Shown here: positions 1 to 64,000 of the stretch, piece after piece
Layout of the letters: each line of letters opens with the position of its first letter
Position numbering within the stretch: position 1 is the stretch's first letter
From: a virus
Taxonomy: Duplodnaviria; Caudoviricetes
Virus record (IMG/VR): IMGVR_UViG_3300027708_000013
Strand: one strand, 5' to 3'
DNA length: 64,000 nucleotides
Notes under the pieces: model-generated
Database searches by the model: none
What the model saw: the letters and a program-made list of their open reading frames with translations, nothing else
Told to the model about the DNA's origin: nothing
Translations under genes and position numbers: made by a program

Positions 1-293
1 TTGGTAAACGTAAATGTTCCTTGGCCCTTGGTTATGTCACTGAAAGTCACAGGGTAAGTTGTAACTGTTAACTGATTAACAGGGTCTTGTATTTGTGCTT
101 CCACAGTGTATCCAGTTAGATTCACTGCTTTTTGATCTTGGTTTTTAATTACAATCTGCACTGGGTTATCTATACCTTGATAGACTTTAACGGCTCTTGA
201 GTACACTCGGCGATTCCTTGTAGTAAATATAGTGGGGTCGAAAATCTGGACCTCCACCACGATAGAATATAAATATGTTTTGATAGTGATCAT
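1..293 (-). CDS. Probable virion structural protein (BppU/baseplate-upper-like N-terminus), runs off the left edge
   Basis: Not in the ORF track. Manual translation from ATG at 293 gives MITIKTYLYSIVVEVQIFDPTIFTTRNRRVYSRAVKVYQGIDNPVQIVIKNQDQKAVNLTGYTVEAQI..., open to position 1. The YQG..N....KNQDQK.VNLTG pattern is typical of phage baseplate/tail Ig-like proteins. Confidence 0.6.
   Translation of the reverse strand, partial: MITIKTYLYSIVVEVQIFDPTIFTTRNRRVYSRAVKVYQGIDNPVQIVIKNQDQKAVNLTGYTVEAQIQDPVNQLTVTTYPVTFSDITKGQGTFTFT
268..275 (+). promoter_or_regulatory. T4-type late promoter TATAAATA
   Basis: Exact TATAAATA upstream of ORF 296-700. Related (A/C/T)ATAAATA/CTAAATA boxes precede many structural genes (e.g. 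near 316 on minus, 50770, 57645, 58150, 60275, 60980). Confidence 0.55.
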
Positions 294-295
294 TC

Positions 296-700
296 ATGAT
301 TGCCTTTATAACATATTTAGCGAGAAACGTGGAAGAAATTAAACAACTACTAGATCAGTACCCTTATCTTACCCTACTGACCTATGGTGGTGTTGAATAT
401 GTAGGCATTGTGCAAAACAGTGATGAACAGATCACTACAATCTATGATTTTTCAGCACTGAAAACCACAGAACAAAAAGTAAAATTCCTAGAATTGGGAG
501 ATGTTTGGTGGTGGGAAAGCAACAGAATTATTCCCATCAATGTGTTTTTAAAACAGGATTGGACAGAGTTTAAAGCAGTGGTAAAAACAATGAACAGCAA
601 AGATGTTGTGATACAAATTGGACCGCAGGTGAGTTTAAAAGAAATGAGCCAACGTCGCAGCAAACGCCGATCAATTACCCTAGTCAGGCGTGTTGGCTAG
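296..700 (+). CDS. Conserved phage hypothetical protein
   Basis: 134 aa ORF with normal composition and a late-promoter box upstream. The true start may be the GTG near 328. Confidence 0.7.
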   Translation: MIAFITYLARNVEEIKQLLDQYPYLTLLTYGGVEYVGIVQNSDEQITTIYDFSALKTTEQKVKFLELGDVWWWESNRIIPINVFLKQDWTEFKAVVKTMNSKDVVIQIGPQVSLKEMSQRRSKRRSITLVRRVG

Positions 701-1261
701 CAAGTTCATATGTACCACGACTAAATGGCTGTAAGCACACGAGTGAGCTTTTTTAAACGCATACTCGCCATCCGCAGATTTTTCCCAAATAGTTGTTGCA
801 ACTTCGCGCCAAGGTAATCCTATTAAATGTCGCTTGGCCGGACGTATTATGGCCATAAACATCATCAATCTTGGTATACTATCAACTGCTTCGGGCATTT
901 TGATTAGTGTTTCGTAGTGGTTACCAATGTGTATAAGTTGACTACAAAACTCTGGATCGTATAATCTACTCCAGTCGGGCTCTTGTGACATCAACTGTTG
1001 TAAGTGAGCTTCATCTTTTATCTGCGTATATAATGACACGTTGAGAAAGTCCAGTTTGACATAACCCAATTCTTCTGCAGATTTGTAATCAAGACTGGCA
1101 GTGCCGGTAAACGGATCGGTGGGAATTGCAGTCACATATACACCTGTGTTGTGACGTATCAATCCACCATCACGAACTATACCCGCAGGGTGATGCTCCA
1201 GCACTGCCAGTGCCCGAGATCTATCGGGGAAATCTATGTCAATGTCTGAACGAAATTTCAT
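680..1261 (-). CDS. Miniature DNA polymerase III alpha (DnaE, C-family) palm/fingers protein
   Basis: Start MKFRSDIDID at 1261. Motifs SDIDIDF, RHNTGVYV, GYVKLDFL, AIIRP and FKKAHSCAY match DnaE PDxDxDF, HAAGVVI, GLVKFDFL, ALxRPG and FNKSHSAAY. Confidence 0.8.
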   Translation of the reverse strand: MKFRSDIDIDFPDRSRALAVLEHHPAGIVRDGGLIRHNTGVYVTAIPTDPFTGTASLDYKSAEELGYVKLDFLNVSLYTQIKDEAHLQQLMSQEPDWSRLYDPEFCSQLIHIGNHYETLIKMPEAVDSIPRLMMFMAIIRPAKRHLIGLPWREVATTIWEKSADGEYAFKKAHSCAYSHLVVVHMNLLANTPD

Positions 1262-1953
1262 AGTCCTGCCTTGGCCAATATGTCTCGAACCCACTCGACA
1301 TCGGCCAAGTATTCTCGAAACCGCCGTTGCCACGAGTCGGGGTCGATCATGGGCAAGATCATACCTATCTGTTCTTCAGTGACACTGTCAAGAAATTCCA
1401 CACCCGTTGCACAATTAAACACCACCCAAGGACTAATCCTACCGGTGCTAATATGGAAACAAATCCTATTACTGTTGCCATAACGAAAATAGTCCCCAAA
1501 ACCTCCCTTAAGATCTGTATTGCTTTCTGCATATGATTCCATTTCTCGTAATGCTCGTTCCAATGCGTCCGACACTGCTTCTCTTTTGACATAGTCCGGT
1601 AACCATTCTGTGTATAACCCATCACTGCACCAATGATCTATCTTTTTGTTATTTTTCAACAGCCAATCTAAATAGTTGACAAAGTTGATGCAACGTATGT
1701 CCTGACAATATCTACCAAATTTAACAAAGGCGTTGTAGTAAGGACTGGCAACAAAGTCTGCATAACTTTTTAGTCGTGCTGATCCTTGTGTGGTTTCATA
1801 AAAACGCAAGTATGCCCGGAGTCCCAACTGCACACCTGTTTCACTTTCCTGTTGCCAGCGACGCTTTGGCTCACACAGGTGAACACTGAGTGTGCTGAGT
1901 TTTAAAAAACTCTTGTCACAGTACTTACAGGTATTCTTTGATTCGTCGGTCAT
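1258..1953 (-). CDS. Hypothetical protein with N-terminal C2H2-like zinc finger
   Basis: CKYCDKSF...LSVHLCE at the N-terminus; stop overlaps the start of the DnaE-like gene. Confidence 0.7.
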   Translation of the reverse strand: MTDESKNTCKYCDKSFLKLSTLSVHLCEPKRRWQQESETGVQLGLRAYLRFYETTQGSARLKSYADFVASPYYNAFVKFGRYCQDIRCINFVNYLDWLLKNNKKIDHWCSDGLYTEWLPDYVKREAVSDALERALREMESYAESNTDLKGGFGDYFRYGNSNRICFHISTGRISPWVVFNCATGVEFLDSVTEEQIGMILPMIDPDSWQRRFREYLADVEWVRDILAKAGL

Positions 1954-2398
1954 CCCATCCTTGAGATTTTAAATGTTGTTTAAGATCGTCTTTACTATTC
2001 AACCGGGCCAATAATGCAATTTCGTCGTCACGCAGATCAGGGTACAATTCACGCAGTAGTTTTTCTACTTTGTTGTTACTAGTGTCTTTTTTCTTGGGCG
2101 AAATCCACTGGTGAAACTGTCGTCCCATGCCGGGACTCACAGTGGTGGCCAACAACCACTGTAGTTTTTTATGCTGTGTGGTGTTGATGTCAAAGAAGTT
2201 GCGATTGAGTCGTTCGTTGCAACTGATCAAGTAGTAGGCTTGTAATTCTGCCGAGCCCGACACAGTGGCACCATAGCGTATCATGAGAAATGGTGAGAAC
2301 TTTTTACGTTCCTCTTCTGTGAGATCATCATAGAAGTCACGGTTCTTTGAATCAAACTGTGCCATTTCATTTGCGATTGATAGTTTATCTGTTGTCAT
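1925..2398 (-). CDS. Clamp loader small subunit (T4 gp62-like)
   Basis: 157 aa; KKFSPFLMIRY motif, size and replication-gene context resemble gp62. Confidence 0.65.
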   Translation of the reverse strand: MTTDKLSIANEMAQFDSKNRDFYDDLTEEERKKFSPFLMIRYGATVSGSAELQAYYLISCNERLNRNFFDINTTQHKKLQWLLATTVSPGMGRQFHQWISPKKKDTSNNKVEKLLRELYPDLRDDEIALLARLNSKDDLKQHLKSQGWDDRRIKEYL

Positions 2399-2618
2399 AT
2401 TTTAATTTATAGTACATTATAGCAGGCTCTAGTAATTCTTGCAAGCCGGCATCCGTTTGAGCTGTTCTTCTGATATTGATCCACAGTTGATCCTCACGCA
2501 TTTGTTCTAAGTGATCTGCATGCCGGGATGAAACATGATGCAGTTGTCTATCCGTTTCACCCATGTTTCTAACATACACAGTTTCACCCGAATCTGGGCT
2601 TTCGTATATCTTGGTCAT
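2385..2618 (-). CDS. Hypothetical protein
   Basis: 77 aa ORF tightly packed in the operon (KIYESPDSGETVYVR). Confidence 0.65.
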   Translation of the reverse strand: MTKIYESPDSGETVYVRNMGETDRQLHHVSSRHADHLEQMREDQLWINIRRTAQTDAGLQELLEPAIMYYKLKYDNR

Positions 2619-2621
2619 GGT

Positions 2622-3125
2622 TTACCAAACTAAACTGTAGTTGACCACTTCACTTTGACGACTGATGTCTTTGACAAAGTAAGCACACATGGGCCCGTCA
2701 ACACCGTTTTCCAGGGGCACTGCCAACAGTTGTCCAGGCTTGAGTTTGGGAAAATACCATTTGACATCTTGATAAATGTCTACAATTTCCACCGGATAAA
2801 AGTCCGGACGGAAACTGGTCTTGGGATTGAATGCAAAGGCCGAGAATCCCCTATCGTTGATACTTGTCAGGGGTACCACTTCTAAATCGCCCATGTCTTT
2901 TTCGCCAATCAACAGTTGCCAATCCACTGGCATACGAATGGTGTGTTCACCAATCTTCAACACCAGGGCTGGACTGTTGAAGCTTTCCATAAAGATCAAG
3001 GGAATATAAAAGTAGTCTGGATCCTTGGGATTACTGTTGTCCAGCACACAGAAATTGAGTTCGTCAATCTCGTCGGGTATTTCATCTAAGGGATAACTTC
3101 TATTTTCTAAAGTCAAAATTCTCAT
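2622..3125 (-). CDS. Hypothetical beta-rich protein, possibly a degenerate Hint-like fold
   Basis: 167 aa, translationally coupled to uvsW. The fold guess rests on pattern only. Confidence 0.7.
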   Translation of the reverse strand: MRILTLENRSYPLDEIPDEIDELNFCVLDNSNPKDPDYFYIPLIFMESFNSPALVLKIGEHTIRMPVDWQLLIGEKDMGDLEVVPLTSINDRGFSAFAFNPKTSFRPDFYPVEIVDIYQDVKWYFPKLKPGQLLAVPLENGVDGPMCAYFVKDISRQSEVVNYSLVW

Positions 3126-4579
3126 TGCCAGTCTGCTTTCTCTATTGTGTAGGGGTATTGAGCTTCCGTATAAAATTTCTTACGTGCGGTTAAATGTCTT
3201 TTTGCGAATTTACAGGTGCTGGTGATGTCCCAGATTTGCACATGATCTTTGTCTTCGGCTTTTCTGATGCCACGCCCGATGCTTTGTATGACTCGAACAA
3301 AACTTTTGCCCGGCTCAAGTAACACAAGATTAAATATCCTAGGGATATTAATACCCACAGCAGCAACACCATAGGTAGCAATGATAATTTTATCACTACT
3401 GACGGCAACTTCATCGTATTCATCTTTTCTCTCCTGAGCCTTGGTTGATCCCGATACAAACACAGCACGTTCGCCTAAGCGTTCCAACAACAGCTTTCCT
3501 GTGGCAATTCTATCTACCAAGATAAGTGTGTTGCCAGTTTCGTTTACACTGTTTATCAACTGTGCCAGGTAATCAAGTCTACCTGCTGTTTCGGTCAAGT
3601 ATTTAAGCTCGCTTTGGTAGTTGGTATATTCAACGTGGTCTATCAACTGTACTATATTTACGTGACAACGGGCCAGGTGGCCCGCTTCTTGAAGTTCCGA
3701 CGCACTTAATCGACCCACTACTGAGCCTAGACTACAAAAGATACTGGTCTTTTCGTAATCTTCTCGGGGCACGGTACCAGTGAGTCCCCAGCGTATGGGC
3801 ACATGGGCAAACACTCCGGTCAGCAAAGTCTTTAGTGCATCGGCCTTGGCCATATGTACTTCATCCACCATGACCAACACCACACCTTCAATAAACTCGC
3901 CAATGGTGACCTCGGCCTCTGCCGACTTGGTGTTCTTTAATAGGATGTTTAGGCTTTGCCAAGTGCAAATGGTGTGTGTTCGACCAAATTCTTTTCTATC
4001 GCCAAAGTACACTCCCACATCTAGTCCTAGATTTTTGTAGTCGTCTTCGGTCTGTGTCACTAGACTTTTGTTGGGCACAATGACAATGGATCTGCCATAC
4101 TGTTCCACACTGCGACTCAAGGCCGCGGTCATAATAGTTTTGCCAGCACCAGTGGCTATTTCTTGTATACTCTGTGGATTACTTAAAAAGTTATTGATAA
4201 TTTCCACTTGATAGTCGCGAAACACTATGGGTTCGCCGGCTCGGGGATGGCCTGCGGGCCATGTTTGATCGCTGAAACTATCTTCTCGAAATTCTGCAAA
4301 CTCAAACTGTGTGCGGTAGTCACGAACATCCTCCAACTCAACATCGTATCCTTGGGATTCCAGGATGGGCAGGATATCCGGCAACAGGTTTACATAACTG
4401 GTGCCACTGAGTTGAAAGAACGCAACCTTGCCGTCCCATCTGCCCAATCTCACTGCGGGTTGATATCTGGCACCGGGTATTTCAAATTTGAACCGATCCA
4501 CTAGCTTTTTACGTGTGGCCAAATCAAGACCTTCAATCTTGATGTTGACTTCATCACGTATTACTAATTTAGCTTTCAA
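3122..4579 (-). CDS. uvsW: UvsW-like SF2 DNA helicase
   Basis: FRDYQ (Q motif), ATGAGKT (Walker A), DEVH, GLTGT, QSIGRGIR; N-terminal GRWDGK typical of UvsW. Confidence 0.9.
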   Translation of the reverse strand: MKAKLVIRDEVNIKIEGLDLATRKKLVDRFKFEIPGARYQPAVRLGRWDGKVAFFQLSGTSYVNLLPDILPILESQGYDVELEDVRDYRTQFEFAEFREDSFSDQTWPAGHPRAGEPIVFRDYQVEIINNFLSNPQSIQEIATGAGKTIMTAALSRSVEQYGRSIVIVPNKSLVTQTEDDYKNLGLDVGVYFGDRKEFGRTHTICTWQSLNILLKNTKSAEAEVTIGEFIEGVVLVMVDEVHMAKADALKTLLTGVFAHVPIRWGLTGTVPREDYEKTSIFCSLGSVVGRLSASELQEAGHLARCHVNIVQLIDHVEYTNYQSELKYLTETAGRLDYLAQLINSVNETGNTLILVDRIATGKLLLERLGERAVFVSGSTKAQERKDEYDEVAVSSDKIIIATYGVAAVGINIPRIFNLVLLEPGKSFVRVIQSIGRGIRKAEDKDHVQIWDITSTCKFAKRHLTARKKFYTEAQYPYTIEKADWQ

Positions 4580-5432
4580 AATATACTTTGGTTATAGATT
4601 GTCGTTGTGCAATTTCTTTTAACAATTCATCTCTAGGCCGAGTTTCAATTAATTCTGCTACAGGAAACCTCAACGGTAACAGTCGAGGATCTTCAAATTT
4701 AGCAAATCCCTGACTGTTAAAGAACTCTTTATTCTTTATATAGTATTGTAACATATTCTCCAAGGTGCTATCAACCTGAGTTTTAAAAAACCTAACTGCA
4801 AAATCTGCACTGTAAACTCCAAATGGTCGAAATGCCTCCTGGCTGATGTATTGATCTTTATCAAGGGCAAGGTCTTCTAGGGTTTTACCTATCTCACAAT
4901 AGTTTAAGCACACAGAGCCAAATCCAGGATCAAGTGTTCCGTATTCCTCCATCAAATCGGGATCAAGTACATGAACTTTGGGTAGTCCGTACCAAGTACA
5001 CACAAAACGTGGTTGGTTACCTCTGGCTACTGATTCGCAACGGTGTACATTGATATTTAAATCAGCCATGGCTTGTTTAACTGTTGCAGGTGCAGTGTTC
5101 CAAAATTTGTTTGATTGCTGATCTAGCAAACCATGATATTGTTCAAAAATACTGTGTAGATAATTAAGCGTATCTTGATCCTGCACACTGGATATCGTTC
5201 GGGTAATAATATTATTGTGACTGTTGATGGTGTCGATACTGGCCTGTATCATTGCCACAGCACGAGATTCTTCTTGTGCCACACTGTTGAATCCATAAAA
5301 CCTGTCAGGATGGTCCAATGGATACGGCTCTCTGGCCATCATACGTTCCAGCCACTGAGTGGCTATGGGTGTGCGTAACACTTTAAATCGCAATGCAAAT
5401 TGGTCTGAGCCTAGTTCAATACACAATATCAC
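4569..5432 (-). CDS. Hypothetical protein (family with LNxLH...LNxxVHxxE motif; paralog-like to 46661-47437)
   Basis: 287 aa, coupled to uvsW; shares spaced motifs with the 46661-47437 product. Confidence 0.7.
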   Translation of the reverse strand: MILCIELGSDQFALRFKVLRTPIATQWLERMMAREPYPLDHPDRFYGFNSVAQEESRAVAMIQASIDTINSHNNIITRTISSVQDQDTLNYLHSIFEQYHGLLDQQSNKFWNTAPATVKQAMADLNINVHRCESVARGNQPRFVCTWYGLPKVHVLDPDLMEEYGTLDPGFGSVCLNYCEIGKTLEDLALDKDQYISQEAFRPFGVYSADFAVRFFKTQVDSTLENMLQYYIKNKEFFNSQGFAKFEDPRLLPLRFPVAELIETRPRDELLKEIAQRQSITKVYFES

Positions 5433-6565
5433 AATCGTTTTACCTTAGTGTTGTTCTTCTTATTGTACACTTCTTGTGCCACATACACAACCTTTTCGGC
5501 CTGTTGTAACATGTGTTGCCTGTCTCCTCCAAACACCATGCCAACACTGCTGATCAACAATCCAATGGGCCGATCCACAAGTGGTTGCTGTGTATGTATA
5601 TACTGTTGCATTTTAAAAACTTCATCGGTGCCAACTCGTCTTTGTAACTGTTTCAACATGCGATAGGAACTGTTGGGCTCGTAGATCACCACAGGGTAAC
5701 GATTCACAGCTTCAGCATAATCCAACACAGTGTCAAAGTCAACATTGTTGGCAAATGTAGCGGGATCAAGTCTGAGTTCTCTATGCACCAATAAATTATA
5801 AAATTTGGCACCACGTGTGGCCATGATGGATTCGGCAATGGCTGGCTCCACAGTGTAGCCCAACACACCACTCATGTCCACCAGGTACAGCAGGCGATCC
5901 AGGCCAAACCCACCGTGAGAGTTGATGTATTCTCGCAGGCTGTCTGGTGAGTTGCGTATGTCAAGTTGATCCCCGTTGATATACAGTTCTATAGCATAGG
6001 GCTGTGATTCAACCTGATGAATTTGATCCATGAGACTGTGAACAGCTGAGTCGATTTCAAATCGGTTTTTATTGGCCCAAGTGGTTAGCCAACTTACGTT
6101 GTATTCTGTCACTGCCGCAGTCCATACTCGGTGATTTTGATCCCATCTTACCTCACCTTGACTGGTTTTGGAAAAGTCTCTTATGTCGCCGATGTGGTCA
6201 TTGTTGAATGGAAACCGTATCAACAATCTATCTCCGTCGCGGGTCAAAGAACAAGTGTAGTCCAGTTGACGCAAGGGCTGTCTCCATACAGGTTGACGCA
6301 CAGGTTCAACATCAATACCTTGTGCCTGCAACTGTCGTTGGTATTTGAGTACAATCTTGACCAGCAGGTCGGCCTGGCGTAGGGTCAAGGACTGTGATAC
6401 AGAAACTGAAGTGGCCATGCTTTCCAGTACACCAACATCGTATCTGGCCAAGCTGATTATGGGTTTGATGTCGGCCAACCATGGATTAAGCAGTTGTCCA
6501 GACACAGGATCTCTGTGTCCCACTATCACTTCTAAATAATCTTCCACATGAGTAAATTGTCGCAT
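5429..6565 (-). CDS. Hypothetical protein with HARP-like motif
   Basis: LLIRFPFNNDHIGDIRDF...VRWDQNHRVWT resembles the HARP consensus FPY..x..I+.I..R.WD...K.W. Confidence 0.6.
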   Translation of the reverse strand: MRQFTHVEDYLEVIVGHRDPVSGQLLNPWLADIKPIISLARYDVGVLESMATSVSVSQSLTLRQADLLVKIVLKYQRQLQAQGIDVEPVRQPVWRQPLRQLDYTCSLTRDGDRLLIRFPFNNDHIGDIRDFSKTSQGEVRWDQNHRVWTAAVTEYNVSWLTTWANKNRFEIDSAVHSLMDQIHQVESQPYAIELYINGDQLDIRNSPDSLREYINSHGGFGLDRLLYLVDMSGVLGYTVEPAIAESIMATRGAKFYNLLVHRELRLDPATFANNVDFDTVLDYAEAVNRYPVVIYEPNSSYRMLKQLQRRVGTDEVFKMQQYIHTQQPLVDRPIGLLISSVGMVFGGDRQHMLQQAEKVVYVAQEVYNKKNNTKVKRL

Positions 6566-6592
6566 AATGTATTATAACACAGTTGGTTGGGT

Positions 6593-6620
6593 AAAAAAAG
6601 CCCTGCGGTTAAGCAGGGCT
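6593..6620 (-). terminator. Intrinsic terminator
   Basis: Stem AGCCCTGC/GCAGGGCT followed by T7 on the minus strand, downstream of 6669-7169. Confidence 0.8.
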
Positions 6621-6668
6621 ATAAAACTGTGATTCAGGAGCTAGAGAGAATCACAGGAAAAACAACAT

Positions 6669-7169
6669 TTATTCGTTTTCTTTCTTACGTCGAGCAGGGC
6701 AAGTAAAACCAGTATCAGCCAATGCCTGTCTTACTTCATCATCGTTGCACAGTAATGCAATGGCACCAGCCTTCATACCAAAATTCCAAAGTTCACGGGC
6801 CAGTTTCAATCGTTTACAGTTGTCATCGACAAATGTAGTACCACCACCAAAACCTAATCCGGCAATATTAAAACTGCCCGAAGTTGACCCCATACAAGTA
6901 TCAAGACCTGACGTTAAGTTGGGACCATTAACTGATGGTACATTTTTTACAGTGTAACTGCCGTTGTAAGTAACATCACTACTGCCGCCGCCACTGCCAC
7001 CAATATTAATGCTTTGTGTATTGCCAATGCCTGTTGCATTGGGATTGGCAATACTTGTGGCACCTGCATTGGTTGAATTCGCACCAGCACCCACATCCAT
7101 GTTTGTAGTTTGTGCATGAGCAAGGTTACTGACAATGACTAATGCAATTAAGCCGTGGTGTAGTTTCAT
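6669..7169 (-). CDS. Exported protein with signal peptide and Cys-containing C-terminal domain
   Basis: MKLHHGLIALVIVSNLAHA signal (AxA); DTCMGS...NCKRLK...ALLC domain. Confidence 0.75.
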   Translation of the reverse strand: MKLHHGLIALVIVSNLAHAQTTNMDVGAGANSTNAGATSIANPNATGIGNTQSINIGGSGGGSSDVTYNGSYTVKNVPSVNGPNLTSGLDTCMGSTSGSFNIAGLGFGGGTTFVDDNCKRLKLARELWNFGMKAGAIALLCNDDEVRQALADTGFTCPARRKKENE

Positions 7170-7171
7170 AG

Positions 7172-7864
7172 TTATTGTCCAATCACGTTAGTAAAAGTAC
7201 CGTTAAACACACCATTAGCACCAGTTGACCCAACTGCTTGAAACGAACCAGTTAATGCATTTGAAACCGATCCAGTATTGGTAATGCTGTTTTGTGCGGT
7301 TGCACTGCTGGTAGATCCAGTAACAGAAGTTGCACCAGTTGTACTTAATCCAAAAGTCACGCTGGTGGCGTTTTGTCCCACTGCACTGGTACCGCTTGCT
7401 ACTGTACCAGCACCTGTGAGATTCGCTGAACTACCGCTACCAAACGATGATACACCAATGCCACCAGCAGATCCAACTGAGTTTGTTAGTGTACCTGTGG
7501 CACCATTGACACTGCCATCAATAGTTCTTGTGGCAAAACCTGATTGATTAGCAAAAGATTCAGCACCACCTGTGCCTGTACCTGTTACACTGGTTGCAGT
7601 TCTACCAGTTGAACTGATGGAAGAATTAATTGTGCCCACACCTGTTGTGGGATTGATGGTATTGGTAGTTGTGATACCCATGGAGTTACTGGCCGATACT
7701 GAACCGGAGTAACTGCTGGAGCCTGCACCTGTTTGTGTGGAAAACACACTTACGCCACCGTTGATACTGCTGTTACTGGCGCCGGTTACAGCAAAACCTG
7801 CCGCATGACCGGTTCCAGTACCACACAAGCCCGCTATCATTAATGCTATTAGTTTACGTTTCAT
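7172..7864 (-). CDS. Exported Gly/Ser/Thr-rich low-complexity protein
   Basis: Start MKRKLIALMIAGLCGTGTGHA (signal peptide) at 7864; the mature part is almost devoid of charged and aromatic residues. Confidence 0.75.
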   Translation of the reverse strand: MKRKLIALMIAGLCGTGTGHAAGFAVTGASNSSINGGVSVFSTQTGAGSSSYSGSVSASNSMGITTTNTINPTTGVGTINSSISSTGRTATSVTGTGTGGAESFANQSGFATRTIDGSVNGATGTLTNSVGSAGGIGVSSFGSGSSANLTGAGTVASGTSAVGQNATSVTFGLSTTGATSVTGSTSSATAQNSITNTGSVSNALTGSFQAVGSTGANGVFNGTFTNVIGQ

Positions 7865-8042
7865 TTTTACTACCTTTATGTTGAAAAACAATTAAGTATT
7901 ATACCAAAAACAAAATGTCTTTGATACCAAATCAAACACGACTTAACAGCTCACCCGCATAAATTTAGCACAGTCGATTTCAACCTAAAAGCTCTTGACA
8001 TCAAGTTAGCACAGTTGGTACTACTTCTTACATCATACATAT

Positions 8043-8071
8043 ATTATAACAAATCTGGGATTATCAGTCAA
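8043..8071 (-). promoter_or_regulatory. Sigma70-type promoter
   Basis: TTGACT-17 nt-TATAAT on the minus strand. Confidence 0.75.
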
Positions 8072-8083
8072 CTACAAATGTTG

Positions 8084-8386
8084 TTATATTGCTACAATTT
8101 CTATAGTAGCACCAGCAACCTCCGCATCACGTTTAAAACTTTCAAATACACTTCTAGTGTACGCACTCATGCCTTCACTACCTTTGTAACACTTGTATAT
8201 TGAACCTGAATAACCAACAACATCATAATGGTCACCTTGATCAATCACCTGTTCAATACCCGAGTTCATTCTCCAGCTATCAGAACCGGCATATCCGCCG
8301 TACCAACTACCAAGTACCTTGCGAATTCGACCGTGTTCGCTGTTCATTTCCACTATAACCCAACGGTCTGGTGTATATTCACTCAT
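8084..8386 (-). CDS. Conserved phage hypothetical protein
   Basis: 100 aa; YTPDRWVIV...KVLGSWYGGYAGSDSWRMNSGI. Confidence 0.75.
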   Translation of the reverse strand: MSEYTPDRWVIVEMNSEHGRIRKVLGSWYGGYAGSDSWRMNSGIEQVIDQGDHYDVVGYSGSIYKCYKGSEGMSAYTRSVFESFKRDAEVAGATIEIVAI

Positions 8387-8574
8387 TTAATTTCTCTCGC
8401 CGCCATCATGGCATCTGCCACATCATATGCTTCTCTTGCTACAAAATGTGCGGTTTTACTGTGTGTAAGTGCATGTGTAACAATCGCGGGCACGGCTTGA
8501 GCCGCAAAGTAATCTCTTAGGTCCATGCCTTCGTCCCATACTCTTTCTGAATTACCTACAGGAAATGCTTTCAT
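8383..8574 (-). CDS. Small phage hypothetical protein
   Basis: AFP...GMDLRDYFAAQA...AYDVADAMMAAR motif; ATGA overlaps on both sides. Confidence 0.75.
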   Translation of the reverse strand: MKAFPVGNSERVWDEGMDLRDYFAAQAVPAIVTHALTHSKTAHFVAREAYDVADAMMAAREIK

Positions 8575-8828
8575 TCTTCAACTCCAAAAGTTTTTCTAAT
8601 TTCGTATTCCACCAAGTGTAATGCGCCATTGTAATCTGTATACAATTCATCTGTAGTCCAAGATCCATCTTCATTCCTATCTATCAAACCGTCCACCGCA
8701 GATAAACATCGTTGTACGATCAACTCGGCAAACTGTTCCACAGTGGGTGCCAATGCTGTTTCTGATTCTCCAATGATGCCTGCTTGTTGAGCTAATTTGA
8801 TAATTTGTTGGTTCATAATGTTCTCCAA
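8571..8828 (-). CDS. Small phage hypothetical protein
   Basis: IIKLAQQAG...EQFAELIV motif; coupled overlap. Confidence 0.7.
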   Translation of the reverse strand: MENIMNQQIIKLAQQAGIIGESETALAPTVEQFAELIVQRCLSAVDGLIDRNEDGSWTTDELYTDYNGALHLVEYEIRKTFGVEE

Positions 8829-8838
8829 AAAACTGCTG

Positions 8839-9882
8839 TTAAGCAGTTTTCATACATGTTACCGAGGCCATTGCTTTCCATTTTAGTGGGAAGCTCTTAC
8901 GCAGGTCTGCGATTTTGATTGCCATACGCAGACTAACTTCACGCAAGCGGTTCTTGTTGTCTTCCAAGAAGCCAATGATCTCATCTTGCACACACGGTTC
9001 AAAATCATAGTCCGCAAACAAGGCACCATCCTGTGCAATTTGCTTGATACGCAACACCTTGTCACGCATGGTGTCCAAGGTCAAGTCCAAGTAATGGCAT
9101 CTTGACTGTAGTGCATCCAAGTGATCTTTCAACTTCTGACTTTTCATTTGATCAAACTTGAGGTTGGTAATAAACACTATACTGCCACGAAACTCAAACG
9201 AGCTGGGAACATCTTCACGTTTCAGCATACTGCTGTCACTCAACCAAGAAATTTTACGTTTCTTACCCGAGTCCAGGGCACCTTTCAACAAGTTCAATGC
9301 CACATCATCAACCAAGATACTATCACAGTCATCAAATACCAGCATGCAGTTGGCATCTGAATACTTGTACAGTGTGGAATACAAACCCAATGCGGTAGCA
9401 CTGCCTTTGACAACTTCTGCACGTAGTCGACGACCTGAGATTTGATCAAACAAACAGGCCTTTTCCACAATACGTTCTACACCGTAACTTTTACCAACTC
9501 CTGGGGGGCCCGATACAATCATTGCACGGATGTCGCCTGTGGTTGCGGCAGTGGCCATTTCATCTAAGATCTCAAATCTTTGACGAATACGCTCGATGGC
9601 TTGTTCATCTGTTTCTTGTGCAGTGACCAACGCTTCAGCTTCAGCCACCGGTGTATTACCGGCATCAACATATTCTGCTTCGCTCACAAATTCATAATCC
9701 GTCATACCCGATACCTTTACACGAATGTCGTCTGGGAAACCAGCAAATACTCCGCCATTTCTCACAGTGACATAGCCACCTTTGGCGGTAGTTTTATACT
9801 GCTCTACCAATTGGAAAATTTTACCACTTACATCTGTAGTGCGATAAGCACCTGATTTGATACGAATAAAACTGTTTGTCAT
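8839..9882 (-). CDS. AAA+ family ATPase
   Basis: GPPGVGKS Walker A and LVFDDCD Walker B; start MTNSF at 9882 with GGAG Shine-Dalgarno. Confidence 0.85.
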   Translation of the reverse strand: MTNSFIRIKSGAYRTTDVSGKIFQLVEQYKTTAKGGYVTVRNGGVFAGFPDDIRVKVSGMTDYEFVSEAEYVDAGNTPVAEAEALVTAQETDEQAIERIRQRFEILDEMATAATTGDIRAMIVSGPPGVGKSYGVERIVEKACLFDQISGRRLRAEVVKGSATALGLYSTLYKYSDANCMLVFDDCDSILVDDVALNLLKGALDSGKKRKISWLSDSSMLKREDVPSSFEFRGSIVFITNLKFDQMKSQKLKDHLDALQSRCHYLDLTLDTMRDKVLRIKQIAQDGALFADYDFEPCVQDEIIGFLEDNKNRLREVSLRMAIKIADLRKSFPLKWKAMASVTCMKTA

Positions 9883-9912
9883 ACTAGCTCCTACTGTTGT
9901 TAATATACATAT

Positions 9913-9941
9913 ATTATAGCAAAACCCCAATTATGGGTCAA
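9913..9941 (-). promoter_or_regulatory. Strong early sigma70-type promoter (repeat family 1 of 3)
   Basis: GGTTGACC-17-TATAAT; flanks shared with 10124-10152 and 10387-10415. Confidence 0.8.
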
Positions 9942-9947
9942 CCGTTT

Positions 9948-10094
9948 TTAGCCTTCCAAAGATGCAATAATCAAGGCGTTTGAAACTATAAGACCAACCA
10001 CTGCAATGGCCATAGCCGTCATGTCATGAATTATCAATTGCCCTGCTATAATGCCAAGACATCCACTGTTTATCATTACCGCTATTTTTTTCAT
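9948..10094 (-). CDS. 48 aa hydrophobic (two-TM-like) protein
   Basis: Not in the ORF track. MKKIAVMINSGCLGIIAGQLIIHDMTAMAIAVVGLIVSNALIIASLEG, with AGGAG Shine-Dalgarno and its own promoter. Confidence 0.65.
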   Translation of the reverse strand: MKKIAVMINSGCLGIIAGQLIIHDMTAMAIAVVGLIVSNALIIASLEG

Positions 10095-10123
10095 TTCTGC
10101 TCCTAATCGTTTACTATACTAAT

Positions 10124-10152
10124 ATTATAGCAAAATGGCTATTATTGGTCAA
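10124..10152 (-). promoter_or_regulatory. Strong early sigma70-type promoter (2 of 3)
   Basis: TTGACC-17-TATAAT followed by ATTAGTATAGT. Confidence 0.8.
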
Positions 10153-10357
10153 CCGTTTTTGCCACTTTCATCATTTTAAGATTGCTGTCTGTAGCACAAA
10201 TTCTAACGCCATAACAGTCGTTTTCACCGTAAATTACATCAATCCAAGGCACTGTTTTTTCTGCGGCATTTTCGGATAATGCAATGTTTTTGATTGTACC
10301 AGTTAATTTACCAGCGGCACTAACCCAAGTAATTTTATCATTAACATTTAATTTCAT
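10142..10357 (-). CDS. Small hypothetical protein
   Basis: 71 aa, AGGAG Shine-Dalgarno, own promoter. Confidence 0.7.
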   Translation of the reverse strand: MKLNVNDKITWVSAAGKLTGTIKNIALSENAAEKTVPWIDVIYGENDCYGVRICATDSNLKMMKVAKTVDQ

Positions 10358-10386
10358 TTCAGCTCCTGTTGTTTAACTATACTAAT

Positions 10387-10415
10387 ATTATAGCAAATGG
10401 CGAATTCTGGGTCAA
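10387..10415 (-). promoter_or_regulatory. Strong early sigma70-type promoter (3 of 3)
   Basis: TTGACC-17-TATAAT followed by ATTAGTATAGT. Confidence 0.8.
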
Positions 10416-10435
10416 CCAAACTGCATTAAACTACT

Positions 10436-10711
10436 TCAAATTCCATACTTAATGTTGATATCTGCTGGGCGAGACCAAAAATCATTACGAGCCAAAGATG
10501 AGGTTTCTACAATGTTAGCGAATTTTTTGAAAAATTCAATTGGCCAACCGTCCCATATCTCTACGACTTGGTGTGCTCGATCAGACTGAGGATCGCGAAG
10601 CAAAGTAGCATAGTGTATGATCAATTGACGAATATCAGTATCTGTCATATTTTCAAAGTCAACTTGTACCGTGCTGGGTTGAGTGAGCTCTGCTTGTATT
10701 TGGTCTTTCAT
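10436..10711 (-). CDS. Hypothetical protein
   Basis: 91 aa ORF with Shine-Dalgarno. Confidence 0.6.
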   Translation of the reverse strand: MKDQIQAELTQPSTVQVDFENMTDTDIRQLIIHYATLLRDPQSDRAHQVVEIWDGWPIEFFKKFANIVETSSLARNDFWSRPADINIKYGI

Positions 10712-10722
10712 TTTTCTACTCT

Positions 10723-10893
10723 TTAGGAATTCACTGTGTTGAATGGGCTTAGATCTTCTTCAAACTCACAGACTTGGTCGGCGGCTACTAACTTTGTTGA
10801 AAACTCTAAACTTTCTGCCCAGGCTTGATGCTCGGTTTCTGAGGGAAATGCTGACGAATATTCTTCGCTGGGTATGGTATTTGCATTGTTCAT
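10723..10893 (-). CDS. Small acidic hypothetical protein
   Basis: Start MNNANT at 10893 after AGGAG; ends DLSPFNTVNS. Confidence 0.6.
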   Translation of the reverse strand: MNNANTIPSEEYSSAFPSETEHQAWAESLEFSTKLVAADQVCEFEEDLSPFNTVNS

Positions 10894-10922
10894 TTCTACT
10901 CCTGATGATTGACGTAACTGCA

Positions 10923-10951
10923 AGTATAACACAGCAAGAATTGTCAGTCAA
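10923..10951 (-). promoter_or_regulatory. Sigma70-type promoter
   Basis: TTGACT-17-TATACT. Confidence 0.7.
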
Positions 10952-10952
10952 G

Positions 10953-10995
10953 AAAAAACCCGCCCAAGTGTGCATCGCAGAGAGGCCGGGCGGGT
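10953..10995 (-). terminator. Probable terminator after groEL
   Basis: ACCCGCCC/GGGCGGGT stem with a large loop, followed by T6 on the minus strand. Confidence 0.55.
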
Positions 10996-11018
10996 GTGTC
11001 CTACTTATTTAACAGCAA

Positions 11019-12937
<1,919 letters not shown>

Positions 12938-12977
12938 TATGATCTCCTTTTAAAAATGAATAAATTCTAGTTTGTTT

Positions 12978-13006
12978 ATTGTACTACAGAAATGTCGGCC
13001 TGTCAA
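12978..13006 (-). promoter_or_regulatory. Sigma70-type promoter of groES-groEL
   Basis: TTGACA-17-TACAAT, overlapping a TGTCGGC/GCCGACA hairpin that may terminate the upstream glycosyltransferase operon. Confidence 0.7.
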
Positions 13007-13033
13007 TACTGAGCCGACAAAAATATTTACCTT

Positions 13034-13804
13034 TTAGAAATACTGACACGTGGTTCTGGGAAAGAAACACTCATTCTGTTGCAAGGGTTTTATTTTGATA
13101 GTTTCTAACACTGTACTGACACCCAGCCCCATGGCTATGCTGTACACAAAGTTTTGGTTGGCCATGACTAGATCTGCTCCGGCCACCACATTGGCCAATT
13201 CTAAGAAATTATTAACAGTGTGGTGGGGGATAGCAACACCTGTTACTTGTACAAAATCTTGATGTTCTGTTGTTGTTCCAATAAAAATACCATTGTTGAT
13301 CAAGTCTGCATCAGCAACCATACTTTGCCACACTGCGTCACCGTTGGGGCAACGATATCTGGCTGTACGACTGACCACTATGGGCTTGACAGCGACAGGA
13401 TCTGCTTCCAACCAAGGTGTGTCGTAGTCCTGCATTACAAATGGCATGTTGAACGCACGGTGATAGGCTTCTACATAGTTGCCTTCAAAACCTCTAAACA
13501 GTGTTCCACGGAATCTATCTAAATCCACTGTGGGCTCAGCATCGCCCTGACTCCAAGTGCCCACTGAGTCAATATAACTTTGACGTTTGAGCAACGGCAG
13601 TAACCATGCATAGTCCTGCTCTGTAAATCTTCCTCTGTGTGCAGGATCTACTTCGTCGGGTCTATAACCGTATTGTGCTACACATGATTCTATGTTGTTT
13701 AAGGCCACCAAGAACCGGCCTGGTGGCATTTTCTTTACAATAGATAAACTGTAAATCAAATCGCCCAAGGTACCAGAATGACGAAACGTATTAGATACTG
13801 TCAT
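13034..13804 (-). CDS. GT9-like (heptosyltransferase-fold) glycosyltransferase
   Basis: HSGTLGDLI at the N-terminus; C-terminal ELANVVAGADLVMANQ matches the GT9 pattern. Confidence 0.65.
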   Translation of the reverse strand: MTVSNTFRHSGTLGDLIYSLSIVKKMPPGRFLVALNNIESCVAQYGYRPDEVDPAHRGRFTEQDYAWLLPLLKRQSYIDSVGTWSQGDAEPTVDLDRFRGTLFRGFEGNYVEAYHRAFNMPFVMQDYDTPWLEADPVAVKPIVVSRTARYRCPNGDAVWQSMVADADLINNGIFIGTTTEHQDFVQVTGVAIPHHTVNNFLELANVVAGADLVMANQNFVYSIAMGLGVSTVLETIKIKPLQQNECFFPRTTCQYF

Positions 13805-14519
13805 TGCGTCTCACACCTTTGTAGTCCGGTGATAAATTTCTTTTTGCACTGGCGGCATCAACAAACCAACGTTGATTGCTTCTGTACTGACTGTGTTGTT
13901 TGACAAACACCATGTCAACCTGTGCCAGTAAACCTGTTTCAGCAAAGCCGGTATGTATGATGTCGTAGGTAACAAAGCCTTGTTCGGCCATAAAGTTCAA
14001 GTATTCATGAAAGATTGGTTGCCCTACATACTGTTCCACCAAGCCAATTTCCAGCAATACAAATTCAAAGTTTGGTAAACATGCAACTGCACCTTTGACC
14101 ACTTCCAACTCTCCGCCCTGTACATCAATTTTAAGCAATGCAGGACCCGACAATTCAAATGCTTCCCACATGCTGTCCAGTGTGTACTGCGGAACTGTTC
14201 TAGCTCGCATTTCATAGTCACCTGCTTCAGCTTCCAGTGTAGTGAATCTACTGCTGCCACCCAGGTCAGTGGGCACGTTGAAAGCGATTTCACCATTTTC
14301 TGCACCAGCCGCGGCCAACATGTAGTTACCGCGATAACGACGGCACAGTTGTTGTAGGCTGGGTTCAAATTCTGCCAAAGGTTCTACAAACAGGTATTGT
14401 GCCTGGGGGAAATGACGATACATTTCCTCGGTGTCAGTGGCCACTCCAACATCAACCACAGTGGCAGGATCAAATCCCTGTTGCTTTATAAATGTAAAAA
14501 ATTCGTCCCAGTTTCTCAA
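13791..14519 (-). CDS. FkbM-family SAM methyltransferase
   Basis: VVDVGVATD, FVEP, LLKIDVQGGELEVVKG, QVDMVFV. Confidence 0.9.
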   Translation of the reverse strand: MRNWDEFFTFIKQQGFDPATVVDVGVATDTEEMYRHFPQAQYLFVEPLAEFEPSLQQLCRRYRGNYMLAAAGAENGEIAFNVPTDLGGSSRFTTLEAEAGDYEMRARTVPQYTLDSMWEAFELSGPALLKIDVQGGELEVVKGAVACLPNFEFVLLEIGLVEQYVGQPIFHEYLNFMAEQGFVTYDIIHTGFAETGLLAQVDMVFVKQHSQYRSNQRWFVDAASAKRNLSPDYKGVRRNDSI

Positions 14520-14520
14520 A

Positions 14521-15441
14521 TTATTCTCCTAGTTGTGTTAATATGGCTGTGGTTATTTGTTTGGTATCAAAATTGTTGGTGCAGGGATAGTTGCCTTTTT
14601 CACATACAATTTGTCTTATGGGTCTAGCCTGATGGTCATTGCAACCATGACAGTCCTCCAGTGTTGTTATCGGGGTAGCATGCCAATTGATATCCATGCG
14701 TCTATGTGGTATAATACGTTGGGGTTGCAAATGTGTCAACAAGGCAACAATGTGTGTTGAACTTGCCGCTGCACACTGCATGGGACCAGAATCTATACCA
14801 ACAAATGCTCTAGCATGGTCACATAGGTATTTTAACTGTTGGCTGTTGTATCTATCACGTGCATCAAAGAACAAAGGATGCTCTAATGTATGATCTGTTG
14901 CGCCGCCCACTGTGACTATTCGAAAGTCTGTACGTGCTGTAAATAATTGTGCAAATACATCGTACCATACCTCCAAGGAAATGTTCTTGGCACCCCAGTG
15001 CCAGTTACGCATGTGAACCACAATGAATTTTGTACCGATCTCCTGTAGATCTTGATCCACCGGGACTGTGTCTGTGGTGTCCGGGAACAGTTCCACACTG
15101 CGATTGAAATTTGTACTGCCAAACGCACGATAAAAATAACTGTCCACGTAGTGATTTAAGGGATTGATCTCGTAAGCGTCATCCAAGTTGATGTAAACAT
15201 CGTAACGCCCGGCTTCCACTGCTGCCATGGGTATTAAATTTCTCACATGTGGATTGTTTCTATACACTTCCATGCAGTCTGTGGCCACATCAATGCCAGC
15301 ATCTGCCCCGTAGCGTCGTTTCAATTCACGCACTACTCCAGTGGTCATAATGACATCACCAATGGCGGCACGCCGTTGTACCAAGATATTAATGGGTTGT
15401 TCAATCTTCAATTTGTATTCCATTCGGTCCAAGCAATCCAC
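14521..15441 (-). CDS. GT9 glycosyltransferase (ADP-heptose:LPS heptosyltransferase family)
   Basis: RRAAIGDVIMTT...ELK and FVGIDSGPMQCAAA. Confidence 0.85.
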   Translation of the reverse strand: MDCLDRMEYKLKIEQPINILVQRRAAIGDVIMTTGVVRELKRRYGADAGIDVATDCMEVYRNNPHVRNLIPMAAVEAGRYDVYINLDDAYEINPLNHYVDSYFYRAFGSTNFNRSVELFPDTTDTVPVDQDLQEIGTKFIVVHMRNWHWGAKNISLEVWYDVFAQLFTARTDFRIVTVGGATDHTLEHPLFFDARDRYNSQQLKYLCDHARAFVGIDSGPMQCAAASSTHIVALLTHLQPQRIIPHRRMDINWHATPITTLEDCHGCNDHQARPIRQIVCEKGNYPCTNNFDTKQITTAILTQLGE

Positions 15442-16114
15442 GCAGGCCCACCACTGGTACTGCTGTTACCAGTGCTTCGGGCAGGTAATAATACAACATG
15501 TGTTCAATGTCAAAATAGCCGCCCACATCCAGTCGCTGTGCCATGCCCACAAATCCTCTGAGATAACTGTCGATGATTTGATCTGTACAATTGGCTGGCC
15601 AACTCCATAATCTGCTCATGTATTGGTATTCCATGCCGTCGGTTACTGAGGGAGGGAATTGGCTCAACTTGCGTTCCAACACCACAATGCGATCCGGTAC
15701 TGTGCTGTAATATTGGGGATTGAATCTTTCGGTGAGTTGATAACGTCCCGACATTTTAAATATTCTATCAAACTGTTCAGGAATTTTAGCCGCTGTCATT
15801 TGTGAGAGCAGTTCACCAAATATCATTACTTCTGTGGTATTTTTTACAATGTCCCAGTTGTCAGTACTGTGGAATATACCTTGCACAGCTTCGTTTTCAC
15901 TGAAGTTGTAGTAGTATTCTACCTGGGATTCTATAGTGGCAATTTGCTCATCAGTGGAGGCAATACCGCCCATCTCCACAACAGCAATACTGGCCTCAGG
16001 ACAATATCTGCGTATGGATTCTATACTGTCTAGTGTTTGGGTGAGTCGCTGAGAGTTCGAGTGTACGCCAAATTTGGTATTCAAGGCGCTGGTTAAAATA
16101 AAAAGTGGTTTCAT
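15401..16114 (-). CDS. Hypothetical glycan-related protein (GT-A-like)
   Basis: FILTSAL...RLTQTLDSIESIR...IFKMSGRY pattern; located in the glycan island. Confidence 0.6.
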   Translation of the reverse strand: MKPLFILTSALNTKFGVHSNSQRLTQTLDSIESIRRYCPEASIAVVEMGGIASTDEQIATIESQVEYYYNFSENEAVQGIFHSTDNWDIVKNTTEVMIFGELLSQMTAAKIPEQFDRIFKMSGRYQLTERFNPQYYSTVPDRIVVLERKLSQFPPSVTDGMEYQYMSRLWSWPANCTDQIIDSYLRGFVGMAQRLDVGGYFDIEHMLYYYLPEALVTAVPVVGLRGLLGPNGIQIED

Positions 16115-16120
16115 ATCAGT

Positions 16121-16193
16121 ATTATATTTAAGTTCTCACCAAGTTGTCAAATATTTTTTAACCGTTGACTTACACTGTGTTAAATAATATACT
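16121..16193. promoter_or_regulatory. Divergent sigma70 promoter pair splitting the glycan island
   Basis: Minus: TTGACA-18-TATAAT (16121-16150). Plus: TTGACT-17-TATACT (16165-16193). Confidence 0.75.
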
Positions 16194-16218
16194 ATTTCAA
16201 TAACTACAGGATTTTTCA

Positions 16219-17187
16219 ATGAAACTACTCGTAACAGGTGGAGCGGGCTATATTGGCAGTAAACTTGTACCGTATCTTGCCACGCAAGGACACACCATCA
16301 CAGTGTTGGACCGTTTTGATTTTGGATGCAATGTTGAAGCCGGGCCAAACGTCACCGTGACCAAAATGGACATATTTGATGCCACAGTGGATACCTATAC
16401 AGGGTTTGACGCTGTGATTCATTTGGCCGGACTCAGCAATGACCCCATGGCCAACTTCAAACCCAGTCATAATTTTATAGAAAACTTGGGCGGAACCAGT
16501 CTAACAGCATACTTGGCCCGTGAAGCAGGTGTGCCTAAATTTATATTTGCCAGCAGTTGTAGTGTGTATGGCAGTAATGGACGCACAGTAAGCGATGAAA
16601 TGATTACTCCACAGGTGGACTTCCCTTATGGTATCAGTAAGATACAAAGCGAGCACGGATTGAACTACTTGAGCAACAGTCGATTCAAAGTAATTAATCT
16701 AAGACAAGCCACAGTGTTTGGTTGGGCGCCACGCATGCGTACAGACCTTGTGGTCAACACCATGACCAAGACCAGTGTATTGGACAGTACCATTTATATC
16801 AATGACAAAAAGGCCTGCAGACCCTTGATCCACATTGACGACTTGATTCGTGTGTATGGCGAAGTTTTAGTGCATGAAGATTTACCCACAGTGATCAATG
16901 TCAGTGCCAAAAACTACAGCATAGGTGACCTAGCCACAGAAATACGCAGTACACTGTTGCCTAGAATTCCAAAACTAACCATCATCAACAACAGAGTTCC
17001 GGATCCTAGAAGTTATTTTGTTGACAATCGAGTGATGCAAGGCTTGTTTGGCCAGTGGGATTATGTTACAATTCCCAATGCAGTTGAGGAATTGATCTCC
17101 AAGATGTCAGTAACAGATCGAGCAGGTTGGAGTGAGCCCAACTACATCAACGTAGAAATGTACAAAAAACGCATCAGTCAAGGATAA
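16219..17187 (+). CDS. NAD-dependent epimerase/dehydratase (extended SDR)
   Basis: GGAGYIG, ASSCSVYG, YGISK. Confidence 0.92.
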   Translation: MKLLVTGGAGYIGSKLVPYLATQGHTITVLDRFDFGCNVEAGPNVTVTKMDIFDATVDTYTGFDAVIHLAGLSNDPMANFKPSHNFIENLGGTSLTAYLAREAGVPKFIFASSCSVYGSNGRTVSDEMITPQVDFPYGISKIQSEHGLNYLSNSRFKVINLRQATVFGWAPRMRTDLVVNTMTKTSVLDSTIYINDKKACRPLIHIDDLIRVYGEVLVHEDLPTVINVSAKNYSIGDLATEIRSTLLPRIPKLTIINNRVPDPRSYFVDNRVMQGLFGQWDYVTIPNAVEELISKMSVTDRAGWSEPNYINVEMYKKRISQG

Positions 17188-17189
17188 CA

Positions 17190-18506
17190 ATGGAAGAAAT
17201 ATTAAAGTTAGTTCGCGAATATATTAAAAATAAACAAGCCACACAAACGTGGACAGCAGGTCGAGATCTAGTACACTATGCAGGCGCACACTTTGACAGT
17301 GATGAGTATGCAGCCGCAGTGGAAAGTTTGCTCAAAGGCTGGTTGGTCATGGGCGACAATGGCATGCAGTTTGAACGAACATTCCCGGCGCAGTTTGGTA
17401 AAACTGGTGGTATTTTGACCAACTCGGGAAGTAGCAGTAACTTGCTGATGATGGCAGCACTGACCAGCAAGCGTGGATATAACTTTCCACGTGGTACCAA
17501 AGTGTTGATGCCCATCGCAGGATTCCCTACTACACTGAATCCAACATTGCAAATGGGATTTGAGCCAGTGTTCTTGGATATTGAACTGGACACACTGAAT
17601 TTAGATTTGACACGAGCAGAAGATTTAATTCGCGAACATGATATTAAAATTCTTACATTTGCTCATGTGTTGGGTAATTGTCCCAACATGGATGATGTAA
17701 TGACCTTGGTCAAGAAATACAATTTGGTATTTTTAGAAGATTGCTGTGATGCACTGGGCAGTACCTTCAACGGTAGAGCACTGGGCAGTTATGGCCTAAT
17801 GGCAAGTTGCAGTTTTTATCCTGCACACCACATGACCATGGGCGAAGGTGGCTTTGTTGCTACTAGTGATCCACAAACTGAAATTATCCTACGCAGTTTC
17901 CGTGAATGGGGTCGTGGTTGTTATTGTGTGGGTCCTGTGGCCAACAAACTAAAATGTGGAACTTGTAACAAACGATTCAACAACTGGATTCCCACATTGC
18001 CAGATGAGATATTTGATCACAAGTTTGTATATGATGAAATTGGATATAATCTAAAGCCCATCGAAGTACAGTGTGCCATGGGTATGCAACAACTTAAAAA
18101 GTTGCCAGAGATTCACTCTTTAAGAAAACGCAACTATCAGTTACTGTTCCGCATTTACGAAAAGTACGAAGAGTTTTTCCATTTGCCAAGAGCCCAAGCA
18201 GGTGCAGATCCCAGTTGGTTTGCTTTCCCGCTGACCATACGTGAGGGTGCACCGTTCACTCGCAATGAAATTGTAGACTATTTGGAAGAAAATTTAATTC
18301 AAACCCGTCCATACTTTGCCGGCAACATCATGTTGCAACCGGCCTACAGTCACTTAATGAATCCCATGGATGCTAAAACCAATTTCCCAGTGGCCACACA
18401 TGTCATGACACACAGTTATTTCCATGGTGCCAGTGCTGTGATCACTCCCGAGCAGATTGCTTGGATTGGCGAACGGGTGGATGGATTTATGAGTTTATAC
18501 AAATAA
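17190..18506 (+). CDS. rfbH: CDP-4-keto-6-deoxyglucose 3-dehydrase (RfbH/DdhC, E1)
   Basis: DegT fold (NSGSSSNL, EDCCDALG) with His in place of the Schiff-base Lys (SFYPAHHMTMGEGG) and a Cys-rich Fe-S insert (GRGCYC...KCGTC). Confidence 0.88.
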   Translation: MEEILKLVREYIKNKQATQTWTAGRDLVHYAGAHFDSDEYAAAVESLLKGWLVMGDNGMQFERTFPAQFGKTGGILTNSGSSSNLLMMAALTSKRGYNFPRGTKVLMPIAGFPTTLNPTLQMGFEPVFLDIELDTLNLDLTRAEDLIREHDIKILTFAHVLGNCPNMDDVMTLVKKYNLVFLEDCCDALGSTFNGRALGSYGLMASCSFYPAHHMTMGEGGFVATSDPQTEIILRSFREWGRGCYCVGPVANKLKCGTCNKRFNNWIPTLPDEIFDHKFVYDEIGYNLKPIEVQCAMGMQQLKKLPEIHSLRKRNYQLLFRIYEKYEEFFHLPRAQAGADPSWFAFPLTIREGAPFTRNEIVDYLEENLIQTRPYFAGNIMLQPAYSHLMNPMDAKTNFPVATHVMTHSYFHGASAVITPEQIAWIGERVDGFMSLYK

Positions 18507-18514
18507 GGAATATT

Positions 18515-19123
18515 ATGAATGATGTTGAACGCAGAGTAGTTGATATTAGTTACCAGCATAAGATTGGACATTTGAGTTCAACTTTAAATGCAGTTAATAT
18601 CATTGAAGAGATTTATCAAAACAAAGGCCCAGACGAACCGTTTATCCTAAGTTCGGGACATGCGGCCTTGGCTTGGTATGTGGTATTAGAAAAGTATGAA
18701 GGGCAAGATGCTGAACATTTATTTGAAAAGCATGGACTTCATCCACACAGAGACGTTGAATCAGGATTGCCTTGCAGTACCGGCAGTTTGGGCATGGGAC
18801 TCACTGTTGCTGTGGGCTATGCACTGGCCAATAGAAATCGTCGTGTGCATTGTTTAATCAGTGACGGCGAGTGTGGCGAAGGATCAATCTGGGAAGCACT
18901 GAGATTTATCTATGAAGCCAAATTGGATAATCTAGAAGTCTACGTCAATGTCAACGGCATGATTGCCTACGATTTTATTGACAAAGAATATATTTTTACA
19001 AGACTACGTGCATTTTTGCCAAGAATCAACATCCGCGAAACCGAACCACCCCATTGGCCGTTTGCACAAGGTGTACTTACACACTACTATGTTTTAAAAC
19101 CAGAGGACTACGCACAACTATGA
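18515..19123 (+). CDS. Transketolase-like TPP-binding subunit (N-half), copy 1
   Basis: GHLSS, LSSGHAA, STGSLGMGL, SDGECGEGSIWEAL...NG. Confidence 0.9.
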   Translation: MNDVERRVVDISYQHKIGHLSSTLNAVNIIEEIYQNKGPDEPFILSSGHAALAWYVVLEKYEGQDAEHLFEKHGLHPHRDVESGLPCSTGSLGMGLTVAVGYALANRNRRVHCLISDGECGEGSIWEALRFIYEAKLDNLEVYVNVNGMIAYDFIDKEYIFTRLRAFLPRINIRETEPPHWPFAQGVLTHYYVLKPEDYAQL

Positions 19124-19602
19124 GACCACGTTTTGGAGAATTACTAGCAGACTCAATAGAAAAAGACAAAAGAATTTATCTATTGGCCGGAGATGTAGGA
19201 TTTGGTGTACTGAATCGTTCAAGAGAAATTGCACCCGATCGTGCCTACAACATGGGTGCCGCTGAACAACTGATATTAGGCACTGCTGTGGGCTTAACAC
19301 ACAATGGTGCCATTCCCATTTGTTACAGCATTACACCATTTATTATTTTTAGACCCTATGAGTGGTTGCGTAACTATTTAAATCACGAACTGGCTCCTGT
19401 TAAACTGGTGGGATCAGGTAGAGATCGAGATTACGGACACTTGGGATTCAGTCACTGGGCCATCGATGACGAGGCAGCACTACAGGTATTTCCAAACATT
19501 AAAATTTACAAGCCCCGAGACAGTGCCGAACTGGAAGCAATTTGGGAAGAGTTTTTATACAACGACAAACCTTGTTACTTGAATTTGTCAAAAGCCAGCT
19601 AA
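19120..19602 (+). CDS. Transketolase-like pyrimidine-binding subunit (C-half, short), copy 1
   Basis: LLAGDVGFG, NMGAAEQ, RPYEWLRN, GFSHWA. Confidence 0.9.
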   Translation: MRPRFGELLADSIEKDKRIYLLAGDVGFGVLNRSREIAPDRAYNMGAAEQLILGTAVGLTHNGAIPICYSITPFIIFRPYEWLRNYLNHELAPVKLVGSGRDRDYGHLGFSHWAIDDEAALQVFPNIKIYKPRDSAELEAIWEEFLYNDKPCYLNLSKAS

Positions 19603-19613
19603 AGGAAACAATT

Positions 19614-20486
19614 ATGGCAGTTTATGACTGTATGCATTACTGGATCGAAAACGATCTATTGGAAATTAGATTTAACGAACACTGGCACCATGTTGATAAA
19701 TTTGTCATTGTGGAAGCCGGAGAAACACACACAGGATTGCCCAAGTCATTCAACTTTGATCATGAGCGATTTGCTCCCTACGCTGAAAAAATTATATATA
19801 GAAAGTTTGACACGTTTGATCAAGCATACTTAGATTATCCGCACTTGGTAGATGAGTTTGTAACTTTGGATCGTGGTACAGCACAAAGCAGTGCTGACTG
19901 GGGCCGAGATCATTTCCAATGTAATTTTATTCTACAGGCCTTGATGGATGCCGGCGCCACAGATGATGACATAGTGTATGTAAGCTGTCCAGACGAGTTG
20001 TTGCGTGGTGCTACTTTTGAAACAGTTCGTGCTGCACTGGAACCTGTCACTGACCATGCCAACATGCCTATTATCATGTTCAAGTACATGACTTATGGGT
20101 ACAAGTTTAATTTGTTGCACAAAAGTTGGGAAGAGTCAGACTCGTCCGGCATGGTATCAAAGTTGTCCACTTACAAAAAGCGTTTGCCAGCCACCCTGCG
20201 TGATCAACGCATTTGCACACACTTGATCAACAATGCTGGATGGCATTTTACATTCATGGATCAAAACGGTGGCGAAGATATTCTAGCCAAACAACGTGCA
20301 TGGGCTCACAGTCGTGACCATGATCCAAAACACACTAAATTAAAGTTTGACAACACCACTAGAGAAGAAGCCCTGGCTAGATTTTTAGCTGACTATCATT
20401 TAGTAACAGTGCCAACAGAACCTGGTATGCAACCACAATACATTTTAGATAATTACCAGCAATTTAAAAATTACTTCAGCGAATAA
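19614..20486 (+). CDS. GT17-like glycosyltransferase
   Basis: YDC..Y..ENDLLEIR..E...VDKFVIVEA..THTG.PK, and GWHFT. Confidence 0.85.
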   Translation: MAVYDCMHYWIENDLLEIRFNEHWHHVDKFVIVEAGETHTGLPKSFNFDHERFAPYAEKIIYRKFDTFDQAYLDYPHLVDEFVTLDRGTAQSSADWGRDHFQCNFILQALMDAGATDDDIVYVSCPDELLRGATFETVRAALEPVTDHANMPIIMFKYMTYGYKFNLLHKSWEESDSSGMVSKLSTYKKRLPATLRDQRICTHLINNAGWHFTFMDQNGGEDILAKQRAWAHSRDHDPKHTKLKFDNTTREEALARFLADYHLVTVPTEPGMQPQYILDNYQQFKNYFSE

Positions 20487-20497
20487 CAGGACCTTAT

Positions 20498-21139
20498 ATG
20501 CATGCCGTTGCTTCAATTAACTTAGAAAACTATCAAGACCTAGCCGACTTGACTGACGCACCCAAGCGTGAGTATTGTGAACGTTGGGGTTATCAATTTC
20601 ACGTGTTGCGTGATTCACGCTACAGTCCCATCATGGGCTTTAATAAAATTCACTACATGTTGGACTTGTTAAACACACATCCGGACATTGACTGGTTGTT
20701 GTTTACCGAATGTGATGCTACAATAACTAACTTAACTGTCAGCATTGATGACAAGATTGATGAAGGTTATCATTTTATCATGCCAGTGGACAGATTGAAT
20801 CTAAATGCTGGAAATATTTTAGTACGCAACTCACCCCAAGGGCGTGGCTATTTGCAAATGATTTTAAATCGTGAAAGTGAATACGCTGAAGCCGAATGGG
20901 CAGAACAACAGGTCATAATTGACAGTATCGAGGATTACACCGACATAGTTAAAATTGTACCACAGAAATACATGAACAGCTACGTACAAGCACCATACGA
21001 CTACTGTGATGTGCGTTGGGATATATTTGGTCTCAGTGGGGAATGGACACCAGGCGATTGGATTGTGCATTGGCCGGGATTACACAAGCCGGTACGCATA
21101 CAGCAGGCCACAGAGATGTTGACGAAAATCACAAGATGA
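20498..21139 (+). CDS. GT34-like (GMA12/MNN10) glycosyltransferase
   Basis: KREYCERWGY, KIHY, DWLLFTECDA, WAEQ, GDWIVHWPG. Confidence 0.85.
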   Translation: MHAVASINLENYQDLADLTDAPKREYCERWGYQFHVLRDSRYSPIMGFNKIHYMLDLLNTHPDIDWLLFTECDATITNLTVSIDDKIDEGYHFIMPVDRLNLNAGNILVRNSPQGRGYLQMILNRESEYAEAEWAEQQVIIDSIEDYTDIVKIVPQKYMNSYVQAPYDYCDVRWDIFGLSGEWTPGDWIVHWPGLHKPVRIQQATEMLTKITR

Positions 21140-21954
21140 AAATATTAATTACAGGCACTTCGGGATTTATTGGCAAGAGTTTTCAGGAACACTTTGAGCG
21201 GACCGATGAAGTTGTGGTATGGAGTAGAAACTCCATATCCTTGACCGCGGCATTGAATTTATATCAGCCCGAGTTAATATTGCACTGTGCGGCTGAGATT
21301 TACAATGCCGATGTAATGCAACAATCCAATATTGGCCTAGTGTACGAAATACTGGAATGGCAAAGACTCAATCCTGAGGCTAGAATGATCACCATTGGCA
21401 GCAGTGCCGAGTACGGTCCTGTGGATCGTGCCACCTGTGAAACAGATAGAATCAATCCACAGAATGTGTACGAAGCTACCAAAGGTGCTGCCACGCTGTT
21501 GTGTCAAGGATATGCTAGACAGTTTGGTATACACACCTGCGTGGCACGTATCTATTCGGGCTATGGTGCCTATGAACGCCCACGCAGACTGTTTCCCACC
21601 CTGTACCGAGCATTTTTTAAAAATGAACCAATGACTATTTTTGAAGGTGTGCATGACTTTATCTACATTGAAGATTTCATTCGCGGCATTGAAATATTAA
21701 TTGCACATGACTGGACTCCAGGAGAACTTGTTAACTTTGGTTCGGGAGTACAAACTACCAATTCACAAGTGTTGGCGGCATGGGAAAGAGTAACAGGACG
21801 ACAGGCTCCGGTTACATTCAAAGACTCGTTTATGCGGGCACACGATACACTGGTATGGCAATGTGACACAGCTTATGCAAGAGAAAAGTATGGATTTGAA
21901 ACACAGTATACATTAGACGCAGGTATAGCAGATATAATCAAGAGACTACAATGA
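21136..21954 (+). CDS. NAD-dependent epimerase/reductase (extended SDR)
   Basis: ITGTSGFIG, GSSAEYG, YEATK, HDFIYIED. Confidence 0.9.
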   Translation: MKILITGTSGFIGKSFQEHFERTDEVVVWSRNSISLTAALNLYQPELILHCAAEIYNADVMQQSNIGLVYEILEWQRLNPEARMITIGSSAEYGPVDRATCETDRINPQNVYEATKGAATLLCQGYARQFGIHTCVARIYSGYGAYERPRRLFPTLYRAFFKNEPMTIFEGVHDFIYIEDFIRGIEILIAHDWTPGELVNFGSGVQTTNSQVLAAWERVTGRQAPVTFKDSFMRAHDTLVWQCDTAYAREKYGFETQYTLDAGIADIIKRLQ

Positions 21955-22562
21955 ATAAATTACAACGAAGAATATTAGAAATAACTTACCAAGAGCGACA
22001 AAGCCATTTGAGCAGTTGTTTAAGTGCCGCCCCAATCTTGGAAGAAATATACGCCACTAGACAAGAGGATGAAGTAGTGATTCTCAGTAATGGTCACGCA
22101 GGACTTGCCCTGTATTGCGTACTTGAAGAACGATACGGAGTTGATCCAGTTGCCATGTTACACAAACACGGCATACACCCCAGTAGGGATTTAGACAATC
22201 ACTTGTATTGCTCCACTGGCAGCTTGGGATCAGGTTTGCCTATTGCCATTGGACATGCCCTGGCCACTCCAGAAAAACAGGTCTGGTGTATGATCAGCGA
22301 CGGAGAAGCCGCAGAAGGATCAATTTGGGAAAGTTTAAGATTTATTGCCGACTATCCTGTGGATAATTTACAAGTATATGCCAACATCAATGGCATGGGT
22401 GCATATGACATGATTGATGTGGATCCATTGGTTGCACGTTTACAAGCATTCCTACCAAGAATCCGTATCAGACTCAGTGAACCAACTGACTTTGGATTTA
22501 TTCAAGGTTTAAAAACGCATTATCACGTACTCAATGAACAAGAATATCGGAGTCTACTATGA
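21951..22562 (+). CDS. Transketolase-like TPP-binding subunit (N-half), copy 2
   Basis: SHLSS, LSNGHAG, STGSLGSGL, SDGEAAEGSIWESL...NG. Confidence 0.9.
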   Translation: MNKLQRRILEITYQERQSHLSSCLSAAPILEEIYATRQEDEVVILSNGHAGLALYCVLEERYGVDPVAMLHKHGIHPSRDLDNHLYCSTGSLGSGLPIAIGHALATPEKQVWCMISDGEAAEGSIWESLRFIADYPVDNLQVYANINGMGAYDMIDVDPLVARLQAFLPRIRIRLSEPTDFGFIQGLKTHYHVLNEQEYRSLL

Positions 22563-23041
22563 GATTTACATTTGCAAAATTGTTGTTAGAAGAAATGAAC
22601 AGTAACTCTCAAGTCAGACTGATCACAGCCGATCTAGGCTACGGCATACTGGACACGGTTCGCAACACACACCCTACACACAGTTACAACGTAGGTGCGG
22701 CCGAGCAACTCATGCTGGGAGCTGCCATTGGCATGGCTCAAGAAGGGTTGATTCCAGTATGCTACTCCATGAGTAGTTTTGTATTGTATCGTCCATTTGA
22801 ATTTATTCGTAACTACATGAACTACGAAGGCACAGCAGTTAAACTGGTGGGCTCGGGTAGAGATCAAGATTACGAACACGATGGCATCAGTCATTGGGCA
22901 CACGACGATTCTGCTGTGTTGGCCTCTGTACCCCGTGTGCGAATATACAAACCCGAGACTCGAGAAGAACTTGTTGACATATGGCCCGAGTTCATCAGCA
23001 ATGCTGAACCCTGTTACTTGAATCTCAAACGTAAAAGTTAA
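22559..23041 (+). CDS. Transketolase-like pyrimidine-binding subunit (C-half, short), copy 2
   Basis: LITADLGYG, NVGAAEQ, RPFEFIRN, GISHWA. Confidence 0.9.
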   Translation: MRFTFAKLLLEEMNSNSQVRLITADLGYGILDTVRNTHPTHSYNVGAAEQLMLGAAIGMAQEGLIPVCYSMSSFVLYRPFEFIRNYMNYEGTAVKLVGSGRDQDYEHDGISHWAHDDSAVLASVPRVRIYKPETREELVDIWPEFISNAEPCYLNLKRKS

Positions 23042-23085
23042 TAAATCTACCGGGTCTCGACTGCCCAATAAATACTACATCAAAT

Positions 23086-23562
23086 ATGGAAAATCGAGTC
23101 TGTCATCAAGACCTTGAACAGGTCAAAGTGGTAAACAAGCCCTGGGGCCAAGAAAAATGGTTACAACCCACTGGTGGCAATCACACCTATGCTCTCAAAG
23201 AAATCATTCTCAATCCTGGCTATAAAACCAGCCTACAGGTACATCAATTCAAAGCAGAAACCAATTACATACTAGAAGGGTCGGGCGAAATGATGTACTA
23301 CCGTCATGCATTTGATTGCGAACGCTATGTTGCTGGTGCTTACACTGCTGAAGAAATTGCTGACATTGTCAATGACTTAACTGTGATAACTTACGGTCCC
23401 GGCAGTGTAATGACTATAGAACCCGGTACCATACACAGAATGAAGGCAACAACACAGTTACGCTTCGTTGAAGCCAGTACCACAGAATTGGATGATGTAA
23501 TTAGACTGCAAGACGATGCCAATAGAACACACGGCCGCATAGAACAAGAACATAATAAATGA
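23086..23562 (+). CDS. Cupin (type II mannose-6-phosphate isomerase-like)
   Basis: KPWGQEKW, SLQVHQFK.ET, PGTIHRM, EAST.ELDDVIRLQDD..R. Confidence 0.85.
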   Translation: MENRVCHQDLEQVKVVNKPWGQEKWLQPTGGNHTYALKEIILNPGYKTSLQVHQFKAETNYILEGSGEMMYYRHAFDCERYVAGAYTAEEIADIVNDLTVITYGPGSVMTIEPGTIHRMKATTQLRFVEASTTELDDVIRLQDDANRTHGRIEQEHNK

Positions 23563-25097
23563 AACAATTAACAGTATTAATATTGGCCGCTGGATATGGG
23601 CGACGCATGGGTCCGTTTAGTCGCATCATAAACAAAAGCCTAGTTCCTTACAACAATAGACCTTTGATCAGTCACATATTTGATCAATTTGACAACTCCA
23701 CTACACAATTTGTTGTTGCATGTGGACACATGGGGTCGCAGGTCAAAGACTACGTTGGTGCAGTACACGCAGATAAATGTGTTGTGTTTGTGGATATTGC
23801 AGACTATGCCGAGGATCACACCGGTCCAGCCACCACCATACAGCACTGTCAAGAATATTTAACTGGTGCATTCATGTGGGTCAGTTGTGACACTGTATTT
23901 GAATTTGATTACCAAGACAAGTTAGATCACAATTGGATTGCAGTACATCCAGTGGACAGTGGTGTGAGCCAAGACTACTGTTGGGTGACAAGAAACGGTG
24001 AAACCATTGTGGATGTAAAAAACAAACAGGCCAGCAGTCATGCTGTTGATGCATTCATTGGTTTAATGTACTGCAAAGATAGAGAATATCTTGATAACTT
24101 GATTGCTGTGAAAGCCCGTGCACCGCACGAAGGCTTTGGGGGATTAGATCTACAGGCACACACAGTTGCCCACTGGTTGGACTTTGGTACATTTGAAAAA
24201 TGGCAAGAGCTAACTGTTGATAATCCTGAAACTGGATTTGCCAAAACTGATGAATTATTTTATGTAGACAACCATCAAGTTATTAAATTCAATGCGGATG
24301 CAGAGTTGGCCGAAAGAAAATTAACCAGAGCAGAACTCAATGCCGGCTGTATGCCTGAGAATGTTCGTGCTGCGGGACAATTTCTTGTGTACAATCGTGT
24401 GCCCGGCGGTACCATGTATGAATACGCTAGTCCTGATCTAATGGATCAATTATTGACTTGGTATCAGACTGCTGTTTGGAAGCCGCGTTGGTTCCCAAAC
24501 ATTGAACAATATTGCGAAACATTTTATCAACAAAAAACACAGGATAGACTACAACAGTTTAGAATAAAGTATCCCGAATGGGACGAACCCTCTGTGATAA
24601 ATCAACGAACAGTTAAATCGGCCGATGAGTATGTTGCAACTATTGATTGGCCGTACTTGTGCAACACAGTGGAGTGGAGATTCGTCCACGGTGATGCTCA
24701 TTGGGACAATGTGATTTACAATCCTGCAGACAGTTCATTTACTGCAATTGATTGGCGCACTGACTTTGCTGGCAGTAACTATGGCGATGTGTATTACGAC
24801 CTAGCCAAAATGAGCTGTGGTATATCTTGTGATTTCCAAAAATTAAAAAATAACGCTGTTGGTTATGTAGAATCTGCAGACGGTGTTACATTAGACATAC
24901 CGGCTGTGGATCGGTGCAGTTTATATCAAGAAAAACTGCGAAATTGTACAGAAAAGATGGGATTAGACTGGCGTAAGGTACAATTATTAGTGCCGTTAAT
25001 TTACTTGAACATCAGTGCCCTGCATGGTGAACCCTATGATAAGTTTTTATTTAATTTGGCTAGATTAAAATTTGCGGAGTACTTGGATGGAATTTAA
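23559..25097 (+). CDS. Nucleotidyltransferase fused to APH/choline-kinase-like domain
   Basis: LAAGYGRRM...KSL (NTP transferase); C-terminal HGDAHWDN...IDW kinase motifs. Confidence 0.85.
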   Translation: MKQLTVLILAAGYGRRMGPFSRIINKSLVPYNNRPLISHIFDQFDNSTTQFVVACGHMGSQVKDYVGAVHADKCVVFVDIADYAEDHTGPATTIQHCQEYLTGAFMWVSCDTVFEFDYQDKLDHNWIAVHPVDSGVSQDYCWVTRNGETIVDVKNKQASSHAVDAFIGLMYCKDREYLDNLIAVKARAPHEGFGGLDLQAHTVAHWLDFGTFEKWQELTVDNPETGFAKTDELFYVDNHQVIKFNADAELAERKLTRAELNAGCMPENVRAAGQFLVYNRVPGGTMYEYASPDLMDQLLTWYQTAVWKPRWFPNIEQYCETFYQQKTQDRLQQFRIKYPEWDEPSVINQRTVKSADEYVATIDWPYLCNTVEWRFVHGDAHWDNVIYNPADSSFTAIDWRTDFAGSNYGDVYYDLAKMSCGISCDFQKLKNNAVGYVESADGVTLDIPAVDRCSLYQEKLRNCTEKMGLDWRKVQLLVPLIYLNISALHGEPYDKFLFNLARLKFAEYLDGI

Positions 25098-26064
25098 ATT
25101 AGGCTTTGGGCCTATGAGTGAAGTAATTGTTGATACCTTGGCACAACATGCCAGAGATCATCAACAACCCACCATGATCATTGCCAGTCGTAACCAAGTG
25201 GATGCTGACTCGGGTTATGTAATGACCACACAGCAGTTGGTCAATCAGTTACAGCCTGTCACTAGTGAATATTTAAAAATATGTAGAGACCACTGTGGTC
25301 CATACTTTTTAGACAGTGAACGCAACTTGGGCATACGAGCCGCTGTGGCCGCAACCAAACGCACCATAGCACAAGATATTGAATCAGGATTTGATTTAAT
25401 ACACATTGACACCAGTAGATGTGATCAAGAATATCACATTGCCGACGAGCTAATAAATTTTTGTTTGAGATTAAATCCCAATATTGAATTTGAGTTTGGC
25501 ACAGAAGAGAACATTGGAGTTGCTGCCAGCGCCACCAAGTATCAAGTTGATGTACGGTTTGCTGCACAGTATCCCAACATGCAATATGTAGTGGCACAAA
25601 CCGGTAGCTTGACCATGGAAGATCGTCAGGTTGGCAGTTTTGATGTGGGCATGGCTCAAACCTTGGTCAACTATGCTGTAACTGCTGGTGTAAGACTTAA
25701 AGAACACAATGCTGACTATCTCACCGCAGAACAAATACAATTGAGACGAGCCGCAGGTGTTCATGCACTTAACATAGCACCACAGTTGGGTGTTGTGCAG
25801 ACTAAAACTATTTTGTCATTGTCTGATGAATTTGGCGTAGATGCCACAGAATTTAAACAAGCTGTGTTGAGCAGTGGCCGTTGGAGTAAATGGTACATCA
25901 GTGGTGACGATGAATTAAAAGTTGCTGTGGCCGGACACTATTGCTACCATACTCAAGAGTTTTTAGAATTAACCGAACAACTACATTTAATGACAGACTG
26001 GGAAAGTAGGGTCAAGACTGCCATTGCCAACATACTAACTACATACTATGATAATATTCGTTAA
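25087..26064 (+). CDS. GatZ/KbaZ-like (tagatose-6-phosphate epimerase family) TIM-barrel protein
   Basis: IASRNQVD..SGY, CRDHCGP, GFDLIHIDTS, EFGTEE, KEHNADY, NIAPQLG. Confidence 0.75.
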   Translation: MEFKLGFGPMSEVIVDTLAQHARDHQQPTMIIASRNQVDADSGYVMTTQQLVNQLQPVTSEYLKICRDHCGPYFLDSERNLGIRAAVAATKRTIAQDIESGFDLIHIDTSRCDQEYHIADELINFCLRLNPNIEFEFGTEENIGVAASATKYQVDVRFAAQYPNMQYVVAQTGSLTMEDRQVGSFDVGMAQTLVNYAVTAGVRLKEHNADYLTAEQIQLRRAAGVHALNIAPQLGVVQTKTILSLSDEFGVDATEFKQAVLSSGRWSKWYISGDDELKVAVAGHYCYHTQEFLELTEQLHLMTDWESRVKTAIANILTTYYDNIR

Positions 26065-27142
26065 CTGCAAAATAACCGACGTTAAACGTCCTGGATCACC
26101 CAACTACGATAGATTTAATTTACCACCGGTGCCAAGATTTGACGTGGCAAGATATTGCTTTGCCAGCTTTGCTCCACTGGCACCCATTGTTAGTAGATTT
26201 ATCTTTTATCTTGAAATGGCAGATGGATATGCTGGACAAGAAGCAGAGATGGAAGCATGGTTGCGTAGTACGTTGCCCGAAGATAAACTGAGTTTATACT
26301 GGCACAGATGCAACAACATCAGTGCGTGGCGCCAGGCTGCAGAAGAAATCAATGCTATCGATGATGACATGGTATATCCTGTTGGCAACGATGATCATGC
26401 GTTTATCGACAGTGATATTGCGTTATTCACACAGGGCATAGAGGCTGTCAAACGGGATCCAGATCCCTATGCAGTGCTGATGACCGGACACTATCCCGAG
26501 TTTATGCGTTACGCCAGCAGACTGGGTGGACATTTAGATGATAGTGGCAACTTTGTAGTGTTTAATGATTTGAACTTTGATGCCATGCGTGTGATGAAAA
26601 AAGATCATTTCAATTGGCATTTAACTGCCATCACAGATGACAGTATATTGTTGTTTAGAACCGAAGGTTGGTTTTGTTTGGGCCACACGTATCCAAGGAA
26701 TACTATATACCTGGCCGGGCGGGAACAGTTTAGACACTTTGATGGATTTTTTCATGTGGGAGTTACACCAGAAGTATTTCCAGCATTGGAAATTCCTCCA
26801 GGATTTTTTCAACGTGAGATGCATGTTAGATTTGGATTTGATGATATAGATAGATCTGCAGTGAATGTCAATCCCTGCACAGAGAGATTTAAATCTGTGG
26901 ACTGGGAATCCGGAGTTGAATTTAAATGTATGTTGGAAGATTTACCAGCGTTCTGGCAACCGTTTGTAAAAGAAATCTCTGTCAATCCCGAGGCAGATCG
27001 TGTTGCTATGATTGTGGCACGAAATGAACAGTACACAAAAATGATGAATTGTTCATTGGGGTCGTATCAAGGTGACTTCAATGAATCTAATCTCAGTCCC
27101 CAATCCTGGGTACAAAATCAAATGTTAAAAACAACTTTCTAA
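26048..27142 (+). CDS. Hypothetical protein, possibly GT-A glycosyltransferase
   Basis: 364 aa with GNDDH (DxD-like); last gene of the glycan operon. Confidence 0.6.
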   Translation: MIIFVNCKITDVKRPGSPNYDRFNLPPVPRFDVARYCFASFAPLAPIVSRFIFYLEMADGYAGQEAEMEAWLRSTLPEDKLSLYWHRCNNISAWRQAAEEINAIDDDMVYPVGNDDHAFIDSDIALFTQGIEAVKRDPDPYAVLMTGHYPEFMRYASRLGGHLDDSGNFVVFNDLNFDAMRVMKKDHFNWHLTAITDDSILLFRTEGWFCLGHTYPRNTIYLAGREQFRHFDGFFHVGVTPEVFPALEIPPGFFQREMHVRFGFDDIDRSAVNVNPCTERFKSVDWESGVEFKCMLEDLPAFWQPFVKEISVNPEADRVAMIVARNEQYTKMMNCSLGSYQGDFNESNLSPQSWVQNQMLKTTF

Positions 27143-27613
27143 TAGAACCAGTGTGGCTAGTACATCACCTGTGTGATATATAGCCTGACCACCTGCACCA
27201 CGCCATTCTTCAATGTTACTGGGTCTATCATCAATCAAAATGTCAAAGGGTTGGCAATGTTTCCATTTGTCATTGCTGTAGGGACCAAACCATACAGGGA
27301 TGCCGGGAAAGTATTGATCGGCCCAGGCTATCTTATCCCAAAAAGCCCACGGAAAATCATTTTGATGAGGCACAGCAGTTAAGAACTTCAAATCCCACTT
27401 GTGTTGTTGTGCTATTGCCCGTGACGCACTTACTAATAATTCTGCATTGGCACACAGTGGCAACTCCTTAAATAATCTAGGATGAGCTAAAACTTTAGTC
27501 CAATCCTCTTGAGTGTAGGGCTCAAAGCCCTGCTGATGACGTCCCAGTATTGGATCTACACGGGCATTCCAATCGGCCACTACGCCATCCATATCTAAGT
27601 AAATGGTATTCAT
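27125..27613 (-). CDS. HAD-family 5'(3')-deoxyribonucleotidase-like protein
   Basis: YLDMDGVVAD, FLTA, ILIDDRPSNI.EW...GG. Confidence 0.88.
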   Translation of the reverse strand: MNTIYLDMDGVVADWNARVDPILGRHQQGFEPYTQEDWTKVLAHPRLFKELPLCANAELLVSASRAIAQQHKWDLKFLTAVPHQNDFPWAFWDKIAWADQYFPGIPVWFGPYSNDKWKHCQPFDILIDDRPSNIEEWRGAGGQAIYHTGDVLATLVLLESCF

Positions 27614-27624
27614 CTTACAATATA

Positions 27625-27789
27625 TTATTCTGCTGTTTCGTCGCGAGCCACACGTTCACCAAGATACTGTTTGACCACACGAACTAATTTACGTTCTGTA
27701 TCGTATACAAATTCTTGTGTGTCTTCTTCGGTATTGACTACCAAAATAAAACCATTTGCCGCTCTGCGGATTTCTAAACTTTCAAACAT
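27625..27789 (-). CDS. Small hypothetical protein (54 aa)
   Basis: Not in the ORF track. MFESLEIRRAANGFILVVNTEEDTQEFVY..., with AGGA Shine-Dalgarno and GTGACA-17-TACAAT promoter at 27819-27847. Confidence 0.65.
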   Translation of the reverse strand: MFESLEIRRAANGFILVVNTEEDTQEFVYDTERKLVRVVKQYLGERVARDETAE

Positions 27790-27850
27790 AGTGATTCCTT
27801 TAGTGTTATGATACTACTATTGTAACACAAAAATCTCGTTGTGTCACGGC

Positions 27851-28027
27851 TTATCTACCACGGCCTGCAGATTTTTTAGCCGGTTTATTGCCCTGTACCT
27901 GAGCACCAAACTTGGCTTTTTGTACCTGTGCTGTCTTGACACCGGGCACACTGGGATTGGCGGCTGAGTTTTTGGCGGCCTGTGCGGCTGCTATAAATGG
28001 ATTTTTGCTTTTCTTTTCTTCGGTCAT
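27851..28027 (-). CDS. Small basic Ala/Lys-rich protein
   Basis: Start MTEEKKSKNPF at 28027; TTGACA-17-TATACT promoter at 28053-28081. Confidence 0.65.
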   Translation of the reverse strand: MTEEKKSKNPFIAAAQAAKNSAANPSVPGVKTAQVQKAKFGAQVQGNKPAKKSAGRGR

Positions 28028-28119
28028 GTTATTATTCTGTAGTAGTGTGTACAGTATATAATTAAAATATCGTTTTGTCAAGTGAAAATAAATATTAAAC
28101 ACTCCTGGTATACTCCCAA

Positions 28120-29430
28120 ATGCAAAAAATCGAACACACTTCCCATGCTGGTATTAATTTTGAACCTAACAAAAAATTAGGTTATTACCTAGTGGGTAAT
28201 GGCATTTACTACAACAAAATACAAGCACTGATAGAGGCATCAAAGAAAAACTTAAAAGTCAAATGGTTTTTTAACGAAGATGTATTTGTTAAATATCCCT
28301 GGCACATAGAACCCGAAGAAAGCCTGCGTGAATTATATCGTCAACGTGCTCAACAACTCCGAGACCAATACGACTACATTAGATTAGAGCTCAGTGGCGG
28401 GTCAGACAGTACCACTGTGGCCTATAGCTTTTTACTTAATAATATACATTTAGATGAGGTGGTGTTTCGATATCCCAAGACCGGCGAACGAGGTGTAACA
28501 GGAGATCCGTCCAATACTCGAACCGAAAACACACTGAGCGAGTGGGAATTTGCAGCAAAGCCCTTGTTAAATTGGATTGCTACCAATTATCCCAAAACAA
28601 AAATCACAGTACACGACTACAGTGAAGATATGATTGCCGAAGCCGACACTAAGGATGAATCATGGATTTTTCGAACTCGACATTATTTACAACCCGGGCA
28701 CATACATAAATTTGACGATCGCCATATATTAAAACATCGGCGTCAAATTGATCGCACCAATAAAATGTGTTTATTGTATGGTGTTGATAAACCCAAAATT
28801 TTTATCAAAGACAATAAATTCTTTTTTTACTTTCAGGACGGACTTGCCAGTTACACCAACGAAATTGCGGCAGAAACATCTGGTGTTGTGAATGAATTCT
28901 TTTACTGGGCACCAGAATGTACCAAATTAATAGCCAAACAAGCACACGAAGTAAAACGTTGGTTCGCGATGCCTCAAAATTATCAATTTATGTCAAGCAC
29001 GTTACAATGGCCCAACGACGATTTTGCCAAACGTACTTTATATGAATCGTTAGTAAAACGTATTGTGTATCCCGATTACGATTTTCATACCTTTCAAACT
29101 GCAAAGCCCACTAACAATATATACAACGAAATGGACCATTGGTTCCATGTCAATTTTAAAGATACACAATTATACGGTTCGTGGGAGGCCGGGATTGGGT
29201 ATCTATTAGATAACATTGATTCTCGTTTTATTAGCCAAGACATTAGAGGAAGAACAGACAATATAGAAATGTTTAGTAGCATATATTATTATTTTGGTGA
29301 TGTTGCCATTGACAAAACTATTAGTCCAAATGCTGGTTTTAAAACTAAATCTGTAATCAAAGAATCCAGAAAAGCATGGCTTGCAAGTCAGTATCGGTAT
29401 TGCATACACGGAAAAATAATAATTTACTAA
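28120..29430 (+). CDS. PP-loop (HUP / adenine-nucleotide alpha-hydrolase-like) protein, paralog A
   Basis: RLELSGGSDSTTV PP-loop; LYGVDKP; EFFYW.P. Confidence 0.7.
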   Translation: MQKIEHTSHAGINFEPNKKLGYYLVGNGIYYNKIQALIEASKKNLKVKWFFNEDVFVKYPWHIEPEESLRELYRQRAQQLRDQYDYIRLELSGGSDSTTVAYSFLLNNIHLDEVVFRYPKTGERGVTGDPSNTRTENTLSEWEFAAKPLLNWIATNYPKTKITVHDYSEDMIAEADTKDESWIFRTRHYLQPGHIHKFDDRHILKHRRQIDRTNKMCLLYGVDKPKIFIKDNKFFFYFQDGLASYTNEIAAETSGVVNEFFYWAPECTKLIAKQAHEVKRWFAMPQNYQFMSSTLQWPNDDFAKRTLYESLVKRIVYPDYDFHTFQTAKPTNNIYNEMDHWFHVNFKDTQLYGSWEAGIGYLLDNIDSRFISQDIRGRTDNIEMFSSIYYYFGDVAIDKTISPNAGFKTKSVIKESRKAWLASQYRYCIHGKIIIY

Positions 29431-29542
29431 TTAGCAAAGAGTTTGATATTCGAACTTGCAATGCAGTTGCCTGCACAGTTTACAATTAAAATATTGGTTT
29501 GTCAATTGGGAAATAAATATCAAATAATACTCGTACTACTAA

Positions 29543-30829
29543 ATGCAAAAAATTGAACACACCTCCCATGCAGGTTTTACCTATGAGCCTAACAAAAAAT
29601 TAGGTTATTATCTAGTGGACAAGGAAGTTTACTACAACAAAATACAAGCACTGATTGCAGCTTCAAAAAAGAATATACCAATAAGATGGTTTTTTAACGA
29701 AGATGTATTTGTTAAATATCCCTGGCACATAGAACCTGAAGAAAACTTGCGAGAATTATATTGTCGACGTGCTCAACAATTACGTGATCAATACGACTAC
29801 ATTAGATTAGAGCTCAGTGGTGGTGCCGATAGTACCACTGTGGCCTATAGCTTTTTACTTAATAATATACATTTAGATGAGGTGGTGTTTCGATATCCCA
29901 AGACCGGTGACAAAGATGCATCCGGAGATCCGTCTAATACTCTGACCGAAAACACACTGAGCGAATGGGAGTTTGCGGCAAAGCCCTTGTTAAATTGGAT
30001 TGCCACCAATTATCCCAAAACAAAAATCACCGTACATGACTACAGTGAAGATATGATTACCGACGTCAACACCAAAGATGAATCATGGATTTTTCAAACC
30101 AGGCATTATTTACAGCCTAGTCATGCTAACAAATATAAACATATTATTAACAATAAAAATATTGCCGATCAAACACATAAAATGTGTGTAATTTATGGCA
30201 TAGATAAACCTAAAATATTTGTTAGGGACAATAAAGTTTTTTTATATTTTTCAGATGGATTAACTAACCACAGTAATCAAGTAGTCGACGAGTATACTAA
30301 TATTACCAACGAATTTTTTTATTGGACTCCAGATTTTCCCGAACTAATAGCTAAACAAGCACACGAAATAAAACGTTGGTTTAGTCTTCCGCATAATCAA
30401 CAAATGCAGGGAATACTACAATGGCCCAACAATGATGTTGCCAAACGTACTTTATACGAGTTGTTGGTAAAACGTATTGTGTATCCTGATTACGATTTTC
30501 ATACATTCCAAACTGCAAAGCCCACCACTAATATATCCTGTAAAATGGATTATTGGTTTCACATTAATTTTAAAGATACTAAACTATATTCGGTTTGGGA
30601 ATCTGGAATTAAATATTTTCTAGATAATATAGATACAAAATATGTATGTTTAATAAACGGAAACCCAGATGAAATACAGTCATTTCAAAGTCCGTATTAC
30701 TACATTGGAGATAGTATCATCGAGCAATCTAATAAGGGATTTAACACAAAATCCATATTGTTAGATCAACATCCAGACTCTACTAAAAAACATAGATATG
30801 TTATTAACGGCCAATTGGTAGTTTATTAA
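29543..30829 (+). CDS. PP-loop protein, paralog B (tandem duplicate of A)
   Basis: RLELSGGADSTTV; long near-identical DNA blocks shared with 28120-29430. Confidence 0.7.
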   Translation: MQKIEHTSHAGFTYEPNKKLGYYLVDKEVYYNKIQALIAASKKNIPIRWFFNEDVFVKYPWHIEPEENLRELYCRRAQQLRDQYDYIRLELSGGADSTTVAYSFLLNNIHLDEVVFRYPKTGDKDASGDPSNTLTENTLSEWEFAAKPLLNWIATNYPKTKITVHDYSEDMITDVNTKDESWIFQTRHYLQPSHANKYKHIINNKNIADQTHKMCVIYGIDKPKIFVRDNKVFLYFSDGLTNHSNQVVDEYTNITNEFFYWTPDFPELIAKQAHEIKRWFSLPHNQQMQGILQWPNNDVAKRTLYELLVKRIVYPDYDFHTFQTAKPTTNISCKMDYWFHINFKDTKLYSVWESGIKYFLDNIDTKYVCLINGNPDEIQSFQSPYYYIGDSIIEQSNKGFNTKSILLDQHPDSTKKHRYVINGQLVVY

Positions 30830-30830
30830 C

Positions 30831-30920
30831 TGGCGGAGAGTGTGAGATTCGAACTCACGATACAGTTGCCCATATGTCTGCTTAGTAGGCAGATGCCATC
30901 GTCCACTCGGCCAACTCTCC
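30831..30920 (-). tRNA. tRNA-Ser(ACT)
   Basis: Acceptor GGAGAGT/ACTCTCC+G+CCA, anticodon arm TCTGC-CTACTAA-GCAGA, long variable arm with GCAA loop, TTCGAAT T-loop. Confidence 0.85.
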
Positions 30921-30930
30921 TGAAGTTGTT

Positions 30931-31134
30931 TTACACTTCTACTGTGCCGTTTTGTATGGCCAACAGGGTTGAAATCAATGCATCGCTGTGTTGCAGTTCT
31001 GCACGATCTGCTGTTCTTTTATAAAGTGTTCTAGATTGTTGTGTGGCCGACAATATCATGTCGTATCTATTGCCGCCGGCGATTCTAACACATTTTTCAA
31101 TATCAATTTCAGTGCCTCTGCTGATTGGTTTCAT
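30931..31134 (-). CDS. rpoZ: RNA polymerase omega subunit (RpoZ)-like protein
   Basis: IEKCVRIAGGNRYDMILSATQQSR...LISTLLAIQNGTV aligns by eye with RpoZ [23 protein letters not shown]...[14 protein letters not shown]; AAGGA Shine-Dalgarno. Confidence 0.7.
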   Translation of the reverse strand: MKPISRGTEIDIEKCVRIAGGNRYDMILSATQQSRTLYKRTADRAELQHSDALISTLLAIQNGTVEV

Positions 31135-31159
31135 ACTGTTCCTTGTTCAAGTTGATTGA

Positions 31160-31446
31160 AGTACAACAGTTTGGGTACATGTATTTGCTTTACAACCGTG
31201 GACTGCTTGCCTTTGGAGAGCTACTCCTCTCGGCTTTGCAGACAAGTACCACCACCGTGCAAGCGGCTAAATGTCAACAAGTTTCAACAGACTCTCGGAC
31301 GTTTCCATGGCTTTTAAATTCTGGTGCCGCTTCGGGAATACCCGATATTGCACAATTTTCGAGCGACTCAAAGTCTTGCAATGCCACGTACTGCGCCTAC
31401 CACTGGTATCAAACGGGCGTCACCCCTGTACCCAAACTGTTGTACT
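31160..31446 (-). ncRNA. Unassigned ~287 nt structured ncRNA
   Basis: Perfect 19-20 bp terminal inverted repeat (31161-31179 vs 31427-31445), several internal stems, and its own promoter immediately upstream. Confidence 0.7.
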
Positions 31447-31455
31447 CTAGTTACT

Positions 31456-31484
31456 AGTGTAACATCTATCGCAATATGTGTCTA
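31456..31484 (-). promoter_or_regulatory. Sigma70-type promoter of the ncRNA-rpoZ-tRNA-Ser unit
   Basis: TAGACA-17-TACACT; the predicted start falls 1-3 nt before the ncRNA stem. Confidence 0.65.
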
Positions 31485-31603
31485 GCGTTTTTGATGGTTT
31501 TTGAGTCGGGAAAACCGTCAAACCCGGTGTCAACAGCCCATCCCCGGTTTCGTTGACAGCGGATGCTGATTAACAACCTTGCGGTGCGGGGTCAGCAACA
31601 ACT

Positions 31604-31678
31604 TGGTGGGCCAGGAAAGAATTGAACTTTCACTCCTTCGGTTATGAGCCGAACGCTTTACCATTAAGCTACTAGCCC
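31604..31678 (-). tRNA. tRNA (CAT), Ile2-like
   Basis: TTCGG-CTCATAA-CCGAA arm, GGGC start, A73, CCA; the Ile2 identity is inferred. Confidence 0.85.
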
Positions 31679-31684
31679 GTTCGA

Positions 31685-32296
31685 TTACATTGCAGGACCG
31701 TTTCCGGACTTAAAACCTACACTACCACCCTCTGCTTCAATGCGAGCAATAACATCTTCAAACAAGATAGGAGCAAAGTCTGGAAGTTGTTCTACGCAAA
31801 CGCAGTGGTATCTAACATCAATCTCATCGCTGTACAGAATTTCTCCTGTTCTAGCATCAATACCACGTGGTTTCATAACACGATTTGCGTGAGTATGTCC
31901 GTGAATGTTAACTCCGAATCGACCTAAACTATCACTGTGCAACGGAATATGACTGAGAATCATCCCGTCCATCACATGGTAGGCACGTAATTCTCTAAAG
32001 TACTGTCTGTACTCGTCGTCCCTAAAGATATCATGGTTACCGCGGATCAACACCTTGTCACCGTTGAGTCTAGCCAATGTGGCCAATGCCCGACGGTTGA
32101 TGACTACATCGCCCAAGTGATAAATCTTATCTGTGGGCTTAACTCTTTCGTTCCAAGACTTGACCATGGCTTCGTCCATTTCATCTGGATCAGTCCAAGG
32201 ACGCAGTTTTGTGACACCATCGTTACGTGTGAAGCGACATACACCTGCGTGTCCAAAGTGTGTATCGCTGACTAAAAATACTGCGGGCATATTCAA
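31685..32296 (-). CDS. Calcineurin-like metallophosphoesterase
   Basis: SDTHFGH, HLGDV, RGNHD, SHIPLH, HGHTH; promoter TTGACC-17-TATAAT at 32313-32341. Confidence 0.9.
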   Translation of the reverse strand: MNMPAVFLVSDTHFGHAGVCRFTRNDGVTKLRPWTDPDEMDEAMVKSWNERVKPTDKIYHLGDVVINRRALATLARLNGDKVLIRGNHDIFRDDEYRQYFRELRAYHVMDGMILSHIPLHSDSLGRFGVNIHGHTHANRVMKPRGIDARTGEILYSDEIDVRYHCVCVEQLPDFAPILFEDVIARIEAEGGSVGFKSGNGPAM

Positions 32297-32343
32297 CTCC
32301 TTTCTTTACAATATTATAACATGTTTGTGATTGCGGGTCAATG

Positions 32344-32421
32344 TGGAAGTGAGAGTCGGATTCGAACCGACGGGTTGACAGCTTTGCAGGCTGTTGCATT
32401 GGACCACTCTGCCATCTCACT
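32344..32421 (-). tRNA. tRNA-Cys(GCA)
   Basis: ACAGC-CTGCAAA-GCTGT, U73, CCA. Confidence 0.92.
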
Positions 32422-32429
32422 ACAGTTTT

Positions 32430-32503
32430 TGGCGAATCCCCAGGGAGTCGAACCCCGGCCGTCAGTTTTGGAGACTGAAATGCTACCGTAACACTTGGGA
32501 CTC
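32430..32503 (-). tRNA. tRNA-Trp(CCA)
   Basis: TCAGT-CTCCAAA-ACTGA, CCA end. Confidence 0.92.
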
Positions 32504-32508
32504 ATTAT

Positions 32509-32582
32509 TGGAGCGGAATACCAGAATCGAACTGGTGACTAGACGTTGGCAACGTTTCGTTTTACCATTAAACTAATCCCGC
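32509..32582 (-). tRNA. tRNA-Gly(GCC)
   Basis: GCGGGA start, loop TTGCCAA, U73, CCA. Confidence 0.92.
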
Positions 32583-32600
32583 ATGTTATTACTTATAGTG

Positions 32601-32676
32601 TGGCGCTCTCGACCGGATTCGAACCGGTGTACTCACCGTGAAAGGGTGATGTCCTAGGCCTCTAGACGACGGGAGC
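32601..32676 (-). tRNA. tRNA-Glu(TTC)
   Basis: TCACC-CTTTCAC-GGTGA, CCA. Confidence 0.92.
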
Positions 32677-32686
32677 ATAAAACTGG

Positions 32687-32799
32687 TGTTTGTGTTTGGC
32701 GCTTGAATCCACGGCAACCCTGACTCTTCATGGCCGGTCCTGACACGTGGTCGACTTTGGTCAGTATTTCGGTGTTCCATTGTAGTTGCTACACAAACA
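32687..32799 (-). ncRNA. tRNA-like RNA without a canonical anticodon arm or CCA
   Basis: Closing stem TGTTTGTGT/ACACAAACA; T-loop-like GGATTCAAGCGCC near the 3' end. Confidence 0.55.
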
Positions 32800-32820
32800 T
32801 AATCTTGACAAGATACTCTG

Positions 32821-32892
32821 AAGCGGGGGCTGGATTCGAACCAACGACCTTCAGGTTATGAGCCTGGCATGCTACCGCTACACTACCCCGCA
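32821..32892 (-). tRNA. tRNA (CAT), initiator-like, CCA not encoded
   Basis: TGCGGGG start with 1:72 mismatch; CCAGG-CTCATAA-CCTGA arm. Confidence 0.8.
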
Positions 32893-32926
32893 TCAGAATA
32901 TCCTATTTCTCTCTTACGCATAGACT

Positions 32927-33172
32927 TTAATCAAATGGTATTGGTTTTTCTGGTGTTGCTATCAACTCTTCTACTACAAATACGTCAAAATTCTTTTCAT
33001 CTTCTGGATGTTTTATACAGTCCACAAACCATCCAAACTTATAACGCCAATGATAAAATTGTCCTTCATCGGCGTTCCAACGAGCCTCTGTGGCATTACG
33101 GCATTGACCACGATAGTAAGCACCGTGGATCAAATCCTGTCGAGCAATCTTTGCCTGATATTGATCTTCCAT
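32927..33172 (-). CDS. Conserved phage hypothetical protein within the tRNA array
   Basis: Start MEDQYQ at 33172 after AAGGA; YYRGQCRNATEARW...HWRYKFG...HPEDE..FDVF. Confidence 0.75.
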   Translation of the reverse strand: MEDQYQAKIARQDLIHGAYYRGQCRNATEARWNADEGQFYHWRYKFGWFVDCIKHPEDEKNFDVFVVEELIATPEKPIPFD

Positions 33173-33199
33173 TATATTTTCCTTGTTGCTGTGTAGGCT

Positions 33200-33370
33200 C
33201 CGGCCACTTGCTGTCATACAAGCCCCGGAGTGGAATTCATCGTTAGCCATGTTCTCAGTCTGTAATGGCAGACAGTGTTGACCGATCAGGGCAATCAACC
33301 ACCCACTTGCGTCAGCAGAGCAAGTTACCCCCGATTCAAAGCTCGGCAACTTATGACAAAACTTGGCCGG
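33200..33370 (-). ncRNA. Unassigned ~171 nt multibranched RNA
   Basis: CCGGCCA/TGGCCGG plus TGTCATA/TATGACA closing helix; internal hairpins ACTTGC/GCAAGT, GTTGA/TCAAC, GTCTG/CAGAC. Confidence 0.6.
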
Positions 33371-33434
33371 CCCCACTAGTGGGATACCATTTAAACTGGG
33401 CTGTCTTTTCGCGTTATATCCCAGTACCATGACT

Positions 33435-33509
33435 TGGCGGTCTCAAGGAGTAACGATCTCCTTCTTCAGCAGTGACAGTGCTGTGTGCGTCCATGAACAC
33501 TTTGAGACC
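33435..33509 (-). tRNA. tRNA-Asp(GTC), non-canonical T-loop
   Basis: CAGCA-CTGTCAC-TGCTG; T-loop ATCGTTA; G73, CCA. Confidence 0.9.
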
Positions 33510-33598
33510 CAAATTAGTGACCCGGTTCGTAAACAGTATTGATTGATTTACAGGGGCGTCAGGCCTCCAATGGACTTTTTAGGGTGCCAATTCTTTTG

Positions 33599-33699
33599 AC
33601 TATATTGAAACACACTGTTGAGATTTCACTTTTCAAGTCAGGGTCCGGATGACCAAGCGCCGCTTCTCGCAGGTAGAAAACAATGTGCTTCAATATAGT
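33599..33699 (-). ncRNA. Unassigned RNA closed by a 21-bp helix
   Basis: ACTATATTGAAGCACATTGTT pairs with AACAGTGTGTTTCAATATAGT; the two non-Watson-Crick positions are G-U only on the minus strand. Confidence 0.6.
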
Positions 33700-33701
33700 A
33701 T

Positions 33702-33838
33702 GTTTGTGGTAAGGATTCGCACCTTACACCACGGTTGCCCTAAATTACTCGATGATAGTCTCAACCAGTGCGGCCGCACCTTCGAGTAGTTCCACCTTTC
33801 ACCCAACCGTATATACCTGTCTCTTATACGACACAAAC
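33702..33838 (-). ncRNA. tRNA-like RNA (~137 nt) with a large insert in place of the anticodon loop
   Basis: Acceptor-like GTTTGTG/CACAAAC, T-arm GTAAGG-TGCGAAT-CCTTAC, stem ACGGTT/AACCGT enclosing TACTCGA/TCGAGTA; no CCA. Confidence 0.65.
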
Positions 33839-33843
33839 TTACC

Positions 33844-33961
33844 ATATTAAAACTATATCAATATCTTCCTTCTCTGACAAGAAGGCGTTTCGCAGTGTGT
33901 CAGCACCACCGAATGTTGACTCCGATCAGGAGTATGGCACCCGTCGATATAATTTTAATAT
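33844..33961 (-). ncRNA. Unassigned RNA closed by an 18-bp helix
   Basis: TATTAAAATTATATCGA/TTGATATAGTTTTAATA with G-U pairs on the minus strand; internal hairpins ACTCC/GGAGT and CCTTCT/AGAAGG. Confidence 0.6.
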
Positions 33962-33964
33962 AGC

Positions 33965-34060
33965 GCCTTTCACAAGGCTTATATTTTGCTACTTGATTTG
34001 TTAAAGAACTGTAATTTCTTACTATACATGTATTATACGGTATTGTGAATTACCAGTCAA
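33965..34060 (-). promoter_or_regulatory. Internal promoter with boxA and GNRA hairpin (rrn/nut-like antitermination leader)
   Basis: TTGACT-17-TATAAT (34032-34060), GTTCTTTAACAA boxA-like (33998-34009), GCCTT-GTGA-AAGGC hairpin (33965-33978). Confidence 0.65.
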
Positions 34061-34093
34061 CCAAAATACTGTTGCATATTTACAACAAATTAT

Positions 34094-34185
34094 TGGCGGA
34101 AGGCAGAAGAGTCGAACTCCATCCCCGTTAGGAGAACCTGGTTTTCAAGGCCAGTCGCAGGACCATCCCCGCTGCATTACCTTCC
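34094..34185 (-). tRNA. tRNA-Ser(TGA) with 8/4 fold
   Basis: 8-bp acceptor GGAAGGTA/TGCCTTCC, 4-bp T-stem GGAG/CTTC, loop CTTGAAA, long variable arm, G73, CCA. Confidence 0.85.
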
Positions 34186-34191
34186 ATGTCT

Positions 34192-34276
34192 TGGTGGGAA
34201 TGGTGAGACTCGAACTCACACGCCTTGCGGCGGCGGCTTCTAAAACCGCTTCGGCTACCAGTTACGACACATTCCC
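34192..34276 (-). tRNA. tRNA-Leu(TAG)
   Basis: GCGGT-TTTAGAA-GCCGC, long variable arm, CCA. Confidence 0.92.
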
Positions 34277-34282
34277 GTTGTT

Positions 34283-34358
34283 TGGGGTGCTGTATGGGAC
34301 TCGAACCCATACTACGAGATCCACAATCTCGGGTGCTAACCGTTACACTAACGGCACC
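34283..34358 (-). tRNA. tRNA-His(GTG)
   Basis: CGAGA-TTGTGGA-TCTCG, G-1:C73, CCA. Confidence 0.92.
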
Positions 34359-34367
34359 ACGGTTCTT

Positions 34368-34442
34368 TGGTCCGGCCAGGAAGAATCGAACTTCCGTTTA
34401 GAGATTAGAAGTCTCCTGTATTTTCCACTATACGATGGCCAG
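34368..34442 (-). tRNA. tRNA-Arg(TCT)
   Basis: GAGA-CTTCTAA-TCTC, CCA. Confidence 0.9.
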
Positions 34443-34443
34443 T

Positions 34444-34528
34444 TGGTACGAGGGGAGAGATTCGAACTCTCATGCCTAACGGCGTCGGTGCTTAAAACCG
34501 GTGCGGCTACCTGTTTCGCCACCCTCGT
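34444..34528 (-). tRNA. tRNA-Leu(TAA)
   Basis: Loop TTTAAGC, long variable arm, CCA. Confidence 0.88.
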
Positions 34529-34534
34529 ATTGTT

Positions 34535-34608
34535 TGGTGCTCTTACCTGGTAACGATCCAGATTTTCCGCCTTACCAAGACGGTGTAATGCCTTTATACT
34601 ATAAGAGC
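34535..34608 (-). tRNA. tRNA-Thr(GGT), non-canonical T-loop
   Basis: CCGTC-TTGGTAA-GGCGG; T-loop ATCGTTA; CCA. Confidence 0.88.
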
Positions 34609-34609
34609 T

Positions 34610-34683
34610 TGGCAGGGGTACTAGGACTTGAACCTAGAACGACACAGTCAAAGTGTGTTGTGTTACCATTACACTATACCCCA
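34610..34683 (-). tRNA. tRNA-Gln(TTG)
   Basis: ACACA-CTTTGAC-TGTGT, CCA. Confidence 0.92.
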
Positions 34684-34689
34684 ATTGTT

Positions 34690-34763
34690 TGGTAGGCCCG
34701 GAAGGTAATGCTCCTTCTTTTGCGGATTAAAAGTCCGCTACTTTACTTTTAAGTTACAAGCCC
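34690..34763 (-). tRNA. tRNA-Lys(TTT), divergent D- and T-loops
   Basis: GCGGA-CTTTTAA-TCCGC; T-loop AGCATTA; D-loop lacks GG; CCA. Confidence 0.82.
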
Positions 34764-34769
34764 ATAATA

Positions 34770-34846
34770 TGGCCGGCCCTGACGGATTCGAACCGCCAAC
34801 TGCTGGTTTCGAAGACCAGAACTCTATCCAATTGAGCTAAGGGCCG
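34770..34846 (-). tRNA. tRNA-Arg(TCG)
   Basis: CTGGT-CTTCGAA-ACCAG, CCA. Confidence 0.92.
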
Positions 34847-34851
34847 ATGTT

Positions 34852-34926
34852 TGGTACCCATGGGTGGAATTGAACCACCGTCGCTGCGTTATCAACACAG
34901 AGCTAAACCACTCAGCTACACGGGTA
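34852..34926 (-). tRNA. tRNA-Ile(GAT)
   Basis: CTGTG-TTGATAA-CGCAG, CCA. Confidence 0.9.
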
Positions 34927-35002
34927 TGGTAGGAGATACCAGGTTCGAACTGATGACATTCTGTGTGTAAGACAGACGCTCTACCAACTGAGCTAATCTC
35001 CT
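34927..35002 (-). tRNA. tRNA-Val(TAC)
   Basis: TCTGT-CTTACAC-ACAGA, CCA. Confidence 0.92.
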
Positions 35003-35008
35003 ATTGTA

Positions 35009-35083
35009 TGGTCGGAGTAGAAAGAATCGAACTTTCGAAATCTCGCTCCCAAAGCGAGTGACATACCACTTGCCGATACTCCG
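35009..35083 (-). tRNA. tRNA-Pro(TGG)
   Basis: CTCGC-TTTGGGA-GCGAG, CCA. Confidence 0.92.
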
Positions 35084-35090
35084 ATAAAAC

Positions 35091-35173
35091 TGGTGCTGGA
35101 GGTGAGACTCGAACTCACGTAGGTTTCCCGACGGCTTACAAAACCGTTGCAATTGCCGCTATGCGACTCCAGC
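35091..35173 (-). tRNA. tRNA-Thr(TGT) with extended variable region
   Basis: ACGGT-TTTGTAA-GCCGT; variable region CGGGAAACCTAC; CCA. Confidence 0.88.
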
Positions 35174-35185
35174 GTTGAATTAATT

Positions 35186-35277
35186 TGGCAGTGAGTGTGG
35201 GATTTGAACCCACGGTACGTATTTCTACATACAACACCTTAGCAGGGTGCCGATTTAAGCCACTCATCCAACTCACT
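35186..35277 (-). tRNA. tRNA-Ser(GCT)
   Basis: GCACC-CTGCTAA-GGTGT, long variable arm, G73, CCA. Confidence 0.92.
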
Positions 35278-35286
35278 ATAATTTTT

Positions 35287-35361
35287 TGGTGGAAATAGGT
35301 AGATTCGAACTACCGACCTGCGCCGTATGAAGGCGATGCACTACCGCTGTGCTATATTTCC
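35287..35361 (-). tRNA. tRNA (CAT), probably elongator Met
   Basis: TCGCC-TTCATAC-GGCGC, CCA; Met versus Ile2 identity not resolved. Confidence 0.85.
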
Positions 35362-35363
35362 AA

Positions 35364-35437
35364 TGGAGCGGGATGAGAGAATCGAACTCTCAACTGGAGA
35401 TTGGAAATCTCTAATTTTACCATTAAACTAATCCCGC
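35364..35437 (-). tRNA. tRNA-Gly(TCC)
   Basis: GAGA-TTTCCAA-TCTC, U73, CCA. Confidence 0.92.
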
Positions 35438-35443
35438 ACGGTT

Positions 35444-35527
35444 TGGTGGAGAATACTGGGATCGAACCAGTCGTGCCTGCGGCGCCGGATTTACAGTCCA
35501 GTGCATCACCATTGATGCTTCTTCTCC
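35444..35527 (-). tRNA. tRNA-Tyr(GTA)
   Basis: CTGGA-CTGTAAA-TCCGG, long variable arm, CCA. Confidence 0.92.
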
Positions 35528-35533
35528 GTTACA

Positions 35534-35608
35534 TGGTGGAGGATGAGAGAATCGAACTCTCTTGACCTACGTGCAAGGCAGGCATAATATCCAGTATATG
35601 AATCCCCC
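35534..35608 (-). tRNA. tRNA-Ala(TGC)
   Basis: G3:U70; CCTGC-CTTGCAC-GTAGG; CCA. Confidence 0.92.
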
Positions 35609-35614
35609 ATAGTA

Positions 35615-35697
35615 TGGCTCCGCGGCTAGGGCTTGAACCTAGCTAGTCTTTCGACACAGATTAACAGTCTGCTGCCACACCCGGCGGCTCCCGCGGA
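35615..35697 (-). tRNA. tRNA-Asn(GTT) with extended variable arm
   Basis: GCAGA-CTGTTAA-TCTGT; variable arm GTC-GAAA-GAC; G73, CCA. Confidence 0.88.
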
Positions 35698-35754
35698 ATA
35701 ATTTATAACACACTCCGCCACGGCGATTTCACTCCCACCTGGTTCCAGAATGTG

Positions 35755-35849
35755 TATAGTCGAACACTCGGGAGTGAGACTTGCACTCACACAGCAGGCT
35801 CTCATCGTCCCGCATCCTAGCATTAGATCATCCCAAATGCTCGACTATA
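35755..35849 (-). ncRNA. tRNA-like domain on an extended 19-bp helix, no CCA
   Basis: TATAGTCGAGCATTTGGGA/TCCCGAGTGTTCGACTATA (G-U on minus); D-loop-like GATCTAATGCTAGGAT; T-arm GTGAG-TGCAAGT-CTCAC; 10-nt pseudo-anticodon loop. Confidence 0.62.
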
Positions 35850-35956
35850 TACTGATTTTTCACACTACACAAAGTGCTCCATCCTAGTATCCGCCCGTTC
35901 AACATGTTATCTTTATAGTGCCCTGTCATGGACCTCGTTTCCGAGACACTTAAAAC

Positions 35957-36028
35957 AAAAAACCCTGGAGTTGTTAGTTCCAGGGTCTTAGATAAAATAT
36001 AAAATGGATTAAATCTTATCTAAGACCC
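35957..36028 (-). terminator. Overlapping antiterminator/terminator (attenuator) ahead of the tRNA array
   Basis: Antiterminator GGGTCTTAGATAA (36016-36028) pairs with TTATCTAAGACCC (35983-35995). Terminator ACCCTGGA/TCCAGGGT+T6 (35957-35986) shares ACCC with it. Confidence 0.75.
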
Positions 36029-36153
36029 CCGGGTTCACGATTGCTGTTGCTGTCAATTGACATCGCTATCGTTGCAAACTGTAGCCAATTGGCCAACACG
36101 CCTGATGTTTTCGGCTGTGCATGTAAACAAGTGGTATAGTTTCTTAATTTCAT
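36016..36153 (-). CDS. Putative attenuator leader peptide (45 aa)
   Basis: Not in the ORF track. MKLRNYTTCLHAQPKTSGVLANWLQFATIAMSIDSNSNREPGGLR; starts about 10 nt after the TATACT box; the stop codon lies in the antiterminator 5' arm. Confidence 0.65.
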   Translation of the reverse strand: MKLRNYTTCLHAQPKTSGVLANWLQFATIAMSIDSNSNREPGGLR

Positions 36154-36162
36154 AATATATCT

Positions 36163-36191
36163 AGTATAGTTTATTTAGCATTTTGTGTCAA
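36163..36191 (-). promoter_or_regulatory. tRNA operon promoter
   Basis: TTGACA-17-TATACT, with an embedded CTAAATA late-type box. Confidence 0.75.
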
Positions 36192-36235
36192 GTATGTTTG
36201 GTTAAATAGTTGTTGCGTAAACGCAACAGATTTAA

Positions 36236-36826
36236 TCAAGTTGGTTTTTTCAGTAAAAAAGTCACAATACATCTATCTGTCAAATGGAACCAGTCTGAGC
36301 CAGGCTTTATTACTCCTTGTTCTGTTATTTCAAATAAATTTTTAAAATTATTCTGCCAACGGTTGACCTCTGCTTCAAAACTAAATTCGGGATGGTTGCT
36401 CCAGACTACTACCGATACAAAAACATAATCTTGAGTTAAACGATGTAATTCATTTATTGTGTGTGCTAATAATTCTTCATTTAATAAATGTATTACAAGA
36501 TTACACATTACAAAATCATACTGTCCGTCAGGATAATGATTGTATTTTTCAATGTAAGGATCATATCGTGTATACTGTATGTTGGGAAAATGCTGTTGAA
36601 GATTTTCAATAAATGTCGACTCACCGCACCCATAATCTAGTATAGTTTTAGGATTAATTTTAGGTATCAACTGCTGAATTGATACTCCTTCATGCAGGCG
36701 ATAATACTTGGATCTCCCCCAGTCCAGTGGATATTGATCGGCAAATTCTCCTGAGTAGATTTTTTTTATATATTTGCCTAGGTCATCAAATCCCAGGGTT
36801 TTCATTATGTTTCTTTTGAAGATCAT
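36236..36826 (-). CDS. Class I SAM-dependent methyltransferase
   Basis: ILDYGCGES motif I, YDPY, YDFVMC..VIH. Confidence 0.85.
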   Translation of the reverse strand: MIFKRNIMKTLGFDDLGKYIKKIYSGEFADQYPLDWGRSKYYRLHEGVSIQQLIPKINPKTILDYGCGESTFIENLQQHFPNIQYTRYDPYIEKYNHYPDGQYDFVMCNLVIHLLNEELLAHTINELHRLTQDYVFVSVVVWSNHPEFSFEAEVNRWQNNFKNLFEITEQGVIKPGSDWFHLTDRCIVTFLLKKPT

Positions 36827-37992
36827 CTATTACCCTGGTCTAGGTCAGGTGCATCTCCAAGACAGTAGAACGGACTTAAAAATCCAACGAATCCCACTGC
36901 ACAATCAAATTCTTTATTAAAATACTTGTCATCCACTGTGTTTTCAAGTAGCGTTAATCCTGCTTTCCAATTTATGTATGCTGTAGAATCTTTAAGATTT
37001 TTGTAGAACCAGTAGTCCATTTCTGGATAGAAATTATTAGTCGGCTTACTGACTTGGAATGTGGTTGGATCCCAATTGGTATAGATCAATGGTCTGATTA
37101 TATGTTCAAATGTAGTGCGTTGTGCTACAGAGTGATTTGGCCATCGTACCAAATGTTGTAAAAACTGGTTTTGTTTTGCGGAAAACCAGTTTTTAATTAT
37201 ATGTGCTTGTTTATGTAAAATTTCAGGAAAATCTGGGGTCCAATAGAAATATTCATTGGTCAAGTTGTTGTATTCGTACATTACGGAATTAGAATGGTTG
37301 GCTTGAAAGTCGATGAAATATGCATACCATTTTCCATCTTTAATACAAATCTTGGGTTTGTCAATGCCATAAAGAATACAAATACTTTTCCCTGTATCGG
37401 CTAATTTATGGTGACCATCAAAACTGATATTATCATGTTTAAATGCATGACTTGGCTGTAAAAAATCTTTTGCTCTAAAAATCCATGTTTCGTCGAGATC
37501 TGCATTGATCATGTCTTGGCTAAAATCGTGAACAGTAATTTTAGTAGCGGGGCTTACCTTGGCGATCCATTTTAATGCAGGTTTTGTGGCATACTCATAT
37601 TCACTTAGGAAGTTTTCTGGTTTACTATTATACGGATTTGGATCCATATTATGAGTACCTGATTCGGGATAACGAAATACTACTTCATCTAGAGTAATAT
37701 TGTTAAGTAAAAAACTAAACAGTATTGTAGTGGAATCTGCTCCCCCACTAAACTCTAGTCTAATGTAATCATATCTGTCTCGTAGTTGCTGTGCCCGTAA
37801 TCGATACATTTCGTTTATATCAACCTGTGGCTCTACTAGCCAATCAAGTGCACCAAACACGTCATTATTAAAATTCCAATGCGGAAATTGATTTGTTTTT
37901 GTTGCCAACATCAATGCATCAACTTTACTGTAGATGCATTGATCCCCTACAGTGTAAAACCCCAGCTTTGGATTGTTATCAAAGGTAAACAA
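36823..37992 (-). CDS. PP-loop protein, paralog C
   Basis: RLEFSGGADSTTI; LGFY.VG, LYGIDKP, NEYFYWTPDFPE shared with paralogs A and B. Confidence 0.7.
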   Translation of the reverse strand: MFTFDNNPKLGFYTVGDQCIYSKVDALMLATKTNQFPHWNFNNDVFGALDWLVEPQVDINEMYRLRAQQLRDRYDYIRLEFSGGADSTTILFSFLLNNITLDEVVFRYPESGTHNMDPNPYNSKPENFLSEYEYATKPALKWIAKVSPATKITVHDFSQDMINADLDETWIFRAKDFLQPSHAFKHDNISFDGHHKLADTGKSICILYGIDKPKICIKDGKWYAYFIDFQANHSNSVMYEYNNLTNEYFYWTPDFPEILHKQAHIIKNWFSAKQNQFLQHLVRWPNHSVAQRTTFEHIIRPLIYTNWDPTTFQVSKPTNNFYPEMDYWFYKNLKDSTAYINWKAGLTLLENTVDDKYFNKEFDCAVGFVGFLSPFYCLGDAPDLDQGNR

Positions 37993-38011
37993 TATCAGTT
38001 TCCTATTTTTT

Positions 38012-38923
38012 TTATTTTAAAACAATTTCAGATGTAATTTGTTTCCAAATAAAATTTTGTTTATTAAACCATGGCTGTATGCGGTCGTCACTCATCTGAT
38101 TGAGAGACTGACAACGATGGGCAAAATATGCCTTATCCAGTGCAGGACTACGTCCGGCTTTTACCAAAATATCACGCCATTCTTTTGCCTTTTTGGCCGG
38201 CACCTGATTGGAGATGACCAGGTGCGATGGTGCATTCATTTGGCTTAGTATTTTTGGAAATCCATTACTGACTAGTGTTGGAATTTTATCAATGGCTTTT
38301 TCGCCGGTGATGCCTAGGTTATACAATTTATTTTTTTCTTCTGTGGCAGTTACATATTGTTCGCTGTCACCTATAAAAGCCACTGAGAAATCCGTAGTGC
38401 CACTCAGCGTTGCTAAAACAGCATCAGTTGTACTTTTAAAAGGAACCACAATCATATTGGGATATTTTTTAGCAACCTCGGTGGCCACTAAGTGAGTGGT
38501 AATACCCAGTCCACTGACAGAGATTGTCAGTGGCCGATCAGTGGGGACATCTTTCCACGATTTATATTTCTTAGCAAATACACCAAGCGGTGCATCGCAG
38601 TCTGGCATCAACTGCTGAAAATCTTCCACACGATGACTTTCGTTGGGGAAAAAGTTTGGACGAATCCAAAACGCAGAGCTGGTTGCTAAAATGGTATTTG
38701 GAGTTTTAGCAACATACTGAGCTGCAATACTAGCACCGGCACCAGGTTTGGTATCAAAAATAAATGTGTATTGGTCCTGAATCTTATTTGCTTCTTGTGC
38801 CAGTGTGCGACTAAAATTGGCGGCTATATCACTTGGGCTCCAGCCATATATAATTGTTACTGTTTCTCGGGCGTGAGTGGTTAATGTGAAAGTGGCTAGC
38901 AAAATTGCTAAAATTTTTTTCAT
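38012..38923 (-). CDS. Bug/TctC (tripartite tricarboxylate transporter) solute-binding protein
   Basis: Signal peptide; KPGAGASIAAQYV, SGLGITTHL, VPFKSTTDAV...LSG..D, IPTL...G; promoter TTGACT-17-TATAAT at 38950-38978. Confidence 0.85.
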   Translation of the reverse strand: MKKILAILLATFTLTTHARETVTIIYGWSPSDIAANFSRTLAQEANKIQDQYTFIFDTKPGAGASIAAQYVAKTPNTILATSSAFWIRPNFFPNESHRVEDFQQLMPDCDAPLGVFAKKYKSWKDVPTDRPLTISVSGLGITTHLVATEVAKKYPNMIVVPFKSTTDAVLATLSGTTDFSVAFIGDSEQYVTATEEKNKLYNLGITGEKAIDKIPTLVSNGFPKILSQMNAPSHLVISNQVPAKKAKEWRDILVKAGRSPALDKAYFAHRCQSLNQMSDDRIQPWFNKQNFIWKQITSEIVLK

Positions 38924-39031
38924 AAATTTCCTTTGATTTAATTTATTATATTATACTTGATACTTGTTGGTAAGTCAATTGAACAATTACTTTTATTAAA
39001 ATCGAACAGTGGTGTTGCAGAATGTTGCCTG

Positions 39032-40408
39032 TCAACGACGGCGTCGTGGTTCACTTACACCACGTGGTACTCGACGTGATTCTGAAAACCTTAATTCATC
39101 TGATGCTGGTCCAGCAACTGGTACCGGAGCGGCATTGGGTTGTGCCGGGGGTGTTGGTGCAGTTGCCGGGGGAACTTGAGATTTTTTACGAGCGCCTAAT
39201 TCTGGAAATACTTTCATTAATCTTGTTGGTAATTTATCAGGTGCAACTCCATGTGATAAATCTGCTGTTATAGTATTAGCAACTTGTAAAATAGTCTCAG
39301 GATCAGTGACTCCGTAGTGACTGCAGATCTGTTCTGCGTATTTTGCTATGCTTTTCTTACGCTCAGCCACAGTTTTGGCCGACACAAGTGCATCGTCATT
39401 GGCCTTAAATTTTCCAGCACGAACCGGGCCAGATCCCGGTGCTAGTATCACTTGTGGCATCATTTCGCTTTCGGGAGCATATATATAAGTAGTACCAACT
39501 CCAATGTTACCATTCATTTCCGCATAGTCCACAAAGTACTGTAATTGCTCTGTGGGCAAATCCAGTAACAACATACCTGCAAATGCCGAATACTTTTTAT
39601 AATTATCGTAACCAGTACTAAGATAAGAATTGACCACGGCACTGGCATCTCCCGACATCAATGCCTGTTGATATAAAGAATTATCTACAAATTTAAATGT
39701 GCAATCGGCAATTTTTTTAGCCGTTGCCCGTAATTTTTTTGGATCAATTTGGGGACGAATAGAGTCAACCCAATATGATGTGTTAATTCGATCAGGTATT
39801 GCAGTGGGATCAATGTTTGAATTTTCTACTATCGCTGTAACAATACCTTGCAGGTCTAATTTAGCTTTGCGAGCATTGATCCAACGCCCACCTTTGCTTG
39901 CACGAGCTTTGACTTCTATAGCTTTCTTTTTAACTTGGATGTCTCCACCGCCGCCAGAATATCCCGACCAAACAATTTCTGGGCTTAACACTGCCAATGC
40001 CACTTCGCAAGGACCAACACCTTGACTTGTTAGGTCTAGACTGAGTTGTTTAAATAATTCTAAGGAAAACCCGGTACCAACCAGTTCTGACAGCGAATGT
40101 AATTTTCCATCCAACAATAGAGATGAATTAATTACTGAACCCGAACTATATTTGTCTAAGAAAGCATTTTTCTCTTCGATTGGCGATTCGATGCTTATTA
40201 TTGCTGATACGATTTTTTTCAAAAAAGGTTGAGCATCACCGTCTTTACCAATGACACTTTTAATACGGTCATCAATATTTCCAGCTTTAAGTGTATTAAG
40301 TACTCGTTGCAATACTGCAAAATCATCTGTAGCATGAACTACTTTGATAATTTCTTTTTTAAGTTGTGGGTCTTCAAATAAATTAATTAGTTTTCTTAAA
40401 TCGGTCAT
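39032..40408 (-). CDS. Hypothetical protein with PD-(D/E)XK-like motif and head-internal-type N-terminus
   Basis: Start MTDLRKLINLFE at 40408; GPCEVALAVL...GGGDIQV...IEVKA; Pro/Ala-rich tail. Confidence 0.65.
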   Translation of the reverse strand: MTDLRKLINLFEDPQLKKEIIKVVHATDDFAVLQRVLNTLKAGNIDDRIKSVIGKDGDAQPFLKKIVSAIISIESPIEEKNAFLDKYSSGSVINSSLLLDGKLHSLSELVGTGFSLELFKQLSLDLTSQGVGPCEVALAVLSPEIVWSGYSGGGGDIQVKKKAIEVKARASKGGRWINARKAKLDLQGIVTAIVENSNIDPTAIPDRINTSYWVDSIRPQIDPKKLRATAKKIADCTFKFVDNSLYQQALMSGDASAVVNSYLSTGYDNYKKYSAFAGMLLLDLPTEQLQYFVDYAEMNGNIGVGTTYIYAPESEMMPQVILAPGSGPVRAGKFKANDDALVSAKTVAERKKSIAKYAEQICSHYGVTDPETILQVANTITADLSHGVAPDKLPTRLMKVFPELGARKKSQVPPATAPTPPAQPNAAPVPVAGPASDELRFSESRRVPRGVSEPRRRR

Positions 40409-40418
40409 AGTACAGTAT

Positions 40419-41171
40419 TTAGCTTTTTGCAAAGTAGAAATCTCTATCCAGCCACGTAAATACCAGCTCTTCTTGCCGCACATAACCGTAGCGATTTAAC
40501 GATTGTTTTACACTGTCGTTGACTAAATTTAAATCAGCTAGGTCGTGCCACGACGTGGTTACAGGATCCTGTGGATCTACGGTTTTATACACTGCCGCTG
40601 TGAGCCAATCGCGATCATCGGTCATGGAAAAATAACTGTCTTTGCAGTCAAATCCCGACACAGCCAACATGTACATTAGATTACAAATGTTGTAGTGATA
40701 GTAACAACCACTGTGGCTTTGTGTGTTTAATCTATTGTAGTGATAGGCCTGGTGCAAGGGCAAACTCAAAATCAACATGCCATTTACATTCATGTTTTGA
40801 TTCCAGACAGCAAGAGTCTGCAAGGGATTCAACGCATATTGAAAAGCATCATGACACCAAATCAAGTCAATTTGTCTGGGAATCAGTCTGGTACTGAAAT
40901 CGCCCTGTACGGGAACCACATTGGAGTTAGACAACACCGACGGCTCAATTTGCTCCGTATTGAGATCCACAGCATAACAGGTGTAATTGTGCGGTTCAGG
41001 CGGATCTTGTCTATCCTTCAGGGTAGCCCACCATGCTGTATCCAGTCCTGCCCCCGAACCCATGTCAGCAACAACTTCTAAACTGTATAAAAAATCATCA
41101 TATTCATACAACATCTTGAACGTTTCAAGGCTGTGTGCATGACTGGCATGTGCGTTTTTAAACTGTGCCAT
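40419..41171 (-). CDS. Class I SAM-dependent methyltransferase
   Basis: VADMGSGAG, YAVDL, DLIWCHDAFQY..NP. Confidence 0.85.
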   Translation of the reverse strand: MAQFKNAHASHAHSLETFKMLYEYDDFLYSLEVVADMGSGAGLDTAWWATLKDRQDPPEPHNYTCYAVDLNTEQIEPSVLSNSNVVPVQGDFSTRLIPRQIDLIWCHDAFQYALNPLQTLAVWNQNMNVNGMLILSLPLHQAYHYNRLNTQSHSGCYYHYNICNLMYMLAVSGFDCKDSYFSMTDDRDWLTAAVYKTVDPQDPVTTSWHDLADLNLVNDSVKQSLNRYGYVRQEELVFTWLDRDFYFAKS

Positions 41172-41412
41172 TTTGTAATATTTCCATAATTAATTTTTCT
41201 TTGAGAGCATTGAGTCTGGGCTCAAGTTGATAGTAGGCTTCGGCTATTTCATTGTCTGTGCCCCACGAACGTTGTGTGGCCAAATGACATGCAAATCTTC
41301 CCACTGCGTCTTTTTCCAACTGTACGTCCACTGCATGGTCTCGTGGCTTAGCCAGACAACAACAGTTGTATTCTTCTAACAACACATCTGCCCGAGTTTT
41401 CCAGTCCATCAT
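41158..41412 (-). CDS. Hypothetical protein
   Basis: 84 aa ORF coupled to uvsY. Confidence 0.65.
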   Translation of the reverse strand: MMDWKTRADVLLEEYNCCCLAKPRDHAVDVQLEKDAVGRFACHLATQRSWGTDNEIAEAYYQLEPRLNALKEKLIMEILQNGTV

Positions 41413-41861
41413 ACCACAATGTCCTCCATACCTGCTGTACGCAGTCTCACTACATGTCCCAGCATGAAATTTTTACTCTCAATCCCCTTCATCACTCCCA
41501 GCCACTTGTTACGAAGCAAGGCCACCTCATTGATTATTGTTTCCATATCAATCACTTCATCTTCGGCTTCGGCATACTTTTCAGCATCTCTACTGGTCAG
41601 TGCCCTGGCATAGGCTTCAAGATATTTTTTATAGTGTGTTTGACGAATCCTTCTCAACTGTATGTTGAGAAATTCCAATACTGCTTCAATTTCTTGCAAT
41701 TGATTGAATCTGTGTTCTGTTTCTCCGGGCAAGTTACTTAAGGCCCGTTCCACATTGCCACGTATTTTAATTTCTGATTTGGCCGCAAGTAGTTCGCCTT
41801 CATAGTATTCTATAAAAGCAGGAATTTCTCCCAGGTTGGCTACTACTCGATTATACCACAT
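41409..41861 (-). CDS. uvsY: Recombination mediator UvsY
   Basis: C-terminal KGIESKNFMLGHVVRLRTAGMED, helical, 150 aa. Confidence 0.8.
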   Translation of the reverse strand: MWYNRVVANLGEIPAFIEYYEGELLAAKSEIKIRGNVERALSNLPGETEHRFNQLQEIEAVLEFLNIQLRRIRQTHYKKYLEAYARALTSRDAEKYAEAEDEVIDMETIINEVALLRNKWLGVMKGIESKNFMLGHVVRLRTAGMEDIVV

Positions 41862-43080
41862 GTGCTACCTCTTGTTCTAACCACGGAAATGTTGTGCGCC
41901 AATCGGTATTGCGTCTACGATCTAGCTCTGTTAAGTATACTATCAATTTTAAAATTTCGCTAGTATTTTGGCTAGAATTACTAATTTGTAAACGTATACC
42001 ATTCATATACTCTTTTGATATTAGATCGGGCATTTCATCTAGTATATCTCGAAAATACAAATCAAATACATTGCCTAGTATGTCTGGATTCATATAACTG
42101 GGTTCTGTCACGGACATAAAGTATTGTCCGATTGGACGTTGACGTCTGAAACTGTTTACGTATTTACACAATTCTAAAGTGGTGGGAATTGATAATACTG
42201 ATACAGTTTGATTTATGTTTAGAGTTATCCACTTTTCATTTACAAGGAATTCGAAGTTCCTTTGCCATTGGTCTAGGTTTAATCCATGTCTGATATACTC
42301 TTGTTCCGTCCCCCAACAATCAATGCTGGCTGTTATGTCTAGGCGTTTGATTTTACGTTTTGCTACTAGTTTTTTAATACGCATGATTTGTGATTTAAAC
42401 TTGTCGGGGTCAATCATCAAATTACTAATTATGTTAAGCTCTAATTCTCGATTGACATGAGAGTTTAAAAAATCTAAACATACATTAAACTGCGGTTGAT
42501 AAAAAGGTTCTCCACCTAATATGTGTAGCCTATGTAGGCTTGAGTAATGCCGATCCATCCAAGTCCAAAAGCCATTGGTAATTTCCTCAAACCTATCATT
42601 CTTTTTTGATGTATTTTCTATCACTAATCCGGACTGTTCAAAACGTCCAAACTTAGTATTTTCATGTTGTATCTTACTACTAAATTTATCAGTACAATAA
42701 ATGCAACTCATGTTGCATACGTTATCAAAATAAACTTCAAGTATCCTGGGAGTTACTTCTATTGCTGTGGGATTAGTATCTAATTCTTCTGGCACCAAAT
42801 TGGGTATTTGTAAATGCATCATACGGTCACTAGATCCGCCGGCATGTTCTATCTTGCTACAGTACTCACACCCACCTGCGGGCCACTTGCCTTCTAACAT
42901 TAAACGACGATCGTCCAACTTCTTTGGGGTGTTATGAAAACTATCAAAGTTATCTATAATAGAACTTTTATCAACACGATGACAACTATTTGTATTTGCT
43001 TCGTACAAATATACACTACTCCATGTCCATTTAAGCTGACATGCTGTTGCTGTTTTGATTGGAAAATATTTATTCATCAA
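41851..43080 (-). CDS. Radical SAM protein with N-terminal Cys-rich (twitch-like) domain
   Basis: CNMSCIYC, LHILGGEPF, ISNL, ASID.WG.EQEYIR.G. Confidence 0.9.
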   Translation of the reverse strand: MMNKYFPIKTATACQLKWTWSSVYLYEANTNSCHRVDKSSIIDNFDSFHNTPKKLDDRRLMLEGKWPAGGCEYCSKIEHAGGSSDRMMHLQIPNLVPEELDTNPTAIEVTPRILEVYFDNVCNMSCIYCTDKFSSKIQHENTKFGRFEQSGLVIENTSKKNDRFEEITNGFWTWMDRHYSSLHRLHILGGEPFYQPQFNVCLDFLNSHVNRELELNIISNLMIDPDKFKSQIMRIKKLVAKRKIKRLDITASIDCWGTEQEYIRHGLNLDQWQRNFEFLVNEKWITLNINQTVSVLSIPTTLELCKYVNSFRRQRPIGQYFMSVTEPSYMNPDILGNVFDLYFRDILDEMPDLISKEYMNGIRLQISNSSQNTSEILKLIVYLTELDRRRNTDWRTTFPWLEQEVAHVV

Positions 43081-44191
43081 GCCAATTTATAAAATGGTAG
43101 GGAAAATTACGTAACTCTAAATTTCTAATTTCTGCAAAACGATAAATGTATTGTTTTGCCTTTTGTTTTTGTTCTGTCGTGGGTTCTACAGCAAGGGTTG
43201 TTGCTAGATCTGGCATTTGATGACTGTAAATTAATTTACTGTCGGGATCTAGTACGCTGGCACTTAGATAGTCGGGATCTGTGCAAAAATTCATTAAATC
43301 GTTATCTGTTCCAAACTCCTGCCGGAACTGGTATAAACCATGTACAGTTAAATTACTAACCACTGTGCAAAATCTATAACTAAATCTTTTCTGTATTAAT
43401 TCTAAATTACGTAAAAAGTTTTTCCATGTGTTACCATAGCGATTAAACTCATACAATCTATCTACAGTTTCTGCACTAACCGTAAATGTCACAGTATCAG
43501 GTAATGTGTCTAGTATTCGTTCTAATCTTTTTGAATCAACACCAAGCCCAGTGAATATATCCACTGGTCCCGATAAACCGGCGACCAACTCTGCAAGTCC
43601 ATTGTATAAAAATGGTTCTCCGCCAGTGATCTCAATTTGATTGGCAGTTTTAATATTGCGTATTTCATCAACTATCAATTGATAACTAGCACTTTCTTTT
43701 ATTGCCTTTTGCCCCAGACTCAACACAATACGATCATTGTTGTTAATAGCGAATCTAGTTTCATCTAGATACGGTCCATTGACGTCAATGTCTCGCAACC
43801 ATGCTGTACTGTACTGTTTGGCACAATAACTACAGGTTAAATTACAGTCGCTACCTAGATTGATATGTAAGGTAGTTGGGGTCGACACTAGATCTGTATG
43901 TGTCTTGACCGTTGACCCCATTGTGGTACGTCGACTGGGCAAACCAGCCTGTTCTGCCTGCCAGCAAGTATCCTTGCAACTGGCAACAGGCTGGTTGTCT
44001 AACATTTGCTGGCGACCGGCCTGTAAAACTGGAATATTAAACAACTGTCCGGGATTGTTACTCAGCCAGGTTAAATCTATTTTATCAGGTGTAGCAGCAC
44101 AACAAGAGGCAATAGAACGTCTTTCGGGCTCTACTGTCATCCACCAAAACTTTTGAGAACAGTAATAGTATTCAATAGTCTTCGTCTTCAT
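43070..44191 (-). CDS. Radical SAM protein with N-terminal Cys-rich domain
   Basis: CNLTCSYC, ITGGEPF, SAET...EFNRYG; start MKTKT at 44191. Confidence 0.9.
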   Translation of the reverse strand: MKTKTIEYYYCSQKFWWMTVEPERRSIASCCAATPDKIDLTWLSNNPGQLFNIPVLQAGRQQMLDNQPVASCKDTCWQAEQAGLPSRRTTMGSTVKTHTDLVSTPTTLHINLGSDCNLTCSYCAKQYSTAWLRDIDVNGPYLDETRFAINNNDRIVLSLGQKAIKESASYQLIVDEIRNIKTANQIEITGGEPFLYNGLAELVAGLSGPVDIFTGLGVDSKRLERILDTLPDTVTFTVSAETVDRLYEFNRYGNTWKNFLRNLELIQKRFSYRFCTVVSNLTVHGLYQFRQEFGTDNDLMNFCTDPDYLSASVLDPDSKLIYSHQMPDLATTLAVEPTTEQKQKAKQYIYRFAEIRNLELRNFPYHFINWLDE

Positions 44192-44396
44192 CTTCCTCTT
44201 CTTCGTCCGCCACATACTCTTTAAGAGCACGTTTTAGAGTAGTATCAGTGCTACCAAACTCTTTAAGTTCTTGGTCACCCAACATATCAACCATGACACT
44301 CATTAAGTTGTCGGCTGCTTCTTGGCGGTCTTTAGCGGGTATATACTGTTTCATAATGGTATATAATTCACCGAGTACATCAACATCTATGGTCAT
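44172..44396 (-). CDS. Small acidic hypothetical protein
   Basis: 74 aa, coupled to uvsX. Confidence 0.7.
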   Translation of the reverse strand: MTIDVDVLGELYTIMKQYIPAKDRQEAADNLMSVMVDMLGDQELKEFGSTDTTLKRALKEYVADEEEEDEDEDY

Positions 44397-45460
44397 TGTT
44401 CGATTTCCTCTGTTGGTTGTTCTGCTTCTTTTTTATGCGGATTTGCTGTAAAATCTGCCATTACCTTGTCAAGTGCTAAATCATCGTTACGATCCCAACC
44501 CTTTCGGAACTTTTTAATGATTTCACCTGTGGACAATGTGTACACCAGGCTGTTGCCTTCTTTTTTGAGTAAACCTTTGCCTTCAAACAAGTCCACTAGT
44601 CCCGAATAAGGGTTCATACCTTCCTCGTAAGGGATCTTAACCTGCACTGATTCAAAAGGTTTGGCATAGCGTGTTTTCATAATCTTACAAGCGGCACGGA
44701 TACCTTTTACTTCTGAAATCTTGTTACCGTCTTCGTCTTCTTTAAGCTTTAACTTACGCATTGCCACTACAATTGAACTTGCATAGATAAAACCTTGACC
44801 GCCTGAGATCTTGTCATCGGGATCAAACATGTCTTGACTGGCATAGGTGTGTGCAGTGGTCACTAGGCCAATGTTCAAACTACCAAACATGTTTACGCAG
44901 TTACGAACCAGTGCAGCCAAGGCCTTGGGCTTACGGCCCATGTCACCTTTCATGTCACCAGCCTCAAATTGATTGACATCTGTGGGGGTGAGTAACATGC
45001 CCAAACTGTCAACTACAAACAACACCTTGGGACGTTCTAGTTCCGGTAATGTTTTATATTCTTTAACAAACTCTGAAATCATTTTACCTACATCATCGAT
45101 CATAGCCATATTTAGTTTAAGTAACTTGTCTTCGCTGGTGTCTACATCTAGTGCATGTAGCCATTTTTCATCCAGAGCATTTTCGCTGTCAACTAATATA
45201 ACATAAATGCCTTGCTTCTGTGCATTGGCGACCAAGTTGCCCGAGCAAATAAAACTTTTTCCTGCACCGGATTCGCCGGCAAACACAGTGACCTTGCCCA
45301 AAGGAACACCTCGGTTAAAGTCTCCCGAGATCAAATAGTTTAATGCATAATTATTTGTTGAGATCCAGTCTGTGGGATCTGTAAATCCCACACTGATTCC
45401 GTCGATACTCTTGGTAATGCTTTTTCTAAATTTACTTACATCAAACGGACGATTTGCCAT
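44393..45460 (-). CDS. uvsX: RecA-like recombinase UvsX
   Basis: AGESGAGKS, VDSENA, VVDSLG, GDMGRK, SGG.GF.YASSI. Confidence 0.93.
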   Translation of the reverse strand: MANRPFDVSKFRKSITKSIDGISVGFTDPTDWISTNNYALNYLISGDFNRGVPLGKVTVFAGESGAGKSFICSGNLVANAQKQGIYVILVDSENALDEKWLHALDVDTSEDKLLKLNMAMIDDVGKMISEFVKEYKTLPELERPKVLFVVDSLGMLLTPTDVNQFEAGDMKGDMGRKPKALAALVRNCVNMFGSLNIGLVTTAHTYASQDMFDPDDKISGGQGFIYASSIVVAMRKLKLKEDEDGNKISEVKGIRAACKIMKTRYAKPFESVQVKIPYEEGMNPYSGLVDLFEGKGLLKKEGNSLVYTLSTGEIIKKFRKGWDRNDDLALDKVMADFTANPHKKEAEQPTEEIEQ

Positions 45461-45503
45461 TTTATTTCCTTTTTAAATATGATTGTCTTCCTGCATTGTA
45501 CTG

Positions 45504-46661
45504 CTATTTTTGAAAAACGTCAACTACTACATTTCTTTTTATTAATTCTATAAAATCTTCTTGGTGCTCGGCCTTTGGTGCACAAAAGCCACAATAGCAT
45601 ACTTTCTTTTTACATTTGATTACAGGCATTGTTTCAGTTTTGAACTGGTTACGTAATGTATCCATAATTTTTTTAGTATCGTTTACATTGCCTAATGGTT
45701 CTACTTGTCCAGTGGTACTCATACGGCAATCTTTATTTGTAAACACTGCACCGTCGAGCTGTCTTACATACAGAAAAAACCAATTTACACTGCAACTCCA
45801 CCCTTCAAATCCCTGCCGTGGAACAAAACTTACGTTAGATTTTAAATCTCCATTAAGGCTTAATTTTCTACCACCGCAACAGGCACGACCTTCATCTATG
45901 CTTTGTACTTTTTCTGTTTGACCAACTTGGTCTAATATTTTTGTATAATCAACTTGGTAGTTTGCCGGTACCTGAGCGATCCAAAAAGTTTTTAATTTAT
46001 TAAATTGTTGGTGCGTATAAGGATCGTATATAGCAACTGGCACATCAAAAGGTTTTGGAACATATCTAATTTTGTGTTGCTTACAAAACTCAATAATTGT
46101 TTCAGCATCTGTAAACAATTCTGTATTGGTATGCATCATAACTACACATTTAAAACGTTTATTATGTTGCTTGAGATATAACACATTGTCTCGGTATTGT
46201 TGTTTTTGTTTGGGTAAGTTTTCCGTATGGTAGCTCACTGTGAACTCGTCTACTAAGGGAACTATGCGTTCCCATTGATTCTTACCAACTATGCCATTGG
46301 TGGTGCAAGTAATGGTTAAATACCAACTGTCTTGGTACTGTGTGTATCTACTGCGACATTGCTGTAGTATTTCCACAATGTCAGGATGGAACAGACTTTC
46401 TCCGCCATAGACATTTAACACTACTTTACGTTGCGAGGGTTTTTTATACTGCATGTATTGATCCACGTACTCATACATGAAGTCAATGGTTTTCAAACAT
46501 TCCTCCACGGGCGGATGCTGGGTAGTGTTGTCGTGTCCACCATCAATACCTGTGCTACAATAACTGCAATTTAAATTACATAATTTAGTTAATTCCCAGT
46601 CCAGTAGAAAGCTGGGAACATTGGCGGGGTCGAGAGCAAAACCAATTGAATTTATGTTCAT
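45504..46661 (-). CDS. Radical SAM protein with C-terminal Cys-rich (SPASM/twitch-like) domain
   Basis: CNLNCSYC, YGGESL, TTNG, SYH; C-terminal WSCSV...C...CYCGFC. Confidence 0.9.
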   Translation of the reverse strand: MNINSIGFALDPANVPSFLLDWELTKLCNLNCSYCSTGIDGGHDNTTQHPPVEECLKTIDFMYEYVDQYMQYKKPSQRKVVLNVYGGESLFHPDIVEILQQCRSRYTQYQDSWYLTITCTTNGIVGKNQWERIVPLVDEFTVSYHTENLPKQKQQYRDNVLYLKQHNKRFKCVVMMHTNTELFTDAETIIEFCKQHKIRYVPKPFDVPVAIYDPYTHQQFNKLKTFWIAQVPANYQVDYTKILDQVGQTEKVQSIDEGRACCGGRKLSLNGDLKSNVSFVPRQGFEGWSCSVNWFFLYVRQLDGAVFTNKDCRMSTTGQVEPLGNVNDTKKIMDTLRNQFKTETMPVIKCKKKVCYCGFCAPKAEHQEDFIELIKRNVVVDVFQK

Positions 46662-47437
46662 TATTGTATAGTTATCGTGTTATTTTGTTGTTGCAAATTT
46701 CTATAAAAAAGTTCTCTAATGTTGGTTAATTCCTGTTCATAGTTGGAAAAATTAGCCAAGTTCAATCGACTGCCTGCGGGCACAACGTTGTTGTGTTTGC
46801 AAAAATCTAAATATTCAACCGGAGCAGTTCCTGTTGTTGGTCTAGACACACTGATTTTTATCTCCGACCCAATTTGTGCATAATCGTTGGTGTCTGCACT
46901 GTGGAAATCATTGTCAAAATTCTTCCACTTGTCATAAGTGGTTCTTCCCTGTTGAGAAAACAGTATAGATACGTGACTGTGATTGAAATTTAATATGTCA
47001 ACACCAAACGGATTAGGCGTTTCCCAATACTGTGTTCCCCAATATTCAAATTGAAAATCCAACTCAATTGCATGTAACAGTTTATTAATTTGGTTCCATG
47101 CATCAAAATATTGTGTATCGATCGATGCCAATACTGTTGGTAAACTGGGCAGGCGTTGCACTGTTGATACCCAGGTTCTATGCAGGCAATTTAACACTGC
47201 TTGATCAAATAAATTTGCAGTGACAAATTCATCAAACTCTGAAATTTTAAATTTTGATTTTAATAACGAATTTACTAGAACAATATTATTCAATAAATCA
47301 TCGCGACAATTTACATTCAACTTGGTATGCTGTAGTGCAAGATTGCTGTTGAAAGATTGTGTCCAATAGTCCGCAAACTCTACATTACAAGCATCTAATA
47401 ATAGTTCGTCGCCACTCTGAAGCCAAATTAATTTCAT
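46661..47437 (-). CDS. Hypothetical protein (paralog-like to 4569-5432)
   Basis: LNCLHRTW...INKLLHAIE...GRT..D.....D. Confidence 0.65.
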   Translation of the reverse strand: MKLIWLQSGDELLLDACNVEFADYWTQSFNSNLALQHTKLNVNCRDDLLNNIVLVNSLLKSKFKISEFDEFVTANLFDQAVLNCLHRTWVSTVQRLPSLPTVLASIDTQYFDAWNQINKLLHAIELDFQFEYWGTQYWETPNPFGVDILNFNHSHVSILFSQQGRTTYDKWKNFDNDFHSADTNDYAQIGSEIKISVSRPTTGTAPVEYLDFCKHNNVVPAGSRLNLANFSNYEQELTNIRELFYRNLQQQNNTITIQ

Positions 47438-47444
47438 ATGTGAT

Positions 47445-47474
47445 AAAAAGTAGACAGGACCGGGTCCTGCCTAC
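47445..47474 (-). terminator. Intrinsic terminator after gp32
   Basis: GTAGGCAGG/CCTGTCTAC stem followed by T5. Confidence 0.75.
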
Positions 47475-47483
47475 AATCAAATA

Positions 47484-48476
47484 TTACTGCTTTTGACGAT
47501 TGCGAATCTGTGCCAAAATGTCTTGAGCACTTTGCGGTTTAGCTGGTGTTGCTTGCACAGGAGCAGTGGGAGCCGGTGCATCATCTTCGTCGGCATCAAA
47601 CGGACTGGCTGTTGCAACAACAGACTTTGCCGCTGGTGCACTTTCGTCAACTGCCGGTACAGCACCACCTTTGACCTCTAAACCATAGGGCTTGTAGTAT
47701 GCACCCCAACGTTCTGCATCATATGGCTCACCGTTGACCGAAGCTTCAAACATTTCTTTCATGACCTTGAGTTCAACATCGCTGGGCTTCTTGGGTAAAA
47801 AGTCTGCCAAGTTATACAAGCCGTGAGCGTCAATTGCTGCTTGCTCGTCTGCTGTGAGTGCCGTTTCTTTACGTGCCCATGTTGATGTGTTGTAGTCAGC
47901 ATAGCCACCTTTTGAAGTTTTCTTGATGTTGAAGTCAAGTCCACCTGTGTAGTCAGTTGGCAAGTTTTCCATTTCTGGATCCATCAATGCATTTTTAATC
48001 AAGTTAAAAATTTGTGGGCTGATGACGAATCTACGTATAGGATTGGCAGGAGTCTTGTCATCACTGAGTGGGTTTTCTTTTACAAAACCTTGAAACAGGT
48101 AACTGCGTTTTTTCCAATACTTGCGACCCATTTCTTCCAAGTTGGGATCTTTGAACCAACCACGTACTTCTGCCAAGATTGGACAGTTTTCGCCTGTGCC
48201 GTACATTTCCACACAGGGAACCTGTACCACAATGGGCTTTGAATCTGTGTGGCCTTTTACGCCGGCAAATGGCAATTTGATCATGGCACGTTCAACCCAA
48301 AAGAATGAATTGCCGGTGTTGCCATCGGGTAAAAATCTTAGTCTTGCTGTGGTGTTTTCTGGAATGTTCCAGTGTGCGTAGATGGCATTGTCACTGCCTC
48401 CACTTGATGATTCGCCGCTTTTGCGACCTTCAGTTGATTGTAATTTTGCTCTAATTTCTGCTAAAGTCATGGCCAT
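47484..48476 (-). CDS. Single-stranded DNA-binding protein (T4 gp32-like)
   Basis: LRFLP, CPILAE..W, YWKKRSY, DFNIKKT..GGYADYNTS.W. Confidence 0.9.
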   Translation of the reverse strand: MAMTLAEIRAKLQSTEGRKSGESSSGGSDNAIYAHWNIPENTTARLRFLPDGNTGNSFFWVERAMIKLPFAGVKGHTDSKPIVVQVPCVEMYGTGENCPILAEVRGWFKDPNLEEMGRKYWKKRSYLFQGFVKENPLSDDKTPANPIRRFVISPQIFNLIKNALMDPEMENLPTDYTGGLDFNIKKTSKGGYADYNTSTWARKETALTADEQAAIDAHGLYNLADFLPKKPSDVELKVMKEMFEASVNGEPYDAERWGAYYKPYGLEVKGGAVPAVDESAPAAKSVVATASPFDADEDDAPAPTAPVQATPAKPQSAQDILAQIRNRQKQ

Positions 48477-48572
48477 AATGTTTTCTCCTTTAAGATGGTC
48501 TTTGTGTGTTGCATGCCTAGATATATTCTAGCACTCCGCTAGTATATAACATGTATATTTATGATGTCAAAG

Positions 48573-48599
48573 AAAAAGGCACAAATAATTGTGCCTTTT
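48573..48599. terminator. Bidirectional-type terminator
   Basis: AAAAAGGCAC-AAATAATT-GTGCCTTTT; gp32 promoter TTGACA-18-TATACT at 48541-48570. Confidence 0.75.
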
Positions 48600-48632
48600 G
48601 GTGAAACAAACAATTATATCTTGTGCTTTTTT

Positions 48633-49232
48633 TTAATATGGGGCTGGCTTGCCCTGTTTGATGGCGGCCTTGTTTGCAATATATTTGTCTAAGTCGTCTG
48701 GACCAGTGGATGGTTTGTAATTTTTCCTAAAATTTGCATCGCTTTTTATATCATCAGTTAAAACTCTTAACAAAACCAAACCTATAACCAATGTAACCAA
48801 ACCAATTCCGGTGCTTATGCCACCCGCACCAGCTATGGCCATTGCACCGCCGCCGATGGTTGATCCTATACCGGTTAAACCAGTCAATATTCTAGATTTA
48901 ATATCGCTGCCCAAAAGTACCATTTCACTTACGGGCTGTGCACCAGCAACAGGTTGGCTACCATTGGATTGAATTGCCTGTTGCACGTCTTGTTGAGTAA
49001 TACCCAATGCTTGAACTAATTTCATGGCATTTTCTTTAGTAGGGGTCAAGTCGCCACCGGTGGCTTGCTGTGCTATGCTGGCAATTTTTTGTAAATCCTC
49101 AGGTGAAAGTAATTTTTGTATAGCTTTTGAAAAAGCTGATTTTATTGTGTCCATTACACCCTCATCCAACTGTTCTGGTTGTTCGGCTTCAGTGATCAAA
49201 TCTGCGTATCGTCTAAAAAATTTTGGATCCAT
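48633..49232 (-). CDS. Hypothetical virion-associated protein with hydrophobic C-terminal segment
   Basis: MDPKFFRRYADLITE...QLDEG leader; Gly-rich hydrophobic stretch. Confidence 0.7.
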   Translation of the reverse strand: MDPKFFRRYADLITEAEQPEQLDEGVMDTIKSAFSKAIQKLLSPEDLQKIASIAQQATGGDLTPTKENAMKLVQALGITQQDVQQAIQSNGSQPVAGAQPVSEMVLLGSDIKSRILTGLTGIGSTIGGGAMAIAGAGGISTGIGLVTLVIGLVLLRVLTDDIKSDANFRKNYKPSTGPDDLDKYIANKAAIKQGKPAPY

Positions 49233-49270
49233 GGTACATATTCCTTGTTGTCGTTAATATATTTATTTCT

Positions 49271-50764
49271 TTATTTCTTCAATCCTGCCAGACTTCGTAA
49301 AAAGTCCAAAGGATCTGTGTCCTCATTGGCTGTGTTGACCGCTGGACTGGGTTCTGCTGTGCCCACTGAACCATATTGTTGATTCTGTGCCGCTGTGTCG
49401 GCCTGCTGTTGTGCCACTGCCTGATCTTGTGCCGCCAGTGGTGCGGTATCTTGTGTGTAATTTTGTGTGTACTTTTCTGCCAGGTCTGCGAATCCATGAT
49501 CCATTAACCATTCCATTACATCCGGCTTACAGTCAGCATCCGGCCCTTCCTCTGCGGCACGGGCTGAGATTCTATCGTACAACTCATCATCACCTATGAT
49601 GTCGTACAGTTGTCCAATGGCATCATCACCGTTGTCGCCTGCACGTAGCACAGGTCGACTCATTAAGCTGTCCAGTTCTCTAACTTCTACATCATCGTCA
49701 GGAGCAGCCCAAGTGCCTTCAGCAACGCCTGTGGCCCATGACTCAAATTCTTCTGACATGGGTGTTGATTCAGCCTGATGTCGGCGCCACGCACGATACA
49801 CATATGGTAGTGCTTCATCAAATCTGTCATTGTAGACTTTTCTAGCAAAACGTTCGCGGAGGCTGGCCACATCAATGTCTTCTTCAATGTCTTCTTCGGG
49901 TGTGTATGTTTCTTGAAAGTAATTGTAAGCACGTTCGCTGGCCAAATGACGCAGGCGATTTTTTAATTCACTGTAGTGACGCACTGCTGCCTGTGCCATT
50001 TCTCCAGTTTCTTGATCTTCAAACTGTCTACGCTGAGCTCCACGTACAAAGTGTGCCATGCTTTTCATTTCTTGGCACATGGCAGTGATACTTTCGCCCA
50101 GTTCATCTTCAACTCTACCACCTTGACTCACATGTCGTGCCATGGCTCTAGCATAGTGTAGGTTCTTTTCTGGTAATAAAAATCTCTCGCCCAGGTGTGT
50201 TTCAAGAAAAACATTTTCAATATTTCTAGTTCTAGCACCACGCTTTTCCTCGTCTACTTCACTGAGATGACGCACAACAATTCTAACAGGACCACACTCT
50301 TGATAACTGCGTCTGGTAGTGCCGTACATGCGACCTTCGGTAACAGAAATGTCATCTGTGCTCAGTGTGGCATCATTACGACTTTGTTGACGTATGTCTT
50401 TTGATTGTAAATTGCTTTTGGCAATGTCTCTGGTGTCAAAACTCAACATGTTTCTCTTGGCAAATTTTCTCAAGCTCAATAAAAACTCATACCACTCGGA
50501 CTCGGCTGAACCCGATTCTGCATCCAATTGATGTATGCGATCGACTATGTTTTTACTGTAGTAAATCTTCAATGAAGATTCGTCTATCAAGCTGATGGTG
50601 ATATTACCAACTTTTTTACCGTCTACAGTATAGACAAAGTTAAAAAATCTAGCTTTGGTTGGGTCTGTGGTGGCTTTTGAATTTTCATCGCCTAGACGTA
50701 CATCTTCAAATCTAGTGCGGATTTTTTCAAATAAAGCTGTTGCGATATTTTCTATTTCTCTCAT
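49271..50764 (-). CDS. Conserved hypothetical protein downstream of terminase
   Basis: 497 aa under a CTAAATA late box; ends LRSLAGLKK. Confidence 0.75.
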   Translation of the reverse strand: MREIENIATALFEKIRTRFEDVRLGDENSKATTDPTKARFFNFVYTVDGKKVGNITISLIDESSLKIYYSKNIVDRIHQLDAESGSAESEWYEFLLSLRKFAKRNMLSFDTRDIAKSNLQSKDIRQQSRNDATLSTDDISVTEGRMYGTTRRSYQECGPVRIVVRHLSEVDEEKRGARTRNIENVFLETHLGERFLLPEKNLHYARAMARHVSQGGRVEDELGESITAMCQEMKSMAHFVRGAQRRQFEDQETGEMAQAAVRHYSELKNRLRHLASERAYNYFQETYTPEEDIEEDIDVASLRERFARKVYNDRFDEALPYVYRAWRRHQAESTPMSEEFESWATGVAEGTWAAPDDDVEVRELDSLMSRPVLRAGDNGDDAIGQLYDIIGDDELYDRISARAAEEGPDADCKPDVMEWLMDHGFADLAEKYTQNYTQDTAPLAAQDQAVAQQQADTAAQNQQYGSVGTAEPSPAVNTANEDTDPLDFLRSLAGLKK

Positions 50765-50779
50765 ACTGTATTTAGTCGT

Positions 50780-52342
50780 TTACATCATTATAAATGGCAT
50801 TGGTAGAATCATGTCTTCCTGTCCACGCAGGGTTTCGTCTAGATCAGCGTCAAATTCCTGTACTGCCTGTATCATTCGTATGGCTAAAATTATGCTCATT
50901 ACCAAGTCATCAGTTTCGCCCGGTTTGGCGGCAAAACTGGTGCCGTGTGCCACAAATGTTTTGAGCTCGCTGATCAAGTTTTTACTGGAGATCTTTAATT
51001 TGCCGTTTTCAATCCAGCTTTTTAACTTGCTACAGGCAGCAATTTTACTACGGTTTGTGGTGGTGAATCCTCTGCGGAATTGCCTGCCGGCGCCCACACG
51101 AGCAGACTCTGATAAAAATATACCACGTATGTGTTCCTCGCCGGTGTGTGCTATTTCCACCAAGGCAGCTTCGCCCAAGGAGTTGTTTTCCACACTGTAG
51201 TATATGGCTGTTTCTGTTTTGATGGTGTCGTATATGTGTTGTGTGATGGCCTGTAGTATTTTGACCTGCTGTTGCACCGGTGTTTTATTGTGTTGCCATT
51301 CGGCCACCTGTTGCATGCTGGGCAGTTCAATCACTTGTATGGCCGCTGGATCACTACCAGTGCCCAGACTGGGGTCTAAACTCACAACATAGGTACTGCC
51401 CGCCTTGGGTTTTTGATACCAACGCACCTGTCCTTGACGCTCAATGGGATCTACACCTGTCATTGTTACCAAATGTAGTGGGTTGATTAATGTTTCATCG
51501 TGTATAATGAATTCGCAGTTCATTTCTCTGCGGAAGCGATCTTCGCCCAACTGTGCTTGCATTTGATCAGCCCAGGCTTGATCTCGATCTGGATGCTCTT
51601 CCCAACTGCTGCGAAATGCTCGAAATCCATTTACGCCCAACTCAGTTTCATTGCCGTATTCATCAATGGTCTTGTTTGCACCTTTCCAAATTTGTGCAAA
51701 TTGATCTTCATCACTGTTGGGGGTACTAGTGATAATACACTTACCACCTGTGGCCAGTGTGGGTGTTATGGAGGTCCAAAACTCTTGTGCAATAGTGGGA
51801 CGCACAAACGCAAACTCGTCGGCGTAGAGCAATGATATACTCATACCACGACCGGTGTTTTCTGTGGTTGTTGCTGAAACTATTCTACTTCCGTTTTCAA
51901 AGTCCAACGATCCTTTGTTGTAACTGGTTACACCGGCTCTAATGTGATTGGGACAGTTTTCGTAGGCATAGCGTATGCGTTGCATAATTTCTTGAGCACC
52001 GGTGTATTTGTGTGCAGCCACTAGTATTGTTGAATCTGGTACAAACATGGCATACCACAACAGGTATCCTGCTGCTGAAGTTGATTTACCTGTTTGTCTG
52101 GGCATCAAGCTGATACTGAATCTGTAGTTGTGATAACTGTCAATCAGGCGTTCCTGATACTCGTAAGGTATGTACTGTATAGCACCCCTGGTAGGATGTT
52201 GAATAAAAAAACAGTTACTCATGAAGTAACCAGGGCCTGCGGCAGGATCTGCACAACGGGCAAACTCAAGGATCTGTTGCTCAGTCATGCTCATGGCACG
52301 ATAGGGTGTTTTAATTATTGCTGTTTCTAAACTTTTTGCCAT
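50780..52342 (-). CDS. Terminase large subunit (T4 gp17-like)
   Basis: PRQTGKS, ADEFAF, ITSTPN, SLDPSLGTGSD, VENNSLG, DDLVMS. Confidence 0.95.
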   Translation of the reverse strand: MAKSLETAIIKTPYRAMSMTEQQILEFARCADPAAGPGYFMSNCFFIQHPTRGAIQYIPYEYQERLIDSYHNYRFSISLMPRQTGKSTSAAGYLLWYAMFVPDSTILVAAHKYTGAQEIMQRIRYAYENCPNHIRAGVTSYNKGSLDFENGSRIVSATTTENTGRGMSISLLYADEFAFVRPTIAQEFWTSITPTLATGGKCIITSTPNSDEDQFAQIWKGANKTIDEYGNETELGVNGFRAFRSSWEEHPDRDQAWADQMQAQLGEDRFRREMNCEFIIHDETLINPLHLVTMTGVDPIERQGQVRWYQKPKAGSTYVVSLDPSLGTGSDPAAIQVIELPSMQQVAEWQHNKTPVQQQVKILQAITQHIYDTIKTETAIYYSVENNSLGEAALVEIAHTGEEHIRGIFLSESARVGAGRQFRRGFTTTNRSKIAACSKLKSWIENGKLKISSKNLISELKTFVAHGTSFAAKPGETDDLVMSIILAIRMIQAVQEFDADLDETLRGQEDMILPMPFIMM

Positions 52343-52372
52343 GTGTAATATTTTTCAGTATAAGTATATTTA

Positions 52373-52909
52373 ATGTCGCACTGCCTCTTGCTCAATCAAA
52401 CTTTTGAACCTATTTCGGTTCTTCCACTCAGTGTTATTGGGTGGCAACATGCCATCAAACTCATGATGCTGGGACGTATCACTGTGTTGGAAACTTATCC
52501 CAATTGGTTGATACGCAGTGAACGACTCACCATCAATGTGCCCAGTGTTGCTGTTACTCGAGACTACTTTCAACATAAAAAGTCTATCAAATTCTCTAGA
52601 CATAATTTGTACCTACGTGACTTGTTTCAATGTCAATACTGCCAAGATACATTTGATTACGAAGATCTCACTATAGATCATGTGGTTCCCCGCAGTTTGG
52701 GCGGTAAAACTTCTTGGGAAAACTGTGCAACATCGTGCAAGGCCTGTAATTTCCGCAAAGGGTCAAAAACCAACATTGTTCCAATTCGTGCACCGTATCG
52801 ACCTGACTACTACACACTATTGGCCAAGTGGAAAGATACTGAATTCACAGTTCGGCAAGAATCGTGGAATCAATACTTGGGTTTGAATAAAACTGTTGTG
52901 GGTCTTTAG
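52373..52909 (+). CDS. HNH endonuclease (McrA-like)
   Basis: RDLFQCQYC, TIDHVVPRSLGG..SWEN...SCKACN.RKG. Confidence 0.92.
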   Translation: MSHCLLLNQTFEPISVLPLSVIGWQHAIKLMMLGRITVLETYPNWLIRSERLTINVPSVAVTRDYFQHKKSIKFSRHNLYLRDLFQCQYCQDTFDYEDLTIDHVVPRSLGGKTSWENCATSCKACNFRKGSKTNIVPIRAPYRPDYYTLLAKWKDTEFTVRQESWNQYLGLNKTVVGL

Positions 52910-53292
52910 TACGGCTTTATCTTTTTTGGAGTTTTTGGGGCCGGTGCATCACCAACGGGCTTTTCGCCCGTTAAAAATGGTTTTGAAAACCAGAGGCGAA
53001 AATATTCAGGTGTGCCAGGTTTGATGTTGTTTTCCCGTTCTAGTCTACGCTTTTCCATTCCAGTGATGCTGATGTTGCTGCCCACGGGACTGGGACTGGC
53101 TTGATCTGTGTTGTTGGGTGCGTCAATTTGTGGATCATGCCCACCGGCTGTGTAGTAATCTTCTAACAACTCGTTGCCCAAGCCAGCTAATTTTTTTAAC
53201 TCTTGTAAATCTCTTGCGTCCATGACAGCATCAGCATCACCCGACTCTCCGGGCAATACAAATGCGTCACTGGTTATACGATATTGTTTCAT
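52906..53292 (-). CDS. Hypothetical protein
   Basis: 128 aa; ELKKLAGL, IKPGTPEYFRLWFSKP. Confidence 0.7.
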   Translation of the reverse strand: MKQYRITSDAFVLPGESGDADAVMDARDLQELKKLAGLGNELLEDYYTAGGHDPQIDAPNNTDQASPSPVGSNISITGMEKRRLERENNIKPGTPEYFRLWFSKPFLTGEKPVGDAPAPKTPKKIKPY

Positions 53293-53690
53293 CTTGCTTT
53301 GCGTACTCTCACTGGGCTGATGATATGTGTGTCTGCAACTTCTGTGGAACCGTCGGGTGTCAACTGTAGGTGTTGAGCTTCGGAACCAAATGCTTGGGAG
53401 GCTTGATCCAGTATGCGTCGCTCGCCATCTGTGTAGGCTGCTGCTATGAGACGTTGACCACTGGGTCCATCTTTACGTGGTTTATGATGATACCGGCCAT
53501 CTGCCGCTCCTGCTCCGGCTAGAAAGTGAGCCGCATATCTCCAAACTGGGTAAGGATTTGAGCTGTTTAAATTTGTGTGACTTCTCATGCCCGGTGCAGC
53601 ACTGGTATGGCTGTCGGGAATACCGTTGTTGTCGTAGTCGTTCGTCACAGAAACTTTTGTAGTTTCTGTGATGACTTCGTGTATTTTCAT
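53289..53690 (-). CDS. Hypothetical head-internal-type protein
   Basis: MKIHEVITE leader; coupled overlaps on both sides. Confidence 0.7.
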   Translation of the reverse strand: MKIHEVITETTKVSVTNDYDNNGIPDSHTSAAPGMRSHTNLNSSNPYPVWRYAAHFLAGAGAADGRYHHKPRKDGPSGQRLIAAAYTDGERRILDQASQAFGSEAQHLQLTPDGSTEVADTHIISPVRVRKAR

Positions 53691-56600
53691 TTTTTTAATT
53701 TAATACTGTTGTAGGCACGTAGTAAATTGCGACCCAAGGCTTCCAGGGGATCTGTTTGTTCTTTGACCGGTGACGGAGACTTGGGATTGTCGCCATTTTT
53801 AAAGGTTGGCTTGTTGGGTTGCATGGCTTTTTCTTTACCAGCAACTTCACCATCTCCGCCTTTGGTCAATACACCCACCGCCATGTACTGCTCTTCTGGC
53901 GTGTTGTCAAACTCGGCTGAAACTGCAATTTTGACATCACCGTAGTCACGTCCTTCCACTGCAATACCAGCTAAACGAACCATTTCACCCAGGCTAAATT
54001 CAACTTCGTCTGGGCCTGTGGTTTTTTCAATCTCGCCATTTAATGCCGTATCTTCGTTGCACCCGCAAGGATCACAATCGCAAGCAGGACAAGTTCCTTC
54101 GCCTAATTCCACTGGAAATTCCTTATTGCCCATTTTGAAACTGTCTTTGCCATCGGCTTTGGCCTGTAGGGCTTTGAAGTGCATTGTGCCGGCACCTTCC
54201 TCCATGTCGTCTTCAGTGACTTCATCGGTGTTGAACTCTTGTCCAAATGCATGGAACGTGTGTTTGCCAGAATGTTCTGCTTCTAAATCTTTTTGTTTGA
54301 TGTATTCACCGTGTGTGCTTTCGTCGGCAACTTGTAAGCCAGCCAGTCGAGCCAATTCATTTAACTCGTGATCTGGCTCTACAGGTATTTCCCATGCGTC
54401 CTTGGTGTCAAATGTAGATGCCACGGAACTTTTGGCTTTTTCCCACGGAGTCACTGGTGGTTTTAACGCACCGGGATTCAATTGGCTGATGTTTTTACTG
54501 CCAGGTAAGCCCAAGGCAGACTCATCGGCAATCTGTGGATTGTGTGAGTGGATTTCCATGCAATCACGCAACACATCACTCATCTTGCCGTGTGTTTTAT
54601 ACGATTGAATGTCATGGCTCAATCTTTTAACCATTTCATCCATGGTCATGTGATGCTTGCCCATGATCTGTTTGAAGTTTTCACTCAACATGATTCTACG
54701 GAATTGGCGATCCAGTTGCTGGTTGCTTTCTTTGATCTTTTTGGCACGTTTTTCTTTTCTAGCATGCTTTGCCTCCCACTCAGCACGTTCTGGTGTGCCT
54801 GGAGGTGGTTCGTCGCTGGCAGTATGACGTGTGGTTTTGCCCTTGTGTGCGGGTAACTTGTGTTTGCCGGAGTCTGGCTCACCGCCAAACGGTAAACTTG
54901 CACTGCTACGCTCGCTGTCTTTCTTCTTGGGTGCACCACGCTTTTTAGGTGTGTCGTCCTCGTCATCCGCTTCGTCATCATCTTTTTGTGCAGCACCACC
55001 GTAGGCCTTGCCTTTGTGCTTGTAATCTTCATTCATGTCATGCTTGCAACCACATGAATTTTCCAGCATACCACATTCCATACAAGTGCCTTCCTCTACA
55101 CCTTGTGATTTTCCCAAGAGTATTAATTCGCCAATGGTGTCTGATATAAAATCTTCATCGTATCCCATGTACCATTGGACAATTTTTCTGTTGAATCCCA
55201 TTTTACGTAGGGCATCGGGGATCATACTGACTATCTCGTCTCCCTTGTCACTGGAGTATCTTACGCCTTGATCGAATAATATTTTTGCAACTTTGTAACT
55301 GTCACGATCTTCTGCAGATTCGTTCATGTCGTTTAATACGTTGTTGTTGCGGAACATGTCTTCTATCTCGCCCCATACTATTTGTTCAATTTCTTCAAAA
55401 TCGTCTTTGGGGTGAAGTCCCAATCCCTCCACAACATCATTTGCCATGTTTTGAATGAATTGACCAGTGGGAGTATTGGCACTGAACAACTTGTAGAATG
55501 CATTGACGTCATCTCTATCGTAAATGTCACGCAGTTCGGCCCCAATCTCACTCATGGCACTTTCCGCCATGTTGTCTTCAGGCAATACACCAACCGGACC
55601 ATGATGACGTTTCATACCACTTCTAATTTGGTGTTTGAACTTGTCAACAGCCACTTGTGGGTTTTTATAAGGTGTTCCTGCTTGAGTTCTATCAAACTGT
55701 TTGATACTCTTACGACCTGCCAATGTATCCCGCTCGTCACGATATTTATTGACTGGCTTTTTTCTTGGCTGGTACATGTCTGAGTCGTCAACTTGCCAAC
55801 TTCCACCTATGGGGCCAATTTCTCCGCTGGCATGTTTATGGCCTGCAGGATGTCCTGACGCATGATACCCGCGTCTCCACTTGGCGCCTAGGCCATCGTC
55901 TTCTTCTAAATCTGTTCGATTCATAAATTTAAGGCCGGGGGAATTTGGATATTTTGCCGCATAGTCTTCTGGAGAAATACTTGTTGTTAAGTCTTTGAGT
56001 GGACGCTTTTTGGAACGTGCAACATGATACGCACTCCAGAACTCTTCTGGATCGTCAAACATGCTGCTGTATTCATCGTAGAATTCATCGTAGTCCATGA
56101 CTCGAGCATCAGCAATTAGGTCCTGTAACAATTCAGGATCCTTGATACCATGCCATGACTCATCGGCTTCTGCCATGCCCGAATTGCTGTAATTTTTTTC
56201 AACCCAACTATACATCAAATCAAACACTTCGTTATTATCTGCACTGCCAATCTCTGGGTTCAATCCTGCCTCACGTGCTATTTTTTTATAAAGCTGTCTT
56301 GCCACTTTTACAATATGAAGTGGTTCGTCGCCTTCTTCTGCTGCAAAATATAATAAATCGCGACCTTTGCCGTCACCAAGTCGAACCACTTCGTGGAAAA
56401 AGTCTTCCACTGTGGCAGTGGGTTTCATGCGATCGGGAGTGTCCCAGTCATCATGGTTTTCCGTCATGCCTGGTTTGGTTAATCTATCAACAGCCTGACC
56501 AATACCGCCGGCACGTTTTTGAACTGTTCTTCTAGCTTGGGTCTCTTCTTCTGAACCCATTGGTGTGTATGCACTGCCCATACGAGCAGCATCACCACTT

Positions 56601-57010
56601 GCATGTGCTTTTTTAATATAACTGCCCAAGGCAGCTCTACCAGCAGGAGTATCGCCAATTTCGTCCAACTGTTCCGCCATACTCTCGTTGGCTTTTTTCT
56701 TGCCAGCAACTGCACGTCGTGTCATTTCTTTAGGTCCAAGTTTTTCACGACCGGCAGCAGCAGTGATGGCATCAGCTGACTCTTTACTCTTGCCTGACTT
56801 TTGTATAGCAGAACTCATTTTACTGAAATCGCTTTCAGCAAATTGTTTTTGTAGTTTAGCGTGAACTCGGTCAACACCGGACAATATACTGCCCTGTGGT
56901 TCTACACTTTCGTAGAGCTTTTCTGCAGGCTTGGCAGAGTTGTCCGGTGCAACAGTGTTTTCTGTTAACTTGTTAAAATTCTTTAGGATGTTGTATAAAT
57001 TATTGCTCAC
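53687..57010 (-). CDS. Large acidic modular protein (probable prohead-core/internal polyprotein)
   Basis: 1107 aa with many hydrophobic-x-E junctions and LxRLAG repeats. Confidence 0.7.
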   Translation of the reverse strand: MSNNLYNILKNFNKLTENTVAPDNSAKPAEKLYESVEPQGSILSGVDRVHAKLQKQFAESDFSKMSSAIQKSGKSKESADAITAAAGREKLGPKEMTRRAVAGKKKANESMAEQLDEIGDTPAGRAALGSYIKKAHASGDAARMGSAYTPMGSEEETQARRTVQKRAGGIGQAVDRLTKPGMTENHDDWDTPDRMKPTATVEDFFHEVVRLGDGKGRDLLYFAAEEGDEPLHIVKVARQLYKKIAREAGLNPEIGSADNNEVFDLMYSWVEKNYSNSGMAEADESWHGIKDPELLQDLIADARVMDYDEFYDEYSSMFDDPEEFWSAYHVARSKKRPLKDLTTSISPEDYAAKYPNSPGLKFMNRTDLEEDDGLGAKWRRGYHASGHPAGHKHASGEIGPIGGSWQVDDSDMYQPRKKPVNKYRDERDTLAGRKSIKQFDRTQAGTPYKNPQVAVDKFKHQIRSGMKRHHGPVGVLPEDNMAESAMSEIGAELRDIYDRDDVNAFYKLFSANTPTGQFIQNMANDVVEGLGLHPKDDFEEIEQIVWGEIEDMFRNNNVLNDMNESAEDRDSYKVAKILFDQGVRYSSDKGDEIVSMIPDALRKMGFNRKIVQWYMGYDEDFISDTIGELILLGKSQGVEEGTCMECGMLENSCGCKHDMNEDYKHKGKAYGGAAQKDDDEADDEDDTPKKRGAPKKKDSERSSASLPFGGEPDSGKHKLPAHKGKTTRHTASDEPPPGTPERAEWEAKHARKEKRAKKIKESNQQLDRQFRRIMLSENFKQIMGKHHMTMDEMVKRLSHDIQSYKTHGKMSDVLRDCMEIHSHNPQIADESALGLPGSKNISQLNPGALKPPVTPWEKAKSSVASTFDTKDAWEIPVEPDHELNELARLAGLQVADESTHGEYIKQKDLEAEHSGKHTFHAFGQEFNTDEVTEDDMEEGAGTMHFKALQAKADGKDSFKMGNKEFPVELGEGTCPACDCDPCGCNEDTALNGEIEKTTGPDEVEFSLGEMVRLAGIAVEGRDYGDVKIAVSAEFDNTPEEQYMAVGVLTKGGDGEVAGKEKAMQPNKPTFKNGDNPKSPSPVKEQTDPLEALGRNLLRAYNSIKLKK

Positions 57011-57012
57011 GA

Positions 57013-57621
57013 TTAGCGTCCTTTTGTTCTACTGGTTTTTTGTTTGGCATTGACAGGATTTGTATTTCCCTGTGGTATCTTGTTGGTTGTTTCAGCAGCT
57101 GGAGTTTCTCCTCCGGCAACTTCGTACACTGTGTTCAAACGATGCTTGGCATCGTTGAGTTCTTTCATAAAATTACTGATTCTTTTATCGCCCACTAGTT
57201 CTTGAGCGCCGGGTTCATCTTGTAATTCTGGATTAGAAATTATGGGACCGTCGGCACCTTGGCTGACAATTTTATTATCAAGATCTTCTTCGTTCAAGTA
57301 CTGATCCTGTGTGTAAACATACACGTGATCGGCATTGACTCTTGCTCTGCTGATGATCAGCTGACGAATTTGTTCTGCAATAGTTGGGTATTTAACAGCA
57401 ATGTCAATCACTTCGCACTCGCACGGACCAAGATTTCCAAAAACCTTGTGTTCTTGTATTGGCAAACGTCGGGGTTCACTGATTGACTCAATTTGATATG
57501 CATCAATTGCATTTTTAATTGACTCCATTACCTCAGAGGTAAGTTCAAAATTGGCAATTTTAACTTTAAATTCATACACTTTACTGGTTTCGTAAAAGTA
57601 TTTTTGAAATGGTTTAAGCAT
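57013..57621 (-). CDS. Conserved hypothetical head-module protein
   Basis: 202 aa under a late box, between the putative small terminase and the polyprotein. Confidence 0.7.
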   Translation of the reverse strand: MLKPFQKYFYETSKVYEFKVKIANFELTSEVMESIKNAIDAYQIESISEPRRLPIQEHKVFGNLGPCECEVIDIAVKYPTIAEQIRQLIISRARVNADHVYVYTQDQYLNEEDLDNKIVSQGADGPIISNPELQDEPGAQELVGDKRISNFMKELNDAKHRLNTVYEVAGGETPAAETTNKIPQGNTNPVNAKQKTSRTKGR

Positions 57622-57656
57622 GACGAAAGATTCCTATATTCTATATTTAGTCTAAA

Positions 57657-58142
57657 TCACTTCTTTTGGCTGGCAAGTATCTGTGCTAGTAGGGCATTAC
57701 GGTCCAATACCACGCCTTGTCCTTCAATTGCCTGCTCTTCGGGAGTGCCAGCGTCTTTTTTAATTTGGTGATCCAGTCTAGCTTTTTGCAACTGCAACTG
57801 CACCATTTTAATTTTTTTATCCAGTTTGGCAGTTTTGGCAGTGATGGCATGCCCCAACAGGGTGCTGGCTGTTTGCAAGATAACTCCGGCAAATCTTGGA
57901 TCAGTGTTCATACCTAGATCCACCATGTCAGTGAACTTTTCCTTGGCCAGTTCTGATAACTCGTCCAGCTCGTCATCGCCAGTGTCCAAGTCACGTACCC
58001 CGGGCAGTGCGGCATCAATTTTATCAATTGCCTCGTCAACCTGCTGTATTATTTCTCTATTTTTAGTAAAAAAAGTCTCTGCTTCCGCTGGGGTGGTTTC
58101 CACTGAAGGTAAATTTAACAGTGCCTCTAAATGTTTGGTCAT
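57657..58142 (-). CDS. Putative terminase small subunit (gp16-like)
   Basis: Helical, 161 aa; C-terminal coiled coil and VVLDRNALL; head-module position. Confidence 0.5.
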   Translation of the reverse strand: MTKHLEALLNLPSVETTPAEAETFFTKNREIIQQVDEAIDKIDAALPGVRDLDTGDDELDELSELAKEKFTDMVDLGMNTDPRFAGVILQTASTLLGHAITAKTAKLDKKIKMVQLQLQKARLDHQIKKDAGTPEEQAIEGQGVVLDRNALLAQILASQKK

Positions 58143-58153
58143 ATGGTATTTAT

Positions 58154-58585
58154 TTACTTGCCGGTGCCGAACAGTTCTTTTTCTGTCAGTATTTTAAACA
58201 CCAGGCCATTGGCTTTGCAATAGGCTTGACAGGCCTGCCACTTGCACATGTTGAGTATGGCAGCGGCCTGTGCTCGTTTGCTGTTGCCAGCGGCTTCCAG
58301 TGTGGTTTCTTTGGTGGGTTTGATTTCCCATATTTCAGCATGTTGTTTGCTGTTGGCATCCACATAGGTCACAAAAAAATCCGGCACATAAATGGTATTA
58401 CGGTTGGTAAATGGATTTCTATAGTTGACATGTATGGCTTCGCTGGCCCATTGCAGTATGGAGGGATTGTTGTCCAACATACGCATCACTGTGTGTTCCC
58501 AACTACTGCGATAGTGTGGAGCACCTTTGCCCACATACTTGGCTGGATTCAGGAGTTGATACACTCCGTTGGCATACTTTGACAT
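58154..58585 (-). CDS. Head completion nuclease (T4 gp4 / TnsA-like)
   Basis: YRSSWE, WASE, YVPDF, EIKP, FKILTE. Confidence 0.9.
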   Translation of the reverse strand: MSKYANGVYQLLNPAKYVGKGAPHYRSSWEHTVMRMLDNNPSILQWASEAIHVNYRNPFTNRNTIYVPDFFVTYVDANSKQHAEIWEIKPTKETTLEAAGNSKRAQAAAILNMCKWQACQAYCKANGLVFKILTEKELFGTGK

Positions 58586-58586
58586 G

Positions 58587-58958
58587 TCAAGCTAGAATAG
58601 CACGTTGTATATATTTGTTTACTATGGGTTGATTGTTTACACCCAGATAACTGGTGCCCACACGATTCAAATTTAAAAATGTAATTAGAAACAAATTGAG
58701 TTCACCCGGGGGTACTGCGGTAAATTGCTGTAGTGTTGTCATGGGGTCGGCACCTTGTGCAATACTGGTGGCCACCACGGCGCTGGCCAATAGCTGTGCG
58801 GCTGCTTTATCACCGCCGGTTTGAGTTTCAAAAAATGCCACCACTGCATCATTTTGATTGGCCCCAACTGTTTTAATATTGATAAAAAAGTTATTAAAAT
58901 ATTGTCCATTGGTAAGCGAATTGAGATTTACATTACGTGTGTTTTGTGCAGTTGTCAT
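58587..58958 (-). CDS. Hypothetical structural-module protein
   Basis: 123 aa ORF in the tail/head operon. Confidence 0.7.
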   Translation of the reverse strand: MTTAQNTRNVNLNSLTNGQYFNNFFINIKTVGANQNDAVVAFFETQTGGDKAAAQLLASAVVATSIAQGADPMTTLQQFTAVPPGELNLFLITFLNLNRVGTSYLGVNNQPIVNKYIQRAILA

Positions 58959-58960
58959 GA

Positions 58961-60253
58961 TTAGATTCCTATGTCTTCACCTTGTGCGTATGCATCAAGT
59001 ATGGCCGAATTGTCTACTGACTGTTGGTTGGCAACTGTTATAGCCGGTGTACCAGTTGTGTCTAGTTCAGGAGATCCCCCATCCCGAGCGGCATTGTCTG
59101 TGGAAACTGTTTCGCCATTGCTGGTGGATTTTGTTCCTGGGCTGGGTGCAAACTGCCGAGCCGGCCATGTCACTGCACTGGCAGCACCGGCTGCTAATAC
59201 AGTGCCCAAAGTCAACCCTGTTGCATAATTGGGTCCACCGCTGGAACCCAATATGCCCATTATACCACCCGATCCAGTCAAGGTGGCAGCATATCCGGCC
59301 ACTGTGGGCACTGATAAATTTTTAAAAGGATTGTTGCCTTTGCTTACACCCAAAAGAACTTGATTGGTCAGGGCAGCCAATCCACCCGGTTTGGTCGCAC
59401 CGGTAAATTTGGTACGATCGCCAGGCAACTGATGATCCACACGGTCTTGTCCACCGATCAATCCACCAAATACACCTGCACCGTTGGTCAAGGCCGACAC
59501 TGTGCTTTCTGTCAGGCTGGGTAATCCCAAGGGACTTGGAGTATGATCGTAGTGTAGGTCAGCAAAGTTGATATTTTGACCCGATACTATGTCTCCGTAG
59601 TTGTACAACACAGTTTCATAGCTCAGCGTCATGCTGTTTTGCATGAAATTGTTTTCGCCCTGCTGATGTTCGCCATGCTGAAAACTGGTAATCTGCGGAT
59701 TGATCAACACATACTCGGTGAATCTTTTTTGGTGCAGGCTATACAGTCTCACTCGTTCGATTAATCGTTTGCTGTTTGAAAGTACTTTTGAAGGAGTATA
59801 ACCCCAACTTTGATTTTCTCTGGTATTGTATTTTGTTTCTTGAAGGTACTTGGCCGGCTGGTAATCGGTGTCTCGGTAGTAATAGCTCATGTAATCATAC
59901 CACATGTCTCTAATTATATCCGAGTTGTCGTCATGAAAGGTGATGGTTACAGGTTCGTATTTTAATTTAGTCTGTGCTATGTTGACACGATTGTAGGCAT
60001 TGTAGGTTTTGTTTTCCACTGTGTACTTGGGCAACTGCATGGTTTTAACCAACATGCCGGCTTCCAGTATATCAGTTTTGCTTTGTCTGCTGACTTCCAA
60101 ATTAATGTCAAATGCAACATGAAACAAAAAACCAAATTTTGGAGCAAGTCTATAGTTGCCAGCAACAAAAATTTTGCTGGCATGTTTATAGTCTTTGGCC
60201 AGTGCACCTAATCCGGTACCTTGGTAAACTTGTTTTAAAAAATTGTCAGCCAC
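58961..60253 (-). CDS. Tail-tube-fold baseplate/tube initiator protein (gp48/gp54-like)
   Basis: VKTMQLPKY...YNR......K.KYEPVTITFHDD; directly downstream of the tail tube gene. Confidence 0.7.
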   Translation of the reverse strand: MADNFLKQVYQGTGLGALAKDYKHASKIFVAGNYRLAPKFGFLFHVAFDINLEVSRQSKTDILEAGMLVKTMQLPKYTVENKTYNAYNRVNIAQTKLKYEPVTITFHDDNSDIIRDMWYDYMSYYYRDTDYQPAKYLQETKYNTRENQSWGYTPSKVLSNSKRLIERVRLYSLHQKRFTEYVLINPQITSFQHGEHQQGENNFMQNSMTLSYETVLYNYGDIVSGQNINFADLHYDHTPSPLGLPSLTESTVSALTNGAGVFGGLIGGQDRVDHQLPGDRTKFTGATKPGGLAALTNQVLLGVSKGNNPFKNLSVPTVAGYAATLTGSGGIMGILGSSGGPNYATGLTLGTVLAAGAASAVTWPARQFAPSPGTKSTSNGETVSTDNAARDGGSPELDTTGTPAITVANQQSVDNSAILDAYAQGEDIGI

Positions 60254-60287
60254 TGTGTATCCTGTGTTATTAAGTATTTATGAGAAG

Positions 60288-60314
60288 AAAAAACCCACTG
60301 TAAAAGTGGGTTTT
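60288..60314 (-). terminator. Intrinsic terminator after tail tube
   Basis: AAAACCCAC-TGTAAAA-GTGGGTTTT inverted repeat with T-run. Confidence 0.75.
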
Positions 60315-60336
60315 GTCACTGTTGTTTTTACTGTTA

Positions 60337-60957
60337 TTAACCAGTGATTGCGCCTATGGTTTGACCAACCAGTGTACCAACACCAATACCAGTTGGAGTT
60401 TGAATTGCATTGTCGTAACGAATAGTCAAGTTGATCATTGCTGGATCATTTGAGTTATATGCCATTTCACCGTAGTCAACTTGAGTAATGAAGCAACCAT
60501 TGACTTCCCATGACTCCAACACTGTTGGGCCATTGCTTCCGTTGTTGGTGGCATTACCGCCGTCCAACATGTCGAAAAACAAGGTAAACTTGTAGTCAAT
60601 TGCAGAACTGGCACTTGCCTGCTCAATAAAGTCAAATTGTTTCTGTACCTGCTCGCCCACCATCTTGGCAACATTGTTACCAGCGTCATCACGTAGATTA
60701 ACTGTGATGGTTTGCCATTCGGGTTTGCCTGCCATGTATACTTTGCTGTTGTAAACATCAATTGGAATCTCTTGAAAAGTCAAACTAGGACGCTTGATTT
60801 CAGCAATCTGTTTTGTTAATTCTATCAAGTTGCTGGTGCTTACACCAAAATTAGCAAAAGTTGCACGAAAGCGATACTTTAGTTTGGGCATTAACAGACC
60901 TTGATTCGTTGCTCCCTGAATCGGTACTGTAAAATTACTTGCTGATGCGAATGCCAT
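60337..60957 (-). CDS. Tail tube protein (gp19-like)
   Basis: PKLKYRFR, RPSLTF, YMAGKPEWQTITV.LRDD, W...GCF...VDYG, TIRYDNA. Confidence 0.88.
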   Translation of the reverse strand: MAFASASNFTVPIQGATNQGLLMPKLKYRFRATFANFGVSTSNLIELTKQIAEIKRPSLTFQEIPIDVYNSKVYMAGKPEWQTITVNLRDDAGNNVAKMVGEQVQKQFDFIEQASASSAIDYKFTLFFDMLDGGNATNNGSNGPTVLESWEVNGCFITQVDYGEMAYNSNDPAMINLTIRYDNAIQTPTGIGVGTLVGQTIGAITG

Positions 60958-61003
60958 ATATTATCTCCTGTTATTCTTATTTATCTATTCTCATTGCCAT
61001 TTA

Positions 61004-64000
61004 TCAAGCACCGGCAGCGCCAGTGGTTGGATTAACCAAACGTATTGGAATATAGATAAACTCAATGGCTTTGGTAGGTGCTATTGCAATGTCAATATAC
61101 AATTGATTATTGGCAATAGTATCCGGTGTATTGTTGCTGGTATCACACACTACAACATAGTCATAGATGCCACGTTTGCTTACCAAGTCATTCAATGCAC
61201 CAGATATCACTGCACCAACTTGATCTCTAGTCATTTTGTCATTGGGCTCAAACAAGAAACCGTATGTTGCTCGGGCCAACAATGTACGAACATAGTTTAC
61301 CAAACGGCTCACGTTTACACGATCCATTGCTTCTGTGATCGGATCACGTGTTTTTTGGCCCCAAACACAGATACCAGTTCCTGGTAAAATTGTAATTGGA
61401 TTGATATTGGTCTGATACAATGCATCACGCAGGCCTTGATTTATACCCGTGCGTTGGAATTCGCCTGTTGTGTAGTTGATATAACCCAAATCACTTGCGT
61501 TATCAACCAACCCTCTACGCAGACCAGCCGGAGCAAACCATGGATAACTTAAATTATCGCTGTGCAAGAATGTACGCAAAGCCATATGACTTGAAGGCAC
61601 CATGATGCTGTTGCCCGACAAATCTGTGCTCAATCCACTTGGATAATAAACAGCCAAGTAAGGATCGTTTGTAGTTAATCCTGTACCATTGGCATTTGTA
61701 CTCCAATTGGTCAAGTCAACCACGTTGGTACTTAAATTCATTGGTGTGTCGCCAATGACAAATGCTGTGTTGGCACGGTCATTGTTCAATGCGATCATGT
61801 TGTCTATCAACTCTGGATATCCTGGAGCTGCTATCAAACTGAATGCAAACTGATCTTCACGTATCTGTGTATTGCTGTCTATAGCACTTTGCATTGCCGC
61901 TACAACAACTTGACGTTGTGCATAGTGGCCAGCATACGGGCTTCCGTCATTTTTCAAACCACTGGATGAGACCCAAGCACTGTTTTGCAACGGTGTCCAA
62001 TAACTGGTGTTGGTTGGTGCATTGCCTGTGGTGCTGGCTGTGGCAACATAAACTGTTGAACCGTAGTATGCCTTGTCACCAGCAACGTATGTAACGGCTG
62101 AGCTGTAAGTTGCAATACTGAATGATGAGGCATTAAAATAATCAGCAATATAACGCTTGACATTGTATCCTGAACGACGTGTGTTAAACAACAACATACC
62201 ACGTGGATATAATTGTGGATTAGGTGCATCTAAATCAGTATAACTGCTTGTTAATAAATCTGTTGTTGATGTTACCGTGTCAATCGCTGGATCTGTAGTA
62301 CCTGTACTATCCCATCTTGCATCGGCAAATAAGATACCGTTCACAGTGATTTGATCTGTCTTGTCAATACTGACCCATGTGCTACCATTCCATCTAGATA
62401 AATTTGGATAATTTTCCAAGTCACTGGTGTTTAACCACAAATCACCTGCGGCCAATGCTGTAATACCGTCGGCTTGTGTTGAGGGTGTAGCAGCCGTTGC
62501 AATAACACCTGTGGCATCTGTGGCAGTTAAATTGTAACCACGTGCATCTGCTGCCAAAGTTCGGTATCCAACCCATGCTGTACCTGTGTTGATCATGATG
62601 TCAACTGTGGTTGGATCACTGTAATACCAGTGTGTGCCATCAACAGGTTCTGCCGAGGGTTGTGTAATACTGTAAGTGTAAGTCATTGGGGTAAAGCCTG
62701 ATAACATACGATTGACATTTGAACTGTCTGTGCCACCAATACTTCTTACACCTGTAACTGCACTGGTAAATCCAGCCAGATACGGAAAGTTTGGTTGACC
62801 GGCAATTTTAGTTAATAAAATACTACCACCCGCCAAGTGATTTATTGTAATCACACCAGTAGTGGTATTGTAAGAAGCTGTAACGTTTGGTATGTTGGCT
62901 GATAATATACCACTAACAAAACTAGCACTGCTGGCTGCTGACACTGTGATAGTGTAAGCCACACCACTTAGTTCTGGGTTGTATGTGTTGTATCCTGGCT
63001 GTGTTGCATACAAGCTAAAAGTACCTGTGCTTGCACCAAACGCAGGAACTGCACCACTGACACTCAATGGGCCGCTCAGTGTTCTTACATAAGGAGTAAA
63101 CGATGCTGCACTTAGATTGTTAGTGTTGCCATCGTAAGTGTTGGCATCTTGGTATACAAATACTGTGCCTGCGGTAATATTACTTCCGCCGCCAATATCT
63201 AAATCATAAATGGCTTGTGCTTCACTACTGGCCACATCAACTGCCTGTGTGGTCCATGTATCAGTAGTGGCATTGTATTTCTTAATAACAAAGTTTGATC
63301 CGCCGCCAACAGCACCTGTTTTTAACCAAACAGATCCGTTGCTTCTTGGATATGTGTCTGTGGTAGTCCAGGCCGGTATGCTGGCAAAATTACCGTACTG
63401 GATACTTGGGCTACGTATGGTGGTTGTTTGACCACTTGCGCCACCGCCATTCCATTTTGACGAAGCAATGATACCTGACTGAACCAACAATGACCTAATA
63501 GCACTTGGGCTATAATCAACAATTTTTAATAATCCGTCGGGGTTAGTTCCATTACTACGGGCGGCGTTGGTAGAGAACAAACATAATTTATTGTTTCTCA
63601 CAGCAGCCGTAACACCAGTGATTGCAGCACTATTGATACTGCTGGCCACTGTGGTTACATTGCTGGCTGTCACTGTAACGTTACTGGAGTTAATTTGAAT
63701 AATTGTGGAAGTATTACCTAAAAACGTCGGACTCGACACAGTACCTGTCACTGTTGGTACATCTGCTTGCCATTGAGTTGAACCCAATAACTTCCATGCA
63801 TTGTCTGTACCTTTGTAAAACACTCTGTTGTTTGTTGTAGTTGCAACCACAGCGTAAGTACCAATACTACCAATACTGCCGAGTGGAGTAGATTCATCGG
63901 TCAATGTAATATTACCATATGTTCCCACTGTGGGGCTACTGGTTGTTAAACTGGCATTTGAAGTGATCACTGTGGGTACATAGTTGGTAAATGACTGTGT
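61004..64000 (-). CDS. Contractile tail sheath protein (gp18-like), 5' end beyond the window
   Basis: C-terminal sheath motifs WFAPAG.RRG, LY...INPI, WGQKT, RVNVSRL, FLFEPND, P.KA.EFIYI; the frame stays open to 64000. Confidence 0.9.
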   Translation of the reverse strand, partial: TQSFTNYVPTVITSNASLTTSSPTVGTYGNITLTDESTPLGSIGSIGTYAVVATTTNNRVFYKGTDNAWKLLGSTQWQADVPTVTGTVSSPTFLGNTSTIIQINSSNVTVTASNVTTVASSINSAAITGVTAAVRNNKLCLFSTNAARSNGTNPDGLLKIVDYSPSAIRSLLVQSGIIASSKWNGGGASGQTTTIRSPSIQYGNFASIPAWTTTDTYPRSNGSVWLKTGAVGGGSNFVIKKYNATTDTWTTQAVDVASSEAQAIYDLDIGGGSNITAGTVFVYQDANTYDGNTNNLSAASFTPYVRTLSGPLSVSGAVPAFGASTGTFSLYATQPGYNTYNPELSGVAYTITVSAASSASFVSGILSANIPNVTASYNTTTGVITINHLAGGSILLTKIAGQPNFPYLAGFTSAVTGVRSIGGTDSSNVNRMLSGFTPMTYTYSITQPSAEPVDGTHWYYSDPTTVDIMINTGTAWVGYRTLAADARGYNLTATDATGVIATAATPSTQADGITALAAGDLWLNTSDLENYPNLSRWNGSTWVSIDKTDQITVNGILFADARWDSTGTTDPAIDTVTSTTDLLTSSYTDLDAPNPQLYPRGMLLFNTRRSGYNVKRYIADYFNASSFSIATYSSAVTYVAGDKAYYGSTVYVATASTTGNAPTNTSYWTPLQNSAWVSSSGLKNDGSPYAGHYAQRQVVVAAMQSAIDSNTQIREDQFAFSLIAAPGYPELIDNMIALNNDRANTAFVIGDTPMNLSTNVVDLTNWSTNANGTGLTTNDPYLAVYYPSGLSTDLSGNSIMVPSSHMALRTFLHSDNLSYPWFAPAGLRRGLVDNASDLGYINYTTGEFQRTGINQGLRDALYQTNINPITILPGTGICVWGQKTRDPITEAMDRVNVSRLVNYVRTLLARATYGFLFEPNDKMTRDQVGAVISGALNDLVSKRGIYDYVVVCDTSNNTPDTIANNQLYIDIAIAPTKAIEFIYIPIRLVNPTTGAAGA

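What the first reader, a model, noticed from the sequence alone, without database searches (positions are those of the whole stretch)
31160..31484. Independently promoted ~287-nt structured RNA co-transcribed with an RNA polymerase omega homolog
Seen: a perfect 19-20 bp terminal inverted repeat encloses ~250 nt with further stems (AAGCGGC/GCCGCTT, TCGGG/CCCGA, TTGCA/TGCAA, GACT/AGTC). A TAGACA-17-TACACT promoter places +1 at the foot of the stem. An rpoZ-like gene and tRNA-Ser(ACT) follow without another evident promoter. It lacks the RNase P, tmRNA and SRP signatures I can recognise. Inference: the long closing helix, size and link to omega suggest an RNAP-binding RNA (functional analogue of 6S or Ms1 RNA) used to redirect host polymerase; another ribonucleoprotein role is possible.
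Basis: partly seen in the sequence, partly recalled or inferred. Interest (0 to 1): 0.78.

Follow-up and report, generated by a model that had tools for sequence, protein, structure and literature searches.

The report
New structured RNA in jumbo-phage tRNA islands
A freshwater jumbo phage and at least 21 relatives carry a previously uncatalogued 260-290-base folded RNA gene, closed by a 20-base-pair stem, that sits among their tRNA genes and usually near a phage copy of the RNA polymerase omega subunit; what it does is still unknown.

Summary
Window 31160-31446 (minus strand) is a 287-nt RNA gene closed by a perfect 20-bp helix.

- **Known families:** no Rfam 15 family matches, even at E<=10, in the window or four relatives. 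ARAGORN finds no tmRNA.
- **Homologues:** I found 22 distinct copies, one per contig, in freshwater jumbo-phage contigs.
- **Structure:** 91% of cells pair, and 46 of 65 pairs show compensatory changes (slid controls: 36-45%, 10-21 pairs). G-U outnumbers A-C 64 to 6 (15-sequence set), which fixes the strand. No reading frame is conserved.
- **5' end:** a sigma-70-type promoter ends 7-11 nt before the stem, or a tRNA (Ser; once Val) ends 1-6 nt before it.
- **3' side:** a tRNA or a gene follows, with no scanned (window) or evident terminator.
- **Omega call:** the 67-aa neighbour gave no single-sequence hit, but a family profile matches RNA polymerase omega chains (E 5e-6).
- **Linkage to omega:** the gene lies within 2.5 kb on the same strand in 16 of 22 loci, adjacent only in the window and one relative. 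One relative has omega but no RNA.
- **Function:** the fold is not 6S-like, and RNA polymerase binding is untested.

Best reading: a new stable, trans-acting phage RNA matured alongside tRNAs. The scan had already noted this stretch, and an omega-like gene in a related tRNA island.

The parts
31456..31484 (-). Sigma-70-type promoter: -35 TAGACA (31484-31479), 17-nt spacer, -10 TACACT (31461-31456). The predicted +1 lies about 0-2 nt before the stem foot.
   Evidence: Promoters stand at the same position in relatives: TTGACA-17-TATAAT in L081, L082, L097 and L149; TTGACA or TTGACG-17-TATACT in L126, L150, L152 and L147; TTGCAT-17-TATACT in L101, L103 and L128.
31160..31446 (-). The structured RNA gene (287 nt). 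It is a member of a new family of 259-288 nt.
   Evidence: Covariance model R1 scores 270 bits on the minus strand against 24 on the plus strand. There are 22 distinct homologues, with covariation. G-U 64 against A-C 6.
31427..31446 (-). P1, 5' strand of the 20-bp closing helix.
   Evidence: 16 of 20 pairs show compensatory changes and 97% of cells pair across 22 sequences.
31160..31179 (-). P1, 3' strand of the closing helix.
31415..31426 (-). P2 hairpin (GGN-GUGRCG-NCC). Its loop may pair with GUYG in the P3/P4 internal loop.
   Evidence: 100% paired, 2 of 3 pairs compensatory. The loop reads GAC where the internal loop reads GUUG and GGC where it reads GUCG in 21 of 22 sequences, but only through wobble-compatible one-sided changes, so this is a lead and not shown.
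31399..31414 (-). 5' strands of P3 and P4, with the nearly invariant (A)UCUGAUAC.
   Evidence: P3 100% and P4 92% paired; 4 of 8 P4 pairs are compensatory.
31326..31367 (-). P6/P7 domain. It holds the most conserved stretch of the family: the hairpin UCGGG-UAUU-CCCGA with its flanks.
   Evidence: A 25-nt block is identical in window, L081, L082 and L097. P7 is 100% paired with G-C to A-U in 6 sequences. 5 of 6 P6 pairs are compensatory.
31312..31319 (-). Conserved unpaired AUUU(N)AAA linker after P6.
   Evidence: No covarying partner was found.
31208..31285 (-). Distal domain inside P8, variable in sequence and length (P9, P10). It accounts for the size classes of about 260 and 280-288 nt.
   Evidence: helices 10 and 11: all pairs vary on both sides.
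31184..31207 (-). 3' strands of P8, P4 and P3, with the conserved GUYGWAAAGCAGAU segment.
30931..31134 (-). 67-aa divergent RNA polymerase omega (RpoZ/Rpb6) homologue. It starts 25 nt after P1, is preceded by AAGGAA, and is probably co-transcribed with the RNA.
   Evidence: The same order is seen in L106.
30831..30920 (-). tRNA-Ser(ACU), the last gene of the unit. It converges on the PP-loop gene that ends at 30829.
   Evidence: A tRNA-Ser(ACU) also stands beside the RNA in L091, L106, L124, L147 and L155.

Best explanation
This is the gene of a new family of phage-encoded structured non-coding RNA (259-288 nt), made as a discrete molecule in the tRNA island of freshwater jumbo myoviruses.

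Shown: it is conserved as a fold, not as a protein. The fold has a 17-20-bp closing helix P1 and a three-way junction (P1/P2/P3). P3, P4 and P8 form a coaxial rod. A conserved 110-nt domain (P5-P7) is inserted on the 5' strand only, and the distal tip is variable.

Shown: its 5' end is placed at the foot of P1 in two interchangeable ways. Either a host-type sigma-70 promoter has its -10 element 7-11 nt upstream, or a tRNA 3' CCA end (tRNA-Ser, once tRNA-Val) lies 1-6 nt upstream. Downstream, a tRNA follows within 2-20 nt, or a protein gene within 12-75 nt, with no terminator found by the window scan or evident in the relatives' flanks.

Inferred: the RNA is released from tRNA-type polycistronic transcripts. 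RNase P cutting at the next tRNA would set the 3' side, followed by 3' trimming back to P1. The long P1 shields both ends, so the RNA accumulates as a stable trans-acting molecule.

Inferred, weakly: the invariant unpaired and hairpin segments are a binding surface for a protein or RNA partner. These segments are UCUGAUAC, the UCGGG-UAUU-CCCGA hairpin with its flanks, AUUU(N)AAA and GUYGWAAAGCAGAU. The partner would belong to the gene-expression take-over set encoded around the RNA (tRNAs, omega-like subunit). The partner is not identified.
For: No Rfam family matches at E<=10 in the window or in four relatives. There is no similar DNA in 50,697 GenBank phage records. There are 22 distinct homologues in IMG/VR, JGI and ENA contigs, one copy per contig. 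On 22 sequences 91.2% of cells pair and 46 of 65 pairs carry compensatory changes, with 0 of 500 shuffles reaching any measure. Slid controls give 36-45% paired and 10-21 pairs. An independent MAFFT plus RNAalifold run on 9 sequences gives the same helices, with 36 of 58 pairs compensatory. G-U 64 against A-C 6 fixes the strand. No reading frame is open in all copies, and most copies have stops in all six frames. Two lake metatranscriptome runs from two studies hold 85-89% of the RNA's sampled words. In one of them the only contig on the 2-kb stretch is a 245-nt exact piece inside the RNA (31174-31418).
Against: No direct evidence for a discrete transcript, its ends or its stability: only assembled contigs could be laid, RNA libraries can contain DNA, and one contig (31342-31492) runs 46 nt upstream of P1 through the promoter. 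No partner is identified. In 10 loci a protein gene follows directly, so a cis role as a leader is not excluded. Related contigs, including one rated 94% complete, lack the RNA, so it is dispensable for the group.
Confidence: 0.55

Rival explanations
1. RNA-polymerase-directed regulator. The RNA would bind host RNA polymerase, possibly together with the phage omega-like subunit, as a functional analogue of 6S or Ms1 RNA.
For: The neighbour is a real, though divergent, omega homologue. An omega-like gene lies within 2.5 kb on the same strand in 16 of 22 loci, in varying order: RNA-omega-tRNA-Ser; omega-tRNA-Ser-RNA; RNA-tRNA-Leu-omega; or 1-2.5 kb apart. So proximity has survived several rearrangements.
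Against: No 6S or other Rfam match at E<=10. The fold lacks the two-sided central bubble: no unpaired base separates the 3' strands of P8 and P4. A 94%-complete relative has omega but no RNA. No omega was found within 5-10 kb in L110, L081, L082, L097 or L116, and none in L152, whose locus is only 2,987 bases long. Both genes lie in one syntenic island, so proximity may be inheritance rather than function.
Confidence: 0.12
2. Cis-acting 5' leader or processing and stabilising module. The element would exist to protect or punctuate the transcript of whatever follows it, with P1 acting as a 5'-terminal block to 5'-end-dependent decay or as a double-strand nuclease processing stalk.
For: It is always co-oriented with, and directly followed by, a gene, with no scanned (window) or evident terminator: tRNA-Leu(UAG), tRNA-Thr, omega, a DctP-like gene, or a radical-SAM-like gene. 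A 20-bp perfect duplex is long enough for RNase III (general knowledge).
Against: The downstream gene differs between relatives while the RNA core is invariant. 250 nt of covarying, sequence-conserved internal structure far exceeds what end protection or a nuclease site needs. No expression platform is present: P1 does not overlap any ribosome-binding site, and no alternative terminator exists. In 8 loci it lies directly between two tRNAs or after a tRNA.
Confidence: 0.15
3. RNA-only assembly. Like ROOL and GOLLD, the other phage RNAs found near tRNA islands, it would form a homo-oligomeric particle.
For: It shares the same genomic niche: phage-encoded, beside tRNAs, ornate covarying fold, lake metagenomes. 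ROOL and GOLLD are described as phage and prophage RNAs often near tRNA islands that form 8-mer and 14-mer cages (bioRxiv 10.1101/2024.12.08.627333). A conserved U-run/A-run linker is mostly palindromic.
Against: It is one half to one third of their size. There is no match to their models. The palindrome is AU-only, is broken in L082, and shows no covariation that keeps it palindromic.
Confidence: 0.07
4. Not an RNA gene at all: a miniature inverted-repeat mobile element, or a small protein gene on the plus strand (ORF 31125-31457).
For: It has perfect 20-bp terminal inverted repeats. An antisense frame is open across the element in the window and three relatives.
Against: There is a single copy per contig, including a 357-kb complete genome. 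Compensatory changes run all along the interior. The G-U against A-C asymmetry points to the minus strand. Stops occur in every frame in most copies.
Confidence: 0.02

Closest known systems
ROOL and GOLLD RNAs (large ornate phage and prophage RNAs near tRNA islands)
   Same: All are phage-encoded, sit in or beside tRNA arrays, and have elaborate covariation-supported folds of unknown function. GOLLD was first seen in lake metagenomes.
   Different: This RNA is 259-288 nt, against about 580 and over 800 nt. Their Rfam models give no match even at E<=10. The architecture differs, and no evidence of multimerisation exists here.
Phage T4 stable RNAs species 1 and 2 (rnaC, rnaD) in the T4 tRNA cluster
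   Same: They are non-tRNA stable RNAs encoded inside a phage tRNA cluster with tRNA-like spacing, matured with the tRNAs, and of unknown function (my own knowledge; not read in a paper here).
   Different: The T4 RNAs are about 120-140 nt. No DNA similarity to any of 50,697 phage records was found. This RNA often has its own promoter and a 20-bp closing helix, with no CCA-type end.
6S RNA and Ms1 RNA (RNA-polymerase-binding RNAs)
   Same: They share a long helix formed by the 5' and 3' ends and a size of a few hundred nt. Here there is the added genetic neighbourhood of an omega-like gene.
   Different: No model match. The fold is branched, with a one-sided insertion instead of a central open-promoter-like bubble. 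Binding is untested.
Bacterial RNA polymerase omega subunit (RpoZ, Pfam PF01192), for the neighbouring 67-aa gene
   Same: A profile of the phage family aligns over residues 4-62 of E. coli omega, including the GNRF/Y-D-L-V/I-L block.
   Different: The protein is very divergent: the window's copy alone is below every detection threshold. It is phage-encoded, shorter (66-77 aa), and its N-terminus differs.

Membership tests
6S RNA (Rfam RF00013) | Match to the family covariance model | tested here: not met
   No hit at gathering score or at E<=10 in the window or in 4 relatives.
6S RNA (Rfam RF00013) | Rod-like helix interrupted by a large two-sided central bubble | tested here: not met
   In the consensus fold the 3' strands of P8 and P4 are contiguous, and the large unpaired or branched region lies on the 5' strand only.
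6S RNA (Rfam RF00013) | Binds sigma-70 holoenzyme and templates product RNA | not testable with these tools
   Needs biochemistry.
tmRNA | tRNA-like acceptor/T-arm domain with CCA end and a tag reading frame | tested here: not met
   ARAGORN finds no tmRNA and Rfam gives no hit. There is no 7-nt T-loop and no CCA after P1 in any of 22 copies.
RNase P RNA / SRP RNA | Match to the family covariance models | tested here: not met
Y RNA / YrlA | Model match, and a Ro60 (TROVE) gene in the genome | tested here: not met
   No Rfam hit. PF05731 is absent from 5 related contigs, including a complete 357-kb genome, while the control genomes did hit.
ROOL / GOLLD | Match to the family covariance models | tested here: not met
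ROOL / GOLLD | Phage or prophage location close to tRNA genes | tested here: met
   A tRNA lies within 20 nt on at least one side in 15 of 22 loci, and all are phage contigs.
ROOL / GOLLD | Homo-oligomeric cage formation | not testable with these tools
   Needs native gel or cryo-EM work.
Miniature inverted-repeat transposable element | Multiple copies per genome with target-site duplications | tested here: not met
   One copy per contig. The flanks show no duplication.
RNA polymerase omega, PF01192 (the 67-aa neighbour) | Significant match to the family profile | tested here: inconclusive
   The window's own protein has no hit. Its full-length homologue in a relative scores 35.1 bits against a cut-off of 26, and the two align at E 5e-14. 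A profile of the phage family hits about 20 solved omega chains, best E 4.7e-6. Homology is therefore supported transitively.
RNA polymerase omega, PF01192 (the 67-aa neighbour) | Binds the beta-prime subunit of RNA polymerase | not tested
   The host is unknown, so no complex job was sent.

The most novel reading that the evidence does not exclude
The RNA and the phage omega-like protein act together on the host RNA polymerase. That would be a phage-made ribonucleoprotein or RNA decoy that re-tunes the enzyme, for instance to keep phage tRNA and stable-RNA promoters active in starved lake bacteria. It would be the first phage-encoded RNA-polymerase-binding RNA, with a fold unrelated to 6S.
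Probability: 0.1. Interest if true: 0.85.

Novelty: new variant of a known kind. Interest (0 to 1): 0.62.

Why it matters
Large, strongly covarying RNAs without a known job are rare, and past examples have led to new biology (riboswitches, ribozymes, RNA cages). This one is a clean new family:
- 22 members and 46 compensatory pairs;
- defined ends and a compact conserved core;
- a size small enough (260-290 nt) for direct structural and biochemical study.

Its place among tRNA genes echoes ROOL, GOLLD and the still unexplained T4 stable RNAs, so a function found here could shed light on that whole group. Its repeated neighbourhood with a phage-encoded omega subunit was not mentioned in the jumbo-phage review and paper searches I ran. 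It gives a concrete, testable link to transcription take-over.

Tried and rejected
**Searches for known relatives**
- Rfam at gathering score and at E<=10: nothing on the RNA.
- megablast and blastn against GenBank phages: nothing.

**Searches for more family members**
- A search through the neighbouring phosphoesterase gave more than 597 relatives, but none of the 80 loci fetched holds the RNA.
- An exact 22-24-nt core pattern found only 4 distinct sequences in IMG/VR and JGI metagenomes.
- The bacterial and archaeal genome scan with a gapped pattern gave two hits, both chance by the model. This does not exclude divergent cellular homologues.
- L146, L151 and L153 matched the second gapped pattern but not the model at E<=0.001. 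I did not examine them further.

**The 67-aa protein on its own**
- It gave nothing in Pfam, NCBIfam, PHROGs, PDB by sequence, or IMG/VR.
- Its AlphaFold model (pLDDT 73, three helices) gave no omega hit by Foldseek.
- At that stage I wrongly noted the omega call as unsupported. The family search of related genomes overturned that.

**Other ideas tested and dropped**
- Ro/TROVE partner: absent.
- Pseudoknot hunt: the linker-to-J3/1 pairing has no compensating change. An alternative AUCUGAU/AUCGGGU pairing is possible but rests on invariant bases.
- Palindromic-linker dimerisation: unsupported.
- Read laying: contigs only. Parts of the stretch without cover, and the low depths, say nothing.
- The catalogue of 10,006 viral candidate RNAs (PMC10690425) holds motifs of 29-151 nt only, so I could not tell whether part of this RNA is in it.

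Full report
**What is there**

The window is part of a freshwater jumbo myovirus. It carries a tail sheath, a T4-type terminase, GroEL and UvsW, and 24 tRNA genes, all on the minus strand.

Between tRNA-Met (31604-31678) and tRNA-Ser(ACU) (30831-30920) lies the flagged element. Two perfectly complementary 20-nt arms (31427-31446 and 31160-31179) enclose 247 nt. The arm sequence occurs nowhere else in the window, and none is expected by chance. A TAGACA-17-TACACT promoter stands at 31484-31456 on the minus strand. A 67-aa ORF (30931-31134) starts 25 nt after the 3' arm. No Rfam 15 family matches the element, even at E<=10, and ARAGORN sees no tmRNA.

**Finding relatives**

- GenBank phages hold nothing similar.
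- The neighbouring phosphoesterase has hundreds of IMG/VR relatives, but the 80 loci fetched lack the RNA.
- A search through the PP-loop gene next door gave the first three homologues.
- Conserved-core patterns, nhmmer, a covariance model (R1), whole-contig searches and a look-up of the 67-aa protein's relatives added the rest.
- The total is 22 distinct sequences of 259-288 nt, each single-copy in its contig.
- A 94%-complete 345-kb relative and several partial contigs have none.
- A gapped-pattern scan of 185,579 bacterial and archaeal genomes gave only two chance matches.

**It is an RNA, read from the minus strand**

| Test | Result |
|---|---|
| Cells forming standard pairs, 22 sequences | 91.2% |
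| Pairs with changes on both sides | 46 of 65 |
| Column shuffles reaching any measure | 0 of 500 |
| Slid controls (3' partner moved 1-3 columns) | 36-45% paired, 10-21 such pairs |
| Independent MAFFT plus RNAalifold, 9 sequences | 36 of 58 pairs compensatory |
| G-U against A-C cells in the pairs (15-sequence alignment) | 64 against 6 |

The model-fitted alignment leans towards its own structure. The RNAalifold run was not fitted to the model, and it recovers P1, P2, P3, P4, P7, P8 and P10. The G-U excess is expected only if the minus strand is the RNA. No frame on either strand is open in all copies, so the 110-aa plus-strand ORF is not a gene.

**Anatomy (window coordinates, minus strand)**

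- **P1:** 31446-31427 with 31179-31160. It is 17-20 bp in all members, and 16 of 20 pairs are compensatory, yet the inner part has a conserved sequence.
- **P2:** a small hairpin (31426-31415).
- **P3 and P4:** their 5' strands carry the near-invariant UCUGAUAC (31414-31399).
- **P5-P7:** a domain of about 110 nt inserted on the 5' strand only. Its heart is the invariant hairpin UCGGG-UAUU-CCCGA closed by P6 (31367-31326).
- **Linker:** an unpaired AUUU(N)AAA (31319-31312).
- **P8:** closes a distal tip that varies in sequence and length (31285-31208). This tip explains the size classes of about 260 nt and about 280-288 nt.
- **Return strands:** the 3' strands of P8 and P4 are contiguous. A conserved GUYGWAAAG separates P4 from P3.
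- **Possible tertiary contact:** the P2 loop reads GAC where that segment reads GUUG, and GGC where it reads GUCG, in 21 of 22 sequences. This fits a 3-4-bp contact, but the changes are one-sided and wobble-compatible and follow two clades. It is a lead, not a result.

AAGCGGC pairs with GUCGCU in the consensus, not with GCCGCTT.

**How it is made**

The 5' end is set at the foot of P1 in one of two ways.

- **Own promoter (14 loci).** A sigma-70-type promoter stands immediately upstream with its -10 ending 7-11 nt before P1. It is often a perfect TTGACA-17-TATAAT or TATACT, so the start falls at the foot of the stem.
- **Upstream tRNA (7 loci).** In 6 loci a tRNA-Ser (ACU or GCU) ends 1-6 nt before P1, and once a tRNA-Val does.
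- **Both (1 of the 14).** L147 has a tRNA-Ser 40 nt upstream and a promoter squeezed between it and P1.

What follows also varies.

- tRNA-Leu(UAG) follows within 2-16 nt in 7 loci.
- tRNA-Thr follows within 14-20 nt in 5 loci.
- A protein gene with a ribosome-binding site follows in 10 loci: omega in the window and L106; a DctP-like gene in 6 loci, and by sequence context in L155; a radical-SAM-like gene in L116.
- No terminator-like site follows the RNA in the window scan, and none is evident in the flanks printed for the relatives.

The two interchangeable ways of fixing the 5' end at P1, and the tRNA-like spacing, argue that the P1-closed molecule is the functional unit. They also argue that it is released like a tRNA-island product. 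The cleavage steps themselves are inferred.

Two lake metatranscriptome runs from two studies hold 85-89% of the RNA's words. In one of them the only contig on a 2-kb stretch is an exact 245-nt piece inside the RNA. This is a weak hint of expression. Contigs show neither ends nor strand, and another contig runs on through the promoter.

**The omega neighbour**

Taken alone, the 67-aa protein matched nothing: not Pfam, NCBIfam, PHROGs, PDB sequences or Foldseek on a pLDDT-73 model. It has only four close relatives.

- Searching related phage genomes with Pfam PF01192 changed the picture. A 77-aa ORF in a 345-kb relative scores 35 bits against a cut-off of 26, and 72-aa ORFs in others score 17-20 bits.
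- The window's protein aligns with these over its full length (E 5e-14 and 7e-12).
- A profile of the family finds about 20 solved RNA polymerase omega chains as its best PDB matches (E 4.7e-6, residues 4-62 of E. coli omega).

An omega-like gene lies on the same strand within 2.5 kb of the RNA in 16 of 22 loci. The order varies: RNA-omega-tRNA-Ser, omega-tRNA-Ser-RNA, RNA-tRNA-Leu-omega, or 1-2.5 kb apart. It was not found in the 5-10 kb of flank held for five loci, nor in L152, which is only 2,987 bases long. One relative has omega without the RNA.

**What it does**

Nothing here identifies a partner.

- **6S-like reading.** It lacks its defining features: no model match and no two-sided bubble. 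It rests only on neighbourhood within one syntenic island. I give it about 0.1.
- **Pure cis-leader or processing role.** The element always heads a co-oriented gene, and 20 bp of duplex could be an RNase III site. However, the downstream gene changes while 250 nt of core stays fixed, and there is no expression platform. I give it about 0.15.
- **ROOL/GOLLD-like RNA-only assembly.** It shares the niche but has no specific support. I give it about 0.07.
- **Mobile element or coding readings.** These are excluded.

The best-supported statement is that this is a new family of stable, trans-acting phage RNA matured alongside tRNAs. Its invariant loops would serve as a binding surface for a partner in the phage's gene-expression take-over module.

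**Novelty**

- The family is absent from Rfam 15.
- A catalogue of 10,006 viral candidate RNAs holds only motifs of 29-151 nt.
- Paper searches found no description of this RNA, nor of a phage-encoded omega.
- The kind of thing is known: a structured RNA of unknown function in a phage tRNA island. This fold is new.
- The scan had noted this stretch before, and had also noted an omega-like protein in a related phage's tRNA island.

Noticed in passing
window 31486-31603 (minus strand): A second conserved structured element lies just upstream of the RNA's promoter. It has two hairpins with compensatory changes (12 of 30 pairs in only 3 sequences) and a conserved loop CGAAAC-GGGAUGGGCUG. It is present in the window, L081 and L082, but not in L097. 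Function unknown; it may be a 3' structure of the preceding unit.
   Followed up: partly
window 30931-31134; L142:958-1191; L143:1028-1246; L145:969-1187: A family of phage-encoded RNA polymerase omega-like proteins (66-77 aa) is widespread in these jumbo phages. It includes a relative that lacks the RNA. One member passes the Pfam cut-off. I found no paper describing a phage omega.
   Followed up: partly
window 30831-30920; also L091, L106, L124, L147, L155: tRNA-Ser with the unusual ACU anticodon is conserved in at least five relatives, always next to the RNA or the omega gene. In other relatives a tRNA-Ser(GCU) holds the same position.
   Followed up: no
L103:465-1463, L128:5585-6571, L110:6124-7080, L119:5200-6171, L106:634-2569: These phages carry DctP-type, and in L106 TctC-type, solute-binding protein genes directly beside the RNA. 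These are unusual cargo for a phage, and they hint at a proteobacterial host.
   Followed up: no
window 28120-29430, 29543-30829, 36823-37992: Three paralogous 390-436-aa proteins with an SGGxDS PP-loop motif bracket the tRNA array. Pfam gives no significant family for the copy that I tested (29543-30829).
   Followed up: no
window 31187-31360, run X17: A lake run holds a variant of the RNA with 8 listed substitutions clustered in the variable distal domain (31230-31251), so natural micro-diversity is concentrated there.
   Followed up: no
L084:4289-4364: ARAGORN reports a tRNA-like gene with a two-base anticodon (tRNA-???) next to tRNA-Met in a relative.
   Followed up: no

What the first reader, a model, noticed from the sequence alone, without database searches (positions are those of the whole stretch)
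32687..33838. Two anticodon-less tRNA mimics sharing the acceptor stem GTTTGTG/CACAAAC
Seen: elements 33702-33838 (~137 nt) and 32687-32799 (~113 nt) both open GTTTGTG and close CACAAAC-A. Both have a T-arm-like hairpin just before the 3' strand (TGCGAAT and TTCAAGC loops), but carry large structured inserts in place of the anticodon loop and no encoded CCA, unlike nearly all true tRNAs here. Established: the T4 tRNA cluster makes two stable tRNA-like RNAs of unknown function (species I/II, rnaC/rnaD), and bacterial Y RNAs have tRNA-like domains. Inference: decoys for tRNA-targeting defence nucleases or sensors, or processing guides.
Basis: partly seen in the sequence, partly recalled or inferred. 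Interest (0 to 1): 0.7.

Follow-up and report, generated by a model that had tools for sequence, protein, structure and literature searches.

The report
Two tRNA-derived small RNAs in phage
Among the tRNA genes of an uncultivated lake jumbo phage sit two conserved small RNAs that keep the tRNA end used by processing enzymes but carry a different, strongly conserved module where the anticodon should be. They resemble the 50-year-old unexplained RNAC/RNAD of phage T4 in build, but not in sequence.

Summary
Both elements are real and lie on the minus strand with all 27 tRNAs. Single-sequence evidence is weak: the 7-mer is not enriched and the fold z-scores are not significant. Comparative evidence is strong.

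**Element A (32799-32684)**
- 58 homologs in IMG/VR phage contigs, 34 distinct.
- 96% of cells paired, and 15 of 30 pairs show compensatory changes.
- Build: an 8-9 bp closing stem stacked on a short T arm (12 layers), plus a 77-nt rod. The rod's apical loop always holds a 6-8 nt palindrome.

**Element B (33838-33701)**
- A full cloverleaf whose anticodon loop is replaced by about 66 nt.
- About 50 of those nt vary at only two positions across nine relatives whose stems covary.
- Its body scores best against the clade's tRNA-Phe(GAA), and U-GAA-A is retained.
- Relatives carry both B and a normal tRNA-Phe, so a spliced tRNA is unlikely.

**What they are not:** no Rfam family matches either element. 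They are not tmRNA, Y RNA or group I introns, and are not homologous to T4 RNAC/RNAD.

**Best reading:** non-decoding, tRNA-scaffolded RNAs, cut out and end-matured by tRNA enzymes, with the inserted module as the working part.

The decoy idea is untested. Other first-stage notes of this scan flagged both elements, but none followed them up.

The parts
32684..32799 (-). Element A, whole RNA: closing stem, rod, T-like hairpin, A73-CCA
   Evidence: 58 homologs. Alignment A2 has 96% of cells paired and 15 of 30 pairs compensatory, reached by 0 of 500 shuffles. The CM R1 scores it at 116 bits.
32791..32799 (-). A closing (acceptor-like) stem, 5' strand UGUUUGUGU
   Evidence: Pairs with 32695-32687. 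All 8 family columns show compensatory changes, and at least 11 stem variants occur.
32714..32790 (-). A rod: P2 (GCAACU/GGUUGC), P2a AUGG/CCAU, P2b CCG/CGG, P3 CUGAC/GUCAG with conserved internal loops ACA / GAAGAG
   Evidence: P2, P2b and P3 covary. P2a covaries in the divergent members, CUGG/CCAG.
32750..32755 (-). Palindrome GUCGAC in the P3 apical loop
   Evidence: A 6-8 nt palindrome is present in all 24 distinct variants. It is replaced by ACUAGU in one clade, GUUGAC in L131 and AGUCGACU in L014/L041.
32696..32712 (-). A T-arm-like hairpin with loop UUCAAGC (32707-32701)
   Evidence: The G-C pair changes to A-U in 7 sequences. Divergent members have the canonical UUGG-UUCGAUU-CCAA.
32684..32695 (-). 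A 3' strand ACACAAAC, A73, CCA
   Evidence: Read directly from the sequence. 26 of the 27 tRNAs in the array also encode CCA.
33701..33838 (-). Element B, whole RNA: cloverleaf with an insert in place of the anticodon loop
   Evidence: 9 distinct homologs. The cloverleaf is 93% paired with 6 compensatory pairs. The CM R2 scores it at 170 bits.
33809..33838 (-). B acceptor 5' strand GUUUGUG, UC, and D arm (GUAUA ... UAUAC)
   Evidence: The acceptor covaries in L172 and L181. The D stem is invariant and the D loop varies.
33804..33808 (-). B anticodon-like stem, 5' strand GGUUG (pairs with CAACC at 33737-33733)
   Evidence: AGUUG/CAACU in L172 and CCUUG/CAAGG in L181.
33738..33803 (-). B insert. 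Holds U-GAA-A, the 12-nt palindrome GUGCGGCCGCAC (33779-33768), a second GGUUG (33766-33762) and hairpin H3 (33761-33742) with a variable loop
   Evidence: About 50 nt vary at only two positions in 9 sequences. The only variable run lies in the H3 loop.
33709..33727 (-). B T arm GUAAGG-UGCGAAU-CCUUAC
   Evidence: Becomes GUGGGG/CCCCAC in L151, AUAGG-UUCGAUU-CCUAU in L172 and GCAGGG/CCCGGC in L181.
33701..33708 (-). B acceptor 3' strand CACAAAC and A73 (no CCA in this genome)
33841..33851 (-). Leader motif X' (UUUAAUAUGGU), complementary to the trailer motif X
   Evidence: X' lies before B and X after B in all relatives.
33689..33699 (-). Trailer motif X (ACUAUAUUGAA). Can pair with X', or close the next cassette

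Best explanation
A and B are two separate families of non-decoding, tRNA-derived small RNAs. They are carried as single-copy accessory units inside the highly shuffled tRNA array of a clade of uncultivated freshwater jumbo phages.

**Build**
- Each keeps the part of a tRNA that processing enzymes measure: an acceptor-type helix stacked on a T arm.
- In A this is 8-9 plus 3-4 layers, 12 in all, followed by A73-CCA.
- In B it is 7 plus 5-6 layers, with a D arm as well.

**How they mature (inferred)**
- The RNA is cut out of the polycistronic tRNA precursor by RNase P.
- Its 3' end is trimmed or given CCA, which stabilises it like a tRNA.

**Working part (inferred)**
- The anticodon end is replaced by a family-specific module under strong selection, and this is the working part.
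- In A it is a 77-nt rod with fixed internal loops and a palindromic apical loop.
- In B it is a 66-nt insert, of which about 50 nt are near-invariant, set in a body descended from tRNA-Phe.
- The module most likely binds a partner: a second copy of itself through the palindrome, and/or a protein.

**Shown and inferred**
- Shown: conservation, structure, tRNA-like top half, array context, absence from known families.
- Inferred: processing route, non-decoding role, partner binding.
For: - **Strand and spacing.** Both elements are on the strand of all tRNAs. A sits 7 nt before tRNA-Glu and 21 nt after tRNA-Met.
- **A, structure.** 58 homologs; 96% of cells paired; 15 of 30 pairs with double-sided changes; reached by 0 of 500 shuffles; slid controls reach at most 47% paired.
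- **A, transcribed strand.** G.U pairs occur only on the minus strand.
- **A, T arm.** Divergent members have a canonical T arm with loop UUCGAUU.
- **A, context.** In 52 of 52 loci the nearest tRNAs are co-oriented, with at least 10 different neighbour species.
- **A, copy number.** One copy in each of four whole records and none in a 94%-complete relative.
- **A, 3' end.** A ends ACCA, like 26 of the 27 tRNAs.
- **B, cloverleaf.** Acceptor, anticodon-like stem and T stem all covary.
- **B, insert.** A run of about 50 nt varies at only two positions.
- **B, origin.** The best non-B hits of model R2 are tRNA-Phe(GAA): the top 3, and 5 of 13, against 16 of 931 tRNAs in those loci.
- **B, RNA libraries.** Contigs from RNA-seq libraries of fresh water and waste water hold the B core with the insert in place and show no joints (weak, contigs only).
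- **Palindromes.** Present at the apex of both modules (B read).
- **Precedent.** T4 rnaC shows the same plan.
- **Precedent for the stack.** 8/4 and 9/3 acceptor/T branches that keep 12 bp are known in tRNAs of bacteria and phages (PMC5389517).
Against: - There is no direct evidence that discrete RNAs with these ends exist. The RNA-library data are contigs and may include DNA.
- B lacks CCA in this genome.
- Many A copies have ACCU or no CC after the stem. In several the 'discriminator' can pair, which extends the stem to 9-10 bp.
- A's T stem has only two or three firm pairs.
- The tRNA model of Rfam and ARAGORN do not see either element.
- Both are dispensable within the clade.
- No binding partner is identified.
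Confidence: 0.6

Rival explanations
1. Decoys or sponges for host defence enzymes or toxins that act on tRNAs. The tRNA-like top half would draw enzymes that attack or modify the acceptor/CCA end or the elbow away from real tRNAs.
For: - The acceptor plus T-arm minihelix of tRNA length is intact, with ACCA in A.
- The distribution is accessory and patchy, as is usual for counter-defence genes.
- The elements sit in a tRNA array, which is itself thought to offset tRNA-targeting defences (general knowledge).
Against: - The anticodon loop, the target of PrrC-, PARIS- and retron-type nucleases, is exactly what is missing.
- A decoy does not explain why the inserted modules are the most conserved parts.
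- No linked defence or anti-defence protein was found.
- Nothing was tested here.
Confidence: 0.15
2. B is a tRNA-Phe(GAA) gene interrupted just 3' of position 37 by a small intron of a new kind. After removal of the intron it would supply the Phe tRNA that this array otherwise lacks.
For: - The array has tRNAs for 19 amino acids and none for Phe.
- B's body is closest to the clade's tRNA-Phe.
- G-A-A is kept in all 9 sequences, with U33 in 6 (7 of 10 counting the fragment L182) and A37 in all. A73 is kept in 7.
- With the insert removed in silico, ARAGORN calls the L172 copy tRNA-Phe.
Against: - L172, L189 and L205 have both B and a canonical tRNA-Phe.
- U33 is C in three copies.
- The needed register gives a 4-bp stem with a G.G or G.A closing pair.
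- There is no bulge-helix-bulge motif, no group I features and no Rfam hit.
- ARAGORN in intron mode finds nothing. In-silico removal fails in 7 of 9 copies even at relaxed settings.
- The T loop has G55 in 8 of 9 copies.
- RNA-library contigs keep the insert and show no joints.
- The invariance of the insert points to a role in the mature RNA.
Confidence: 0.06
3. Decaying tRNA pseudogenes, or DNA-level repeats such as recombination or protein-binding sites, with no RNA function.
For: - The tRNA arrays of these phages are reshuffled constantly.
- The palindromes GTCGAC and GCGGCCGC could be protein sites on DNA.
- The elements are dispensable.
Against: - Compensatory changes maintain six helices in A and three in B.
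- G.U pairs are tolerated only on the tRNA strand.
- The palindrome changes to GUUGAC, which self-pairs only as RNA.
- Pseudogenes would not keep about 50 nt nearly unchanged while their stems covary.
Confidence: 0.05

Closest known systems
Phage T4 RNAC (species 1) and RNAD (species 2) stable RNAs
   Same: - They are encoded inside the tRNA cluster, on the tRNA strand, directly after a tRNA.
- rnaC folds as a closing stem, a large structured insert and a canonical T arm CCGGG-UUCGAAU-CCCGG next to the 3' strand.
- Sizes are similar (139 and 119 nt), and their role is unknown (PMC3014915).
   Different: - There is no sequence or profile similarity: model R1 gives nothing on rnaC or rnaD.
- The inserted modules differ.
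- A and B come from an unrelated jumbo-phage clade and each forms its own family.
tmRNA tRNA-like domain
   Same: The 5' and 3' ends form an acceptor stem stacked on a T arm, and the anticodon arm is replaced by other RNA.
   Different: - ARAGORN finds no tmRNA.
- The elements are 115-140 nt, against 260 nt or more.
- No conserved tag reading frame exists: an in-frame stop appears in L172.
- There is no G3.U70.
- B has full D and anticodon stems.
Bacterial Y RNAs (YrlA) with a tRNA-like domain
   Same: They have tRNA-like T and D arms. One member is cut by RNase P and receives CCA (PMC4201824).
   Different: - In YrlA the ends form the Ro-binding stem and the tRNA-like part is internal; here the ends are the acceptor.
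- No TROVE/Ro60 gene is found in three near-complete relatives.
- There is no Rfam hit.
allo-tRNAs with 8/4 or 9/3 acceptor/T branches (PMC5389517)
   Same: Element A has a long acceptor helix and a short T stem that still add up to 12 stacked layers. Such tRNAs also occur in phages.
   Different: allo-tRNAs have a normal anticodon arm and decode. A has neither a D arm nor an anticodon loop.
ROOL and GOLLD RNAs (PMC12286853)
   Same: They are phage or prophage RNAs of unknown function that sit next to tRNA islands, and they self-assemble through kissing loops. A and B carry conserved palindromes at the apex of their modules.
   Different: - They are 5-7 times larger and lack a tRNA-like half.
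- Rfam models of both give no hit here.
- Self-association of A or B is only inferred.
Engineered tRNA scaffolds, and tRNA-like processing handles such as mascRNA and MHV68 TMERs (from my own knowledge)
   Same: A foreign RNA placed in or beside a tRNA body is processed by RNase P/Z and stabilised.
   Different: Those are synthetic or eukaryotic/viral cases. A natural bacteriophage example with the cargo in the anticodon position has not, to my knowledge, been described.

Membership tests
Canonical tRNA (Rfam RF00005) | Scores at or above the family threshold, or is called by a tRNA finder | tested here: not met
   There is no RF00005 hit on A or B even at E<=10. ARAGORN finds nothing, with or without introns.
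Canonical tRNA (Rfam RF00005) | 7-nt anticodon loop on a 5-bp stem | tested here: not met
   B has about 66 nt between GGUUG and CAACC. A has a 77-nt rod.
Canonical tRNA (Rfam RF00005) | Acceptor helix stacked on a T arm (12 layers) with a T loop of type UUCRANY, followed by N73-CCA | tested here: met
   - A: 8-9 plus 3-4 layers, loop UUCAAGC (UUCGAUU in divergent members), ACCA.
- B: 7 plus 5-6 layers, loop UGCGAAU or UUCGAUU. CCA is present in 5 of 9 relatives, not in the window.
T4 RNAC/RNAD | Sequence or profile homology | tested here: not met
   Model R1 run with filters off on the T4 tRNA region gives only weak hits on tRNAs. B was not tested against T4 with R2.
T4 RNAC/RNAD | Stable non-tRNA RNA encoded within the phage tRNA cluster on the tRNA strand | tested here: inconclusive
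   Position and strand are met. Stability and discrete ends are not shown (contigs only).
tmRNA | tRNA-like domain plus a tag reading frame, detected by ARAGORN | tested here: not met
   The reading frame over B is broken by a stop in L172.
Bacterial Y RNA (YrlA) | Linked Ro60/TROVE gene, with the Ro-binding stem formed by the RNA ends | tested here: not met
   PF05731 is absent from 5 records, 3 of them at least 94% complete, while the control genomes are positive. The topology is reversed.
Intron-containing tRNA (group I or bulge-helix-bulge) | A recognisable intron core or BHB motif, with exons that form a normal anticodon arm | tested here: not met
   - No group I hit.
- No BHB by inspection.
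- The exon join gives a tRNA call in 2 of 9 copies, only one of them Phe, and only at relaxed settings.
ROOL / GOLLD | Match to the Rfam models | tested here: not met
Small self-cleaving ribozymes (hammerhead, twister, pistol, hatchet, HDV-like) | Match to the Rfam models, or the conserved catalytic core | tested here: not met
   No hit at E<=10. By eye, the cores CUGANGA/GAAA are not in the required order.

The most novel reading that the evidence does not exclude
B is a tRNA-Phe(GAA) gene split at the canonical 37/38 site by a new class of small (about 58 nt), sequence-invariant intron. The intron would be removed by a route other than group I self-splicing. In this genome, which has tRNAs for the other 19 amino acids, B would then be the only source of tRNA-Phe.

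A milder novel reading, with odds of about 0.25: A and B self-associate through their apical palindromes and act as bivalent tRNA mimics, small cousins of ROOL/GOLLD.
Probability: 0.06. Interest if true: 0.9.

Novelty: new variant of a known kind. Interest (0 to 1): 0.6.

Why it matters
- **An old open question.** Stable non-tRNA RNAs inside phage tRNA clusters have been known since the 1970s (T4 RNAC/RNAD), and no function has ever been assigned to them.
- **What these families add.** There are two new families with enough natural variation to define their structures. That variation shows selection acting mainly on the module that replaces the anticodon, not on the tRNA-like half.
- **A testable idea.** Phages may use a tRNA body as a natural scaffold to process and stabilise a cargo RNA.
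- **Handles for experiments.** The palindromic loops and the invariant core of about 50 nt can be mutated directly.
- **Annotation.** Neither family is in Rfam, and tRNA finders miss both, so they currently go unannotated in jumbo-phage genomes.

Tried and rejected
**Database and family searches with no useful hit**
- Rfam at gathering scores and at E<=10: nothing on A or B.
- ARAGORN with introns of 0-120 nt: nothing.
- megablast and blastn against 50,697 deposited phage genomes: only the tRNA-Met and tRNA-Asp parts match, so no cultured phage has A or B at that sensitivity.
- Exact core patterns in 185,579 species genomes: B gives 0 hits; A gives 118 hits, about the number chance predicts, and none sits in A context.
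- Y RNA: no TROVE gene.
- T4 rnaC/rnaD homology: none by R1.
- A and B homologous to each other: R1 does not find B. The shared UGGAAC...YCGAA words fit different helices, so this stays open.

**Structural and coding ideas checked by eye and dropped**
- Hammerhead, HDV-like and twister cores, K-turn, loop E, 5S rRNA and SRP domain IV. Each either fails a required position or rests on variable columns.
- Coding: the 51-codon frame over B has a stop in L172, and the frames over A are broken by indels.
- Mobile insert: the B insert was never found in another scaffold, and no insert-free allele was found.

**Pairing and synteny**
- B pairing with the following tRNA-Asp (UUGAGAC against GUCUCAA): the Asp acceptor varies among B-bearing loci while B does not.

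**Expression**
- Two run searches and one laying of four RNA-library runs gave contigs only.
- The B core and part of an A relative are present, and no joints are seen.
- Parts without cover and the very high summed depth over the B core in one waste-water run cannot be interpreted.

**Neighbouring proteins and published catalogues**
- Pfam and PHROGs on neighbouring proteins gave no RNA-processing partner.
- Supplementary tables of the 2023 catalogue of viral structured RNAs (PMC10690425) are not held, so I could not check whether A is among its 8,495 IMG/VR motifs.
Full report
**Setting**

The window comes from an uncultivated jumbo phage. It encodes GroEL, virion proteins and sugar-nucleotide enzymes, and no close relative exists among deposited phages. 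A tRNA array lies on the minus strand between 30.8 and 35.7 kb. ARAGORN and Rfam together give 27 tRNAs for 19 amino acids, with Phe missing. Of these, 26 encode CCA. A phosphoesterase gene inside the array has at least 597 relatives in IMG/VR at about 90% identity, yet the order and content of their tRNA arrays differ widely.

**The observation**

Read on the minus strand, A (32798-32687) and B (33838-33701) both open GUUUGUG and close CACAAAC-A, and both have a hairpin with a T-loop-like loop directly before the 3' strand.

A single sequence gives no significance. The 7-mer occurs 15 times in the window against 20.8 expected, and the fold energies are ordinary, with z-scores of -0.98 and -0.19. 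The case therefore rests on relatives.

**Element A**

A conserved 18-mer finds 56 IMG/VR contigs. nhmmer finds 58 copies, 34 of them distinct.

The consensus structure has:
- a closing stem of 8-9 bp;
- P2 (6 bp), P2a (AUGG/CCAU), P2b (CCG/CGG) and a P3 hairpin;
- a short hairpin GG-A-UUCAAGC-G-CC that abuts the 3' strand of the closing stem.

On this structure 96.0% of cells form pairs, and 15 of 30 pairs show changes on both sides. No shuffle out of 500 reaches any of the five measures, and sliding the partners drops pairing to 35-47%. The closing stem has at least 11 different sequences. G.U pairs occur only when the minus strand is read.

A covariance model (R1) finds more distant members: L172, L014, L041/L047 and L021. 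In these P2a and P2b covary (CUGG/CCAG, CGC/GCG), and the side hairpin is a textbook T arm, UUGG-UUCGAUU-CCAA. The hairpin is therefore a T arm.

The closing stem and the T stem together make 12 stacked layers in an 8/4 or 9/3 arrangement. Such arrangements are known from unusual tRNAs of bacteria and phages (PMC5389517). A has no D arm and no anticodon loop.

Context:
- In 52 of 52 loci the nearest tRNAs on both sides are on the same strand.
- The next tRNA usually starts within about 20 nt.
- The neighbours belong to at least 10 different species.
- Whole records hold one copy or none.

**The palindrome in A**

The apical loop of P3 (13-16 nt) varies at its edges but always holds a palindrome:
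- GUCGAC in most copies;
- ACUAGU in the L083/L133 clade;
- AGUCGACU in L014/L041;
- GUUGAC in L131, which still self-pairs through two G.U pairs.

A six-letter palindrome cannot fold on itself inside a loop. It therefore suggests loop-loop pairing between two molecules. A random 14-nt loop would hold such a palindrome about one time in eight, so this is a lead and not proof.

**Element B**

B is rare. There are two IMG/VR contigs and nine metagenome contigs, which together with the window give nine distinct full-length sequences.

They support a cloverleaf:
- Acceptor: GUUUGUG/CACAAAC in seven, UCCGU/ACGGA in L172, UGCUUCU/AGUAGUG in L181.
- D stem: invariant, with a variable D loop.
- A 5-bp stem: GGUUG/CAACC, AGUUG/CAACU or CCUUG/CAAGG.
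- A 4-5 nt variable loop.
- T arm: GUAAGG/CCUUAC, GUGGGG/CCCCAC, AUAGG-UUCGAUU-CCUAU or GCAGGG/CCCGGC.

On this cloverleaf 93.4% of cells pair and six pairs have double-sided changes, which no shuffle out of 500 reaches.

Between the two strands of the 5-bp stem lie about 66 nt. A run of about 50 nt varies at only two positions in all nine sequences, although the stems around it have diverged. The only freely variable run is six nt that RNAalifold places in a hairpin loop, H3.

The run includes a 12-nt palindrome, GUGCGGCCGCAC, and a second copy of GGUUG. In L172 both GGUUG copies and the partner CAACC carry matching changes. In L181 only the first copy still pairs. Whether B switches between two folds is therefore open.

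**Origin of B**

Model R2 was searched over about 1 Mb of relatives' arrays. After the true B copies, it ranks tRNA-Phe(GAA) genes first, second and third. Five of its 13 hits at E<=10 are tRNA-Phe, although these are only 16 of 931 tRNAs there. The scores are weak (17-18 bits) and the Phe genes are related to each other, but the direction is clear.

Directly after the stem, B reads G-U-GAA-A. B is thus best seen as a descendant of a tRNA-Phe gene.

Could it still be one, with an intron?
- For: Phe is the one amino acid missing from this array.
- Against: L172, L189 and L205 hold both B and a normal tRNA-Phe.
- Against: U33 is C in three copies.
- Against: the register needed is poor, and no known intron type fits.
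- Against: contigs from RNA libraries keep the insert and show no joints.

I put this reading at about 6%.

**Flanks of B**

In all relatives B is preceded by UUCAAUAUGGU and followed by ACCAUAUUGAA. These pair and would lengthen the acceptor to about 18 bp.

The same arms also close neighbouring cassettes. In the window these are 33966-33841 and 33701-33597, with z-scores of -6.1 and -4.75. The arms recur several times in the relatives. They may be processing stems or recombination modules. They belong to another finding, and I did not pursue them.

**What the elements are not**

- No Rfam family matches.
- There is no tmRNA.
- No Ro60 gene is found in three near-complete relatives.
- There is no homology to T4 rnaC/rnaD, although rnaC has the same plan.
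- No copy occurs in 185,579 bacterial and archaeal species genomes.
- No conserved reading frame exists.

**Mechanism**

Shown: both are conserved, structured RNAs of the tRNA strand with a tRNA-like top half and a conserved non-tRNA module.

Inferred from established tRNA biology: RNase P, 3' trimming enzymes and the CCA-adding enzyme recognise the acceptor/T minihelix. The elements would then be released from the array transcript and stabilised like tRNAs. Because the anticodon arm is gone, they cannot decode.

Selection is strongest on the modules, so these do the work. The palindromes make self-pairing the most concrete proposal. This echoes ROOL and GOLLD, phage RNAs next to tRNA islands that assemble through kissing loops (PMC12286853).

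The decoy idea remains possible for enzymes that act on the acceptor end, and is unlikely for anticodon nucleases.

**Verdict**

This is a real and well-supported pair of new RNA families, of a kind known but unexplained since T4. Their function is unknown, and the ideas above can be tested.

Noticed in passing
window 33966-33841 and 33701-33597 (minus strand): Two strongly structured cassettes (z-scores -6.1 and -4.75) are closed by 21-22 bp AU-rich stems. The arms of these stems (ACYAUAUUGAA / UUCAAUAURGU) are also the leader and trailer of B, so alternative pairings are possible. The same arms recur several times in the arrays of L179, L189, L151 and L205.
   Followed up: partly
window 30831-35697: The array has 27 tRNAs for 19 amino acids. 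Phe is the only one missing, while close relatives (L205, L189, L172) have a canonical tRNA-Phe(GAA).
   Followed up: yes
window 33509-33435 (minus strand): A tRNA-Asp(GUC) with an odd T loop (AUCGUUA) is called by ARAGORN but missed by Rfam even at E<=10. A tRNA-Asp follows B in all 7 loci that reach that far.
   Followed up: partly
window 34185-34098 (minus strand): A tRNA-Ser(UGA) with a long variable arm is missed by default ARAGORN and scored by Rfam as a sub-threshold tRNA-Sec (35.8 bits).
   Followed up: partly
window 33434-33200 (minus strand): A non-coding stretch of about 235 nt lies between tRNA-Asp and an 81-codon gene (phrog_18490). It is 82% conserved in L205 and covered by near-identical contigs of a lake metatranscriptome run. 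It may be another RNA or a leader.
   Followed up: no
window 33766-33762 and 33808-33804 against 33737-33733: B holds two copies of GGUUG that can each pair with CAACC. In L172 all three carry matching changes; in L181 only the first copy still pairs. This may be a two-state fold.
   Followed up: partly
loci L001-L136: Phages whose array-embedded phosphoesterase is about 90% identical have tRNA arrays that differ almost completely in order and content. This points to very fast modular shuffling.
   Followed up: no
window 33750-33795, run X2: In one waste-water cDNA run the summed contig depth over the B core is about ten times that over the tRNA-like neighbours. If the run is RNA, this would mean a very abundant small RNA. 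The contigs were not listed, so I could not check.
   Followed up: no

Follow-up and report, generated by a model that had tools for sequence, protein, structure and literature searches.

What are the long helices that close stretches of sequence between the tRNA genes of this phage, and what do they enclose? The 64,000-nt stretch analysed here (the window) is a piece of a large T4-like phage with a T4-type terminase and a TctC-family receptor, and open reading frames resembling GroEL/ES and UvsX/UvsY can be recognised by eye. Its tRNA array runs from 35697 to 30831 on the minus strand, and all 24 tRNAs predicted by ARAGORN are on that strand. Two segments of the array, referred to here as cassettes A and B, consist of an interior, the cargo, enclosed by two complementary arms. 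Judging from sequence comparison, the helices formed by these arms are probably leader-trailer processing stems for host RNase III that serve as a standard wrapper for small RNAs within the tRNA precursor (probability about 0.7).

Cassette A is closed by 21 consecutive pairs on the minus strand (arms 33679-33699 and 33599-33619), as an earlier note on this DNA had described, with G-U pairs at positions 12 and 17. The same note gave cassette B 18 bp at 33844-33961; this helix is present and in fact reaches 21 bp (33841-33964), of which positions 1, 3, 13 and 20 are G-U on the minus strand. Departures from pairing in both helices are exclusively G-U on the tRNA (minus) strand, which had been taken as a sign of selection on RNA. 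By itself this sign is weak (four G-U against zero A-C arise by chance about once in 16), and it gains strength at the level of the stem family described below, where 123 representatives have 152 G-U against 29 A-C (p = 2.5e-21). Without positions 9, 12 and 17 the excess shrinks to 37 G-U against 17 A-C (p = 0.009), so the strand bias is due mostly to two conserved wobble pairs. Folding energies also differ between the strands, with MFE z values of -5.0 (minus) versus -2.5 (plus) for A and -5.3 versus -2.8 for B. Between 30701 and 36300, helices of at least 18 bp with at most four G-U pairs and an interior of at least 20 nt number four on the minus strand (A, B, C and D) and one on the plus strand; the same criteria give a mean of 0.003 on 300 dinucleotide-resampled sequences. 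C shares the architecture, and its stem matches the family poorly, with a profile score of 4.7 as against 55.6 for A. The interiors of A and B are both multi-hairpin and mutually unrelated, in agreement with the distinct domains that the note had seen. The features, from 5' to 3' on the minus strand, are as follows.

35752..35852, minus strand: cassette D, helix-closed; its G·U and U·G are spaced as in the family, and its cargo has a T-arm-like hairpin
34032..34060, minus strand: sigma-70-type promoter (TTGACT, 17 nt, TATAAT), matching the consensus at 11 of 12 positions
33998..34009, minus strand: boxA-like motif GTTCTTTAACAA, conserved in relatives
33965..33978, minus strand: leader hairpin that abuts the first cassette slot, conserved in relatives
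33944..33964, minus strand: 5' arm of the 21-bp helix of cassette B
33862..33943, minus strand: cargo of cassette B, three hairpins
33841..33861, minus strand: 3' arm of cassette B
33701..33837, minus strand: tRNA-like unit between B and A, not a cassette, recognised by sequence and fold
33679..33699, minus strand: 5' arm of cassette A, the canonical family stem; predicted RNase III cut at 33692/33691
33620..33678, minus strand: cargo of cassette A, 19 distinct variants
33599..33619, minus strand: 3' arm of cassette A; predicted cut at 33605/33604
33510..33597, minus strand: conserved 88-nt unit following cassette A, without a long closing helix
31159..31447, minus strand: unit C, a 21-bp helix of a different sequence type with an interior of 247 nt

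The central features are arranged as a sub-operon in the order leader, B, tRNA-like unit, A, 88-nt unit and tRNA-Asp. Relatives, given as L-numbered loci, are IMG/VR contigs of up to 400 kb. The promoter is kept in L001, L230, L299, L300, L301, L307 and L309, and its weight rests on this conservation because promoter-like matches in the region are not above those in shuffled sequences. Downstream of it, the boxA-like motif is one that we take to resemble the boxA of rRNA-operon (rrn) leaders, and the leader hairpin persists despite altered letters in both stem and loop (L001, L230, L300, L301 and L303). Scanning with the leader yielded two contigs only, both already in the locus set. The tRNA-like unit has a 7-bp acceptor-like stem, a T-arm-like hairpin and a long insert replacing the anticodon loop. 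Nearly identical copies of the 88-nt unit are found in L300, L301, L303, L305 and L312, and it precedes tRNA-Asp in most relatives. An 8-bp complementarity on the minus strand links the start of this unit (33576-33583, UGGCACCC) to the 5' portion of cargo B (33934-33941, GGGUGCCA); since relatives carry the unit without B, it may be due to chance. No homologs of the tRNA-like unit, B, C or D are found by nhmmer across the collected loci. Immediately upstream of the promoter lies a tRNA-Ser(UGA)-like gene with a long D-stem that was missed by ARAGORN (34098-34185, minus strand); its top score is as tRNA-Sec, at 35.8 bits, which is under the gathering score.

The stem of cassette A belongs to a family. 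Its two arms, written as one strict pattern, match at least 119 viral stretches, nearly all of them near tRNAs and on the tRNA strand; among the matches listed, those with nearby tRNAs are on the tRNA strand, and three stems match in reverse too. A strand-neutral scan for inverted repeats near tRNAs gives 197 cassettes in 95 loci, with up to nine per locus and a median interior of 69 nt. The cargos range from about 30 to 250 nt in length and form 123 clusters, of which 34 are recurrent, 89 are singletons and 14 have T-loop-like motifs. That 89 of 123 clusters are singletons and the median folding z is only -0.5 weakens the case for a function of every cargo. The cargos are unlikely to be coding, as the only open frames span 33-41 codons and lack a start close to the 5' end. 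Rfam was scanned in 14 loci; no cargo there has a match among the matches listed, and the non-tRNA entries are one GOLLD and one tmRNA, both outside the called cassettes. Cassette-bearing tRNA arrays hold a GOLLD RNA in L162 (9154-9615) and a betaproteobacterial-type tmRNA in L182 (2496-2823), the latter a weak hint to the host group. The habitat of cassette-bearing phages appears to be freshwater. Among the 185,579 prokaryote genomes of GTDB, short interiors give 0 matches and longer interiors one, namely a 4.9-kb contig from a Planctomycetia MAG with 15 tRNAs and four family stems (L316, JAPLNQ010000024.1), which is probably a misbinned phage fragment. The tRNA region of Ralstonia phage RSP15 has no family-type stem.

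The earlier note had proposed that the cassettes are modular, and this can be seen directly. Behind the same leader, the first slot holds at least six different cargos among relatives, including cargo A in L300 and L301, a cargo of about 200 nt in L303, another unit in L312 and tRNA-like cargos of two kinds, one in L001 and the other in L230 and L299. At the site of cassette D, the outer helix is kept in L001 around an unrelated interior. Both sites thus hold different interiors in relatives. Conversely, cargo A is found in several stem alleles beside different neighbours, and other cargos recur in as many as 10 different stem alleles. At 110-135 nt, the commonest cargo begins with GGUAUCGUG, contains a GGAAGCAC motif and occurs in L079 at 4792-4963 and in 15 other cassettes; it is found within 10 different stem alleles and is without a listed Rfam match. 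Around cargo A, mismatched arm pairs from two stem alleles are present in L313 (1771-1871) and L312 (5955-6055), and a second copy of cargo A in L299 (near 3040-3140) also has arms from two stem alleles. These chimeras may be recombinants or assembly artefacts. In L002, an intact tRNA-Met sits in a 22-bp leader-trailer helix (3381-3483) and a degenerate copy with the same arms lies at 4951-5048, which is possibly a snapshot of a tRNA becoming a cargo.

Cargo A provides the clearest case of a conserved interior. Its fold is a three-way junction of the closing stem, a 4-bp hairpin (33660-33672) and a long hairpin (33627-33659) with a UGAA bulge and a 9-nt apical loop that contains a palindromic hexamer (33644-33649). 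Viral and metagenome scans give 19 distinct variants, and 95.4% of the cells in their alignment are paired, a level reached by 0 of 500 shuffles (slid controls 35-38%). Pair changes on both sides number 19, with 15 in the closing stem and four in the cargo; the long hairpin is recovered by RNAalifold, and cargo A is more conserved than its own flanks. The earlier note had named a lack of conservation in the interiors as evidence that would count against it, and for A the opposite is found, with 19 variants retaining the fold through compensatory changes. Covariation within the interior of A comes from few independent events, and part of this covariation lay inside the search pattern. No more distant members are found with an nhmmer profile of cargo A. 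Matches to a pattern of the A core in viral contigs were mostly unrelated protein-coding sequence and were discarded.

The palindrome in the apical loop is present in 19 of 19 aligned variants of cargo A, as UCCGGA, ACCGGU or ACUAGU. Its central pair is impossible within one molecule, which hints at a kissing dimer, and cargo A may dimerise through this loop, as suggested by one or two independent events. The outer pair of the palindrome could instead close a tetraloop. Palindromic hexamers are not enriched across all cargos (149 versus 168 in shuffles), so the palindrome is specific to A. In the second cargo A copy of L299, the base preceding the palindrome is lost.

Cargo B is predicted to fold into three hairpins (33910-33943, 33892-33909 and 33868-33885), and two of the loops, 33898-33903 (CUGACA) and 33874-33879 (UGUCAG), are exact 6-nt complements. 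Loop-loop complementarity of at least 6 bp is found in 1 of 3000 shuffled B interiors and in 0 of 112 other cargos. The two loops are a candidate kissing pair that may compact B. Scans for homologs of B with the kissing-loop pattern, the third hairpin and B-type arms gave chance matches or nothing.

The earlier note further held that RNase III-like cleavage of the closing helices releases the cargos. The family stem can be compared with known determinants by taking its register from T7 R1.1 with the numbering of PMC1540722; this register places pb4-pb1 at helix positions 9-12, the distal box at positions 17-18 and the cut at the boundary of positions 8 and 9. In that numbering, pb2 is pair 9:30, and U12:G27 and C13:G26 lie between the boxes (PMC1540722), while T7 R1.1 is cut at nt 5887, three bases beyond CCUU (PMC8708148). 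The arms of T7 R1.1 in the T7 genome read AAG-GU-CA-UU / AG-UG-GC-CUU, and those of cassette A read AAG-CA-CA-UU / AG-UG-UG-UUU. With the E. coli enzyme, U·G is stringently preferred at position 2 of the distal box, where changing UG to GU is 50-fold worse and A-U is more than 30-fold inhibitory; G-C or C-G at pb2 is strongly inhibitory, a weak pair is favoured at pb4, where G-C or C-G slows cleavage 7- to 14-fold with binding intact, and a single box set is sufficient (PMC1540722).

In the present sample, which was collected via one stem allele and placed in register by a seeded profile so that its percentages describe it alone, 56% of the 80 representatives outside the search pattern have U·G at position 17 and none has G·U (56-66% and 0% across the family). 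The U·G came from the data, since the profile was seeded with U-A at position 17. Position 11 (pb2) is A-U or U-A in 95% of the same 80 representatives and in 95-97% of the family, and the commonest place for a mismatch inside the helix is position 9 (pb4), at 24% of the 80. G-C or C-G is found at pb4 in 55% of all representatives and in 38% of those outside the search pattern. Cassette A itself has U·G at position 17 and U-A at position 18, and pb2 is A-U in both A and B. At pb4, A has G-C, which is 14-fold slower in E. coli, and B has the favourable A-U. Position 17 of B is A-U in the family register, and a U·G/U-A step lies at positions 13/14 if the register is shifted by 4 bp. Both helices have 13 of their 21 pairs on the cargo side of the predicted cut, against a minimum of 11 bp of uninterrupted duplex for a bacterial RNase III substrate. 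The family profile fits T7 R1.1 position by position and so supports the RNase III claim, with limits in the pb4 G-C of A and the distal A-U of B, which depart from the favoured state. These determinants are those of E. coli, and the preferences of the host's RNase III may differ. No RNase III gene is found in five large relatives, which points to a host enzyme. The Krinke-Wulff consensus served only as a lead.

The position of the stems relative to the tRNAs suggests how such processing could work. In 61 of the 197 cassettes the stem starts exactly at the 3' end of the upstream tRNA, whose terminal NCCA doubles as the first four bases of the stem, and in 17 of 197 the 3' arm overlaps the first bases of the downstream tRNA. 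Cassette A lies flush between tRNA-Glu and tRNA-Asp in L126, L158 and L256; in L238 and L253 it comes, as judged by eye, directly after the 3' end of a tmRNA-like sequence. Host RNA polymerase would start at the promoter and make one RNA that runs from the boxA-like leader to tRNA-Asp and includes B, the tRNA-like unit, A and the 88-nt unit. RNase III would bind each stem via one set of proximal and distal boxes on the cargo side and cut 8 bp in from the outer end of the stem. The freed cargo would keep about 12-13 bp of closing stem ending in a 2-nt 3' overhang (87 nt for the product of A), a shape expected to be exonuclease-resistant. In flush cassettes one cut would both separate the flanking tRNAs and release the cargo; by geometry, the upstream tRNA would keep a 4-nt trailer after CCA and the downstream tRNA a 3-nt leader, remnants that would then be ready for trimming and RNase P. 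Cassettes would probably be exchanged by recombination within the shared arms, and the cargos would most likely act in trans as folded RNAs. That they are decoys or ligands for host RNA-binding or tRNA-targeting proteins is speculation that we hold only tentatively.

Most of the evidence for processing is shared by a reading in which the stems bind RNase III and are cut slowly or never, acting as decoys that tie up the enzyme or being protected by it, with RNase P and RNase E releasing the cassettes by cutting at adjacent tRNAs. The pb4 G-C of A and of 55% of representatives would then be a catalytic antideterminant that leaves binding intact, and up to nine cassettes per locus would suit a decoy. 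However, many members have a cutting-favourable A-U or mismatch at pb4, a 14-fold slowdown is not a block, and the flush overlap with CCA would mask the 3' end of the tRNA unless the stem opens, which makes this reading unlikely. A smaller chance still is given to the full 21-bp stem being retained as a handle for a phage or host protein, comparable to Y RNA and Ro60, with the likeness to RNase III sites incidental. The outer 8 bp of the stem are indeed also strongly conserved, B and C fit the RNase III boxes poorly, and T-loop-like motifs as in tRNA mimics are found in 14 of 123 cargo clusters. The outer conservation is, however, partly explained by the overlap with tRNA ends, and a protein handle does not predict an asymmetric U·G at the exact distance of the distal box; moreover, no TROVE/Ro60 gene was found in five large relatives, of which three are 90% complete or better, and there is no Y-RNA-type Rfam match.

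Slightly less probable again is that the stem alone counts, by punctuating the tRNA precursor, and that the interiors are decayed tRNAs or neutral filler. Several cargos do resemble eroded tRNAs (L001 and L230), the 22-bp helix in L002 wraps a full tRNA-Met, and most cargo clusters are singletons with weak folding z. Yet cargo A exceeds its flanks in conservation and keeps its pairs by compensatory change, other cargos recur in up to 10 stem alleles, the loop complementarity of B is rare by chance, and punctuation would need only a short hairpin such as T7 R1.1. A DNA-level origin can also be considered, with the arms as terminal inverted repeats of a small mobile element or as attC-like sites that insert at the 3' ends of tRNAs; the same arms around unrelated interiors, often starting at the tRNA CCA, and the chimeric arm pairs of L313, L312 and the second copy in L299 could be cited in its favour. 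This is very improbable, as the chimeras may be assembly artefacts, orientation strictly follows transcription with conserved G-U at fixed positions, no target-site duplication is visible by eye at A or B, the arms overlap the ends of both flanking tRNAs, and the element is almost absent from the 185,579 prokaryote genomes. Taken together, the U·G of the distal box, the overlap with CCA and the conserved cargo are best accounted for by processing through host RNase III; none of these four readings does as well.

Several known identities for A and B were tried and rejected. Neither has an ARAGORN or Rfam tRNA match at E up to 10, which sets aside a tRNA or pseudo-tRNA, and neither matches a curated Y-RNA-type model. 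Rfam finds neither GOLLD nor ROOL in A or B, and the same search recovers the GOLLD of L162. Self-cleaving ribozymes (hammerhead, HDV/theta, pistol and twister) give no match at E up to 10 in 32600-34250, and by eye a hammerhead core is not completed in B. Overall, Rfam searches of A and B at the gathering threshold and at E up to 10 give nothing credible; the matches to mir-653 and osmY merely reflect a long stem or a fragment. In blastn of 33400-34100 against 50,697 phage records, the only match is tRNA-Asp in Ralstonia phage RSP15. The tRNA cluster of that phage contains ORF108 (L317, 2308-3663), annotated as an "RNA-binding protein", with Pfam matches to DUF2828 and DUF7788, a weak one to VWA and none to TROVE.

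Each ingredient of the proposed cassette has a precedent in rRNA stems, T7 R sites, T4 species I/II, GOLLD/ROOL or theta ribozymes. Intervening sequences excised from 23S rRNA are discarded. Like the cassettes they are stem-closed, about 100-200 nt long and excised by RNase III, but they sit inside a mature RNA, whereas the cassettes lie between genes and at least some of their cargos are conserved (PMC8708148). The RNase III stems around 16S and 23S rRNA likewise form a leader and trailer pair around a structured RNA (PMC8708148), within a polycistronic stable-RNA transcript that includes tRNAs and has a promoter and boxA-like leader upstream. In contrast to these, the cassette stems are only about 21 bp, occur in many copies and borrow part of their sequence from adjoining tRNA ends; where the rRNA stems surround one fixed RNA, the cassette stems surround unrelated cargos, more than 120 in number and about 30-250 nt long. 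T7 R1.1 and related early-region stems have the same box sequence and spacing and the distal-box U·G (PMC1540722, PMC8708148), and AAG..CA-UU paired with AG-UG..CUU or UUU is common to T7 R1.1 and the cassettes. The T7 sites are short hairpins between mRNAs with 4-5-nt loops and an internal loop at the cut, whereas the loop of a cassette is a whole RNA and its stem is fully paired, so that a cut of both strands is predicted.

T4 species I/II (rnaC and rnaD) are, like the cassettes, small stable non-tRNA RNAs of a T4-type tRNA operon (PMC2330249); they are co-transcribed with eight tRNAs (PMC2330249). T4 has two fixed species, and a shared wrapper or swappable cargo is not described in the portion of PMC2330249 drawn on here. 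GOLLD and ROOL are phage non-coding RNAs that also occur near tRNA islands and form homo-oligomers (PMC12286853), but at several hundred nt they are unlike A and B; a GOLLD gene is present in the cassette-bearing L162. Theta ribozymes at the 3' ends of phage tRNAs have similarly been proposed to release the tRNA (PMC10879173), but they are self-cleaving HDV-like folds, whereas the cassettes would be protein-recognised duplexes. In the literature covered, which includes few subscription papers, no description is found of phage tRNA arrays in which interchangeable cargos share an RNase III-type wrapper, and no Rfam family describing such cassettes was found. A catalogue of 10,006 candidate viral RNAs could include single cargos (PMC10690425).

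The stem offers a simple sequence handle that marks both ends of otherwise invisible small RNA genes, and one search with it leads to about 120 cargo types. It also predicts exact cut sites, which in vitro assays or lake metatranscriptomes already available could probe. The proposed route also suggests that phage tRNA maturation can begin with RNase III, rather than RNase E or a ribozyme, opening the precursor beside CCA, and it bears on the role of the extra stable RNAs in phage tRNA clusters, such as T4 species I/II, GOLLD and ROOL. A bolder and rather doubtful extension is that freshwater phages use the cassette, released by host RNase III, to shuffle more than 100 folded RNA effectors as a rapidly changing arsenal against host defences or against the host's control of translation. 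If true, the effectors would include tRNA mimics, self-dimerising RNAs and kissing-loop RNAs, and this arsenal would be the RNA counterpart of variable anti-defence gene islands.

Further elements are found on the minus strand of the array. Two tRNAs are detected by Rfam only, at 34693-34763 and 35447-35527, whose anticodons look by eye to be Lys(UUU) and Tyr(GUA), respectively. The segment 33185-33430, 3' of tRNA-Asp, is probably non-coding and a candidate for a further RNA, with about 230 nt conserved in L126 and L199 (E 2e-40) and partly in L135, L158 and L256. At 32687-32799 there is a tRNA-like unit with an expanded interior and homologs in L044, L054, L063 and L079; several of its homologs are wrapped by a closing helix of 16-18 bp of another sequence type. 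Lastly, a conserved non-coding element lies 3' of tRNA-Met at 31460-31600, with homologs in L020, L037, L039, L046 and L051.

Follow-up and report, generated by a model that had tools for sequence, protein, structure and literature searches.

Transcription from an early sigma-70 promoter into a tRNA array of an uncultured freshwater jumbo phage is probably gated by a ribosome-mediated leader-peptide attenuator, a reading that we favor without regarding it as settled. The anatomy of this element, its conservation, the coding signature of the leader, the covariation of the stems, the amino acid completeness of the leader and the match between leader and array are all apparent at the level of nucleotide sequence. 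Conservation of the design in dozens of relatives suggests that the phage probably makes more tRNAs when ribosomes decode slowly. The first-pass annotation of this DNA had proposed such a switch, and synteny, covariation and completeness support that interpretation, with translation, termination and read-through remaining inferences.

Promoter, leader ORF and mutually exclusive hairpins upstream of the tRNA array

The DNA analyzed here, referred to as the window, is the entire 64,000-nucleotide stretch of the IMG/VR record IMGVR_UViG_3300027708_000013. It encodes GroEL, a TctC-like protein and many proteins without known function, its sequence is present in freshwater metagenomes, and its relatives in IMG/VR are contigs of up to 354 kb; the source is an uncultured freshwater jumbo phage. 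Searches of the INPHARED phage collection (megablast, blastn and tblastn) gave no match to the region or to the neighboring 389-aa gene, and no cultured relative of the window was found in that collection.

Table 1 Positions of the leader, attenuator and tRNA features in the window.
Feature	Position	Strand	Remarks
Sigma-70-type promoter (TTGACA, 17 nt, TATACT)	36163..36191	-	11/12 consensus matches
Promoter -35, TTGACA	36191-36186	-	
Promoter -10, TATACT	36168-36163	-	spacer 17
Leader ORF, 45 codons + TAA	36016..36153	-	ATG at 36153, 9 nt past -10
Inferred sensing part of leader, ~codons 1-36	36046..36153	-	boundary inferred from ~12-15 nt footprint
Antiterminator stem-loop	35983..36028	-	perfect 13-bp stem, 20-nt loop
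Antiterminator 5' arm, GGGTCTTAGATAA	36028-36016	-	includes stop TAA 36018-36016
Antiterminator loop	36015-35996	-	
Antiterminator 3' arm, TTATCTAAGACCC	35995-35983	-	
Intrinsic terminator	35952..35986	-	8-bp stem, loop ACTAACAAC, then T5-G-T4
Terminator 5' arm, ACCCTGGA	35986-35979	-	pairs with TCCAGGGT 35969-35962
Conserved composite just past terminator	35891..35944	-	hairpin loop AACGAGG, then GCACTATAAAG, then AAC-GGGCGG
First block of tRNA array	34098..35697	-	16 ARAGORN tRNAs + 3 Rfam-only

Between positions 30000 and 38000, the promoter is the top promoter-like site, with two others equal at 11/12. The first-pass annotation had placed a sigma-70 promoter at 36163-36191 and, behind it, a 45-codon ORF with all 20 amino acids, 35 different codons and the four Thr codons; the promoter is found at exactly these positions on the minus strand, with 11/12 consensus matches, and the ORF agrees base for base. 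Because the ATG is located only 9 nt past the -10 element and is not preceded by a Shine-Dalgarno sequence, the mRNA is expected to be leaderless or nearly so. Among the 20 different amino acids and 35 different codons of the leader, the Thr codons ACC, ACT, ACA and ACG occur once each and Cys occurs once, and a run of one regulatory codon is absent. Taken alone, this leader is only mildly to moderately unusual (P ~0.024 for 20/20 amino acids in 45 residues under the phage proteome composition), so that the significance comes from the family. The inferred sensing part contains 19 of the 20 amino acids; Glu, at codon 40, falls outside it.

The antiterminator 5' arm contains the stop codon, which precedes the terminator arm by 29 nt, and ACCC (35986-35983) is common to the antiterminator 3' arm and the terminator 5' arm. 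The perfect 13-bp stem with the stop in its 5' arm and the ACCC shared with an 8-bp terminator were reproduced as originally described and at the same positions; the T6 reported to follow the terminator consists of the last T of the stem plus T5, the actual tract being T5-G-T4. The 83-nt antiterminator segment folds with -30.2 kcal/mol (z = -5.9), and none of 200 shuffles folds equally well. When the entire 205-nt leader is folded, the minimum-energy structure contains the antiterminator and not the terminator.

The presence of tRNAs directly behind the leader and attenuator was verified with ARAGORN, which makes 24 tRNA predictions in the window, of which the first is at 35697, and with Rfam, which adds three beyond the ARAGORN set. 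Visual inspection assigned two of the Rfam-only tRNAs to Lys(UUU) and Tyr(GUA); the remaining one resembles Ser(UGA). From the terminator to 34060, no sigma-70-like promoter could be recognized on the minus strand. Rfam contains no known leader or ncRNA family matching the leader or the 260-nt RNA after it, and a permissive Rfam scan of 30000-37000 returned no amino-acid operon leader family (Trp, His, Thr, Leu, Phe); the lone match in the leader region, to the trpB-motif at 35952-36026, is at chance level (E = 0.89).

Conservation of the module in related phages

When the terminator alone was used as a search pattern, 100 stretches of viral contigs were retrieved, among which 57 distinct modules were recognized, all in uncultured phage contigs. 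The module consists of a promoter, then a short ORF (33-67 codons) whose stop precedes the terminator by 18-33 nt, and finally the terminator itself. In some of the pattern matches, on related contigs, the same type of terminator follows an ordinary protein gene. A scan for relatives with the promoter pattern recovered only unrelated phages that share the promoter, likewise with leaderless ORFs. The 57 modules form 22 clusters at 50% peptide identity, with a mean between-cluster identity of ~25%; given that the sequences are related, the counts are not fully independent, and cluster-level tests were used to curb this dependence.

A sigma-70-type promoter heads the module in 51 of the 57 relatives. 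Where the sequence extends at least 500 nt past the module, a tRNA array comes next in nearly every case, the first tRNA being 210-1700 nt away; the exceptions are L058 and L075, with no tRNA within 840-1560 nt downstream. Synteny, which had been suggested as a check on the attenuator, holds in ~50 related contigs, where promoter, small ORF, antiterminator and terminator are found ahead of tRNA arrays. In one relative, L017, the leader is 91% identical to that of the window at the nucleotide level and both stems are unchanged; a 3-nt indel that preserves the frame, four amino acid replacements and several synonymous substitutions separate the two leaders, and the ORF is kept. Neither the leader peptide nor the small post-terminator ORF of the relatives has a match in Pfam or PHROGs.

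Coding signature of the leader ORF

The leader frame is open in 57 of 57 modules, compared with an average of 3.4 and 2.9 stops in the other two frames. A pN/pS of 0.41 was obtained from 20 independent close pairs, in which the first, second and third codon positions account for 85, 91 and 132 differences, respectively, third positions thus changing most. In 38 of the 51 modules with a recognizable promoter, the ATG is 6-11 nt past the -10 element (the distance being 6-7 nt for 31 modules, 9 nt for the window and three others, and 10-11 nt for a further 3; the transcription start is unmapped). The remaining 13 have a leader of 22-96 nt before the ATG; in ~8 of these, an AAGGA-like Shine-Dalgarno sequence precedes the ATG, and in the other 5 (the L035 group), an extra upstream mini-ORF is present without a clear Shine-Dalgarno. 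Thus, the ORF is kept while the mode of initiation changes, which is hard to explain for a non-coding RNA. Translation of the leader is inferred from these several independent signs; the host is unknown, and its ability to translate leaderless mRNA is untested. The peptide motifs A-Y-W-S and N-D-R-T-P-E are conserved, which could reflect either peptide or RNA function.

Amino acid completeness of the leaders

The 57 leaders contain, on average, 18.82 distinct amino acids at a mean length of 43.5 residues; all 20 are present in 17 leaders and at least 19 in 37. The corresponding expectation is 17.04 +/- 0.17 distinct amino acids under the phage proteome composition, 16.39 +/- 0.23 for real protein windows and 17.76 +/- 0.16 for perfectly uniform usage, and the remaining short ORFs of these loci (n = 2492) have 15.94 on average, with only 0.44% complete. 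Of the 22 cluster representatives, 11 have all 20 amino acids (mean 19.23). A complete ancestor that had drifted neutrally to the observed divergence would be expected to retain 17.1-17.5 amino acids, and 18.2 at most. The amino acid diversity of the leaders, for which a comparison with shuffled controls had been recommended, exceeds the shuffled, proteome, uniform and neutral-drift controls alike.

The conserved Trp is preceded by Cys in 7 clusters and followed by it in 8. Rare residues shift their position, indicating that presence rather than position is maintained. The leaders also have more distinct codons per codon than gene windows (0.76 vs. 0.64 +/- 0.075), and their codon adaptation is lower than that of genes.

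Over the family, the excess resides in the sensing part (first ~31 codons: 16.74 distinct amino acids vs. 15.31 +/- 0.18 expected) and is not seen in the last ~12 codons (8.81 vs. 8.92 expected). The diversity excess is thus confined to those codons at which a stall, under the inferred mechanism, would leave the antiterminator unobstructed. The original proposal that a stall at any earlier codon would induce the tRNAs is retained for the first ~31-36 codons and has to be given up for the last 9-13, where a stalled ribosome would cover the antiterminator. Furthermore, Glu is found only in the leader tail in 37 of the 57 leaders, so that the putative sensor would respond to nearly all amino acids and not strictly to all.

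Pairing and covariation of the antiterminator and terminator

Upstream pairing was assessed by folding the 80 nt before the terminator together with the terminator 5' arm, of which, on average, 6.4 of 8 nt pair upstream compared with 3.5 in shuffles (mean z -3.5). In the common antiterminator, (C)AGGGTCC inside the ORF pairs with GGACCC(TG) in the outer helix, GAAGG pairs with CTTC in the middle helix, and the apical hairpin bears the stop codon, so that the stop of the relatives, 18-33 nt before the terminator, is at the antiterminator apex. In most relatives, the outermost antiterminator strand is 21-25 nt upstream of the stop, just outside the footprint of a terminating ribosome, and hence blocking by the ribosome rests on a steric argument. 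The geometry of the window, with the stop inside the arm, is cleaner than that of the relatives.

Immediately before ACCC, 43 modules have a G-C pair and 7 have A-T; one pair further out, the counts are 34 for G-C and 9 for A-T, and at arm position +4, T-A occurs in 33 and C-G in 8. In an untuned MAFFT alignment of 32 representatives, the double changes and the covariation score exceed those of all 500 shuffles and all slid controls, and the terminator is 100% paired in 32 of 32, with 3 compensatory pairs. At some positions, covariation is three-way and involves the ORF strand and both terminator arms, as in L007 (CCTAGGG/CCCTAGG/CCTAGGG) versus L015 (CCTGGGG/CCCCAGG/CCTGGGG), where the change in the ORF strand is a synonymous Leu change. 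Stem covariation, named beforehand as a test of the switch, is thus evident both from compensatory changes and from the alignment test. Native halves are ~6 kcal/mol more stable than chimeras with the 3' halves of other clusters, in all 22 of the 22 clusters. The mean difference between the antiterminator and terminator states is -0.09 kcal/mol (interquartile range -1.6 to +0.9), and such near-isoenergetic states are what a kinetically decided switch needs.

Correspondence between leader composition and the tRNA array

The comparison of leaders with arrays covered the 27 modules that have 12 or more tRNAs downstream. These show 29 cases of an amino acid missing from the leader, and in 24 of them the array of the same module also has no tRNA for it (odds ratio 16), compared with 14.6 +/- 2.7 of the 29 when leaders are paired with the arrays of other clusters (P = 0.0002). 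At the codon level, the leaders do not significantly match the anticodons of their arrays (0.61 vs. 0.58), so the correspondence holds at the amino acid level only. The window has a single module, the array of which serves all amino acids but Phe, and the leader of which has all 20.

A second family of leaders, which are shorter (25-32 codons) and leaderless, follows the same antiterminator/terminator logic. Most of these leaders contain the motif Y-E..Y-E.D, and in 6 of the 8 loci with downstream sequence, they are followed by tRNA-Glu, Tyr and Asp; the other two loci have Glu-Asp and Leu-Leu-Glu-Tyr. Second-family leaders are located upstream of the first-family modules L037, L065 and L109, the leaders of which lack Asp and Tyr.

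Tracking of the own array by the leader amino acid set is suggestive of a feedback sensor of the decoding capacity supplied by the array, and not only of a stress switch. A stronger version, which we put forward tentatively and with some reservation, is that these are modular 'pangram' attenuators, each with a repertoire tuned to the sub-array that it gates, so that the phage would measure decoding per amino acid and switch on exactly the tRNA block that relieves the shortage. If so, the sensed shortage could include the action of host tRNA-cleaving defenses.

Proposed mechanism and alternative explanations

Under the attenuation mechanism, the 5' end of the transcript would coincide with the AUG or precede it by a few bases, and a translating ribosome would then traverse the 45-codon leader. 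With fast decoding, the ribosome would be at the last codons and the stop while RNA polymerase makes the terminator; occupying the antiterminator 5' half, it would allow the terminator hairpin to form and transcription would end at ~35957. In the window, the stopped ribosome would sit on the whole 5' arm, and in most relatives, it would cover the inner two thirds of the antiterminator and hold the outer strands apart. Because the stop is 19-33 nt before the terminator arm, the ribosome could not mask the terminator, which would accordingly form. If the ribosome is delayed in the first ~31-36 codons, or is not loaded, the 5' arm would pair with the ACCC-containing 3' arm, and the antiterminator, being transcribed first, would preclude the terminator and let the polymerase continue into the tRNA genes. 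Given that the leader has (nearly) every amino acid that the array serves, a shortage of any of the matching charged tRNAs would be expected to raise tRNA synthesis, and the array products would relieve the delay in a homeostatic feedback. Translation, termination, read-through, timing, the regulatory sign and the physiological trigger are all inferred, without direct evidence, and anticodon nucleases or toxins as triggers are speculation.

The same structures could conceivably constitute a general on/off sensor of translation, without tRNA specificity and with completeness a secondary matter, in which the loss of ribosome loading or elongation (through host shut-off, a ribosome-targeting defense or antibiotics) leads to the antiterminator. 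We deem this unlikely: the untranslated RNA does favor the antiterminator or holds both states equal, so that the absence of a ribosome would also result in read-through, a cyanobacterial tRNA array is induced by impaired translation (PMC8421152), and relatives have tmRNA genes in the same region, but diversity above even uniform usage, the restriction of the excess to the sensing part and the tracking of missing array tRNAs by missing leader amino acids are all left unexplained. Completeness, maintained at only ~25% between-cluster identity, also counts against a stand-alone early gene that encodes a small functional protein and ends in its own terminator, with the array transcribed from other signals and the stem merely stabilizing the 3' end. 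Such a gene would account for the conserved peptide motifs, for pN/pS below 1 and for the same terminator type ending an ordinary protein gene, and the conserved motif past the terminator might be a promoter; however, the peptide has no Pfam or PHROG family match, the stem is mutually exclusive, isoenergetic and co-varying with the terminator, a tRNA array is found behind the module at nearly every locus with enough sequence, and the composition of the leader mirrors the array content, which together make this explanation quite improbable.

The sign of regulation could also be opposite or absent, if the element serves processing or stability, or if translation of the leader promotes read-through by coupling. 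Timing is unmeasured, and in most relatives the outer antiterminator strand is just beyond the footprint of the terminating ribosome; nevertheless, we give this possibility little credence, considering that the stop, 19-33 nt before the terminator 5' arm, is too far away for masking, that the window stop is inside the antiterminator arm, and that a bistable, co-varying design fits a switch. The last alternative, that the leader is a non-coding RNA (an sRNA or a structured 5' leader) with an incidental open frame, is hardly tenable: a frame without stops in all 57 diverged versions, in contrast to the other two frames, the third-position excess with pN/pS of 0.41 and in-frame indels, and an ATG that either keeps its place at the inferred transcription start or comes after a leader, with an AAGGA-like Shine-Dalgarno in ~8 of 13 cases, all speak for coding, against which can be set the lack of a Shine-Dalgarno in the window and the fact that attenuator-derived sRNAs are known (PMC6614838).

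Comparison with known attenuators and tRNA arrays

The leader-peptide attenuators of enterobacterial amino-acid operons (trpL, hisL, thrL, leuL, pheL and the ilv leaders) are, together with the mycobacterial ORFs and the cyanobacterial array described below, the nearest published counterparts. The phage module resembles the trp/his/thr type in its promoter-proximal short ORF, in the intrinsic terminator before the regulated genes, in an antiterminator and a terminator 5' arm with bases in common, such that the ribosome position would decide the structure, and in that the product of the regulated genes would relieve the stall. In contrast to the enterobacterial leaders, the phage leader has no single-codon runs and contains (nearly) all 20 amino acids about once or twice each, has a start inferred to be leaderless or nearly so and an ORF that extends into the antiterminator, involves two competing hairpins instead of the 1:2, 2:3, 3:4 scheme, and matches no Rfam leader family; the regulated genes are tRNAs and not biosynthetic enzymes. 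If confirmed in function, the phage module would extend attenuation from a single amino acid to almost all and from enzymes to tRNA genes.

Discussion of the large tRNA sets carried by phages usually centers on codon usage, degradation of host tRNAs and anticodon nucleases; a sensor coupling tRNA transcription to decoding speed would provide a mechanism for on-demand tRNA supply. It would also serve as a small, portable genetic reporter of translation capacity, either overall or for individual amino acids.

Leaderless polycysteine short ORFs of mycobacteria are cysteine-responsive attenuators in which translation of a leaderless short ORF, the first cistron, controls the downstream operon (bioRxiv 10.1101/834739). 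The phage module, with a leaderless or near-leaderless start inferred from the promoter position, would share this arrangement. Those ORFs are Cys-enriched and precede cysteine-related genes, whereas the phage leader has a near-complete amino acid set, an explicit terminator/antiterminator and tRNA genes downstream (10.1101/834739). In Anabaena sp. PCC 7120, a long, horizontally mobile array of ~23 tRNAs is expressed at a low level until translation is impaired (PMC8421152). The likeness would lie in a tRNA array that is induced by impaired translation; the Anabaena array is, however, cellular rather than viral and is integrated in a host stress regulon, and the terms leader peptide, attenuator and terminator have no occurrences in that paper (PMC8421152). 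Stall-sensing leader peptides of antibiotic-resistance genes, of the erm, cat and tylosin-inducible yxjB types (PMC6851288), would likewise be comparable, in that a stall remodels the downstream RNA and switches expression on, and the state of translation rather than one metabolite is sensed. These depend on a specific arrest peptide plus a drug, whereas in the phage leader, there is no conserved arrest motif, composition is conserved and the output would be tRNA transcription. Full-text literature searches yielded no description of a leader-peptide attenuator before phage tRNA genes or of an all-amino-acid leader, in line with the earlier statement that no attenuator of this kind was known for a phage tRNA array.

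Sequences downstream of the terminator

In metatranscriptomes from two lake runs, near-identical sequence is present only as sparse short contigs that cover both coding and non-coding parts. One contig (35870-36019, run X10) spans the terminator; because run X10 has sparse contigs across the phage, it is indistinguishable from carried-over DNA and is no evidence of read-through.

The motif CACTATAAA past the terminator was considered as a sigma-70 -10 element and rejected, since most relatives lack the final T and a -35 element; a role of this motif as a phage-specific promoter is not excluded. The conserved composite just past the terminator, whose stems co-vary, was recognized in 41 of 53 modules and is located directly behind the terminator or, in many relatives, behind a small ORF. 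In the relatives, it is a hairpin pair with the loops AACG(A/C)G(G/A) and (G/A)CAC...AAAC, followed by AAAC-GGGCGG. Its role is unknown and could be processing, protein binding, antitermination or that of a phage-specific promoter. Should a phage-modified polymerase use the composite as its promoter, the attenuator would be bypassed and would control early transcription only; if the composite is an antitermination or processing signal, it would support transcription entering from the leader promoter.

Conserved elements between the proposed attenuator and the tRNA array

Directly after the attenuator terminator lies a composite element that is found in 41 of 53 related modules. The stem of its first hairpin co-varies and carries a 7-nt loop, AACG(A/C)G(G/A); its second hairpin has the loop (G/A)CAC..AAAC, followed by AAAC-GGGCGG, and this second loop bears a loose likeness to an rrn boxA. 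The composite may serve in antitermination or processing, or as a phage promoter. The structured RNA that follows (about 190 nt) shows 92% identity in L017, a near-identical relative, and is also recognisable in L005, L007, L025 and other related contigs; no matching family was found in Rfam. In approximately half of the relatives, a small ORF preceded by a Shine-Dalgarno sequence is present but it is absent from the window. Its product, with motifs including ..IDY.KLN.QIV.. and ..NKIDRA.., had no match in Pfam or PHROG.

Coordinates of the features, by contig
Feature	Location	Strand	Context or source
Composite element, conserved	Window 35891-35944	minus	Directly after attenuator terminator
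Structured RNA, conserved, ~190 nt	Window 35700-35890	minus	Between GGGCGG motif and first tRNA
Small ORF with SD, 54-70 codons	L017 10450-10653; L005 8612-8776; many other loci		Between attenuator and RNA genes
Second leader family	L004 10186-10400; L010 12520-12740; L013 11745-11950		Coordinates for these only
Attenuator-type terminator	L021-L023, L031, L045, L052 and others		Behind protein gene
Shared promoter	L018 1322-1351; L019 3133-3162; L020 11385-11414		Unrelated phage contigs
Three extra tRNAs	Window 34693-34763, 35447-35527, 34098-34185	minus	Rfam scores
Long non-coding stretches, visibly structured	Window 33500-34030, 31160-31600	minus	Between tRNA blocks
Permuted (two-piece) tmRNA genes	L002 9217-9657; L003 9262-9670; L010 8273-8718; L013 9424-9761		ARAGORN prediction
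GroEL (Cpn60), phage-encoded	Window 11019-12638		
TctC/Bug-like periplasmic binding protein	Window 38012-38923		

A second leader family and recurrence of module parts

Leaders of a second, shorter family, which also occurs in L037, L065, L109, L126, L144, L163 and L188, are leaderless, comprise 25-32 codons and end in ..RGLC... This family has its own antiterminator, in which GGTCTTTG is paired with CAAAGACC, and its own terminator; the leader is followed by a TAGACA-17-TAnAnT promoter and then mostly by tRNA-Glu, Tyr and Asp.

The attenuator-type terminator, of the form ACCC..G.-ACTAAAAAC-.C..GGGT plus a T-tract, also comes after the 3' end of a gene for a conserved protein that ends in ..GFKL(T/S)T. 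This marks it as a generic terminator that recurs within the phage group. The promoter consensus TTGACA-..GATAAATAAA.TATAAT is common to three unrelated contigs: in L018 and L020, an ATG 6 nt past the -10 box opens differing leaderless ORFs, and L019 stops soon past the promoter, with no ATG.

RNA genes of the array and a hint of the host

The three additional tRNAs were scored by Rfam and overlooked by ARAGORN; from anticodon loops read by eye, these are Lys(UUU), Tyr(GUA) and, probably, for the third, Ser(UGA). With their inclusion, the array covers all amino acids except Phe. Promoter-like sites at 34060, 33880 and 31484 precede the structured non-coding stretches.

No tmRNA gene was found in the window. 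The permuted tmRNAs that ARAGORN predicts in relatives have plausible tags, e.g. ANDEQFALAA, and are located downstream of the 389-aa gene, a neighbour of the attenuator region, at a distance of about 2 kb. Together with the TctC/Bug-like protein, these predicted tmRNAs hint, by inference only, at a betaproteobacterial host.
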